40,482 nt of DNA, from positions 1-40,482 of the forward strand of contig QNUZ01000001.1 of NCBI GenBank assembly GCA_004347865.1, in the 5' to 3' direction. This document shows positions 1-40,482 of this stretch, piece after piece; position 1 is the stretch's first letter; each line of letters starts with the position of its first letter. The notes beneath the pieces were generated by a model. The model saw nothing but the letters and a program-made list of their open reading frames with translations, did not search any database and was not told the DNA's origin. A program made the position numbers and the translations under genes. The stretch comes from Archaeoglobi archaeon. Lineage in GTDB: Archaea > Halobacteriota > Archaeoglobi > Archaeoglobales > Archaeoglobaceae.

Positions 1-123
1 CATGCCTTAACGAGAGGCATGGGATGGGGGAGCTGTGAGCCCCCCGAACCGGCAGATGAGGGGAAGGGTGCAAAGCATCCCTTAACGCCGGAAGCTCCCG
101 ACTTCAGTCGTGGAGCAGCTCAC
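1..123 (+). repeat. Copy A of a dispersed ncRNA-like repeat family (long variant), 5'-truncated by the window edge
   Basis: Bases 1-123 (catgccttaacgagaggcatgggatggggg...ccggcagatgagg...gtcgtggagcagctcac) align with 6513-6612 on the + strand and with 18729-18800 on the - strand. Similarity ends abruptly after agctcac in all copies. Confidence 0.7.
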
Positions 124-170
124 TGCTTTGACGAAAGGTTTATTAAATAAGAGCTTTTTTTTAAAATTAT

Positions 171-566
171 ATGGCGATCGTTGTCGCTCTTGATGAGAAA
201 TCGAAAAGAAGCGAGAGGGTTGTGAATTTTTCTATAGAGGAATCAAAACTGAGGAATGAGAAACTTATATTCATACATTCTCTTTTCGGAGGAGAAAAAA
301 CTACGCAGGAGGAGATAGACAAAGGTGAAGCGCTGCTTCAATGGGCCGGGGAACTTGCAAGGAAGGCCGGTGTTGATTATGAGACAAAGCTGTTGGTCAG
401 GGGCAAGGAACCGGCTGAGGACATAATAGAATTTGCTGACGAGATCAGGGCAAGTCTCATTGTAATAGGGGTTAGGAAGAGGAGACCCGCAGGAAAACTT
501 CTTTTTGGAAGCGTGGCTCAGGAGGTAATACTGTACTCTAGCCAGCCTGTAATTTGTGTGAAATAG
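171..566 (+). CDS. Universal stress protein (UspA family)
   Basis: 131-aa ORF with a typical Usp fold signature (IVVALD...LIFIHS...IIEFADEIRASLIVIGVRKRRP..KLLFGSVAQEVILYSSQPVICV). An AT-rich TATA-like box lies just upstream. Confidence 0.8.
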   Translation: MAIVVALDEKSKRSERVVNFSIEESKLRNEKLIFIHSLFGGEKTTQEEIDKGEALLQWAGELARKAGVDYETKLLVRGKEPAEDIIEFADEIRASLIVIGVRKRRPAGKLLFGSVAQEVILYSSQPVICVK

Positions 567-588
567 TAGAATCAATCCTTTGAGCAGC

Positions 589-1578
589 TCACTCGCTCAA
601 CTTCACCAACCTGTTTCTTGCTTCATCCATGAAGGAATTGAGGTATCTCGCTACAGCCCTTTTTAGATCCAAGGGATGCAGAGACCCGTTCCTGAAGTCC
701 TCCAGAAGAGATTCAAAGCTCTCGTATTCAATGTCCCCACCAAATTTCTGGTCGCGCTCAATTTTGACTTTACCAAAAGCGGGGAAAACGTAGTGCTTTG
801 CTAGGTCTATTATCGGATTTCCTTCTACAACCTTTGGCGGGCAGAAGGCCTTCATAATCTTTCTTTCAACTTCTTCTGGTGAGTCACCTATTGATATATA
901 ATTTCCCTTAGATTTGCTCATTTTCTCCCCGTCGAGTCCTGAGATTATCGGCGTATGGATGCAGATCGGTGCCTTGTAACCGAGGGCCGGCAGATTCTCC
1001 CTTGCGAGCATGTGGATCTTTCTCTGATCTATTCCACCAACCGCCACATCGATCTTCAGGTATGCTATATCTAGCGATTGCATCAGAGGGTAGATCATCT
1101 GCGAAACCATCGGGTCCTCCTTTCTCCTGCTAACTTCATCCATACTCCTCCTTGCCCTGTTAAGAGTTGTGATCCTTGCTAGCTTCAGAACGTCGAGCAT
1201 GTATTCCCTATTTAACTGATAACTGCTTCCGAGAACAAATTGTGCGTTCTTCTCATTCAGTCCGAAGGCTATGAACGTTTTCATGTTCCTCTCTGCAAGC
1301 TTTCTTATCTCTTCGAAAGTCCCTTTCTCGTTTAGATAGGCGTGTATGTCGGCAAGGAGAACAATTACTTCGAATCCGATGCTTTGCAAATCTTTGAGCT
1401 TGTTCACGGTGATCAGATGCCCCAGGTGAATTTCACCGCTGGGTTCGTATCCAACGTAGGCTCTCGGTTTGTCCTTTTCTTCGAGTAATGCTCTGAGTTC
1501 TTCAGTCGTTACGACCTCCTCAGCATTTCTCGTCGCAATTGCAATCTTTTTTTCAAGATCCATGGCGGAAATCTGCAT
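589..1578 (-). CDS. tyrS: Tyrosyl-tRNA synthetase
   Basis: Class I aaRS motifs HLGH (GEIHLGHL) and KMSKS are present, and the length and layout fit archaeal TyrRS. The true start may be the internal ATG at 1563 (MDLEKK). Confidence 0.9.
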   Translation of the reverse strand: MQISAMDLEKKIAIATRNAEEVVTTEELRALLEEKDKPRAYVGYEPSGEIHLGHLITVNKLKDLQSIGFEVIVLLADIHAYLNEKGTFEEIRKLAERNMKTFIAFGLNEKNAQFVLGSSYQLNREYMLDVLKLARITTLNRARRSMDEVSRRKEDPMVSQMIYPLMQSLDIAYLKIDVAVGGIDQRKIHMLARENLPALGYKAPICIHTPIISGLDGEKMSKSKGNYISIGDSPEEVERKIMKAFCPPKVVEGNPIIDLAKHYVFPAFGKVKIERDQKFGGDIEYESFESLLEDFRNGSLHPLDLKRAVARYLNSFMDEARNRLVKLSE

Positions 1579-1710
1579 CGGATTTTTAAACTTCTCTGAA
1601 TTCCCGGTGTAATATTTTTTTATCCATAAAAATCTTTTTTCTTTGAATACGTATTATGAAGCAAAAACTTTATATTTTTGAACTGGATATGTATTTAATA
1701 AGAAGTTAAG

Positions 1711-2999
1711 GTGGTATATATGAATGAGGCATGTATCCTCCACAGAAAGTACGGAGGAAAAATCGAAATTCTACCTAAATGCCCGGTGAGGTCAATTAGC
1801 GATTTTAGCTACTGGTACACTCCGGGAGTTGCAGAACCAAGCATGGAAATTGCTAGAGATCCCGAAAAGGTTTACGAGTACACGAATAAGTGGAACACGG
1901 TTGCAATTATCACTGATGGCTCGAGGGTCTTGGGACTGGGCAACATCGGTGCGATGGCTTCCCTTCCGGTTATGGAAGGAAAAGCGATGATCTTCAAGCT
2001 CCTAGGTGGGGTTGATGCCTTTCCTCTTCCATTGAATGAACAAGATCCGGACAAATTTATAGAGATCGTAAAAAGGGTGACTGCCAGTTTTGGAGGCATA
2101 AACCTCGAGGACATCGCAGCGCCGAAGTGCTTCTACATCCTCGATAGACTGCAGAGAGAACTCGACATTCCAGTCTGGCACGATGACCAGCTGGGGACTG
2201 CTACTGCAACTCTCGCTGCTTTGATAAACGCTCTAAAGCTTGTTGGAAAGTCGATAAATGAGGTCGAAATTGCAGTGATTGGTGCCGGGGCTGCTAATAT
2301 TGCGACAGTTAAGTTGCTGGCGAAGGCTGGTGCAGACTTAAAGAGAATGTTTGTCGTAGACAGCAGGGGAATTCTGAACATGCATAGGAGGATCTTGAAA
2401 CACTAAGGCTCAAAAATCCAGAGAAATACTGGCTTTGCAGAGAAACAAATGCCGAACAGAGAAGCGGAGGGATAGCGGAAGCGATGAAAGGCGTAGATGT
2501 TGTGATTGCAGCAAGCACGGGTGGTGTTATCAAGAGGGAATATATTGCTCAGATGGCAGAGGATCCGATAGTCTTTGCCTTATCAAACCCGGTGCCTGAG
2601 ATCTATCCGCAGGAGGCAAAGGAAGCCGGAGCCAGGATCGTAGGAACTGGTAGGAGCGACTTTCCGAATCAGATAAACAACTCCTTGGTGTTTCCGGGAA
2701 TGTTTAGGGGCGTTTTAAGCGTTAGGGCCAGAAGAATCACAGAAGAGCTTTGCATAACGGCTGCTTACACTCTCGCGAGACTTGCTGACAGCAGGCTGAG
2801 CGAGGATTACATAATCCCAAGAATGACTGAGATCCACGTTTTTCCGGAGGTTGCAACGGCAGTTGGGATGAAGGCAGTAGATCTCGGGCTTGCGCGGCGC
2901 CTCTTCACACCGGATGAGCTGTACGAGCATTCAGCAAGGCTCATCTTCGGAACACATGAAAAGCTGAGGAAGCTAATGGAGCTAGGATATATTAGTTAA
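1711..2999 (+). pseudogene. NAD(P)-dependent malic enzyme (malate dehydrogenase, decarboxylating), reading frame broken near 2386-2391
   Basis: ORF 1711..2406 carries the N-terminal and NAD-binding part (VLGLGNIG..., IAVIGAGAAN). ORF 2484..2999 carries the C-terminal part (SNPVPEI, GRSDFPNQINN). The second frame is open back to 2388 and reads EDLETLRLKNPEKYWLCRETNAEQRSGGIAEAMKG, continuing the family pattern. The two parts are in frames 1 and 3. The likely real start is ATG 1720, preceded by aaggtgg. Confidence 0.8.
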
Positions 3000-3000
3000 A

Positions 3001-4083
3001 TTATAATATTCCCATTTCTGAGAGTTTTTCCGGTAGATAAACGTCCGTTACATAATCCAGGCCGTACTTGGCCAAAGCCTGCTGTTCAGATTTCTTGTTC
3101 AGCTCTAGTTGTAGTTTTACCTCCTTCTTCCAGAAATCTGTGTCGAATCTGGGATCTGTTAGTATGGCATTCAGAGCCTTTATGTCCTCATCGGTAAGCT
3201 TGTCCGATGGCAGATCGTATTTCACGATGTCTGAAGGAGTAACTCCGAGAAACTTCGCTTCTGGTGTCGCAAGATACTCCGAGAGATGCGCTGCCTTTAT
3301 ACTCCCGTAGGCAACGCTTGCATAAATCCTGTAGCTCCACGGATCTCCATCTGTGAAAACAACAACGGGTATTTTGAGCTCTGTATTGAGCCTTCTCAAA
3401 AGCCTCCTCGTGCTTCTCGCGGGCTGCCCCTTTAGATGGACCACTATTGCATTGAATTTCTCGTCAAAACCATTTTCGACCAGTCTGTCCCTCATACCGC
3501 CCGTTTCAATGGCTATTGCGAACTTTGCGTCATGCTCGACGAACTGCAGTTTGTCTACGTTTACTGGGATCTGGTAGCCACCTTCCCCGACATCATCTTG
3601 ACAGTGGATCTCCTTTACGCCCCTTCTTGTTTCTTCTCTGATTCTTATCGGTCCTACGATCGTGGCACCGTCTTCTTCGGGGCGAATGTGGAACTGTTCT
3701 CTCTGGTAACCCGATAGGATTTCGAGATCCTCTATCAGCCTGTCGCTTTCATCCTGCTCGTCGAATTTGGCATATCCCCAGCCTTCTGTAATGTAGTAAA
3801 GTTCTCTGAGCGTCGAGGATTTGTTCACGGCCAGCTGTTCCTTCAGAAAACCTATTACATATGCCATTTTGAGAATTTTGAGCGCTCCTTTAATTGTCTT
3901 TGCTGAAGTTACCGATTTTCTGTCTCCGTAGGTCCAAACACCCGAATCCTCCTTGAACTCTATGTTGTACTTAGTTCTTGTGGAGATCTCAAGTTCAGGA
4001 ACATTTCCAAATTTCATCTGCTCGTAAACGTTCTCAAGTATACCGAGCAAGGCAGAGAGACACCTCTTCTCAACTTCATTCAT
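3001..4083 (-). CDS. top6A: DNA topoisomerase VI subunit A (Spo11 homologue)
   Basis: 360 aa with the LRELYYI catalytic-Tyr region and a Toprim segment [15 protein letters not shown]. Confidence 0.9.
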
Positions 4084-4157
4084 AAAGAAAGTCCTTGCAG
4101 AAATTAAAAACGTTTTTCTAGAAGAATTTATATTCGACGCTTTTAGGATAGGGGTAG

Positions 4158-4928
4158 ATGATTCTGCTCACGAACGACGACGGGATATATTCGCAGGGTT
4201 TGAGTGCGGCTTACTCTGCACTGTGCGAGATCGATGAGGTCGTTGTTGTTGCCCCCATAACGCAGATGAGCGGAGTGGGGAGGAGCATATCCATAATGCG
4301 GCCGGTTCGTTTTTTCGAGCTCGAAATAGATGGCATGAGGGTTTATGCGATAGACGGAACACCTACGGATGCTGTGATCATTGGGATATACGAAATCATA
4401 AAGAAGTTGCCAGATCTGACCGTTTGCGGTATTAATCTGGGGGAAAATTTGTCAACAGAAGCCGTAACTACTTCTGGAACCGTCTGTGCGGCTCTTGAAT
4501 CTGCAACCCAAGGAAGTAAAGCAATAGCAATTTCTGTCGAGATGCACGAGCTTCTTAAGTTCGAACTCAGCTGCGAATATGACTTTGGGAATGCGAAGAG
4601 AGTGTTGAAGTGGATTGCAAGGAAAGTGCTCGACAAGGGGCTTCCCGAGGGCGTTGATGTGGTCAACGTAAATGTTCCGAGAAATTTCAACGGGAAAATT
4701 GCGATAACAAGGCTTGCAAAGAAAATGTATCAGACGAAGGTAGAAAAAAGGCTTGATCCGAGGGGAAGGGAGTACTACTGGATTCATGGGGTGGAAGTCG
4801 AAAGCGCTGAGCCTGGAACGGACATACACGCACTCAGAAACGGGTATGTCTCCATTACACCGATATCCTTAAATGCAACTTCGGACTGCGAAGCTTTAAG
4901 GTGCTGGGAAGATGAATGGAAAATATAA
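4158..4928 (+). CDS. surE: 5'/3'-nucleotidase SurE
   Basis: N-terminal [15 protein letters not shown] signature, 256 aa. Confidence 0.9.
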
Positions 4929-5580
4929 CGCTTCTAAACTGGCCCTTGGCTTGATAAAGGATGGAATGACTATTGGAATTGGCAGTGGGAGTACTGTTGA
5001 AGTTTTTCTTAACCTTCTGGGGGAGAGGATAAAGAGAGAAGGACTTAGAATTTACGGAATCCCGAGTTCCTATCAGTCAATGCTTGCTGGACTAAAGAAC
5101 GGTATTATTCTAACGGATCTTGTTGAGAGGGAACCAGACATCTGCATTGATGGTGCAGATCAGGTAGATTCAAGACTGAACTGCATTAAGGGTGGTGGAG
5201 CGGCCCTGACAAGGGAAAAAATCTTAGCAATCGCAAGCAAAAAAGTTTTGATACTCGTTGACAAATCTAAGCTGGTTGAAAAGCTTTCAATGCCAGTACC
5301 GGTAGAGGTTCTTCCCTTTGCTTACGGATACGTTGTTAAGAAACTTTCTTCGATCTGCAAACCAAAGTTAAGGGAGGGAAAGGGAAAGGTTGGACCTATA
5401 ATAACAGACAACGGAAACTTCATTCTGGACTGCGATTTTGGGGTAATTGAAAATCCTGAAGCTGTTGAGAAAGAATTGAGGTCGATTGCTGGAGTTGTGG
5501 AGAATGGCATTTTCCTCTCGGAACTAATCGATGCGGTGATTGTGGGTGGCGATTACTCGGCGGAAATCATTAAGAAGTAG
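4912..5580 (+). CDS. rpiA: Ribose-5-phosphate isomerase A
   Basis: Motifs GIGSGSTV, DGADQVD and KGGGAALTREKI; 222 aa. Overlaps the surE end by 17 nt. Confidence 0.9.
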   Translation: MNGKYNASKLALGLIKDGMTIGIGSGSTVEVFLNLLGERIKREGLRIYGIPSSYQSMLAGLKNGIILTDLVEREPDICIDGADQVDSRLNCIKGGGAALTREKILAIASKKVLILVDKSKLVEKLSMPVPVEVLPFAYGYVVKKLSSICKPKLREGKGKVGPIITDNGNFILDCDFGVIENPEAVEKELRSIAGVVENGIFLSELIDAVIVGGDYSAEIIKK

Positions 5581-5619
5581 CCTCTAGGCCAAAAATATAT
5601 ATAGTTTTATGGAGGGTGG

Positions 5620-6003
5620 TTGGACATGAATGAAAGGGCAAAGAAGGTCATTCTTATTGTGGATGACGATTTGGCTCTGCTTGAAGCTCTTGAACTGATG
5701 CTTCGAGGCAAGTATGAGGTTGTGAAGGTGACAAATGGGAAGGAAGCAGTTAAGACTTACAGAAACGTCAGGCCAGATCTTGTGCTTACAGACATCGTGA
5801 TGCCGGAAATGGATGGGATAGAAACAACTAAGGAGATTTTGAAGATCGACCCGAATGCGAAGATAGTCGGCATAACGGCATATTCCCAGAGCAGGGGAAA
5901 GGATTTAATAAACGCGGGTGCGAAGGAGATAATTGAAAAGCCCTTCACTCGAAGGAGGCTAATAGAGGTAATTGAGAAGTATCTACAAAAAGTTCCGGAA
6001 TAA
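5620..6003 (+). CDS. CheY-like receiver-only response regulator
   Basis: ILIVDDD...DLVLTDIVMPEMDG...KPF with no output domain. ATG 5626, preceded by ggagggtgg, is a more likely start than TTG 5620. Confidence 0.85.
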   Translation: MDMNERAKKVILIVDDDLALLEALELMLRGKYEVVKVTNGKEAVKTYRNVRPDLVLTDIVMPEMDGIETTKEILKIDPNAKIVGITAYSQSRGKDLINAGAKEIIEKPFTRRRLIEVIEKYLQKVPE

Positions 6004-6093
6004 GCAGTCGCTCAGCCGTAGCATCACTCTAGTTATCCTTTTGTGGAGTTTTGGGTTCTCTTTCCCGGGGATTTTTAATTTTTAAAAAAGAAG

Positions 6094-6164
6094 TGCGGCC
6101 GCCGGGATTTGAACCCGGGCAACGGGCTCGGGAAGCCCGTGTCCTGCCACTAGACTACGACCGC
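6094..6164 (-). tRNA. tRNA-Gly (anticodon CCC)
   Basis: The reverse complement folds as a cloverleaf by hand: acceptor GCGGTCG/CGGCCGC, anticodon stem CGGGC/GCCCG with loop TTCCCGA, T arm CCGGG-TTCAAAT-CCCGG, discriminator A. CCA is not encoded. A T-run follows on the - strand. Confidence 0.9.
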
Positions 6165-6369
6165 TCCCCCAATCCCGCAGATCTCTTTAACCTGCGGGCC
6201 ATGTTGATGCGGAGCCCCAACTTGAGCACCATGCCCGCATCTGTGGATTTTAATATGGCTCTACTTATTTAAGCTTTTCTCATCCCCGGCCTGGAGGTAG
6301 GGTTCTTAGTTTTAAACTTTGCCACTATCAAAGGACTTTTGATGGGCTCTTTCCGATTCCGGACATTCC

Positions 6370-6612
6370 TGAAAAGTTTTTTATAAAAATGGGTGCCCAG
6401 AAAACCCAGAGCTTTAGCTCTGGGATGAACGGGCAAAGTTAAAATAGTTCTGCGTTGAAGAGGTCTTGGTGATGTTCCCTTGCAGAGGAAAGTCCGGATA
6501 TGCGATATGAATATAGCCTTAACGAGAGGCATGGGATGGGGGAGCTTGGCTTTTGAACCGGCAGATGAGGTTGGCGGCGTAAAGCCCCGAATTTAGTTGT
6601 GGAGCAGCTCAC
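6370..6612 (+). ncRNA. Copy B (full length, long variant) of the dispersed repeat family; candidate promoter-bearing ncRNA, function unknown
   Basis: A BRE/TATA-like gaaaagttttttataaaaat (6371-6390) is followed by gggtgcccagaaaaccc. The first 107 nt (6391-6497) differ from copy C at only 8 positions, with no indel. It contains a perfect hairpin cccagagc-ttta-gctctggg and the 13-mer gaggaaagtccgg (6485-6497). There is no conserved ORF. Confidence 0.55.
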
Positions 6613-6627
6613 GCCGAGACGAGATCT

Positions 6628-6816
6628 ATGCCACTGGTTCCGCACCGCCACTGTATCGTTTGCGGGAAAGCAATTGAACCGGATAAGTATTACTGCAGTG
6701 AAGAATGCGAGCAGAAAATGGAGAGGGAAAGAAAAAGGCAGAGAAATTTCACGATCTTCATGTTCCTGCTGTTGCTGTTAATACTGCTGATCTTCTGGTT
6801 ACCTCTCTTCCGCTAG
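6628..6816 (+). CDS. Small Zn-ribbon membrane protein (DUF2116-like)
   Basis: 62 aa with CIVCG...YCSEEC (CxxC...CxxxC), then a basic stretch and a C-terminal hydrophobic helix. It starts 16 nt after the repeat-copy B boundary. Confidence 0.7.
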   Translation: MPLVPHRHCIVCGKAIEPDKYYCSEECEQKMERERKRQRNFTIFMFLLLLLILLIFWLPLFR

Positions 6817-8162
6817 CTCTCCGGGAACTGCTACTGGGTATCTGCCAGTGAGGCAAGCTACGCAGAAATCCTTTCCCCCCACCCTCTCTAGGGCTTTTAG
6901 TAGCCCCTGTAGGCTCAGATAGCTGAGGCTATCCGACCCGATAATCTCTCTTATCTCTTCAATGGTATGGTTGGATGCAACAAGCTCCTTTCTAGTCTTC
7001 ATGTCGATTCCGAAATAGCAGGGAGCAATTATCGGTGGGCTTCCGACCCTTAAATGGATTTCCTTCGCTCCCGCCTTTCTTATCATGTCGACTATTCTTT
7101 TGGATGTTGTTGCCCGCACAATGCTGTCGTCAACCAGCACTATTCTCTTGTCTCTCACGTTCTCCTTGATTACATTCACCTTTAATTTAACCAAAAGCTC
7201 CCTCAGCTCTTGTTTCGGCATTATGAAAGTTCTGCCAATGTATCTGTTCTTTATCAGGCACTCCATGTAAGGCAGCCCTGACCTCGATGAAAAACCGATT
7301 GCGGCAGTTATTCCGCTGTCTGGAACCGCTGATACAAAGTCGGCGTCAGCCGGCGATTCTTCGGCTAGGACCCTCCCCATTTCTGTTCTTGCCCTGTAGA
7401 CATTGATTCCATCGATGATCGAGTCAGGGCGGGCAAAGTAAATGTACTCAAATATGCAGACGGCTTTCCTTCTGCTTTTTGCAAACCGGATGAATTCCAG
7501 ATTCCCATTGTCCATTATTACTGCCTCTCCTGGCTCGACATCTTTTATGAACCTCCCCTCAAGGGCATCAATTGCGCAGCTTTCGCTACAAACTATGTAG
7601 CCGTCCTCGAGTTCACCCACGCAAAGCGGTCTGAATCCCAGCGGATCCCTGTAGGCCAAGATCCTGTCGTTGATCAGTAAAACACAGGAATGGCTACCGA
7701 CAAGTTTGGAGTTCAGTTCTTGGAGATAATCTCTGTAATCGCCCTCCTTCAGCAGAATCTTTGAAAGTAGCTGCGCTATTATCTCCGAATCGGAGTCCGA
7801 GGTGAAAACGCTCCCCTCATTTTCTAGCTCCCTTCTCAGCTCGGCATGATTAACTAGGTTTCCGTTATGAGCAACCGCAATGGTTCCTATCTTTGATTTC
7901 ACAACAAATGGTTGAGCGTTCTCAAGCCTCGATAAGCCCGTTGTGGAGTATCTGACGTGCCCTATTGCATATTTGGCCGGTATCAAGTCCTCCTTCGTAA
8001 AGACTTCGGAAACAAGACCCATCTGCTTTTTGTACCTAATTGTGTCACTGTAAAAGGCTATGCCGGCGGACTCCTGACCACGATGCTGGAGTGAAAAAAG
8101 CGCATAGTATACCTTTTCTACTGCCGAAAATCTTTCGCTATAAACTCCTGCAATCCCACACA

Positions 8163-8163
<1 letters not shown>
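6799..8163 (-). CDS. purF: Amidophosphoribosyltransferase
   Basis: N-terminal MCGIAGV (Ntn Cys), a PRTase motif VLVDDSIVRATT and C-terminal Cys ligands; 454 aa. Confidence 0.92.
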
Positions 8164-8620
<457 letters not shown>

Positions 8621-8697
8621 TTAAAAGTATCGCTTATTCCTCCAGCCTTTAAACCTTTGCTCAGACATGTTTTAAAACTCGGAGGAAAAATTGTTTT

Positions 8698-9729
8698 GTG
8701 CAGATCGTTGAGGAAAATCTGAGAGATCATGAAGGTGAGATAAAGCTGATTCCCGAAAATTTGGAGGATTTGTGGCATCTCAGGTTCATAATCGAGAAGG
8801 GAGACGTTGTTTTTTCATTGACAAAGAGAGCTAGTCACAGCGATGACAAGCTCAGGGGGGATAAGGAGCTGATCACAGTTCGAATTGGGGTCGAGGTCGA
8901 GAAAGTGGAATTCCACAGATTTGCAAATAGGCTTAGAATAACCGGTAGGATCGTTGGCGGTGTTGAAGAGGCAGGATTTCACACTTTGAACATAGTTGTT
9001 GGAAGAGAGCTCAGTATCCGGAAGAGATGGAAGGATGAGCAGTTGAAGAGATTGAGAAAGGCCGTGGAGAGCTCGAAGAGACCAGAAGTAGTAATACTGA
9101 CAATAGAAGAAGGGGAAGCGATTGCAGGAGCATTGAGAGAATGGGGGATCGAGGAAATTTTTGAAAAAAGGCAAAGTTACGGCAAAGATTACGGTGGAAC
9201 AAGGAATGAGTTTTTTGAGGAACTTTTTGAAGCCTTAAAAAACACTAGTTTCCGTTATCTCGTAATTGCGGGCCCCGGTTTCACAAAGAAAGACTTTTAC
9301 GAGTTCTTGAGACAGAAGAATCTCGATTTGACCAGAAGGACAGTAATTGTGGATACCTCGTCGATTGGAAGGAGAGGATTCATAGAGGTTTTAAAAAGGA
9401 GAGCAATTGATAGGATCATCGGTGAAATAAGACTTGCAGAGGAAGCTGAAGTGGTTGAGAGGCTGCTTGAAGGCATTGCAAAGAATGAAAGGGTAGCTTA
9501 CGGATTGGAGGAGGTTAGGAGGGCAAAAGAGTATGGAGCAATTGAGGTTCTGTTGGTTTCAGATGACTTCCTGCTCACCGAGCGTGAGAAGTGGGATATC
9601 GATAGCTTCATGGAAGATGTTCAGAAGACAGGCGGAAGGGTTTTAATACTCAGCTCGGAATTCGAGCCTGGTGAAATCGTTTCAAGGCTCGGTGGTATTT
9701 GTGCGATCCTCAGATTCGAAGTCCGATAA
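8698..9729 (+). CDS. pelA: Pelota (Dom34 homologue, mRNA surveillance / ribosome rescue)
   Basis: 343 aa with N-terminus IKLIPENLEDLWHLRFIIEKGDVV and an eRF1-like C-terminal domain. GTG start with an upstream ggagg. Confidence 0.88.
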   Translation: MQIVEENLRDHEGEIKLIPENLEDLWHLRFIIEKGDVVFSLTKRASHSDDKLRGDKELITVRIGVEVEKVEFHRFANRLRITGRIVGGVEEAGFHTLNIVVGRELSIRKRWKDEQLKRLRKAVESSKRPEVVILTIEEGEAIAGALREWGIEEIFEKRQSYGKDYGGTRNEFFEELFEALKNTSFRYLVIAGPGFTKKDFYEFLRQKNLDLTRRTVIVDTSSIGRRGFIEVLKRRAIDRIIGEIRLAEEAEVVERLLEGIAKNERVAYGLEEVRRAKEYGAIEVLLVSDDFLLTEREKWDIDSFMEDVQKTGGRVLILSSEFEPGEIVSRLGGICAILRFEVR

Positions 9730-10930
9730 GTGGAAGATATTTGCTGTTTTGGCATGCATTTACTTCCTCGTTTATTTTCACAGAACTTCTCCGGCAGTAA
9801 TGGCTGATGAGTTCATGAAGGAATTTGCCGTTTCGGCGCTGGGGGTGGGGATTCTCTCTTCGGCCTATTTTTACCCTTATGCGATCTTACAAATTCCGGT
9901 TGGCGCCCTTTCAGACACAAAAGGAGCAAAGTGGACCGTTATCACCTTTACTTCGATAGCTTTTTTTGGTGTCCTAACTCTGATCTTGGCAAACACTTAC
10001 GAAATGGCTGTCGCTTCGAGATTCCTGATAGGAGTGGGAGTTGCCGGGGTTTACGTGCCTACGATAAAAATAATATCCGTCTGGTTCAGGCAGAATGAGT
10101 TTGCAACTGCTACTGGGATTCTTTTCGCGATTGGAAATCTAGGAGCGATTGTTTCAGCCTATCCGCTGGCCAAAGCAATAGAACTTTTTGGCTGGAGGTT
10201 TCCATTTCTCCTTGTTGCTTTAATTACTGCTATTTTGATATTTCTAGCTTGGAAAATCGTGAGGGATGCACCAAGTGACTTTACCAGAGAGAAGATCAGA
10301 AGAAGCGACATAGGTTTGATTGTCGGCAATTTGTCTCTCTGGCTCATTGCTGTATCCTCAATGCTCAGATATGGCGTTGTGATGGGCTTTCAGGGACTTT
10401 GGGGCGGTCCATTTTTGATTGACGTGTACAAAATGTCTAAATCCACTGCGGGCTTCATTTTAATGCTGGTGGGGGTCGGGACAATCGTAGGAGCCCTTAT
10501 CTTCGGTAGAATTTCTGATCTGATCGGTCTGAAAAAGCTGATGCTCGTGCTAGGAGGTGTCGGATTCACCTTGGCATGGTTGCCTTTGGTGATTGCTACC
10601 GAAACTCTGGATATTGCATCTATTTGTCTGATATCTTTTATGGTCGGTTTCTTTTCAAGCACCGGCCCTGTTGCTTACGCAATTGTAAAAGAACTCTTTC
10701 CACTCAAGGTAACGGGTTTGTCCATGAGCATAGTAAATGTATTCCCATTTTTTGGAGCGGCTCTGTTTCAGGCGGTAATGGGCTATCTAATGGACTCTGT
10801 CGGAAAGATTGATTCGGTTTATCCCATGGAGGCCTATAGACTCTCTTTCGAGTTCTGCCTTTTTGCGTCCGTTTTGTCGGTTTTAGCGGTTCTTTTGGTA
10901 AAGGAGAAGAAGTTCGAAGAAACGCGATGA
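9671..10930 (+). CDS. MFS-type transporter
   Basis: About 12 hydrophobic segments with an MFS-like N-terminus (YFLVYFHRTSPAVMADEF). The listed start overlaps pelota by 59 nt; GTG 9701 is a plausible alternative. Confidence 0.7.
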   Translation: MKSFQGSVVFVRSSDSKSDKWKIFAVLACIYFLVYFHRTSPAVMADEFMKEFAVSALGVGILSSAYFYPYAILQIPVGALSDTKGAKWTVITFTSIAFFGVLTLILANTYEMAVASRFLIGVGVAGVYVPTIKIISVWFRQNEFATATGILFAIGNLGAIVSAYPLAKAIELFGWRFPFLLVALITAILIFLAWKIVRDAPSDFTREKIRRSDIGLIVGNLSLWLIAVSSMLRYGVVMGFQGLWGGPFLIDVYKMSKSTAGFILMLVGVGTIVGALIFGRISDLIGLKKLMLVLGGVGFTLAWLPLVIATETLDIASICLISFMVGFFSSTGPVAYAIVKELFPLKVTGLSMSIVNVFPFFGAALFQAVMGYLMDSVGKIDSVYPMEAYRLSFEFCLFASVLSVLAVLLVKEKKFEETR

Positions 10931-10982
10931 ATTCAAAATTTGCAGAAAGAAATATATATCATTTTAGTCAAAAATAAACAGA

Positions 10983-12485
10983 ATGGTTGAGAGGTATCGC
11001 CTACTTAGAGAGTTCGTAAAGTCGGAGATATTGGAGGAAGTTAAATTTGAAAACGTTGTGGACGAGTACTGGGTTGCGGAACCATTCATAAAGATCATAA
11101 TTTTTGAGGATCTCGAAAACCAGAAATTGAGGTATCATGCAGTTGAGCCGTCTTTGAATGTGGAGGAATTAAAGCTGCTGGCATCACTCATCGTTGATCT
11201 CAGACGCGTTCTTACGCTAATTGATGTTTCGCTGGACCTAGAAGTAAGGGCCAAGGCCTTGGTTAAAAATTTCGGGAAGATTATTAAAGAATACGGAATT
11301 TCAATTGATAGCGACCTTTATTCTAGAATGCTTTACTATCTGTTCCGCGAATTTTTTGGATTCAGCGTAATCGAACCGCTGATGGTGGATCCGAATGTTG
11401 AGGATATTTCTTGCGATGGTTATGATGTCCCCATATTCGTTTATCATAAAAATTACGGCTATCTTGAGACAAACATTAAGATCCCAAAGCTGGCATTAGA
11501 CAGGCTTGTTATGCTTCTGAGTCAGAAAAGCGGCAAGCACATTTCGTTAGCTAATCCGATTATCGATTCTACGCTTCCTGATGGTAGCAGGCTTCAGGCT
11601 ACCCTAGGAACAGAAATTACACCTAGAGGCTCGAGCTTCACGGTGAGAAAATTTACAACCCAGCCACTGACCCCGTTAGATCTAGTGAGGTCTGGTACTG
11701 TGCCTTTAGGGGTCATGGCCTACATCTGGCTTTCGATAGAACACAAGCTATCTGTGATAATCGTCGGAGAAACTGCAAGCGGAAAAACGACGACTCTAAA
11801 CGCCATCCTCATGTTCGTACCTCCGGATGCCAAAATTATATCGATAGAGGATACCAGAGAGATAAAGCTCCATCATGAGAACTGGCTGGCTCAGGTGACG
11901 AGAACGGGGATAGGAGAGCAGGAAATTGACATGTATGACCTTCTCAAAGCCGCCTTGAGACAGAGACCGGACTACATTGTGGTTGGTGAGGTTAGGGGCA
12001 GGGAAGCTCAGACTTTGTTCCAGGCAATGTCAACGGGTCATGCTTGCTATTCAACCTTCCACGCCGGGGACATAAATCAGATGGTTTATCGTTTCGAGAG
12101 CGAACCTCTGAACGTTCCAAGGAGCATGCTCCAGTTTCTTGATATAGTCTTGGTTCAGAGCACTTATCTGGCGGGGGGTAGGAGGATGAGGAGGACAAAA
12201 GAGGTGAATGAGATATTGGGTATTGATCCAACTGATAAAAATTTGCTTGTGAATCAGTTTGTTAAATGGGATGCGAAGAAAAATTCGCATGTTGAGGTAG
12301 GGATTCCGAAAAAGCTAGAGAAAATCGCGATGTCGAGAGTGGACGATGCTTACGCGGAGCTGGAAAGAAGAAGGAGGTATTTGGAGTGGATGATTGGAAA
12401 GGGAGTTACAGATTACAAAGAATTTACAAAACTAATTCACAGCTATTATAGGAATCCTGAAACGACCTTTTCAATGGTATTATGA
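10983..12485 (+). CDS. FlaI/PilB-type secretion ATPase (archaeal type IV pilus / archaellum assembly ATPase family)
   Basis: Walker A VGETASGKTTTLNA, Walker B/Asp box DYIVVGEVRG, His box STFHA, and a FlaI-like N-terminal domain (YWVAEPF...YHAVEP). Confidence 0.85.
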   Translation: MVERYRLLREFVKSEILEEVKFENVVDEYWVAEPFIKIIIFEDLENQKLRYHAVEPSLNVEELKLLASLIVDLRRVLTLIDVSLDLEVRAKALVKNFGKIIKEYGISIDSDLYSRMLYYLFREFFGFSVIEPLMVDPNVEDISCDGYDVPIFVYHKNYGYLETNIKIPKLALDRLVMLLSQKSGKHISLANPIIDSTLPDGSRLQATLGTEITPRGSSFTVRKFTTQPLTPLDLVRSGTVPLGVMAYIWLSIEHKLSVIIVGETASGKTTTLNAILMFVPPDAKIISIEDTREIKLHHENWLAQVTRTGIGEQEIDMYDLLKAALRQRPDYIVVGEVRGREAQTLFQAMSTGHACYSTFHAGDINQMVYRFESEPLNVPRSMLQFLDIVLVQSTYLAGGRRMRRTKEVNEILGIDPTDKNLLVNQFVKWDAKKNSHVEVGIPKKLEKIAMSRVDDAYAELERRRRYLEWMIGKGVTDYKEFTKLIHSYYRNPETTFSMVL

Positions 12486-14317
12486 GCGCCCCTGATTTCA
12501 TGAAGAGGTATTTCAGGAAGAAAATAGATGAAAATCCGAGTAGATACTCTGAGTTGGACAGGATAATTGAAAAGGCTAGGCTGAGAATTACCACCCCGGA
12601 ATTGCTTTCAAACGCTCTTTTCTACTCTCTCATCGCCATGATAATAGGAGTTCTTTTCGGGATTGCCATTTCGGTTATTCTTCGCAATTCATATGGAATT
12701 GAGTATGTCTATATTGGAGGTGAGGTAGAGTTCTGGAAAGTTCAAATTGCGATCTCCTTGACTTTTGCCATCCTATTTTTCGGGATTACGCGATACCTCC
12801 TCCTCTCGTATCCGTATTATGTGGCAAGTTCGAGAAGAAGCAAAATAGATTCAGCCCTTCCGCACGCCGTTAACATGCTCCTCGGTATGGCCAAGGGGAA
12901 TGTACCGGTGATCTCTGCAATCAGGTTTATTGCAGAGAACAAACACCTTTTCAGTGAAGTTAGCACGGAATTCGAAAGGATAGTGGTTCTCGTTGAAATG
13001 GGAGAGGATTTGGAAAGCGCAATGAGGTTTGTTGCAGAAACAACTCCCTCAGAGAGGCTCAGGGTTTTTCTGGAGAACTTTATTGATGTGTATAAGGGCG
13101 GGGGAAACATTTTGGATTATCTAAAGTCGAAGTCCCAGCAGTTCTATTCAGAGAAGGAGAGACTTTATACCCTGTACTCTGAATCCATGCAAATAATGGC
13201 TGAGATATATCTGGCCCTTTTCATCGTCGCACCGCTTTTCTTTCTGATCGTTCTTGTGGTATTCAATATGATGGGAAGCACTGCTTTGAGTACCTACAGA
13301 CTCTTTCTCTATCTCGTTCTACCCTTTGGTTCGATTATGGTTCTCTGGCTTGCTTACTCCTTAACTGTAAGGGAAAGCAGAGGCTATGGGAAAGTCCACA
13401 TCGAAGCTGAGGAAATTCTAGCAAGGACCTCACAGAAACCTGCTGGTTTCAGATTCAAAAAGACAAGGAGGGCAATTAATGCATTGAAAGGCTTTCTTTT
13501 GTACCCTGTAGTCGAAATGCCCTACATGGTAAGCCTTAGGCATATTCTCTTCTATTTGCTTTTACCCTCGGTTGTCTTCTTCTTGGTTTTTTACGGTCGA
13601 ATGGAAATTGACTATCTTGTTTTTACAGCCCTGCTTGCTTTTGGTCTTCCTGCAGTCTTTTTCATCGAATACCGGGAGAGATTGATCAAGAGAGCAGAAA
13701 GAGAGCTTCCAGAATTCTTGAAACAGCTTGCATCTCTGAACGAGGCAGGTCTCAACGTTGTTGAAGCTCTTAAAAACATCAGCGATACAGAAGTAGGAGT
13801 TTTAGGCAAGGAAATAAGGGCGGTAAAAAGGAGGATTGAGTGGGGGGAGCTAATAACTTCTGCCTTTGTTAAACTCGAGGGTCGTATCAGGAGCAGCGTT
13901 TTCCAAAAGGCAATTTCAATGTTGGTTAAGGCTATCGAAGCTTCACCGTCAATTCGAGAAGCTCTGCTTGTCGCTTCAAATTACTCTGAACTCGAGATTG
14001 AAATGAGAAACAGAATCAGAGCTTTGATGAGCACTTACATAATCATAATCTATCTAGCATTTGCTGTATTCCTATACACATCTTTTGTTTTGATAAGTAA
14101 TATGCTGTCAGTTTTTGCATCCACCGAACAGACGCAGATAACCGCTACGATCAACTTGGAAGATCTTGAAAACGTCTTTATGGAGACTTCGATTCTGGTT
14201 GCGATCTTTTCTGGACTTGCTGCCGGTGTGATGGGTGAGGGGAGGATTGAGGCGGGATTGAAGCATATTTTTTTGTTAGGGGCGGTATCTTATGTCTTCT
14301 TTAAATTCTTCGTTTAA
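12482..14317 (+). CDS. FlaJ/TadC/PilC-like polytopic membrane platform protein
   Basis: 611 aa with two T2SS-F-like cytoplasmic modules separated by transmembrane clusters. A 4-nt overlap with the upstream ATPase gene gives the canonical ATPase-platform pair. Confidence 0.8.
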   Translation: MSAPDFMKRYFRKKIDENPSRYSELDRIIEKARLRITTPELLSNALFYSLIAMIIGVLFGIAISVILRNSYGIEYVYIGGEVEFWKVQIAISLTFAILFFGITRYLLLSYPYYVASSRRSKIDSALPHAVNMLLGMAKGNVPVISAIRFIAENKHLFSEVSTEFERIVVLVEMGEDLESAMRFVAETTPSERLRVFLENFIDVYKGGGNILDYLKSKSQQFYSEKERLYTLYSESMQIMAEIYLALFIVAPLFFLIVLVVFNMMGSTALSTYRLFLYLVLPFGSIMVLWLAYSLTVRESRGYGKVHIEAEEILARTSQKPAGFRFKKTRRAINALKGFLLYPVVEMPYMVSLRHILFYLLLPSVVFFLVFYGRMEIDYLVFTALLAFGLPAVFFIEYRERLIKRAERELPEFLKQLASLNEAGLNVVEALKNISDTEVGVLGKEIRAVKRRIEWGELITSAFVKLEGRIRSSVFQKAISMLVKAIEASPSIREALLVASNYSELEIEMRNRIRALMSTYIIIIYLAFAVFLYTSFVLISNMLSVFASTEQTQITATINLEDLENVFMETSILVAIFSGLAAGVMGEGRIEAGLKHIFLLGAVSYVFFKFFV

Positions 14318-14714
14318 AACAAGACTTTCAGCGCATTTTGTCGATGCATTTGTCTGTGAGGGTGAAATGATTACCGTTGAGGGCTGGCTTACGTTTTATG
14401 ATGAGAAGGAGAAGGAATGGAAACCACTAGACGGTAAAGTAAAATTCTATCTTGACGGAAAAGAAATTGGCGAATCTGAAGCAAAAATGGGGTCTTTTTC
14501 ATTTTCATTTCTTTCCCCATACCTTGGAAGACATAAAATAGACATAAAGTTCAAAGCTCCAGGATATGAGCCTAGTTACAAATCGCTCGAATTTGAGGTT
14601 GTGAAATCGGAGAAGAAGTCTCATGTTTTGAGGGCAGCTAAGCTAGTGCTAGTCTTAATAATGCTTCTTGTAATCTTTATGATCCTATCCATTTTCATAG
14701 CTAAACGACTATAA
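14292..14714 (+). CDS. Hypothetical C-terminally anchored beta-sandwich-like protein
   Basis: 140 aa with a beta-rich core (KVKFYLDGKEIG...IDIKFKAPGYEP...EFEVV) and a single C-terminal transmembrane helix. Overlaps the end of the FlaJ-like gene by 26 nt. No family recognised. Confidence 0.5.
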   Translation: MSSLNSSFKTRLSAHFVDAFVCEGEMITVEGWLTFYDEKEKEWKPLDGKVKFYLDGKEIGESEAKMGSFSFSFLSPYLGRHKIDIKFKAPGYEPSYKSLEFEVVKSEKKSHVLRAAKLVLVLIMLLVIFMILSIFIAKRL

Positions 14715-15876
14715 TCTCTCTAAAACGAATCGAAGGAGTAATTGTCTTTTCAACCTGCACTGGTTCTGAACAAATTCCGTTAATTCGCTTTAGAAGATCA
14801 AAAATATTCCCATATATCATTGCACCCTTTACAGCCCTGTCATCGAATTCGGCATTCATACACTCCAAGCTGAAATCTCCGCTGAGCGGATTTGCGGTAT
14901 GAGAGCCCATAAAGCTGTGCACAACCAGGGCTTTTTCAAGCTCAGCTTTTTTATCGATTTCTATGATTACGTTGCTTGGAGCTGGAGCGGGAGGCGTATC
15001 AACGCTTGCCCTCAATCCGTTACCCGAAGTTCCAGAATACTTTGAGTATTTCCAGTCCGAATAGAAGCAGAGCACCTCTCGATCGACTAGAGTCTTTCTG
15101 CTAGCTCTTGCACCCTCATCATCAAAAGAATAGCTCCCCAGACCACCTTGGATTGTAGGGTCATCTATAATTCTCAACTCACCAATAAAAGAGCCTTTTT
15201 TCAGTGCACTTCTACCTTTGTAAACGTTTTCTGCCGATAGCGATGGGTAAAGAGTGTTTGAAAATAGCTGATTCACAGCGTATGGCTTCAGGACAACGTC
15301 GTAATGGCCGCTTTCAATCTTAACGGCTTTTGAAGAATCGATTGCAAGCTTTTCAGCATAGCTGGCAGTTTCAGCAATTTCAAGCTTTTTGCTTCTGCTT
15401 TCGCACTGTGCAAATCCGCTACCTTTTTCGAAGACAGTTTCAATCGAGAAGAATGAATAGGTTCCCTTCTCGCTCAAGTCTGCTCCTGCTGAATTTCTGA
15501 TGGATGTCTCCAAAACAGCATGGCTTATGAATGCGTTTGCAATTTTGGCTCTTTCTACAGAACTAGTTAGAATCTCGTATTCTTCCTTCAAAAAATCTGG
15601 AGTAAGGTTTTCGAAACTTTTGTCGTAAATTCCGGAAACACTGGCAGGTTTTTCGTTGGGAAAAGAATCAAGTCTATCTTCTGAGATTCTTGCGACCTTT
15701 TTGGCATTTTCCATCGCTTTTTTAACATTTTCTCCAGATGAAAATCCCACTTTTCCATCTATTATAACTCTAACGGCACAGGAAGAACTTTTTGTGGACT
15801 GAAGTAGCTTCAATTTTCCTGCGGAAATCTCTGCTGAAAACACCTTGACTTTTTCTTCGTATATCTCCCATTCCAT
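14701..15876 (-). CDS. pmbA: PmbA/TldE-family metalloprotease subunit
   Basis: TldD/PmbA-family architecture without HExxxH, directly downstream of tldD. The start is set at ATG 15876 (MEWEIYEEK), which overlaps the tldD stop (TGATG) rather than the listed 15903. Confidence 0.8.
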   Translation of the reverse strand: MEWEIYEEKVKVFSAEISAGKLKLLQSTKSSSCAVRVIIDGKVGFSSGENVKKAMENAKKVARISEDRLDSFPNEKPASVSGIYDKSFENLTPDFLKEEYEILTSSVERAKIANAFISHAVLETSIRNSAGADLSEKGTYSFFSIETVFEKGSGFAQCESRSKKLEIAETASYAEKLAIDSSKAVKIESGHYDVVLKPYAVNQLFSNTLYPSLSAENVYKGRSALKKGSFIGELRIIDDPTIQGGLGSYSFDDEGARASRKTLVDREVLCFYSDWKYSKYSGTSGNGLRASVDTPPAPAPSNVIIEIDKKAELEKALVVHSFMGSHTANPLSGDFSLECMNAEFDDRAVKGAMIYGNIFDLLKRINGICSEPVQVEKTITPSIRFREIIVV

Positions 15877-17141
15877 CAGGCACCACCAACTTTGGTCCTG
15901 CAAAGAGTCATCGGTGCCCCATCTGCTACGGGAACGATCTGAAAGGCTTTACCACAGAATCCTGGGTCGAATTCGATCTCTTTTCCGAGTTTTACGTCTT
16001 TGAGGATGTCAATTGTACCCATAAGCGAAACGTCTCTGATCATGTCTGAGATCTCTCCGTTCTTTACTAGGTAGCCATATTGAGCGCTGAACTGAAAATA
16101 TCCGGTTGCAGGATTGGTCTCCCCACCTCTCGAGCCTATGAGGAATACCCCATTCCTGCAGAGCTCGAGAAGCTCTTCGAATTCAAGATCCCCCTTCTGC
16201 AGGAATGTGTTGCTCATTCTGACAATCGGAAAAGCAACTCCATCGCTTCTGGCATTCCCAGGATATCCACCAAGCTTTTTTGCAGTTTCTTTGCTGTGTA
16301 AATAGCTCTTAAGAATGCCATTCTCCACCAAAACCTTCCTATTCGCTTTAACTCCTTCATCATCGAAGGGATAAAAGCCGAACTCCTCGATTGTTGGGTC
16401 ATCGATTATTGTCACGTTCTCTCCTGCAATTCTCTCTCCAATCTTTCCAGCAAGAACGCTGTTTTCCTGCAGAACGTGATCTGCCTCGACCGCATGCCCG
16501 AAAGCTTCGTGAATAAAAACTCCGGCGAGCTCGGGGTTCATTAAGACGTTCATTTCTCCGGAAGGAGGAGATTTGGCTTTTAAAAGCTTTGGAAGAACCT
16601 CGTTAACCTCTTCGACAAGCTCGAATGCCCCTTTTAGCTGTTCCCAGCCCCCGGGTTTCATCAACCTCTTCGAAATGAACTGCAGGCTCTCACCCTTGTC
16701 AATGGCGACTATTGAGATCCCTATTCTTGGCACCGTATAGCTAACCTCGTTGCCGCATGAATCCCGGTATTCGAACATTTTCAGACTCTCTATGTACCCC
16801 ACTCTCTTTGTATTTGTTTTGATGCTTTTATCTAAATCTCTTAAAAAATTCGTTTTTTCTTCTATACTAATGTCCTTTGGATCGATTTTTGGCTTTAGTT
16901 CATATTTCCCGCCTGATTTTACTTCCATTATCTCAGCAGAGCCCTCTGCGATAATGTTGTTTTCTGCAAGTTTGAGCCCCTCTGAATCACTAACTAGCCC
17001 CTCGAAAACACCCCAGAAACCATTTTTTAGAACTCTAAAGCACTTTGAGTGAAAATGGGTTATTTTCGGCTTTTCAATTATTCCATTTTCGATAGTAAAA
17101 GTCAGAACCTCAGCCTCAACTTCTCTAATATCGTAGTACAT
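15876..17141 (-). CDS. tldD: TldD-family metalloprotease
   Basis: 421 aa with the HEAFGHAVEAD (HExxxH) motif and the TldD/PmbA fold pattern. Confidence 0.85.
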   Translation of the reverse strand: MYYDIREVEAEVLTFTIENGIIEKPKITHFHSKCFRVLKNGFWGVFEGLVSDSEGLKLAENNIIAEGSAEIMEVKSGGKYELKPKIDPKDISIEEKTNFLRDLDKSIKTNTKRVGYIESLKMFEYRDSCGNEVSYTVPRIGISIVAIDKGESLQFISKRLMKPGGWEQLKGAFELVEEVNEVLPKLLKAKSPPSGEMNVLMNPELAGVFIHEAFGHAVEADHVLQENSVLAGKIGERIAGENVTIIDDPTIEEFGFYPFDDEGVKANRKVLVENGILKSYLHSKETAKKLGGYPGNARSDGVAFPIVRMSNTFLQKGDLEFEELLELCRNGVFLIGSRGGETNPATGYFQFSAQYGYLVKNGEISDMIRDVSLMGTIDILKDVKLGKEIEFDPGFCGKAFQIVPVADGAPMTLCRTKVGGA

Positions 17142-17143
17142 GC

Positions 17144-18538
17144 CTATTCCCTTTCTTCAAGAATGCTTTCTGCGGCGATAAGCCCAGTAACAGCCGCTCC
17201 AACTATTCCCCTGCTTATTCCGGCTCCATCGCCAATTGCATAGATGTACGGTATGCTTGTCCTCATCTTCTCGTCAACCTTAAGCTTCAAAGAGTAGAAC
17301 TTGACTTCAGGAGCATAAAGGAGCGTGGAGTCATCCGAAACGCCCGGGATTACCTTTTCAAGTCTTTCGAGTGCATCGACGATGTCATCTATAACCCTGC
17401 TCGGGTATGCCAGACAGATGTCTCCCGGTATTGCGGTTTTCAGCGTTGGCTGGACAAGTCTGTTGTTCTTTATCCTGCTTTCTGTGCTCCTCCTACCAAG
17501 ACGGAGGTCTTTTAACCTTTGAACAATCGGATTTCCGCCTCCGAGCTTGGTGGTGATCCTGGCCAGATCTCTTCCCCACTCGTTAGGCTCTTCGAAAGGT
17601 TCCGTGAATTCGTAGTGACCAAGTAGGGCGAAGTTTGTATTGCTGGATTTTTCTTTGGCCTTGCTGTGGCCGTTGACTAGACAAAAGTCGCCGTACTCCT
17701 CTCTTATAACCCAGCCCCTCGGGCAGGTGCAGAACGTGCGCATGTAGTCGTCATGCCTCTGTGTGATTATTCTCAGCTTTGGGTCGTATATGGTTGAGGT
17801 TATATCGTCCATAATCGAGGCCGGGACTTCTACTCGGACCCCAACGTCAATTGCCTTGGAATTTTCCGCCACTTCGATCTTATACTTTTTTACCCATTTT
17901 TCCAGCCAGTCGGCACCGCTCCTCCCAACTGCAATTATGAGTTTGTCGTAGCCGAACTTGTCCCCATCGTTCGTCTTCACGATCTTTTCTTTGGGATTTA
18001 TATCCACGACGGTCTTTTGTGTGAATATCTTAACCCCTTTCTTCTTGAGGGATTCTTCTAGGCTCTTGATCACTTTGGGAAGCTCGTCACTCCCGACATG
18101 TCTCTGCCTTAGCGGAACGAACTCGATTCCTGCTGCATTGGCTTTCTTAAGGAATTTGTCTAATTTAGCCTCGTCTTCACCATAAAGTTCACCTGATACT
18201 CCATGAGCGGAAAAAATTTCGTCAACCTCTCTCATCTTCTCAATAAGGTATTTGGGACTCAAAAACTCAAAATCACCACCGACTGTGAAGCTCGAAGGAT
18301 AGTTGGGGTTGGCATAATTCAGCTTTCCATCCGAAAGTCCTCCAGCACCACCCACACCAGAAGTAATGTTGCAGGGATCGCATTTCTTGCAATAGCTTTG
18401 CGAAAGGTCACTGGGACATTTTCGCTGTGATATGTCCCGCCCCATTTCGAAGATGGCAACATTCTTGCTTTCACCGAGTTTGTAGGCCGAGAACAAACCC
18501 CCGGGGCCGGCACCGACTATTATTACGTCAAATTTCAT
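17144..18538 (-). CDS. FAD-dependent oxidoreductase (uncharacterised dehydrogenase family)
   Basis: N-terminal dinucleotide motif DVIIVGAGPGGLFSA and C-terminal IGDGAGISRGIVGAA; 464 aa. It has its own TATA (aagtttaaatga on the - strand) about 30 nt upstream. Confidence 0.7.
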   Translation of the reverse strand: MKFDVIIVGAGPGGLFSAYKLGESKNVAIFEMGRDISQRKCPSDLSQSYCKKCDPCNITSGVGGAGGLSDGKLNYANPNYPSSFTVGGDFEFLSPKYLIEKMREVDEIFSAHGVSGELYGEDEAKLDKFLKKANAAGIEFVPLRQRHVGSDELPKVIKSLEESLKKKGVKIFTQKTVVDINPKEKIVKTNDGDKFGYDKLIIAVGRSGADWLEKWVKKYKIEVAENSKAIDVGVRVEVPASIMDDITSTIYDPKLRIITQRHDDYMRTFCTCPRGWVIREEYGDFCLVNGHSKAKEKSSNTNFALLGHYEFTEPFEEPNEWGRDLARITTKLGGGNPIVQRLKDLRLGRRSTESRIKNNRLVQPTLKTAIPGDICLAYPSRVIDDIVDALERLEKVIPGVSDDSTLLYAPEVKFYSLKLKVDEKMRTSIPYIYAIGDGAGISRGIVGAAVTGLIAAESILEERE

Positions 18539-18649
18539 ACATTTTCAGCTTCTTCTGTCTATGTCATTTAAACTTTGCTGTTGGTCTTATCTTTTTATTT
18601 GAATTTTTGATAAAAAATAGATAATTCTAGGGAATTATTAAATTTAGCA

Positions 18650-18704
18650 GACCTCAGTCTCTCCTTATCATCACAGCTCAGATCGCCCATCATTCATCAT
18701 CGGC
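18650..18704 (-). ncRNA. C/D-box sRNA (2'-O-methylation guide)
   Basis: The - strand reads ccg-ATGATGA-atgatgggcgat-CTGA-gct-GTGATGA-taaggagaga-CTGA-ggt. This gives C, D', C' and D boxes in canonical order, with 12- and 10-nt guide spacers and a 3-nt linker, about 55 nt in total. Confidence 0.6.
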
Positions 18705-18728
18705 ATTACACTTTTTGTGCGAAGGCAA

Positions 18729-18917
18729 GTTAGCTACTCCACGACTAAATTCGGGAACTTCCGGCGCTAAGGGATGCTTTACGCCCTTCCCCTCCTCTGC
18801 CGGACTTCCCTCTGCACGGGAACATCCCCAAGACCTCTTCAACGCAGAACTATTTAAACCTTGCCCATTCATCCCAGAGCCAAAGCTCAGGGTTTTCTGG
18901 GCACCCATTTTTATAAA
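18729..18917 (-). ncRNA. Copy C (short variant) of the dispersed repeat family, with conserved TATA-like box
   Basis: The - strand reads ggaaaaatttataaaaat-gggtgcccagaaaaccctgagc...gagggaagtccggcagaggagg...gtcgtggagtagctaac. It matches copy B at the 5' half and copy A at the 3' half, and lacks the 64-nt block present in A and B. It starts immediately after the mtnA stop codon. Confidence 0.55.
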
Positions 18918-18928
18918 TTTTTCCAAAA

Positions 18929-19924
18929 TTAAAAATTATACGGTGGATATATTATTCCGTCTTCAGTGATTATTGCACTAACAAGGCTAAGAGGTGTGAA
19001 GTCGAACGCAGGGTTGTATACCTTAACATCTTTTGGCGCAAGAAGCCTGTTTCCACAGTATATCAGCTCTTCGCGACCCCTTTCCTCAATCACAACATCC
19101 TTTTCAGTTTTTGTAAGATCTAAAGTGCTTTTCGGGGCTGCAACGTAAAAGGGGACTCTGTGGTAACTTGCAGCGATTGCAAGTGTGAAAGTGCCTATTT
19201 TGTTGAAAACCCCGTCTTGCACGATTCGGTCCGCTCCCACAAATACCTTTTTAACCAACCTCTTTCGCATCAAAATCCCAACTGCGGCATCCGTTATCAG
19301 CGTTACATCGATTCCATCTTTCATAAGCTCGTAGCAGGTGAGCCTAGAGCCTTGGTTCAGCGGCCTCGTTTCGCAGGCGAAAACCTTTACCCTCTTTCCC
19401 TCTTCGACAGCTGACCTCACAATGCCCAGTGCAGTTCCCCAGTCTACCGTTGCCAGTCTCCCTGTGTTGCAGTATGTCAATATAGCATCGCCATCATCGA
19501 TAAGCTTTGCTCCAATCTTTCCAATCCTCTTATTCCTCTCTACGTCCTCTTCAGCAACCTTTTCTGCTTCTCTTAGGGCAATCTCTCTTACTTCATCGAT
19601 GCTATTTCCAGAAAGGGCTTTTTTTAGCACCCTTTCTACACCTACTGAAAGATTAACTGCAGTTGGTCTGGAAGAAGCAATCAACCTTGCTGAATTGATT
19701 AGATGTTCCTTCATTTCTTCTATACTTGAAAACTCTTTTTCGAATGATGCAAGAGCAACACCATAAGCCCCAGCTGCTTCAAGAGCAGGCGCACCACGAA
19801 TTGCGAGTTTTTTTATAGCCTCAATTAGCTCTTTAACCGTTCTACAAGCAATTATTTCTTCCTTCTCGGGCAGCTTTGTCTGGTCAATCAGCCAAATGCA
19901 TTCTTTCCAGAATATCGTTCGCAT
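18929..19924 (-). CDS. mtnA: Methylthioribose-1-phosphate isomerase family protein (aIF-2BI / MtnA type)
   Basis: N-terminal WLIDQTKLPEKEE...AIKKLAIRGAPALEAAGAYG and the eIF-2B alpha/beta/delta-like fold; 331 aa. Confidence 0.8.
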   Translation of the reverse strand: MRTIFWKECIWLIDQTKLPEKEEIIACRTVKELIEAIKKLAIRGAPALEAAGAYGVALASFEKEFSSIEEMKEHLINSARLIASSRPTAVNLSVGVERVLKKALSGNSIDEVREIALREAEKVAEEDVERNKRIGKIGAKLIDDGDAILTYCNTGRLATVDWGTALGIVRSAVEEGKRVKVFACETRPLNQGSRLTCYELMKDGIDVTLITDAAVGILMRKRLVKKVFVGADRIVQDGVFNKIGTFTLAIAASYHRVPFYVAAPKSTLDLTKTEKDVVIEERGREELIYCGNRLLAPKDVKVYNPAFDFTPLSLVSAIITEDGIIYPPYNF

Positions 19925-19995
19925 GATTATTGAAAAATGTTAGTTATTTATAAAACCTTTCATGCTAAAAGCTTTCGAGCCGAGCAAAGTGGAAT

Positions 19996-20844
19996 TTAGT
20001 ATATCTTCCTCTTATCACCAAAATGTGAGCAGAGGTGAACTGAGACGTGCTTTATCTGTGGAAATTTCTTCTTGAGTTCCTCGGTGAGATTTTCAATCAG
20101 CTCGTCTGCATCACCGACGCTCATGTTCTTTTCTACTGTTACATGCATATCCAAGTGAATTGAATTCTCATCCATATATAGAGCGAGCATGTCGTGCACA
20201 CCTTTAATTCCTTTGCTAATGCAGAACTTTTCAACTTCGCTGTAGAACTCCTCAGGTGGTGATAGGCCTATAACAAATCTTGCATTCTCAAAAAAGAGTC
20301 TTATCGAGTTAATAGCTATCAGTGTTGCTATTACGATCGTTGCGATCCCATCAAAGATGTTATGACCGAAGGAGATAGCAATAATGCCAAATATCGCTGC
20401 AAGCGTCGATAAGGAGTCGTTAAAACTCTCAAACATCACTGTTCTGTTTACGATCCCTTTGCTTCTCCAGTATAGAACGGTTGCAAGCAGCAGAAGACCA
20501 AGGACTAGCAGTTCTGAAAATAGAGCCACTTCTAGGTTTGGATAGCTTTTTACTGGGTTCAGAATTTTGTTAATCCCTTCTTTGAAAAGCTCAAAAGCTA
20601 AGACAGTTATGAACGCAACTGAGATTGCGAGTGAGGCGACGTTTTTTAGAAGACCGTGCCCCATCGGATGCAGCCGATCGGCCCTTCTTTCAGAAGCTTT
20701 TGATGCCGTGGCTAGGAGAATTAAGAGCACAATGTCAACGATGGAATGCAGGGCATCTGCAAGTACTGCCGTAACGCCAGAAAATGAATAGGCGACTAAT
20801 TTTATACTCAGTGTTAGAAAATAAATGGTCAGGATCGTCCTCAT
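19996..20844 (-). CDS. Cation diffusion facilitator (CDF) family metal efflux transporter
   Basis: Six N-terminal transmembrane helices with HSIVD and H/D-rich sites, plus a C-terminal cytoplasmic domain. 4-nt overlap with serB. Confidence 0.8.
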   Translation of the reverse strand: MRTILTIYFLTLSIKLVAYSFSGVTAVLADALHSIVDIVLLILLATASKASERRADRLHPMGHGLLKNVASLAISVAFITVLAFELFKEGINKILNPVKSYPNLEVALFSELLVLGLLLLATVLYWRSKGIVNRTVMFESFNDSLSTLAAIFGIIAISFGHNIFDGIATIVIATLIAINSIRLFFENARFVIGLSPPEEFYSEVEKFCISKGIKGVHDMLALYMDENSIHLDMHVTVEKNMSVGDADELIENLTEELKKKFPQIKHVSVHLCSHFGDKRKIY

Positions 20845-22001
20845 AATCTTTTCGTGAATTCTGAGGGTAGTTTTAGAACACTTGCAAGGCCTATCAGGTT
20901 GCTTTTAGAGATGCTTCCATCTGCGATCTCTTTAAGAACTTCTTTGGCATTGAAAGCTATGCCAAGCCCAGCCTTTTCGATCATGATCCTGTCATTCGCA
21001 CCATCACCGACTGCGACGACGTTTTCAATCTTTATTTCTTCCTTTTTGGCGATTTCTTCAACAATTCTAGCCTTTTCTTCTGCGTCAATTATTCTCCCAA
21101 CAACTCTTCCGGTAAGCTTTCCATCCACTATTTCGAGCTCGTTTCCAAACGCGTAGTCTATTCCTAACTCTTCTTTGATTTTATTCGTAAAATATGTAAA
21201 GCTTCCGCTTACAACCGCTATTTTGTATCCGGCTCTTTTTAATGCTGAAATGAGCTCTTTTGCCCCTTCTGTAAATTCTATTCTTGAATAGATCCTTTCT
21301 AGTACTTCTACCGGGAGACCTTTTAGAAGCTTCACTCTCTCCTGTAGTGCTTCTTTGAAACTCATCTCCCCATTCATTGCTCTTCGGGTAAGCTCTTTTA
21401 CCTCTCTCTCAACGCCCGCCTCTTTTGCAAGTTCGTCGATGATCTCCGCCTCTATCAGCGTAGAGTCTAAATCGAATACAATAAGCCTTTTCTCCTTCGA
21501 TGCTATCTGATAATCCTGAATAACTATGTCAAGGCCAAGTTTCTCCCCCTCTTTCAAAAGCTCCCTTCTAAGCTTCGTGATATCTGCATTGCCAATATCA
21601 ACTAGAAATTCGATTGAGATAAGCTTGTCTCTTGCGGTTAAGCTTGTTCTCTCGATATTTATACCGAAATTTAGCAATACACCCGTGATATCTCTCACGA
21701 TTCCGATTCGGTCTTTTCCTAGGACGTTGATCACGTACAATTTTTTCTCTTTTGCCTTTTTTCTATCGAACGAACTCAAGGCTATCTTTACTCCAAATTC
21801 CTCCATTAGCTTCTGCATTTTTTTCTCGACACAATCTAAATCTCCCGCTTCTGCAACTATGAACATTGCAAAGATCCCCTGCAAAACAGTCTGTTCTATA
21901 TCGACTATATTGGCATTACAGCTGGCCAGAACCTTTGAAACTGCATGAACAAGTCCCGGTCTGTCCTCTCCATGAACGGAAATGGCGATTAACACATTCA
22001 A
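20841..22001 (-). CDS. serB: Phosphoserine phosphatase with two N-terminal ACT domains
   Basis: ACT-like repeats (VHGEDRPGLVHAVS..., VLGKDRIGIVRDIT...) followed by a HAD core FDLDSTLIEAE...GDGANDR. Confidence 0.85.
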   Translation of the reverse strand: MNVLIAISVHGEDRPGLVHAVSKVLASCNANIVDIEQTVLQGIFAMFIVAEAGDLDCVEKKMQKLMEEFGVKIALSSFDRKKAKEKKLYVINVLGKDRIGIVRDITGVLLNFGINIERTSLTARDKLISIEFLVDIGNADITKLRRELLKEGEKLGLDIVIQDYQIASKEKRLIVFDLDSTLIEAEIIDELAKEAGVEREVKELTRRAMNGEMSFKEALQERVKLLKGLPVEVLERIYSRIEFTEGAKELISALKRAGYKIAVVSGSFTYFTNKIKEELGIDYAFGNELEIVDGKLTGRVVGRIIDAEEKARIVEEIAKKEEIKIENVVAVGDGANDRIMIEKAGLGIAFNAKEVLKEIADGSISKSNLIGLASVLKLPSEFTKRL

Positions 22002-22002
22002 A

Positions 22003-22587
22003 TTAGCCTTCGATTTTTAAGAGTATTGCGAAAAATCTATTGATCTCGTAAAGCGGGGCTTTTGCCTTTCCAATTCCGCCGCAACCAACCGTTGGACTTA
22101 TCAAACCGGAACCTTTCAACTCCGAGATTAAAGAGCCTGGCTCCTTATCGTGCTTAATAGCAATTTCTACAATGTCTTCCCCGCATACAATCAGGTTTTT
22201 GGCTTTTTCAACAACTTCTTTAAAGATCTCGATGAACTCTCCTGGATTGTCTTCGCCTATTGCTCTGAAATATTCTTCAATTGCCTTTCTCCAGTCCCTT
22301 CCTAATTTGAAATAGTAACGCACAATGTACGGGATCTCCATGTCTGAACCGAATTGTCTCGCAACCCAGGCAAGGGAATCGTTTATACCTTTTAATGGAA
22401 CTGCAAGCTTCAGAAATTCCAGTTTTAGCGCCGTTTCATAATCTATCTCTTTCATTGGGATTTTTCCTGAATCAGAGTATTTTTCTAACAAAGAAAGGAG
22501 ATTTTCATCTAAAAAACTTGTGCCTAGTCCATTACCATCAGTGCGTGGTATGGGCATACCTTCACGCATGCGAGGCATCCTATACAC
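22003..22587 (-). CDS. Hypothetical protein (no family recognised); start uncertain
   Basis: Long ORF packed between the ferredoxin gene and serB. The listed GTG start overlaps the ferredoxin ORF by 64 nt. Internal candidates are ATG 22557, TTG 22491 and ATG 22455. Confidence 0.5.
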   Translation of the reverse strand: MYRMPRMREGMPIPRTDGNGLGTSFLDENLLSLLEKYSDSGKIPMKEIDYETALKLEFLKLAVPLKGINDSLAWVARQFGSDMEIPYIVRYYFKLGRDWRKAIEEYFRAIGEDNPGEFIEIFKEVVEKAKNLIVCGEDIVEIAIKHDKEPGSLISELKGSGLISPTVGCGGIGKAKAPLYEINRFFAILLKIEG

Positions 22588-22700
22588 TTTTCAGGGTCTA
22601 TTTTTACAACCTTTCCGCCCTCCCTTATTATCGCATTTGGCACAGGACAGACCCTATCGCAACTCCCACAGCCCTTACAGCCGAGTACCGCGATCTGCAA
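22524..22700 (-). CDS. Small 2x[4Fe-4S] ferredoxin-like protein (not in the ORF track; 58 aa, TTG start)
   Basis: Hand translation of the - strand gives (M)QIAVLGCKGCGSCDRVCPVPNAIIREGGKVVKIDPEKCIGCLACVKVCPYHALMVMD*. It has two complete CxxCxxCxxxCP cluster motifs. Confidence 0.7.
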   Translation of the reverse strand: MQIAVLGCKGCGSCDRVCPVPNAIIREGGKVVKIDPEKCIGCLACVKVCPYHALMVMD

Positions 22701-23043
22701 GAAAATCCCTCAGAAAATTCCTCACTTTTTCGCAAAAAATGTTCATGGCGGTCTCAATTTCCTTCGCTACAAATTCTTTTGGTACGGCTTTATAAACAAA
22801 ATAGTATCCACCCGCCGGCAGTACCCTTTTCTCTCTGTAGATCAGCCCGGCCAGTAAAAGTCTCTGAATAGAACGGTAAACCGAATTCTCCTTTTTGCCT
22901 AGAGCTGAACTGAGCTCGTCTATTCTTTCAAATCCGCTTAGAATTGCCTCATAAACCCTTAGGTCTTCCGAATTCAAGCCAAAAAAACATTCAAACATGC
23001 TTTTGCAGTCGTTTAAATTTGAGATCGGCTTCAGAGATATCAT
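22675..23043 (-). CDS. Winged-helix transcriptional regulator (TrmB/ArsR-like)
   Basis: This is the C-terminal 122 aa of the listed 199-aa ORF (MISLKP...LRVYEAILSGFERIDELSSALGKKENSVYRSIQRLLLAGLIYREK). ATG 23043 overlaps the thioredoxin stop as ATGA. The upstream extension overlaps trx in another frame and is rejected. Confidence 0.7.
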   Translation of the reverse strand: MISLKPISNLNDCKSMFECFFGLNSEDLRVYEAILSGFERIDELSSALGKKENSVYRSIQRLLLAGLIYREKRVLPAGGYYFVYKAVPKEFVAKEIETAMNIFCEKVRNFLRDFLADRGTRL

Positions 23044-23366
23044 ATACCTAGTGCTTTCTCTATCTCTGCCCTCACCATGCTTTCTGGCATCGCACCTACA
23101 AACCCACCGACAATTTCGCCTTTTCTGAAAAAGAGTACTGTGGGAATGCTTGATATTCCGTACTCGAACGCTAGTTCTTGGTTTTCGTCGACGTTGACCT
23201 TGTAGAACTCTACATCTGGAAACTCCTTTGAAAGCTTTTCGAGCACTGGGCTGAGATACCTGCACGGCATGCACCAGTCGGCGTAGAAGTCAACAACAAC
23301 AAGCTTATCCCCCCTAATCACGCTCATGAATTCTCTCTCGTCGATCTTTTTCATTCCGATCACCAA
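23040..23366 (-). CDS. trxA: Thioredoxin
   Basis: 108 aa with a WCMPC active site and the Trx fold pattern (VVDFYADWCMPCR...IPTVLFFRKGE). Confidence 0.9.
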   Translation of the reverse strand: MVIGMKKIDEREFMSVIRGDKLVVVDFYADWCMPCRYLSPVLEKLSKEFPDVEFYKVNVDENQELAFEYGISSIPTVLFFRKGEIVGGFVGAMPESMVRAEIEKALGI

Positions 23367-23423
23367 ATTAGAGTAACCTTAGGGCTTTATAAGTCTTCAT
23401 CGGTTTTTCCAAAACCGTAAAAA

Positions 23424-24539
23424 TCAGTCGGAGTATATCGAAACAACATCGCCATCACAGAGAACGTGATCCAGTCCTACCCTCTGACCTTCAAATCTGA
23501 CAGATTTTCCCCAGACCCTTGCATAACGGAATTTTTCAACGAAGTCTCTGTGCAGTTTCCTACAAACATCCTCAACCCTCGCGCCTCTTCTCAAAACCAT
23601 CGGTTTTTCAGAAACCTTCTCACCCGGTGGCTTCAGATATATGTTTACGAAGTCGAGCTTTCTGTAGATCTCCTCTTTCAGCCTCTCGAGGTTTATCCCC
23701 TTCTCTGCGGAGATCTTGATACCTTCAAAATCGACATCCATAAGGTCGATTTTGTTCACAACCGTAACTGAGGGTATGTAGACGCGGTTTCCGGCCAAAA
23801 CGTCTATGAGCCTTTCAACACTTACATCCTCTCGAAATAGCACTTCGGCGTTGTGGATTCTGTATTCTTTCATGATCTCTGCAATCGTTTTCTCATCCAC
23901 GGACAGCGGAACAGTGGAGCTGACCTTTATACCTCCTCGTTCTTTTCTTTTAATAACAATTTCCGGTGGCTTCTGATCCAGCCTTATTCCACCTTCGTAG
24001 AGCTCTTTTTTGACGATATCTATCGTTTCAAGTCGGAAAACGTCAGCAACGATCACGATAAGGTCTGCAATCCTTACAGCGGAAATTACTTCTTTACCTC
24101 TCCCTCTACCGCTTGCAGCGCCCTCAACGATTCCGGGCATGTCTATTATCTGAATTACCGCATGTTTGTACTCCAGAATACCCGGCACGGGTTTTTTTGT
24201 CGTGAAATCGTAGTCTGCAACTTCACTTTTTGCTCCGGTCAGAGCATTCAAAAGCGTCGATTTGCCTACCGAGGGATAGCCGACTAGGGCAACGGTCGCA
24301 TCCCCCTCTTTTTTTATCGAAATCGTCTGTCTTGCACTTTTTGCCCTTTCTTTTTCGAGCTCTTCCCGAAGCCTTGCAAGTTTGGCCTTTAGCCTTCCAA
24401 CATGATGCTCTGTTGCCTTGTTGTAGGGAGTTCTTTTTATCTCCTCTTCGAGCTCCCTTATTTGTGATGCTAGATCCACAGGAGTATTACAGTTTATAGA
24501 ATTAAAAAAGTTCCTCAATGGTCCGTTCCAGTCAAGCAT
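23424..24539 (-). CDS. Developmentally regulated GTP-binding protein (DRG/Rbg family, OBG-like GTPase with TGS domain)
   Basis: G1 GYPSVGKSTLLN, G3 DMPG, G4 NKID and a C-terminal TGS-like segment; 371 aa. Confidence 0.85.
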   Translation of the reverse strand: MLDWNGPLRNFFNSINCNTPVDLASQIRELEEEIKRTPYNKATEHHVGRLKAKLARLREELEKERAKSARQTISIKKEGDATVALVGYPSVGKSTLLNALTGAKSEVADYDFTTKKPVPGILEYKHAVIQIIDMPGIVEGAASGRGRGKEVISAVRIADLIVIVADVFRLETIDIVKKELYEGGIRLDQKPPEIVIKRKERGGIKVSSTVPLSVDEKTIAEIMKEYRIHNAEVLFREDVSVERLIDVLAGNRVYIPSVTVVNKIDLMDVDFEGIKISAEKGINLERLKEEIYRKLDFVNIYLKPPGEKVSEKPMVLRRGARVEDVCRKLHRDFVEKFRYARVWGKSVRFEGQRVGLDHVLCDGDVVSIYSD

Positions 24540-24595
24540 AAACTTTCATTCCCTCTCCCCCTCTCTGGATTCATCATCCATTTCGGCCGTCATGG

Positions 24596-24654
24596 GGGAG
24601 CTTCCGGGTTGAGCGGATGAAGACCTCGTTTCCCTTGGGATGCATTAAACCCTT
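24596..24654 (-). repeat. Diverged fragment related to the A/B/C repeat family
   Basis: The - strand has aagggtttaatgcatccc (compare A aagggtgcaaagcatccc) followed by ccggaagctccc, identical to a 12-mer in copy A. An extra 29-nt segment lies between them. It sits in a 460-bp gene-free gap. Confidence 0.4.
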
Positions 24655-24998
24655 AACTTAAGCTCGATCCTCCAAATGGCCTCAGGGCCCTTCAGATATT
24701 CTTGTCTCCCCTCTGTCCTCAGCTAAGCTCCACTACGCTTGTTCTCTTAATCTTGTCCCTCTCCATGGTTTTCGTGCCTCCCAGAGAGCATGAGACAAAT
24801 ACAGGAGGAATTCAATGCCAGCATCCTTAAGGTTTGCATTCCAGGGCACTCCAAAGCTGGGATTACAGTCATAATAGGCTTTTCTATCATCCACGCCCTG
24901 AGGGACGAGGCTTTCAGTTGTAACCGAACACTTAAGGTCCCCACTCTTTGGAACAGCTATAGGTAGAAGATTTTTTAAATCTTGCTTGAACTTCCCGT

Positions 24999-26441
24999 AT
25001 GGAGGATGTTTTGAAGAAGATTACAGATTACAAATGGGAGCTCAGTAAGGATTATAAGAAGGGAATGAGGGTTCCCGCTTACTTCTACATAAGCAGGAAA
25101 TTGATGAAGGATCTCGAGAAGGATGCCGTCGAACAGGCTGCAAACGTTGCGACGATGCCGGGAATAAGATTAGCATCGCTAGTTATGCCCGACGTCCATG
25201 TTGGGTATGGTTTCCCGATAGGAGGGGTTGCGGGCTTTGACATTGAAGAGGGAGTTATATCTCCCGGAGGAGTTGGTTTCGATATAAACTGTGGTGTCAG
25301 GCTGCTTAGAAGTAATCTGAAGGTTGAAGAAGTGAAATCGAAAATAAAGGAGTTGATAGACACACTCTTTATTGCCGTCCCATCTGGAGTTGGCAGCGAG
25401 GGCAAGATAACGCTTAATGACAGGGAACTTGACGAAATTTTCGTTTCTGGGGCGAGATGGGCATTTGAAAACGGTTACGGTACAGAAAAGGACTTGGAAA
25501 GATGCGAAGAAAACGGAGCGATGCCAGGCGCCAGACCTGAAGTTGTAAGCAAAAGAGCAAGAGAAAGGGGCAGAACTCAGCTTGGCACTCTGGGTAGTGG
25601 TAACCACTTCTTAGAAGTTCAGTACGTCGAAAAAGTTTACAATCCTGAAGTTGCCAGAGTATTTGGACTTGAGGAGGGCACAGTAACAGTTATGATTCAT
25701 TGTGGGAGCCGTGGTCTGGGGCATCAGGTTTGCACGGATTTTTTGGAGGTGCTAGACAGAGCTGTGAAAAAATACAACATATCTTTGCCCGATAAGCAAC
25801 TTGCCTGTGCCCCAATAAAGAGCAAGGAAGGCGAAGATTACTATGCAGGAATGGCTGCAAGCGCCAACTTTGCGTGGTGCAACAGACAGATAATAGCCCA
25901 CTGGGTTAGAGAAAGCTTCAAAAAGGTTTTCAAGATGGGCGAGGATGATCTAGGCCTTGAAGTCGTTTACGATGTTGCTCATAACATTGCAAAGTTTGAG
26001 GAGCATCAAGTGAACGGTAAGAAAGTTAAGGTTTGCGTTCATAGAAAGGGCGCTACTAGAGCTTTTTCAGCCGGGAGAAATGAAGTACCCGCAGTTTATC
26101 GGAATGTTGGCCAGCCGGTTTTGATTCCGGGTAGTATGGGGACACCCAGCTACGTACTTGTCGGTACTCAGAGAGCGATGGAGGAAACCTTCGGAAGCAC
26201 TTGCCACGGAAGTGGGAGAGTTATGAGCAGAGCTGAAGCGAAGAGAAAGCTAAGAGATGGTATCGTTAAGCAGAATTTGGAAAAGAAGGGCATTTATGTG
26301 CGTTCAGCGGAAAAAGGATTGCTAGCAGAAGAAGCACCGGAGGCTTATAAAATAAGCGACGACGTCGTTGATGTAGTGCATCGTGCAGGAATATCGACAT
26401 TGGTCGCTAAGCTTGTTCCGCTAGGTGTAACCAAAGGATAG
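24999..26441 (+). CDS. rtcB: RNA-splicing ligase RtcB
   Basis: 480 aa with the RtcB metal/GMP-site motifs (GFDINCGVR, GSGNHF, HCGSRGLGH, HGSGR). No intein. Confidence 0.92.
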   Translation: MEDVLKKITDYKWELSKDYKKGMRVPAYFYISRKLMKDLEKDAVEQAANVATMPGIRLASLVMPDVHVGYGFPIGGVAGFDIEEGVISPGGVGFDINCGVRLLRSNLKVEEVKSKIKELIDTLFIAVPSGVGSEGKITLNDRELDEIFVSGARWAFENGYGTEKDLERCEENGAMPGARPEVVSKRARERGRTQLGTLGSGNHFLEVQYVEKVYNPEVARVFGLEEGTVTVMIHCGSRGLGHQVCTDFLEVLDRAVKKYNISLPDKQLACAPIKSKEGEDYYAGMAASANFAWCNRQIIAHWVRESFKKVFKMGEDDLGLEVVYDVAHNIAKFEEHQVNGKKVKVCVHRKGATRAFSAGRNEVPAVYRNVGQPVLIPGSMGTPSYVLVGTQRAMEETFGSTCHGSGRVMSRAEAKRKLRDGIVKQNLEKKGIYVRSAEKGLLAEEAPEAYKISDDVVDVVHRAGISTLVAKLVPLGVTKG

Positions 26442-26524
26442 TATAATATTGTACTATAAAATAAATATTTTCTTCCAATCTAGAATTAAATGGAATGTTA
26501 AGCCTGGAGCGCCAAACTAGCAAG

Positions 26525-27835
26525 CTATGGAGAGACCCTCGTTCGATCTCTTGGGAAAAGCATGGCCTCTCTAATGTTGCTCAGATTTAGCATAGCCATC
26601 ACGAATCTTTCGAGTCCTAATCCCCAGCCGGCGTGCGGCGGCATTCCGTATCGGAAGGCTTTGAGATAGAACTCGAAGCTTTCGGGCCGCAATCCTTTAG
26701 CCTTTATACTTTCCACAAGCTTTTGGTATCTGTGCTCTCTCTGTGCACCGCTGGCAAGTTCTATGTAGCCATACATAAGATCAAAGCTCTTGCATATCTT
26801 TTCGTCTTCAAAGGGCATCACGTAGAAGGGTTTTATCTTTGTGGGCCACTCTGTTATGAAGTAGAAGCCACCCAGTTCTGCTCCGATCGTCTTTAAAGCT
26901 TGCAAGTCTAAATCCTCGCCCCAGGGAATTTCCTGGGATTTTCTCGCAATCTCTATCGCCGAAGTATAGGTTATCCTCGGGAATGGTATCTCGGGGACTT
27001 CGAGCTTTAGTTCGAGAATATTAAGGAATTTTTCGCAATTTTGGATGACATCCTCGTAAACCTTTGCTACGAGTCTTTCCAGAAGCTTCATAACACCCTC
27101 ATGATCCGTGAAACTCATCTCTATATCCACAGAAGTTGCCTCGTTTAGATGTCTTGTTGTATTGTGCTCTTCTGCCCTAAAAATCGGCCCTATCTCGAGA
27201 ACTCTCTCAAAACCCGCTGACATCAGAATCTGCTTGTAAAGTTGCGGGCTCTGGTTTAGAAAAGCCTCCTTTTCAAAATAACTTATCGGAAACAGCTCTG
27301 TTCCTCCTTCAGTCGCTGTGGAGACGATCTTTGGAGTTTGAACCTCAATGAAACCTTCAGAGTAAAGAAAATCCCTGATGCTCTTGACAATCTGACTTTT
27401 AATTCTGAAAATGGCCTGAATTTTTGGCCTTCTCAGATCCATGAATCTGTTGTCAAGCCTCGTGTCTAGTTCTGCGGGCACCTTTTCGGTTACCTCCAAA
27501 GGCAGTGGTGCTGAACTTTCGTTTAAAATTTCGAATTTCTTCGGGATTATCTCAAAACCGTTAGGGGCCTTATCCTCTTTTTTAACTGTCCCCTCCACCA
27601 TTATGACGCTCTCCCTGCTGACTTTTCTCGCTTTCCTGAAGGTCTCGGGATCAACGACTTTTTTGGGTAGGGTAATCTGAATGAACCCCTCTCTGTCTCT
27701 CAGAACTATGAAAACTAGCCCTCCAAGGTCTCTAACCTCGTGAACCCAGCCCGCAACAACGACTTGCTCTCCATCCTTCTCTGGTGTAATCTCTGTCGAC
27801 CGCATAAAGGAAAGAATGTTGTCAGTTTTTAACAC
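26525..27835 (-). CDS. aspS: Aspartyl-tRNA synthetase (archaeal type)
   Basis: OB-fold N-terminus ([23 protein letters not shown]) and class II motifs ([21 protein letters not shown]). The likely start is ATG 27805 (MRSTEITP). Confidence 0.9.
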
Positions 27836-27849
27836 TATCGTAATTTAAC

Positions 27850-29076
27850 TCAGAAAGGTTTCTGGATCGTGGCATCAGGGAATACAGCAACCCTCTTTTT
27901 GTCTCTTCCGAGCTCTTCCAGAACTTCTTTCCAGCTTTTAACCTTGACTGCATTTTCGTGCACGACTTCGAATGCGGGCTGTTTTTCATGGAACTCTGAG
28001 AGCAGAATTACTTTACCGGCCTTATTAAGAGTATCTGGCGGCGGAAGATAGAGTGTTCCACCCCTTCTGCGCATCCCCCACCGTCCATGGACATAGTGGC
28101 TGACCTGTCCGCCTTTTGCATTGCAAACGAGCACTAAAGTTCCGCCCTCCTTAAGGCAAACCGTTGTCCAAGTTGCTATGGTTGCCTCGTTCGCCTTGGA
28201 GTAAGCGTTTGCTACAACAACGTCGAAATCGAATTCTAGCTGGGTCGAGTAGTGATCTCTGGCAACATCCACACCTCTTCTTTGAGCATCCACGACATCC
28301 CCAGCGAAAATGTGCGTGGAATCCCTTTTCGAGTTTATCAGTACGTTTACGATAAAGTCCAGCTTTGCCATTCTTGCAGCCTCTTCAGCATCTTTTCTCT
28401 GAATATTCTCCTCGTTAACCCTTCCGTATGCCATGCTGCAAGATGGGTGCAATTCCCTGAACTTCTCTGCGTAGCCCCATCCTCCGAGAATACCGTGCTT
28501 GTAGACTATGCTCCTGATTCCCGCAACCCCAGGAAGTACGATCTTTGCCCCTCCACCAAAGCCGAATTGCGGGTGTGGCAGAATCGAACCGATTGCAATC
28601 TTGAGGGGATGGCTCATGACTTCAGCATTAATTTCGATCGGATTACCATAGGAGGTTTCTCCCAAGTAGTCAAGATTCTGGTACGGATTGTGATTAAAAA
28701 CAGGATAGTTCTCCACTATTCTTTGGCCGAGTTTTGCAACGAAGTCTTCTCTGTCAAATGTGCCGTGAGCACCGTTTGCACAGACAAAAACGACTTCATC
28801 CATCTTTATTTCCTCTAAAATTAGCTCTGCAATCTCCCCAGCCTTTGTTGGTCTGGTGAGATCATCGAATATGATAACCGCGGAATCCTTGCCCTCTGCT
28901 AGCTTTTTCAGAGGTTTTGTCCCTATTGGGTTTCTCATTGCCTGCAGCATTTCTTCTCTGCTCAGAGCTCTGCAGCCATCGCCTTTCATTCTTAAAATGC
29001 TAACCTCCCAATCATCCGGAAAATCGAGCTCTATTTCCCTATCCTGCCAGATATGGCTAGGTAGCCGCACGATCAT
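27850..29076 (-). CDS. larA: LarA-family protein (nickel-pincer dependent lactate racemase-like, DUF2088)
   Basis: Motifs IIFDDLTRPT, CANGAHGTF and HPQFGFGGGAKIVLPG match the LarA family pattern; 408 aa. Confidence 0.7.
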   Translation of the reverse strand: MIVRLPSHIWQDREIELDFPDDWEVSILRMKGDGCRALSREEMLQAMRNPIGTKPLKKLAEGKDSAVIIFDDLTRPTKAGEIAELILEEIKMDEVVFVCANGAHGTFDREDFVAKLGQRIVENYPVFNHNPYQNLDYLGETSYGNPIEINAEVMSHPLKIAIGSILPHPQFGFGGGAKIVLPGVAGIRSIVYKHGILGGWGYAEKFRELHPSCSMAYGRVNEENIQRKDAEEAARMAKLDFIVNVLINSKRDSTHIFAGDVVDAQRRGVDVARDHYSTQLEFDFDVVVANAYSKANEATIATWTTVCLKEGGTLVLVCNAKGGQVSHYVHGRWGMRRRGGTLYLPPPDTLNKAGKVILLSEFHEKQPAFEVVHENAVKVKSWKEVLEELGRDKKRVAVFPDATIQKPF

Positions 29077-29082
29077 ATACCA

Positions 29083-30402
29083 TCACGGAATCCCCAATTT
29101 TCTGAATAGATTTCGAGCGGCAATAACGAGTGGGTCCCACACCCTTGAAACAGGGGGATAGTAGGGGAAATCGGTGAAGAAAAGATCTCTTACATTGGCC
29201 TTTTTGTAGAGAAGGGATGTTGCACCGTAGATTCTCATTCCAACACCATTACCCGCAGCTTGAACCCCCAAAAGCTTCCCGTTTTGATCGGCAACAACCT
29301 TTAGGTGGATCAAGCCATTTTGAAAGTATTTCGCAGAAGACTTTGATGTTACGAACGCTGAAACAACCTTGTAGCCCTCCTTTATTGCTTCGTATTCACT
29401 AAGGCCGACTTTTCCTATTTCCAGATCGTGAAAGCTTGTAAGCTGACACTTTACGGCGCCAGGATACTCGAGTTCGAATCCCGCAATATTTACTCCGGCG
29501 ACGTATCCCATCTTATTTGCAGGTGTTGCCAGATGGATCCAGTCGGGTTTTTCAGTCACTATGTTGAAGGTTTCTGCACAATCTCCTGCAGCATATATAC
29601 CCTCTTTATTTGTCTCCAGTTTTCTGTTTGTCCTTATAGCTCCGCTCTTTCCAAGTTTTACAATCTTTTTTGCCAGATCAACGTTCGGACGAACTCCAAT
29701 TGCTACTATAACAAAATCGCACTCGTACTCTGTTTTATCGGTGACGACTCTCTCAACTCTGTCCTTCCCCTCGAAGGCAACGACTTTTTCGCTGAGTCTT
29801 AAGTTTACGTATTTTTCCATTTCTGATTTTAAGATCGCAGCAATTTCAGCATCGTACTCTGGCAGCGGTCTTTCGGCGATCTCTATAACCGTAACTTTTT
29901 TGCCTAGTTTGGACACGGCATCTGCCATCTCAACTCCTATATAGCCCGATCCCACGATTACAATCTTTTCAGACTTTAGAGCCAGTCTTTTGATCTTTTC
30001 GGCTGCCAAAATGTCTTCAACATAGATTATGCCCTCTAGATCTTCGTTCTGCACGGCTAGCCTCTTTGGTTTAGCTCCAGTGGCAAAAAGGAGTTTGTCC
30101 CATTCATATTCTCTCTCTTTACCCATCTCCTCAACAACAAGAGAGTTTTCTGAAATATCTATGACTTCTGAGTTGGTGTGAACATCGATGTTTCTCTCAC
30201 TTCTGAAAAAGTTGGCGTCGTAAGTGCATAGTTCGTCAAAATGCTCGAAGAAGCCAGAGACATAGAATGGTATCCCACAAGGAGCATGGCTGACAAAATT
30301 GGTCTTTTCAAAGACTGAAACAATCCAGTCAGGCCTTATAGCTTTTATTCTTGAAGCTGCAGACATTCCCGCTGCTCCGCCACCGATTATAGCGACTCGC
30401 AC
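29083..30402 (-). CDS. NADH oxidase / CoA-disulfide reductase family flavoprotein
   Basis: VAIIGGGAAG, the single redox Cys motif SHAPCGIPF, a second dinucleotide fold VIVGSGYIGVE, and AAGDCA. Confidence 0.85.
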   Translation of the reverse strand: MRVAIIGGGAAGMSAASRIKAIRPDWIVSVFEKTNFVSHAPCGIPFYVSGFFEHFDELCTYDANFFRSERNIDVHTNSEVIDISENSLVVEEMGKEREYEWDKLLFATGAKPKRLAVQNEDLEGIIYVEDILAAEKIKRLALKSEKIVIVGSGYIGVEMADAVSKLGKKVTVIEIAERPLPEYDAEIAAILKSEMEKYVNLRLSEKVVAFEGKDRVERVVTDKTEYECDFVIVAIGVRPNVDLAKKIVKLGKSGAIRTNRKLETNKEGIYAAGDCAETFNIVTEKPDWIHLATPANKMGYVAGVNIAGFELEYPGAVKCQLTSFHDLEIGKVGLSEYEAIKEGYKVVSAFVTSKSSAKYFQNGLIHLKVVADQNGKLLGVQAAGNGVGMRIYGATSLLYKKANVRDLFFTDFPYYPPVSRVWDPLVIAARNLFRKLGIP

Positions 30403-30469
30403 ATACCGTATGTTTAATTGAATTTTTAAATTTTTCTGTCAAAAAATGATAAAAAGTTTGTTAAAAAAG

Positions 30470-30892
30470 TTATTCGAGGGGAACAATTTTCTTCTCTTTT
30501 GCTTCCTTGGGTATTGTAATCTCCAGAACCCCGTTTCTGTAACTGGCCTTCGCAGAATCCGTGTTTAAACCTTCTGGAAGCGCAATTTTCCTGTATACCC
30601 TGCCGTATCTTCTTTCCTTCCTTATGAAATCCTTCTGCTTTTCTTCAGCCTCTTTTTTGCTTTCGGCTTTTATAACGAGGTTATTCCCTTCAAAGAACAC
30701 TTCTAACTCGTCCTTCTCGAAACCCGGCAGATCTGCCAAAACTTTAATTTTGTCTCCCTCGTCGATCAAATCGACTGCAGTTCCAAGCTCTCTAAAAGGT
30801 TCAATGCCCTCTAGGAACATTTTGTTCAGCTTTTCCACAGTTCTTCTCAGTTCCTCAAAGGGGTCCAGCCTCCACATATCTTTCACCTCCAA
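30470..30892 (-). CDS. hsp20: Small heat-shock protein (Hsp20 / alpha-crystallin family)
   Basis: Alpha-crystallin domain (DLPGFEKDELEVFFEGNNLVIKAE...GVLEITIPK). The likely true start is ATG 30877 (MWRLDPFEEL), 6 nt after ggaggtg. Confidence 0.9.
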   Translation of the reverse strand: MEVKDMWRLDPFEELRRTVEKLNKMFLEGIEPFRELGTAVDLIDEGDKIKVLADLPGFEKDELEVFFEGNNLVIKAESKKEAEEKQKDFIRKERRYGRVYRKIALPEGLNTDSAKASYRNGVLEITIPKEAKEKKIVPLE

Positions 30893-30895
30893 TTA

Positions 30896-30910
30896 CTAAC
30901 CTAATGTTAG
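30896..30910. promoter_or_regulatory. HSR1-type heat-shock repressor operator (CTAAC-N5-GTTAG) between the TATA box and the hsp20 start
   Basis: Exact palindrome CTAAC-ctaat-GTTAG. On the - strand the order is tttataaa (TATA) - 8 nt - CTAACattagGTTAG - taattGGAGGTGaaagatATG. This motif was reported as the HSR1 site at Archaeoglobus fulgidus hsp20 and hsr1 promoters. Confidence 0.65.
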
Positions 30911-30981
30911 GGTTTAAGTTTATAAACTTTTCGATTAAAATTCAACCGCAAAATCTATAAATTGGATGCTCATGCATCGTT

Positions 30982-33507
30982 ATGCGTAAGCTTGGTAGGA
31001 AGTTGTATTTGCTGATATTGGTAATCCCAGTACTCCTGGCGGTTCAGTTAAGGATTCTCAATCCCTGGAATAGCGTTTTTACTTTTACCGTGCTCCTGTA
31101 TGAGAACGATCCGTGGTACTACTACCGCCTGATAGAGAACTGCATTCACAACTTTCCTTCGAGGATCTGGTTCGATCCAATGACGCAGTACCCCTTCGGA
31201 ACCTATACCCACTTTGGCCCCTTCTTGGTCTACCTAAGCGCAGTGATTGCGATGCTGGCTGGTGCAACGAGCGGTGAGGCCTTGAGGAGCGTTTTAGTCT
31301 TTATACCTGCATTTGGAGGAATAATGACGATATTTGCCGTCTTTTTCCTTGCAAGAAGTGTTTTTGGCGAAAGGGCCGCATTTATTTCGGCGCTGCTGAT
31401 CTCGATAATTCCGGGTCAATTTTTGCAGAGAAGCATGCTGGGATTCAACGATCATCACGTCTGGGAGGTTTTCTGGATCTGCATTTCATTGGCCTTCTTC
31501 ATACTTATCCTTGAGGGGGAGTGGAATAGAAGGGGAATCCTTTGCGCCATCTTCGGCGGTATAAGCTTCGGATTGTACATTCTGAGCTGGGCCGCCGCTT
31601 TTGCTTTTGGCCTTCTGATCCTCTCTGTTCTGGTTTTCGCAATTCTTTTAAAAATAAGGATTCCAGAAAACGTTTTCAAGCTAACGATTATCTACTTCTT
31701 CCTTGCGATCCTCACCTATCTGCCCTTCTCCTTTAATGCACCGAACAGTCCCGTTTGGTATTCTCCTATGCAGTTGAGTATGCTGGCATTCTATGCGGTT
31801 TCGACTTTCTTTCTCTGGCAGTTCGACTCAAATTATGAGAAATTGAGGAGATTTGTGAGGATAGGAAAGGAAACTGCGCTTTCAATTTTTGTAATCTTGG
31901 GTTTGATCCTGATATCCTACATCTTTCCCGAGTTCTCATTAACGGTCGGAAGCATTTCCGGATATCTTCAGCCAAGAGGCGGAGCTTTGACGATCGGGGA
32001 AGTTTATCCCTTCTTCTACTTAGGAGGTTCCTTCTCTCTAGCTCCAGCACTTCTGCATTTTGGAATTACCTTCTTCTTTGCAGTCCCTGCAATTCTTTAT
32101 ATCTTCTACCGCTTTTATCGGGCGAAGGATCTAAAGGACTTCACTATTCTGCTCTGGGCTTTGGCATTGTTTGTGGCACTCTGGGGGCAGAACAGATTTG
32201 CATACTACTTTGCCGCGGTTTGTGCGGTTTATGCTGGCTTTGCGTTGGATCTGATATTTGAAAAAATGCATGTTTACAGGCTGGTGGGTGGGGAAAGGAG
32301 TGTTAAGGGCAAAAGGAGTGTAAGCAAGTTCAGGGTTGCGATTGCGATTCTTCTGGCATTCATTCTGATATATCCTACATACCGCATAGCCGAGATTCAA
32401 AGCAGTGGGGGCGGGGGTATAAACAAGCAGTGGTACGACGCCATGGTCTGGTTGAGAAACAAAACTCCCGACAACGGATATGAGGAGTACTACTATCAGC
32501 TTTATCCCCCCGGAAAGCCGGGAGAAAAATACAGCTACCCATTCGAGACCTATGGTGTTATCAGTTGGTGGGATTACGGCCACTGGATCCTTGCGATAGG
32601 CAAAAGAATGGCAGTTGCAAATCCCTTCCAGCAGGGAATAGGTAACTTCTACGATAAGATTCCCGGAGCTGCGCCGTTTTTCGTTACAGACAACGAAAGC
32701 TATGCGGAATGGGTTGCCGATGAGCTGAATGTGCGTTACGTTGTAAGCGACATAGAGATGGCCACAGGGAAGTTCTTTGCCATGGCTACATGGGCAGAGG
32801 GAGATCTGCCTTTGGCAGAAAAGTACTATGATGGCTATCTATTCTACTCTCAGGGGTATTTAGGGGTTGGTTCACCGTATCAGATTCCTCCGGGCTCGAT
32901 TGTGTTTATGGTAACTCCAAGTGAGCTTTATTATAATACAATGGAGGCAAAATTGCACATTCTCGATGGTTCAGGCCTGTCTCACTACAGAATGGTCTAT
33001 GAAAGCGAACCAAGTGGAGAATGGAGTAACTATCTCAGCTCTTCTTTCGGCCAGCTGGATCCGCTGCAGATAGCAGTCCAGGAATCAGTCTCAAGAGCTA
33101 ATTATGGGCTATCTCCCAGCTTTTCTGCGCAGGAAGTGCTGATCAAGTTTGTCTATAAGAATTTGTATCAGAACAGAACAGGTATACCGGTCGAGCTAAA
33201 CGCTACTGGTTACGTTAAGATCTTCGAAAGAGTAAAGGGTATTACTGTGAAGGGCAAGGCGAACTCAGAATTCGTGGAAGTCAATGCAACAATAAAGACG
33301 AATCAAGGCAGAACATTCGAGTACTATAAGAAGGTGGACGTAATAAACGGCGTGTACGAGGTCACTCTGCCATATTCTCATGATTCGAGCTACGAAACCG
33401 GGCCTATAACCCCATACAGTTTCAGAGCGGGCAACATAACGAAAACTCTAACGGTCTCTGAAGATCAGGTTTTAAGAGGGGAAGTACTGGAATTAGATTT
33501 AATCTAG
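30982..33507 (+). CDS. aglB: Archaeal oligosaccharyltransferase AglB (STT3 homologue), long form
   Basis: 841 aa with a multi-pass transmembrane N-terminal half, the WWDYGHW motif and a soluble C-terminal domain. Confidence 0.9.
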   Translation: MRKLGRKLYLLILVIPVLLAVQLRILNPWNSVFTFTVLLYENDPWYYYRLIENCIHNFPSRIWFDPMTQYPFGTYTHFGPFLVYLSAVIAMLAGATSGEALRSVLVFIPAFGGIMTIFAVFFLARSVFGERAAFISALLISIIPGQFLQRSMLGFNDHHVWEVFWICISLAFFILILEGEWNRRGILCAIFGGISFGLYILSWAAAFAFGLLILSVLVFAILLKIRIPENVFKLTIIYFFLAILTYLPFSFNAPNSPVWYSPMQLSMLAFYAVSTFFLWQFDSNYEKLRRFVRIGKETALSIFVILGLILISYIFPEFSLTVGSISGYLQPRGGALTIGEVYPFFYLGGSFSLAPALLHFGITFFFAVPAILYIFYRFYRAKDLKDFTILLWALALFVALWGQNRFAYYFAAVCAVYAGFALDLIFEKMHVYRLVGGERSVKGKRSVSKFRVAIAILLAFILIYPTYRIAEIQSSGGGGINKQWYDAMVWLRNKTPDNGYEEYYYQLYPPGKPGEKYSYPFETYGVISWWDYGHWILAIGKRMAVANPFQQGIGNFYDKIPGAAPFFVTDNESYAEWVADELNVRYVVSDIEMATGKFFAMATWAEGDLPLAEKYYDGYLFYSQGYLGVGSPYQIPPGSIVFMVTPSELYYNTMEAKLHILDGSGLSHYRMVYESEPSGEWSNYLSSSFGQLDPLQIAVQESVSRANYGLSPSFSAQEVLIKFVYKNLYQNRTGIPVELNATGYVKIFERVKGITVKGKANSEFVEVNATIKTNQGRTFEYYKKVDVINGVYEVTLPYSHDSSYETGPITPYSFRAGNITKTLTVSEDQVLRGEVLELDLI

Positions 33508-33610
33508 CAGGGTTTGAATTTTTAACTTTTTAATCTATCTTTCTCACTCTGGAAGGTAGCTCACAAAACCAAAATTTTTTTAAGTTCGAAGTTGAGAATG
33601 TAGATACAAA

Positions 33611-33681
33611 GCCAGGGTGGCAGAGCGGCCATGCGGCGGACTGCAGATCCGCTGACCCCGGTTCAAATCCGGGCCCTGGCT
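33611..33681 (+). tRNA. tRNA-Cys (anticodon GCA)
   Basis: Hand-folded cloverleaf: acceptor GCCAGGG/CCCTGGC, anticodon stem GCGGA/TCCGC with loop CTGCAGA, T arm CCCGG-TTCAAAT-CCGGG, discriminator U as expected for Cys. Confidence 0.9.
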
Positions 33682-33696
33682 GATTTAGATCTCCAA

Positions 33697-34029
33697 TTAA
33701 CCCTTTTTGGACTCTGAAAGAGCTTTGTTGATCTCTTCGAGAAGTTCCTCGTCACTTTTTCCCTCTGGATTTATTCCCAGATCTTTGGCGATCTTCTCTA
33801 GCTTTTTCCTCTTCTCTTCTTTGGATGCTTTTAGATCTTTTTCGAGATCTCTTAGCTCCATTTCTGCTTCTTTCTGGGCTTTTTTGAACTCCGCAACGCC
33901 TCTACCAAGATTTCTTGCGAGCTCCGGTATTTTGCTGGCACCAAAAAGTAGCAAAACCACCACTATGATCAATATGAGCTCCTGGGTTCCGAGTATTTGC
34001 ATTTCTAGAAACGCCATTCCCGCCTGCAT
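33697..34029 (-). CDS. tatA: Twin-arginine translocase subunit TatA/E
   Basis: [35 protein letters not shown], followed by a charged amphipathic tail. The probable start is ATG 34002 (MQILGTQEL). Confidence 0.85.
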
Positions 34030-34078
34030 TGCCGGTATTTGTATATAGGAGTAAAAAAGTTTTCCTTTCCAGTTTTGG

Positions 34079-35296
34079 TTGCAAGCTTATATAACCCGTG
34101 GTCTAGGCAGAAGCATGAAGGTTGTACTTGCCTACTCTGGTGGACTTGACACGACAGTTTGCATTTTCCTACTCAGGGAGAGATACGGTTTTGATGAGGT
34201 AATCACAGCCACCGTCGACATCGGACTTCCGGAATCGGAGTTGAGGAGGGCTGAAGAGAGGGGGAAGAGGTATGCGGACAGGCATTATACTATTGACGCC
34301 AGAAAAGAGTTTTTAGAGGCGATTCACAGACTAATAAAGGCAAATGGGGATTACGAGGGCTACGTGCTGGGAACCGCGATTGCTAGGCCAATAATCGCGG
34401 AAAAAGTCGCTGAAGTTGCGATAAGCGAAAAGGCCGATGCAGTGGCCCACGGCTGCACGGGGAAAGGGAACGATCAGCTTAGATTTGAGAACGTCTTCAG
34501 ACAGTACAATTTCAGAGTAGTAGCGCCTGTGAGAGAACTGAACCTGACAAGGGAGTGGGAAATAGAGTATGCGAGACAGCATGGAATTGAAGTCCCGGCA
34601 ACAAAGGAGAGACCCTACAGCGTGGATGAGAATTTGTGGAGCAGAAGTATAGAAGGGGGGAACTTGGAGAATCCGGCCTTTATACCCCCCGAGGAAATAT
34701 ATGAGTGGACCACATCTCCTGAAAAGGCTCCTGAAAGGCCTGAGGTTATAAAGATAAGCTTTGAAAAGGGCGTTCCGGTTGCTGTAAACGATCGGGAGCT
34801 AGAACCTTTTGAGCTTGTTAGATTTTTGAACGAAATTGGCGGGAGGCATGGAATTGGAAGAACTGATATGATAGAAGACAGGGTACTCGGATTGAAGGCG
34901 AGGGAGAACTACGAGCATCCCGCGGCAACTATACTGATCACAGCCCACAGAGATCTGGAGAGGCTGGTTCTGAGCAGAAGAGAGCTGAAATTCAAGAAAA
35001 TCGTTGAGGAAGAATGGGCAGAACTGGTTTACTACGGCCTTACAAATGATCCACTTTACGAGGCTCTTAACGCCTTCATAGATAAGACTCAGGAGAGGGT
35101 TACCGGCTGGGTGAAGCTAAGGCTGTATAAGGGATCTGTTATGCCAGTCGCTAGGGGCTCGGAATTTGCACTGTATTCAGAGGAACTCGTTTCATTCGAT
35201 ACCAAGGCTATAGATCAGAAGCTTTCCGAAGGTTTTGCAGCTTTTCATGGATTGCAGGGTAGGATATACCAGAGGCTTAAAAGGGAAAGGCTATGA
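34079..35296 (+). CDS. argG: Argininosuccinate synthase
   Basis: [13 protein letters not shown] (PP-loop), [10 protein letters not shown] and typical length. The probable start is ATG 34115 rather than the listed TTG 34079. Confidence 0.92.
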
Positions 35297-35982
35297 GGAT
35301 CGCGATAATAAGCGTCGGAAATGAACTGCTCAAGGGAGATACTGTAAACACTAATGCGAGTTACATAGCTAAAAAGCTAACGGAGATAGGTCACGAGGTT
35401 AGGAGAATAATAGTGATCCCGGATAATGTGGGGGAGATAGCCGATGAGGTTAGGAAGGCATCCCAGTTATACGATTTTGTAATAGTGACCGGTGGGCTAG
35501 GAGCAACTCATGACGATGTAACGAACGAGGGGATAGCCAAGGCTCTGGAAAGAAAACTTTGCGTCAACGAGGAAGTTTACGAGTATCTTAAGGGCATAAG
35601 TGATAACGAGTTTGCAGTGAGGAAAATATCTTCGGTTCCTGAAGGTGCGGAAATAGTCTGGAACGATGTTGGGGCGGCCCCAGCCTACATAGTTGAGAAC
35701 ATCGCAGTGATGCCCGGGGTTCCAGAAGAGATGAGGAATACTTTTGAAAAAATTTTAAAGAGATTCGAGAGGCTCGAGTACTTCCAAGAAGAGGTGAGAG
35801 TCGACGGCTATGAAGTGCAGATCCTCGAAGAGCTAAACAAAGTGGTTGAAGAGTTTCCTGATGTTGAAATAGGTTCTTATCCGAAGTTGGGTTATGTAAT
35901 TGTTAGGTTTTCGGGAAAAAATAAGGTTAGAGTTAAAAAGGCGGTTGAGCGGTTCAGGGAGCTTTTAGGTAAGAGAGTATGA
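35293..35982 (+). CDS. CinA-like MoCF-binding domain protein (COG1058 type)
   Basis: [27 protein letters not shown]...[16 protein letters not shown] is the typical CinA N-terminal / MoaB-MogA-like fold. 4-nt overlap with argG. Confidence 0.7.
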
Positions 35983-37190
35983 TATATGGGAAGATCTTTT
36001 ACAATGGCGAATTCATTGAGGCTGGAATTGAAGTTGAAAATGGAAGAATCAAGAGAATAGGAAAGCTCCTGAAAGGTAGAAGAGTTGAGGGGGTGATTTT
36101 ACCTGCAGGAATTGATGTACACGTTCACTTTAGGGATTTCGATGAAAAGCACAAGGAGACAATTGAGACCGGAAGCCTTGCGGCCCTGCATGGCGGAATA
36201 TGTCTGGCTGTTGACCAGCCGAATACAAGACCCTTGGTGGATAGCGAGGAATCCTATTTTCAGAGGATGGAGAAGGCCGAAAAGTGCACCTATGTAGACT
36301 ACGCGCTGAATTTGGCGCTGACCAATAATAATGCCAACAGATTGGAGGAGATAATCAAAAAAATCCAGAGAAAATATTTTTTACCAGCAGTTGGTGAAGC
36401 CTTCCTGCAGAATGAAAGAAAAGAGCTGGAAATAAGCTATGAAACTCTTAAGGCAGCTTCTATGGTAAATGCGAAGATAACAGTACATGCGGAAGATCCT
36501 AGGTTTGTGAGGGTAGGGCAACCGAACTTTCTATTCAGAAGCAGGGAGGCGGAAGTTGTTGCTGTAGAGGAGTGCGAAAAGATAGGAAACTTTCATTTCT
36601 GCCATCTCTCGACAAAAGAAGCCGTTGAAAGGGTTACAAGGGGTACTTTCGAGGTTACACCACACCATATTCTTCTAAGCGTAGAAGACTATGATAGACT
36701 GGGCGAACTTGTGAATGTAAACCCACCCCTGAGACAGAAGCGCGACTCCGAATGGCTTTTGAAGAATTTTTCGAGGATTCAGCTTCTGGCATCGGATCAC
36801 GCCCCACACACGATTGAGGACAAGAAGATGGGTTCTGCTGGATTTCCGGGAGTTGAGACTATGTATCCTATTTTTGTCTATCTTGCAAAAATTGGTGTTG
36901 TGGGATTTGGAGAACTTGTTGAAAAGATCGCTGTTAATCCCTCGAAATTGTTTGGATTTAGAGAGTATGGAAGTTTGGAAGTTGGAAAGCTTGCCAACTT
37001 TGTGGTTTTTGATTTGAAAGACGTTCAGAAAATAAGATCGGATAAACTTCATTCTCTCTGTGATTGGACACCATACGAGGGATTTAAAGCAGTTTTTCCT
37101 AGGGAGGTGTATATCAGAGGAGAGGAAGTTCTTCAGAGTGGTATCAGGGCAGGAAAAATTTTGAAATTAAACAAAAAATTTATTAGCTAA
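35979..37190 (+). CDS. pyrC: Dihydroorotase
   Basis: GIDVHVHFRDF..HKETIETGSLAALHGGICLAVDQPNT, ASDHAPH. Amidohydrolase metal ligands fit the PyrC pattern; 403 aa. Confidence 0.8.
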   Translation: MIYGKIFYNGEFIEAGIEVENGRIKRIGKLLKGRRVEGVILPAGIDVHVHFRDFDEKHKETIETGSLAALHGGICLAVDQPNTRPLVDSEESYFQRMEKAEKCTYVDYALNLALTNNNANRLEEIIKKIQRKYFLPAVGEAFLQNERKELEISYETLKAASMVNAKITVHAEDPRFVRVGQPNFLFRSREAEVVAVEECEKIGNFHFCHLSTKEAVERVTRGTFEVTPHHILLSVEDYDRLGELVNVNPPLRQKRDSEWLLKNFSRIQLLASDHAPHTIEDKKMGSAGFPGVETMYPIFVYLAKIGVVGFGELVEKIAVNPSKLFGFREYGSLEVGKLANFVVFDLKDVQKIRSDKLHSLCDWTPYEGFKAVFPREVYIRGEEVLQSGIRAGKILKLNKKFIS

Positions 37191-37201
37191 AGGTTAATTA
37201 T

Positions 37202-37570
37202 TTGATAATGGAAACAAGAATTTTAATCGTAGATGATGATCCGAGCATTCGAGAAATCGTAAAGATAATGCTCAAGGACTATGAGGTAATTGAAGCCTCA
37301 AACGGGAGAGAGGCCGTAATAATTTACAAAAATCTTAATCCAGACATCGTTTTAATGGATATAAGTATGCCGGAAATAGATGGTGTCGAGGCTACGAAAG
37401 AAATTATGAAAATAAATCCCAAAGCGGTTGTAATCGGTTTAACTGCATTTTCGAGAACAAGAGGAAGCGAATTGCTGAGTGCTGGTGCCGTAGGGATAAT
37501 AAACAAACCATTTACAAGAAAAATTTTGAAGGAGACCATAGAGAAGTTTTTAGCAAAACCAGTTGTTTGA
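37202..37570 (+). CDS. CheY-like receiver-only response regulator (paralogue of 5620..6003)
   Basis: ILIVDDD...DIVLMDISMPEIDG...NKPF. It aligns along its whole length with the 5620..6003 product and has no output domain. Confidence 0.85.
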   Translation: MIMETRILIVDDDPSIREIVKIMLKDYEVIEASNGREAVIIYKNLNPDIVLMDISMPEIDGVEATKEIMKINPKAVVIGLTAFSRTRGSELLSAGAVGIINKPFTRKILKETIEKFLAKPVV

Positions 37571-37720
37571 GAAATGCATTGGAAGAATAATGTCGGGAAA
37601 ACGCCGGAAGCCTTTGATTTAAGGGAGATATGGCTCAATCGAATTTGGAAAGTTTTCAGGCAGAATACAATTCCGAGAAAAATTTAAATTTGTTGGATTG
37701 ACGGACTATCAGGTGGGAAG

Positions 37721-38227
37721 ATGGCTGTTGGCGAAAGAATTGTTAGGGCCTTAAACCAGCAGTTGAACAGGGAACTATACTCGGGATACCTCTACCTCTC
37801 GATGGCCGCGTATTTCGAATCTCTGGGTCTGAGAGGCTTTGCAAATTGGATGAAAGTTCAGTCGCAGGAGGAGCTAATGCATGCGATGAAGTTTTTTGAC
37901 TACATAGCCAGGAGAGGGGGCAGAGTTGAGCTTTTTGAAATTGAGGAACCACCCAAGAGCTGGAGTTCTCCTTTAAATGCGTTTGAATATGGTCTTGAGC
38001 ACGAAAGAAAGGTTACCCAGCTCATCAGCGATCTCGTTGAACTCGCAATCGCTGAAAAGGATCATTCAACATTCAACATGCTTCAATGGTTTGTGAAGGA
38101 GCAGGTAGAAGAGGAGGAAAGCTTTGATGAAATTGTTGAAAAGCTTAGAATGGCCAAAGATAATAATATGATTCTTCTTATGATTGATCGTGAGCTGGGG
38201 GAGAGAAAATTTGGAGGTGGAGAATGA
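37721..38227 (+). CDS. ftn: Ferritin (non-haem Ftn type)
   Basis: LNQQLNRELYSGYLYLSMAAYFESLGLRGFANWMKVQSQEELMHAMK...QWFVKEQVEEE, the ferroxidase-centre ligand pattern. Confidence 0.9.
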   Translation: MAVGERIVRALNQQLNRELYSGYLYLSMAAYFESLGLRGFANWMKVQSQEELMHAMKFFDYIARRGGRVELFEIEEPPKSWSSPLNAFEYGLEHERKVTQLISDLVELAIAEKDHSTFNMLQWFVKEQVEEEESFDEIVEKLRMAKDNNMILLMIDRELGERKFGGGE

Positions 38228-38736
38228 ATCTTTCTGCTCTCTACAAAATTAGTTATGGGCTCTACATTGTTACTTCGGTGAAGGAGAACAAGTTTGCAGG
38301 CCAGATTGCAAACACGGTTTTCCAAGTGACTTCTGACCCGCCGAAGATTGCGGTTTGCTTGAACAAAAGGAATACCACTCATGAGTTTTTAAGCAGCAGC
38401 AGGGTATTTGGAGTGACCGTTCTCAAAAAAGACACACCTATGCAGTTTATTGGAAAATTCGGGTTCAAAAGCAGTAGAGATGTTAACAAATTCGAGGGTG
38501 TAAACTTCAAAGTAGGTAAAACTGGAGCTCCGCTCGTCTTGGATCACGCCGTAGCAATTCTTGAAGCTGAGGTGAAAGGAGAATGCGACGTCGGAACACA
38601 CACGATCTTCATAGGCGAGCTTGTCGACGCAGAAATCATAAGCGAAGCAGAAGTGATGACCTATGCCCATTATCACTTCATAAAGGGTGGAAAGGCTCCC
38701 AAAACTGCTCCCGTATATATCGCCCAAAAGCAGTAA
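38224..38736 (+). CDS. Flavin reductase-like protein, FeR-type NAD(P)H:flavin/ferric reductase
   Basis: 170 aa. YKISYGLYIVTS...GQIANTVFQVTS.PPKIAVCLNK...FIGKFGFKSS...CDVGTHTIFIGELVDAE is the FMN-binding split-barrel pattern of the Archaeoglobus fulgidus ferric reductase family. ATGA overlap with ftn. Confidence 0.75.
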   Translation: MNLSALYKISYGLYIVTSVKENKFAGQIANTVFQVTSDPPKIAVCLNKRNTTHEFLSSSRVFGVTVLKKDTPMQFIGKFGFKSSRDVNKFEGVNFKVGKTGAPLVLDHAVAILEAEVKGECDVGTHTIFIGELVDAEIISEAEVMTYAHYHFIKGGKAPKTAPVYIAQKQ

Positions 38737-38757
38737 CCAATAGCCTACAACTGAAAG

Positions 38758-38814
38758 CCTCCTTTGGGGGCGAGAGGAGGTCAGGTGAAATCGAGAGTAA
38801 AGCCTGCGTTTTTT
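38758..38814 (+). terminator. Possible terminator: hairpin cctcct...aggagg followed by an oligo-T run
   Basis: A 6-bp GC-rich stem (38758-38763 / 38775-38780), then TTTTTT at 38809-38814, in the convergent gap between the ferric reductase and the sensor gene. Confidence 0.3.
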
Positions 38815-38839
38815 AGACCTTGGGATCGACGCAAGCGTT

Positions 38840-40078
38840 TCAGGAGCTCTCCTCTCTTTTTGTTATCAGGAATGTGGTCATCTCTTGGCTTCTGAGTTCT
38901 TCTATGGTTTTCATCATCCTTTCCAGCTGGTTTTTGATTTCATCCAGCACTTTTTCGATTCCAACCTCATCTTTTATTTCAAGGTACCCTAACGCAATAG
39001 CTAGGGGATTTCTCAGTTTATCTGCTAGATTTTCGAAGTGTCTTAGGTTTTCGTAAATAATATCAGACATTATCTTCCTGTCAAGTTCAGCATTATAGTG
39101 TTCAATTCCGAGTCCTATATCCTCCCCAAGTTGCAAGAAGACTCTCATTTCGTTTTCATCCAGTTCTCCCACAGAACACAAAGCCAGAACTCCGAGAAGT
39201 TTACCCGCATGTGTGAACGGGATTATAAGACTTTTGCTCTTTGAATTTTTACATTTGCAGATCCCGTATCTAAATCTTGGGTCCTCAAACGCTGTGCATT
39301 CCAGAATGTTCGGCACGGCTTCGACCAGCTTTCCCTGCTTTTTTATCCATATCGCTGATTTGATTCCGTAATTTTTCAGAATACTCCAAACCTTTTGAAG
39401 GAGGGCGTATTCGTCTTTTTCTTTGAAAATTTGCTGATTTACTTCTGTAAGAATTTTTAGAGCCTGATTAGTTTTCTCTAGCTGCTGTTGAAGTATAAAC
39501 CTGTCGGTAATATCTCTGGCAACTCCTTCTCCTCCTATTATCTTTCCACCGACAACTCGTGGCCACTCCAGCACTTCTATATATTTTGTCTCGCCTTTGG
39601 CAGTCTTTGCCTTAAAAGTAAACCTGACACTCTCACCCTTTAGAACTTTCTTAAAATTCTCTCTCAGCATCTCAATCTGGTCTTCAAACGCTATGATCCT
39701 TGTGGTTTTACCTATAAGTTCTTCTCGGTTGTATCCCACCACCTCATAAGTCTGATTCACGTCAACGAATCTTCCTTTTTCATCGAGTATGAAGAAGAAG
39801 TCTTTACCACTTTTGAAAAACTTCTCATAGACTCTCAGGGAATCCAAATTTTTTTGCTCTTCTGTGTAGTCCACCGCAACAGTTAGAATATACTTGCTGA
39901 ATTTAATTGAAATTAATTTATATACTTTATTGTCTATAACCAGCTTCTCTCTGCCGACAACGTCTTTTGGACTAAAGCCAATTTTTTTGGCCTCTTCGTT
40001 TGCGTATAGAATACTCTTTTCGTCTGAAATTATTACCGGAAGTGGCAAGCGGTCCACAACTTCTTGGAGATTGATCAC
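38840..40078 (-). CDS. PAS-PAS-GAF sensor protein with a degenerate DHp/H-box and no HATPase domain
   Basis: Two PAS-like modules (VIISDEKSILYANEEA..., FFILDEKGRFVDVNQTYEVVGYNREELIG...), a GAF-like module, then FENLADKLRNPLAIALGYLEI. This resembles the archaeal H-box (S)HDLRNPL, but with D in place of the phospho-His. The ORF ends about 45 aa later. Confidence 0.65.
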   Translation of the reverse strand: MINLQEVVDRLPLPVIISDEKSILYANEEAKKIGFSPKDVVGREKLVIDNKVYKLISIKFSKYILTVAVDYTEEQKNLDSLRVYEKFFKSGKDFFFILDEKGRFVDVNQTYEVVGYNREELIGKTTRIIAFEDQIEMLRENFKKVLKGESVRFTFKAKTAKGETKYIEVLEWPRVVGGKIIGGEGVARDITDRFILQQQLEKTNQALKILTEVNQQIFKEKDEYALLQKVWSILKNYGIKSAIWIKKQGKLVEAVPNILECTAFEDPRFRYGICKCKNSKSKSLIIPFTHAGKLLGVLALCSVGELDENEMRVFLQLGEDIGLGIEHYNAELDRKIMSDIIYENLRHFENLADKLRNPLAIALGYLEIKDEVGIEKVLDEIKNQLERMMKTIEELRSQEMTTFLITKREESS

Positions 40079-40164
40079 AATTATACTTTTGACTATGGTA
40101 TTTAAACCTTTCCAATTATAATAATACTAATTACAATATTAATTACAATTACAATTTTAATTAC

Positions 40165-40482
40165 ATAAAACTCGACGAGAAAGCCTACGGTTTTAACCGT
40201 GGGATTGTCGATATGCTTGTGCAATAGACCTTGAAAAATACATTGAAGCCCGAAAAAGTGTCTGAAGTGAAGAGAACGAACACTTTCATGGTCGAAGGCT
40301 GTCCCGCCTTATGGGAACTCGCTGACAGCTGCGCCAGGCTGTACAATGAGCTGAACTTTGAAAGGAGGCATGCATACATGCGCTGCAGGCGTTTCGAGTG
40401 GTACCCCAAGCACCTCTGCGAAAAATACGCTCCGCTTATAGGCTCGGCAACAGCCCAGCAGATAATAAACAAGAACAACGAA
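40165..40482 (+). mobile_element. Left end of an IS200/IS605-family, tnpB-only (IS1341-like) element; continues beyond the window
   Basis: A subterminal perfect hairpin acggtt-tt-aaccgt (40187-40200) lies about 65 nt upstream of a tnpB-like ORF. A TTAC tetranucleotide sits 23 nt 5' of the hairpin. No tnpA lies between them. The exact boundary is inferred. Confidence 0.5.
40267..40482 (+). CDS. tnpB: TnpB / IS605 OrfB-family RNA-guided nuclease, N-terminal fragment (runs off the window)
   Basis: The frame is open from 40228 to the window end. Translation is (M)KRTNTFMVEGCPALWELADSCARLYNELNFERRHAYMRCRRFEWYPKHLCEKYAPLIGSATAQQIINKNNE, which resembles archaeal OrfB N-termini (...LYN..N..RR......Y......L.S..AQ..I.K). 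It is not in the ORF track. GTG 40267 is the chosen start; TTG 40231/40243 and ATG 40288 are also possible. Confidence 0.6.
   Translation, partial: MKRTNTFMVEGCPALWELADSCARLYNELNFERRHAYMRCRRFEWYPKHLCEKYAPLIGSATAQQIINKNNE

What the first reader, a model, noticed from the sequence alone, without database searches (positions are those of the whole stretch)
6370..6612. Full-length member of an unexplained promoter-bearing, non-coding repeat family
Copy B begins with a BRE/TATA-like box (gaaaagttttttataaaaat) that is conserved with copy C. The next 107 nt differ from copy C at only 8 positions and contain a perfect 8-bp hairpin (cccagagc/gctctggg). No reading frame is conserved: the ATG-initiated frame that stays open in copy C hits TAA after 16 codons in B, and the antisense ORFs listed in the track fall in different frames in B and C. 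Similarity ends sharply at ...gtggagcagctcac, 16 nt before the DUF2116 gene. I do not recognise this as any known RNA family or IS terminus.
Basis: seen in the sequence. Interest (0 to 1): 0.7.

Follow-up and report, generated by a model that had tools for sequence, protein, structure and literature searches.

The report
Gene-less remnant of TnpB transposon
The repeat is a short, gene-less derivative of a TnpB-carrying IS200/IS605-type jumping gene: its two ends are fused, and it keeps part of the transposon's guide-RNA scaffold, so it is an ordinary mobile-element relic and not a new RNA gene family.

Summary
Window 6385-6612 (copy B), 18912-18729 on the minus strand (copy C) and 1-123 (copy A) are related, non-coding and sharply bounded. 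The family is explained.

A metagenome contig 99% identical to the window carries, just left of the window start, a 1331-bp element. It consists of the same 5' module, an intact 420-codon tnpB gene (RNA-guided nuclease) and the same 3' module, and it ends exactly where copy A ends. [quoted passage not shown] This is a PATE (palindrome-associated transposable element) of the IS200/IS605 family.

A sister contig holds a 250-nt copy at window 12449|12450, where the window is empty. It lies 3' of TTAT and has no target duplication. All 19 LE occurrences found (several are the same site in related strains) follow TTAT, or TTAC in one orthologous pair. The "TATA box" is therefore TTAT from the target plus the AAAAAT that starts the LE.

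The 8-bp hairpin is the LE subterminal palindrome. The 3' module is the TnpB guide-RNA (omegaRNA) scaffold, with strong covariation support. B and C carry deletions in that scaffold and are probably decaying.

Expression and TnpA could not be tested. Verdict: new member of a known kind, low interest.

The parts
6381..6384 (+). TTAT target / transposon-adjacent motif (TAM) flanking the left end of copy B. It is not part of the element.
   Evidence: 17 of 19 LE occurrences found are preceded by TTAT and 2 (one orthologous pair) by TTAC. The additional full-length elements L018, L022, L023 and L026 are also preceded by TTAT. The empty site in the window keeps TTAT.
6385..6612 (+). Copy B: a 228-nt PATE, with the LE and RE of a tnpB element fused after internal deletion.
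   Evidence: Boundaries come from the empty/filled site comparison. LE is 88% and RE is 89% identical over the parts retained to the full-length element in L010. Length table.
6394..6435 (+). LE subterminal palindrome: outer stem 6394-6398/6431-6435, internal loop, inner 8-bp hairpin 6405-6412/6417-6424. This is the presumed TnpA recognition hairpin on single-stranded DNA.
   Evidence: The inner hairpin is 96.6% paired across 11 LEs, with 5 of 8 pairs showing compensatory changes; slid controls pair at 28-54%.
6439..6446 (+). Internal TATA-like box TTAAAATA, a second promoter candidate and the better conserved one.
   Evidence: TT(T/A)AAATA-like sequence is present at the equivalent place in all LEs, including the divergent L017 and L019. 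Promoter activity is inferred only.
6468..6482 (+). Shine-Dalgarno-like GGTGAT (6468-6473) and remnant of the tnpB start codon (TTG 6480-6482).
   Evidence: Aligns with the called tnpB starts in L026 (TTG), L018 (GVG position, GTG) and L023 (ATG).
6506..6512 (+). Deletion junction where LE-derived sequence meets RE-derived sequence.
   Evidence: Homology to the full element's 5' part ends near 6505, and homology to its 3' part resumes at ATAGCC, 6513.
6513..6612 (+). RE-derived part: a truncated TnpB omegaRNA scaffold. Stems 1 and 2 are present. The 3' strand of the long-range helix and part of the terminal hairpin are deleted.
   Evidence: Covariance model R1 scores 57.5 bits (E 1.4e-12), against 127 bits for copy A. 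The alignment shows the 22-nt deletion relative to L013.
6613..6628 (+). Flank that would serve as the 16-nt guide if an omegaRNA is made from copy B. It runs into the DUF2116 start codon.
   Evidence: Position only, by analogy with TnpB omegaRNAs (PMC8612924, PMC10055086). Not tested.
1..123 (+). Copy A: right end / omegaRNA scaffold of an element that continues left of the window.
   Evidence: R1 scores 127.3 bits. In L010 the same site is the RE of a 1331-bp tnpB element.
18729..18912 (-). Copy C: a 184-nt PATE. LE is fused to RE at a shared CCGG, and omegaRNA stems 1-2 are deleted. TTAT lies at 18916-18913.
   Evidence: (72.5 bits).
6139..6246 (-). Degenerate, internally deleted remnant of a tnpB 3' end (HRCGH... 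plus omegaRNA stem 1). The similarity runs up to the 5' end of tRNA-Gly (6164); the model alignment extends weakly into the tRNA.
   Evidence: blastn gives 87.5% over 48 nt. R1 scores 25.4 bits, E 7e-5.
12446..12450 (+). Empty target site: TTAT followed by the insertion point 12449|12450. It is occupied by a 250-nt PATE in the sister contig (L013).
   Evidence: with flank identities.

Best explanation
Copy B (6385-6612) is a non-autonomous, gene-less derivative (PATE, a MITE-like element) of a ~1.33-kb tnpB-only insertion sequence of the IS200/IS605 family (IS1341 type).

Shown:
- The parent element is left end, tnpB, then right end. The family's 5' module is the parent's left end: subterminal hairpin, TATA-like boxes, SD-like motif and tnpB start codon.
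- The 3' module is the last ~125 nt of the parent. It overlaps the tnpB C-terminal codons, ends at the transposon boundary, and folds into a covariation-supported multi-helix RNA.
- The derivatives arose by internal deletions at 4-7-nt microhomologies.
- The element inserts 3' of TTAT without target duplication, and one copy is polymorphic between near-identical strains.

Inferred from established IS200/IS605 biology:
- Copies move as single-stranded DNA by 'peel and paste', using a Y1 (HUH) TnpA supplied in trans that recognises the LE and RE hairpins.
- The 3' module is the omegaRNA scaffold. Transcription reads out of the right end, so the adjacent 16-20 nt become the guide. TnpB encoded by full-length copies then cuts TTAT-flanked empty sites and restores the element by recombination.
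- The TATA-like sequence at the left boundary is a composite of the target TTAT and the first bases of the LE. Together with an internal TTAAAATA box, it is the likely source of tnpB/omegaRNA transcription.

B lacks one strand of the long-range helix and part of the terminal hairpin. C lacks stems 1-2. Both are probably decaying copies, not fully functional guide-RNA genes.
For: - Full-length parent element. L010 is 99% identical to window 46-12299 and carries, immediately left of the window, TTAT|LE (88% identical to B), then tnpB, then an RE that ends at window position 123. The tnpB frame is 420 codons from the TTG start; the searches used a 411-aa version starting nine codons downstream.
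- TnpB identity. The protein passes the NCBIfam guided_TnpB cut-off (149.5 bits against 100). It hits Pfam Cas12f1-like_TNB and matches solved Cas12f/TnpB structures, including ISDra2 TnpB. The D/E/D RuvC motifs and the zinc ribbon are present.
- Mobility. L013 shows ...CAGCTATTAT|AAAAATTGG...GTAGCTCAC|AGGAG..., whereas the window shows ...CAGCTATTAT|AGGAA... There is no duplication.
- TTAT precedes every LE found, including full-length elements from MAGs of other archaeal lineages.
- A size series of 1327-1333, 568, 250, 248, 228, 199, 184, 179, 171 and 80 bp shares the same ends.
- RE/omegaRNA alignment of 13 sequences: 96.3% of cells are paired against 32-54% for slid controls, and 13 pairs have compensatory changes against 0-5.
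- LE hairpin covariation.
- Model R1 finds A, C, B and one remnant in the window and nothing else significant.
- Literature. PATEs are defined as fused IS605-type termini (PMC3119063). A PATE-derived ncRNA is expressed in Halobacterium, and the RE-like UUCA tetraloop is shared with HgcC (PMC4615843). PATEs often encode omegaRNAs that TnpB uses in trans (PMC10055086).
Against: - No Y1 tnpA was found in the window or in about 140 kb of related loci. The search was only a tblastn with two TnpA-like queries written from memory, so the mobilising enzyme is unidentified.
Promoter use, omegaRNA production and guide length are therefore unverified.
- The LE and RE hairpins of this element are not alike in sequence, unlike classical IS608.
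- B and C carry deletions in the scaffold, and C has a mismatch in the LE hairpin, so these particular copies may be inert.
- The pseudoknot proposed between GUGAGC and the terminal GCUCAC is invariant where present, so it has no covariation support, and it is absent from the B/L010 variant.
Confidence: 0.9

Rival explanations
1. The PATE copies have been co-opted. Their outward-reading promoter(s) drive or modulate neighbouring host genes and sRNAs: DUF2116 after B, the C/D-box sRNA sR1 after C, and an acyl-CoA-synthetase-like gene in L007. On this view they act as mobile promoter/leader cassettes. This is compatible with a PATE origin.
For: Each copy lies upstream of, and co-oriented with, a gene or sRNA at very short distance. 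B's RE is 15 nt from the DUF2116 ATG. C's RE is 24 nt from sR1, which leaves no room for an sRNA promoter of its own. In L007/L014 the RE abuts the ATG. Two TATA-like boxes lie inside or at the edge of the LE.
Against: The downstream genes are unrelated to each other. The copies carry different deletions, which argues against selection on a common function. Insertion next to genes is expected in a compact genome with AT-rich intergenic TTAT targets. There are no expression data.
Confidence: 0.15
2. One reading: an independent family of promoter-driven structured non-coding RNA genes, a new RNA class unrelated to transposons.
For: No Rfam family reaches threshold. Conserved hairpins and TATA-like sequence are present.
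Against: Both halves are homologous to the two ends of a tnpB element and are bounded exactly as that element is. There is a polymorphic insertion next to TTAT without duplication. The middle of the 'RNA' is variably deleted. The conserved 5' part contains the tnpB ribosome-binding site and start codon.
Confidence: 0.02
3. A cis-regulatory leader or riboswitch shared by the downstream genes.
For: Position upstream of genes, and structured RNA potential.
Against: The downstream genes (Usp, DUF2116, sR1, acyl-CoA synthetase, T2SSF, tnpB) share no pathway. MFE z-scores for whole B and C are unremarkable, at -0.47 and -1.59. There is no Rfam riboswitch hit.
Confidence: 0.01

Closest known systems
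PATEs (palindrome-associated transposable elements) of IS200/IS605-type transposons, first described in Haloquadratum walsbyi (PMC3119063) and also noted in Geobacillus and Clostridioides (PMC10055086; 10.1101/2023.11.20.567912)
   Same: Too short to encode a transposase. Made of fused left and right ends of a tnpB element through repeat- or microhomology-mediated core deletion. No terminal inverted repeats and no target duplication. Subterminal palindromes. Inserts next to a 4-5-nt targeting sequence. Strain-specific insertions occur.
   Different: The host lineage is Archaeoglobales-like thermophiles, and related elements occur in several other archaeal phyla. The retained LE is long (~120 nt) and carries the tnpB 5' UTR, TATA-like boxes and start codon. 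No paper in the searched library describes this element family.
TnpB omegaRNA / reRNA, formerly sotRNA, of IS1341-type tnpB genes (PMC8612924, PMC10055086, PMC4615843)
   Same: The 3' module overlaps the 3' end of tnpB and terminates at the RE boundary. It has a multi-helix conserved fold and a T-rich 5' TAM (TTAT). It carries a terminal hairpin with a UUCA/UUUA loop, the 'RE-like tetraloop'.
   Different: RNA existence, processing and TnpB binding are not shown here. In B and C the scaffold is partly deleted. The Rfam sotRNA families did not match at E<=10.
VNG_R0052, the PATE-derived intergenic ncRNA of Halobacterium salinarum (PMC4615843)
   Same: An LE fragment fused to an RE hairpin, intergenic, and of similar size class. 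In Halobacterium it is expressed.
   Different: No sequence similarity was demonstrated, and expression of the present copies is unknown.
HgcC family RNA (Rfam RF00062; Methanocaldococcus, Thermococcales)
   Same: A weak match spanning the full model falls exactly on the RE of the parent element. It shares a first stem followed by GAUG, a terminal hairpin with a UUYA loop and a purine-rich 3' tail. The literature links HgcC to the RE-like tetraloop (PMC4615843).
   Different: The score is 14.2 bits against a gathering score of 50, and copy B gives no hit at all. The relationship is at best distant homology, not membership.
Classical MITEs (terminal inverted repeats plus target-site duplication)
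   Same: Short, non-autonomous, multi-copy, and derived from an IS by internal deletion.
   Different: The element has no terminal inverted repeats and no duplication. Transposition chemistry is presumed to be Y1/HUH single-strand, not DDE.

Membership tests
PATE (non-autonomous IS200/IS605 derivative) | Both ends are homologous to the LE and RE of a tnpB/tnpA element, with the core deleted. | tested here: met
   LE of B is 88% and RE is 89-92% identical to the 1331-bp tnpB element in L010. A derivative series runs from 568 to 80 bp.
PATE (non-autonomous IS200/IS605 derivative) | Too short to encode a transposase or nuclease. | tested here: met
   The element is 228 nt, with only a 39-codon fused remnant frame. 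The + strand ORFs of 60 aa or more that reach 6385-6612 only overlap its last few bases, and those on the minus strand (6269-6532, 6439-6651) are not shared with copy C.
PATE (non-autonomous IS200/IS605 derivative) | Subterminal palindromes at both ends and no terminal inverted repeats. | tested here: met
   LE hairpin covariation. RE hairpin, helix 7, covariation. The termini AAAAATGG... and ...GCTCAC are not inverted repeats.
PATE (non-autonomous IS200/IS605 derivative) | Insertion 3' of a fixed tetranucleotide without target-site duplication. | tested here: met
   Empty versus filled site at 12449|12450. TTAT or TTAC precedes every LE found.
PATE (non-autonomous IS200/IS605 derivative) | Mobilised in trans by a Y1 HUH TnpA. 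| not testable with these tools
   No TnpA-like ORF was found in the window or fetched loci by tblastn with queries written from memory. The whole genome is not available, because the genome-contig scan did not return the source genome.
TnpB omegaRNA | Encoded at the 3' end of tnpB, overlapping the ORF and ending at the RE boundary. | tested here: met
   In L010, L018, L023 and L026 the scaffold overlaps the last ~40 codons of tnpB and ends at the RE.
TnpB omegaRNA | Conserved secondary structure supported by covariation. | tested here: met
   96.3% of cells are paired, 13 compensatory pairs, and 0 of 500 shuffles reach the observed values. Slid controls pair at 32-54%.
TnpB omegaRNA | Complete scaffold retained in copy B. 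| tested here: not met
   A 22-nt deletion removes the 3' strand of helix 4 and part of the terminal hairpin. R1 scores 57.5 bits against 127 bits for A.
TnpB omegaRNA | Transcript carries a flank-derived guide, binds TnpB and directs TAM-dependent DNA cleavage. | not testable with these tools
Rfam HgcC (RF00062) | Covariance-model score at or above the gathering threshold of 50 bits. | tested here: not met
   14.2 bits, E 0.27, on the RE of the L010 element. No hit on window 6200-6700 or on L016-L026 at E<=1.
Rfam sotRNA families RF02656/RF02657 (halobacterial omegaRNAs) | Covariance-model match. | tested here: not met
   Not listed among matches at E<=10.
Classical MITE | Terminal inverted repeats and target-site duplication. 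| tested here: not met
   Neither is present at the filled site.
Archaeal promoter-driven sRNA gene | BRE/TATA belonging to the unit, with a TSS ~25 nt downstream. | tested here: inconclusive
   The TTAT half of the box is flanking target DNA, and the sequence upstream differs between copies. A second internal TATA-like box is conserved. No TSS data are available.

The most novel reading that the evidence does not exclude
The gene-less copies may not be mere relics. They could act as trans-encoded guide-RNA genes and/or mobile promoter cassettes. On this reading each PATE, driven by the composite TTAT|AAAAAT box or the internal TTAAAATA box, yields an omegaRNA whose guide is the adjacent host sequence. 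One TnpB could then police many loci, and read-out transcription would supply expression to adjacent host genes, including the C/D-box sRNA sR1 24 nt downstream of copy C.
Probability: 0.2. Interest if true: 0.45.

Novelty: new member of a known kind. Interest (0 to 1): 0.22.

Why it matters
It settles an apparent orphan RNA family as transposon debris, which prevents mis-annotation as a novel ncRNA or promoter element.

It also defines a thermophilic archaeal tnpB element with exact ends, a TTAT TAM, and a covariation-supported omegaRNA fold, and it provides evidence of recent mobility. Near-identical relatives occur in several archaeal phyla. That could be useful for annotating Archaeoglobales genomes and as a lead for heat-stable TnpB systems.

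Conceptually it adds nothing new to IS200/IS605 biology.

Tried and rejected
- RNase P-like reading. GAGGAAAGUCCGG at 6485-6497 resembles the RNase P CR-I motif. I rejected this because there was no RNase P or other Rfam hit at gathering threshold or at E<=10, and the stretch is the tnpB start region.
- H/ACA-like hairpin. The only support was a SNORA79 match on the opposite strand at 19 bits, E=1, which is chance level.
- Riboswitch or leader. Rejected because the downstream genes are unrelated and the fold z-scores are weak.
- RNA-seq check.
- Genome-contig scan with a 19-mer. It returned one real hit (an Archaeoglobales MAG) and two chance hits, and did not return the source genome. Genome-wide copy number therefore could not be obtained.
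- TnpA search by tblastn, with approximate TnpA sequences written from memory. Nothing was found below E=0.5.
- Rfam E-value scans of eight related loci. There was no HgcC or sotRNA hit at E<=1.
- A pseudoknot between GUGAGC and the 3' GCUCAC. It pairs in 9 of 13 sequences but never varies, so it remains unproven.

Full report
**Observation**

The window holds three related stretches:
- Copy A: 1-123, + strand.
- Copy B: 6385-6612, + strand.
- Copy C: 18912-18729, minus strand.

B and C share a 118-nt 5' arm at 93% identity. A and C share a 76-nt 3' arm at 88%. A 19-mer from the 5' arm occurs twice in the window against 0.03 expected by chance. The 8-bp hairpin, the sharp end at ...GTGGAGCAGCTCAC (6612) and the DUF2116 gene starting at 6628 are all as described.

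The family is modular:
- A 5' module of about 120 nt, from AAAAATGGGTGCCC to GTCCGG.
- A middle module, GCCTTAACGAGAGGCATGGGATGGGGGAGC...GAACCGGCAGATGAGG, present in A and B and absent in C.
- A 3' module ending in GCTCAC, partly deleted in B.

Rfam gives no hit at gathering threshold. The window's only gathering-level hits are two tRNAs and the C/D-box sRNA sR1. At E<=10 on the region itself, only chance-level matches appear.

**Related sequences**

One scan of the genome collection and one of the metagenome collection, both with the 19-mer, returned an Archaeoglobales MAG and 12 real metagenome loci. In L008, L012, L016 and L002 the 5' module runs straight into an ORF that looks like TnpB.

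L010 comes from a contig that is 99% identical to window 46-12299. Immediately left of the window start it shows a complete element of 1331 bp:
- TTAT, then the left end (88% identical to B).
- A tnpB frame of 420 codons from its TTG start. The protein-family searches used a 411-aa version that starts nine codons downstream.
- A right end that stops at the position equivalent to window 123.

The protein passes the NCBIfam guided_TnpB cut-off (149.5 bits against 100). It hits Pfam Cas12f1-like_TNB and matches solved Cas12f and TnpB structures, with the RuvC D/E/D motifs and the zinc ribbon intact. The tnpB reading frame continues through the right end into the flank, as is usual for these elements. 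Copy A is therefore a transposon right end, and B and C are left end plus right end with the gene deleted.

**Mobility and boundaries**

L013 comes from the same metagenome contig as L010. It carries a 250-nt copy at a place where the window has none:
- Window: ...CAGCTATTAT|AGGAATCC...
- L013...CAGCTATTAT|AAAAATTGGTGCCC...GTAGCTCAC|AGGAGTCC...

There is no target duplication and there are no inverted termini. All 19 left-end occurrences in the first set are preceded by TTAT; one orthologous pair has TTAC. Several of these 19 are the same site in closely related strains. The full-length elements fetched later from MAGs labelled Methanomethylicia, Thermoproteota and Ca. Methanoglobus, and from JGI/ENA metagenomes, also follow TTAT.

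The purine-rich stretch before it is unrelated flank.

Elements sharing the same two ends measure 1327-1333, 568, 250, 248, 228 (B), 199, 184 (C), 179, 171 and 80 bp. Three deletion junctions sit at short microhomologies (my reading):
- CCGG in C.
- CCTTAAC in L011.
- AACG in the 80-bp copy.

This matches the repeat-mediated core deletions described for PATEs in Haloquadratum (PMC3119063).

**Left end**

Across 11 left ends the inner stem is 96.6% paired, with compensatory changes at 5 of 8 pairs. Slid controls pair at 28-54%. In IS200/IS605 elements such subterminal hairpins on single-stranded DNA are the TnpA recognition sites (established knowledge; summarised in PMC10055086 and PMC4615843).

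The four bases 5' of the hairpin foot are AAAA. In the copy pair flanked by TTAC they are AAAG, which recalls the IS608 rule that these bases pair with the target. However, two copies with AAAG still have TTAT, so this is only suggestive, and it rests on my memory of the IS608 work.

Downstream lie three further features:
- A second TATA-like box (TTAAAATA, 6439-6446), conserved even in divergent left ends.
- An SD-like GGTGAT at 6468-6473.
- The relic of the tnpB start codon, TTG at 6480.

Which box, if either, is the promoter cannot be decided without transcript data.

**Right end**

I aligned the last ~125 nt of 13 elements, seven of them from full-length tnpB copies in L010 and L017-L026. 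RNAalifold predicts a stem 1, a stem 2, a long-range helix (CCGGC/GCCGG, switching to CCAGC/GCTGG in half the sequences), an internal hairpin, and a terminal hairpin with a UUCA/UUUA/GUAA loop.

Counting on that structure gives 96.3% paired cells against 32-54% for slid partners. Thirteen pairs show changes on both sides against 0-5 in the controls, and no shuffle out of 500 reaches the observed values. Stem 1 exists in three fully compensated versions: CAUGCC/GGCAUG, CGCAGG/(U)CUGCG and CAUAGG/(U)CUAUG. The terminal hairpin is rewritten completely in some elements, for example CCUCGCC/GGCGGGG. Many pairs are kept through G-U, which favours selection at the RNA level.

Position (overlapping the tnpB 3' end and ending at the transposon boundary), fold and the 5' T-rich TAM are what defines a TnpB omegaRNA (PMC8612924, PMC10055086). 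The 'RE-like UUCA tetraloop' has been described for archaeal sotRNAs, for HgcC and for an expressed PATE-derived RNA (PMC4615843).

Rfam's HgcC model gives a match spanning the full model exactly on the right end of the L010 element, but it scores far below threshold: 14.2 bits against 50. I treat this as a hint of distant kinship, not membership.

A covariance model built from the alignment (R1) scores as follows in the window:
- A: 127 bits.
- C: 72.5 bits.
- B: 57.5 bits.
- One further remnant, 6139-6202 on the minus strand: 25.4 bits, E 7e-5.
- Nothing else is significant.

It finds 18 matches in the 13 first-round loci.

**State of the window copies**

- B has lost 22 nt relative to its closest relative, L013. 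The loss removes the 3' strand of the long-range helix and weakens the terminal hairpin.
- C lacks stems 1-2 and has a T-T mismatch in the left-end hairpin.

Both are therefore likely to be decaying copies. The L013-type copy and the full-length element look intact.

**What could not be tested**

- No Y1 tnpA was found in the window or the fetched loci. The search was limited to tblastn with approximate queries written from memory.
- The source genome was not retrievable.
- Read data are not available for this window.

Mobilisation by TnpA, promoter use, omegaRNA production and guide function are therefore inferences from family biology.

**Comparison and verdict**

The closest known kind is the PATE of IS200/IS605 elements (PMC3119063). 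These are known to carry omegaRNAs that TnpB uses in trans (PMC10055086) and to be expressed in Halobacterium (PMC4615843). All the structural criteria for a PATE that I could test are met. The full omegaRNA scaffold criterion is met by A but not by B. Classical MITE criteria are not met.

None of my literature searches, which combined 'Archaeoglobus' with TnpB, MITE, IS605, IS1341 or transposase, returned a paper describing this element family. It is a new member of a known kind, and interest is low.

The residual novel possibility is that such copies serve as trans guide-RNA genes or as mobile promoters for neighbours such as sR1 and DUF2116. This is not excluded, and it is not supported by any direct evidence.

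Noticed in passing
window 6139-6246 (-), next to tRNA-Gly(CCC) 6093-6164 (-): An internally deleted remnant of a tnpB 3' end (HRCGH... plus an intact omegaRNA stem 1, CCCGCAGG...CUGCGGG). The similarity stops exactly at the 5' end of the tRNA gene, so the tRNA leader is made of transposon debris. The same arrangement occurs in L010 and L005.
   Followed up: partly
window 18652-18931 (-): PATE C is inserted after a 12-nt spacer and the TTAT that follow the stop codon of an IF-2B-family gene (18929-19924), and it ends 24 nt before the C/D-box sRNA sR1 (18704-18652). The gap leaves no room for an sRNA promoter of its own, so sR1 is probably made from a transcript that crosses or starts in the PATE.
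   Followed up: no
window 12446-12470; L013 1061-1310: The polymorphic insertion site lies in the last 12 codons of a T2SSE/PilB-like ATPase gene (10983-12485), just before a T2SSF gene. In the filled allele the C-terminus RNPETTFSMVL is replaced by 20 PATE-encoded residues. The first 17 nt to the right of the junction differ by 4 substitutions and 1 indel, against about 1.5% divergence elsewhere. This could reflect relaxed constraint after insertion, or escape from guide-directed cleavage.
   Followed up: partly
window 1-45 versus L010 12254-12300 and L005 283-328: At the same chromosomal site the window carries different stem-1 and stem-2 variants of the omegaRNA (CAUGCC and GUGAGCCCCCC types) from its 99%-identical relatives (CGCAGG and UUGGCUUUU types). 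From position 46 onward the sequences agree. The right end is mosaic, which suggests recombination or replacement among element copies.
   Followed up: partly
L017-L026: TnpB proteins 70-90% identical to the L010 protein are found in MAGs labelled Ca. Methanoglobus, Ca. Methanodesulfokora, Methanomethylicia, Bathyarchaeales, Thermoproteota and Methanospirareceae. They share the TTAT target and right-end architecture, and most share the same left end. This implies recent horizontal spread among distant archaea.
   Followed up: partly
L007 3806-4056 and L014 752-1003: A 247/248-nt PATE whose right end has mutated to ...GGGGTAGTTTAT lies 1 nt before the ATG of a 571-aa ORF. From its N-terminal sequence, and without a family search, the ORF looks like an AMP-dependent (acyl-CoA) synthetase. 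Its transcription must cross or start in the PATE.
   Followed up: no
L011 about 4340-4390; L008 590-1060 (-): Traces of other IS200/IS605 lineages lie beside the PATEs. One is an L020/L017-type hairpin, CCTCGCCCTTCAGGGCGGGGCAGCTCAG, downstream of the L011 copy. The other is an unrelated truncated TnpB-like N-terminal ORF upstream of the L008 copy. This is consistent with elements targeting one another's neighbourhood.
   Followed up: no
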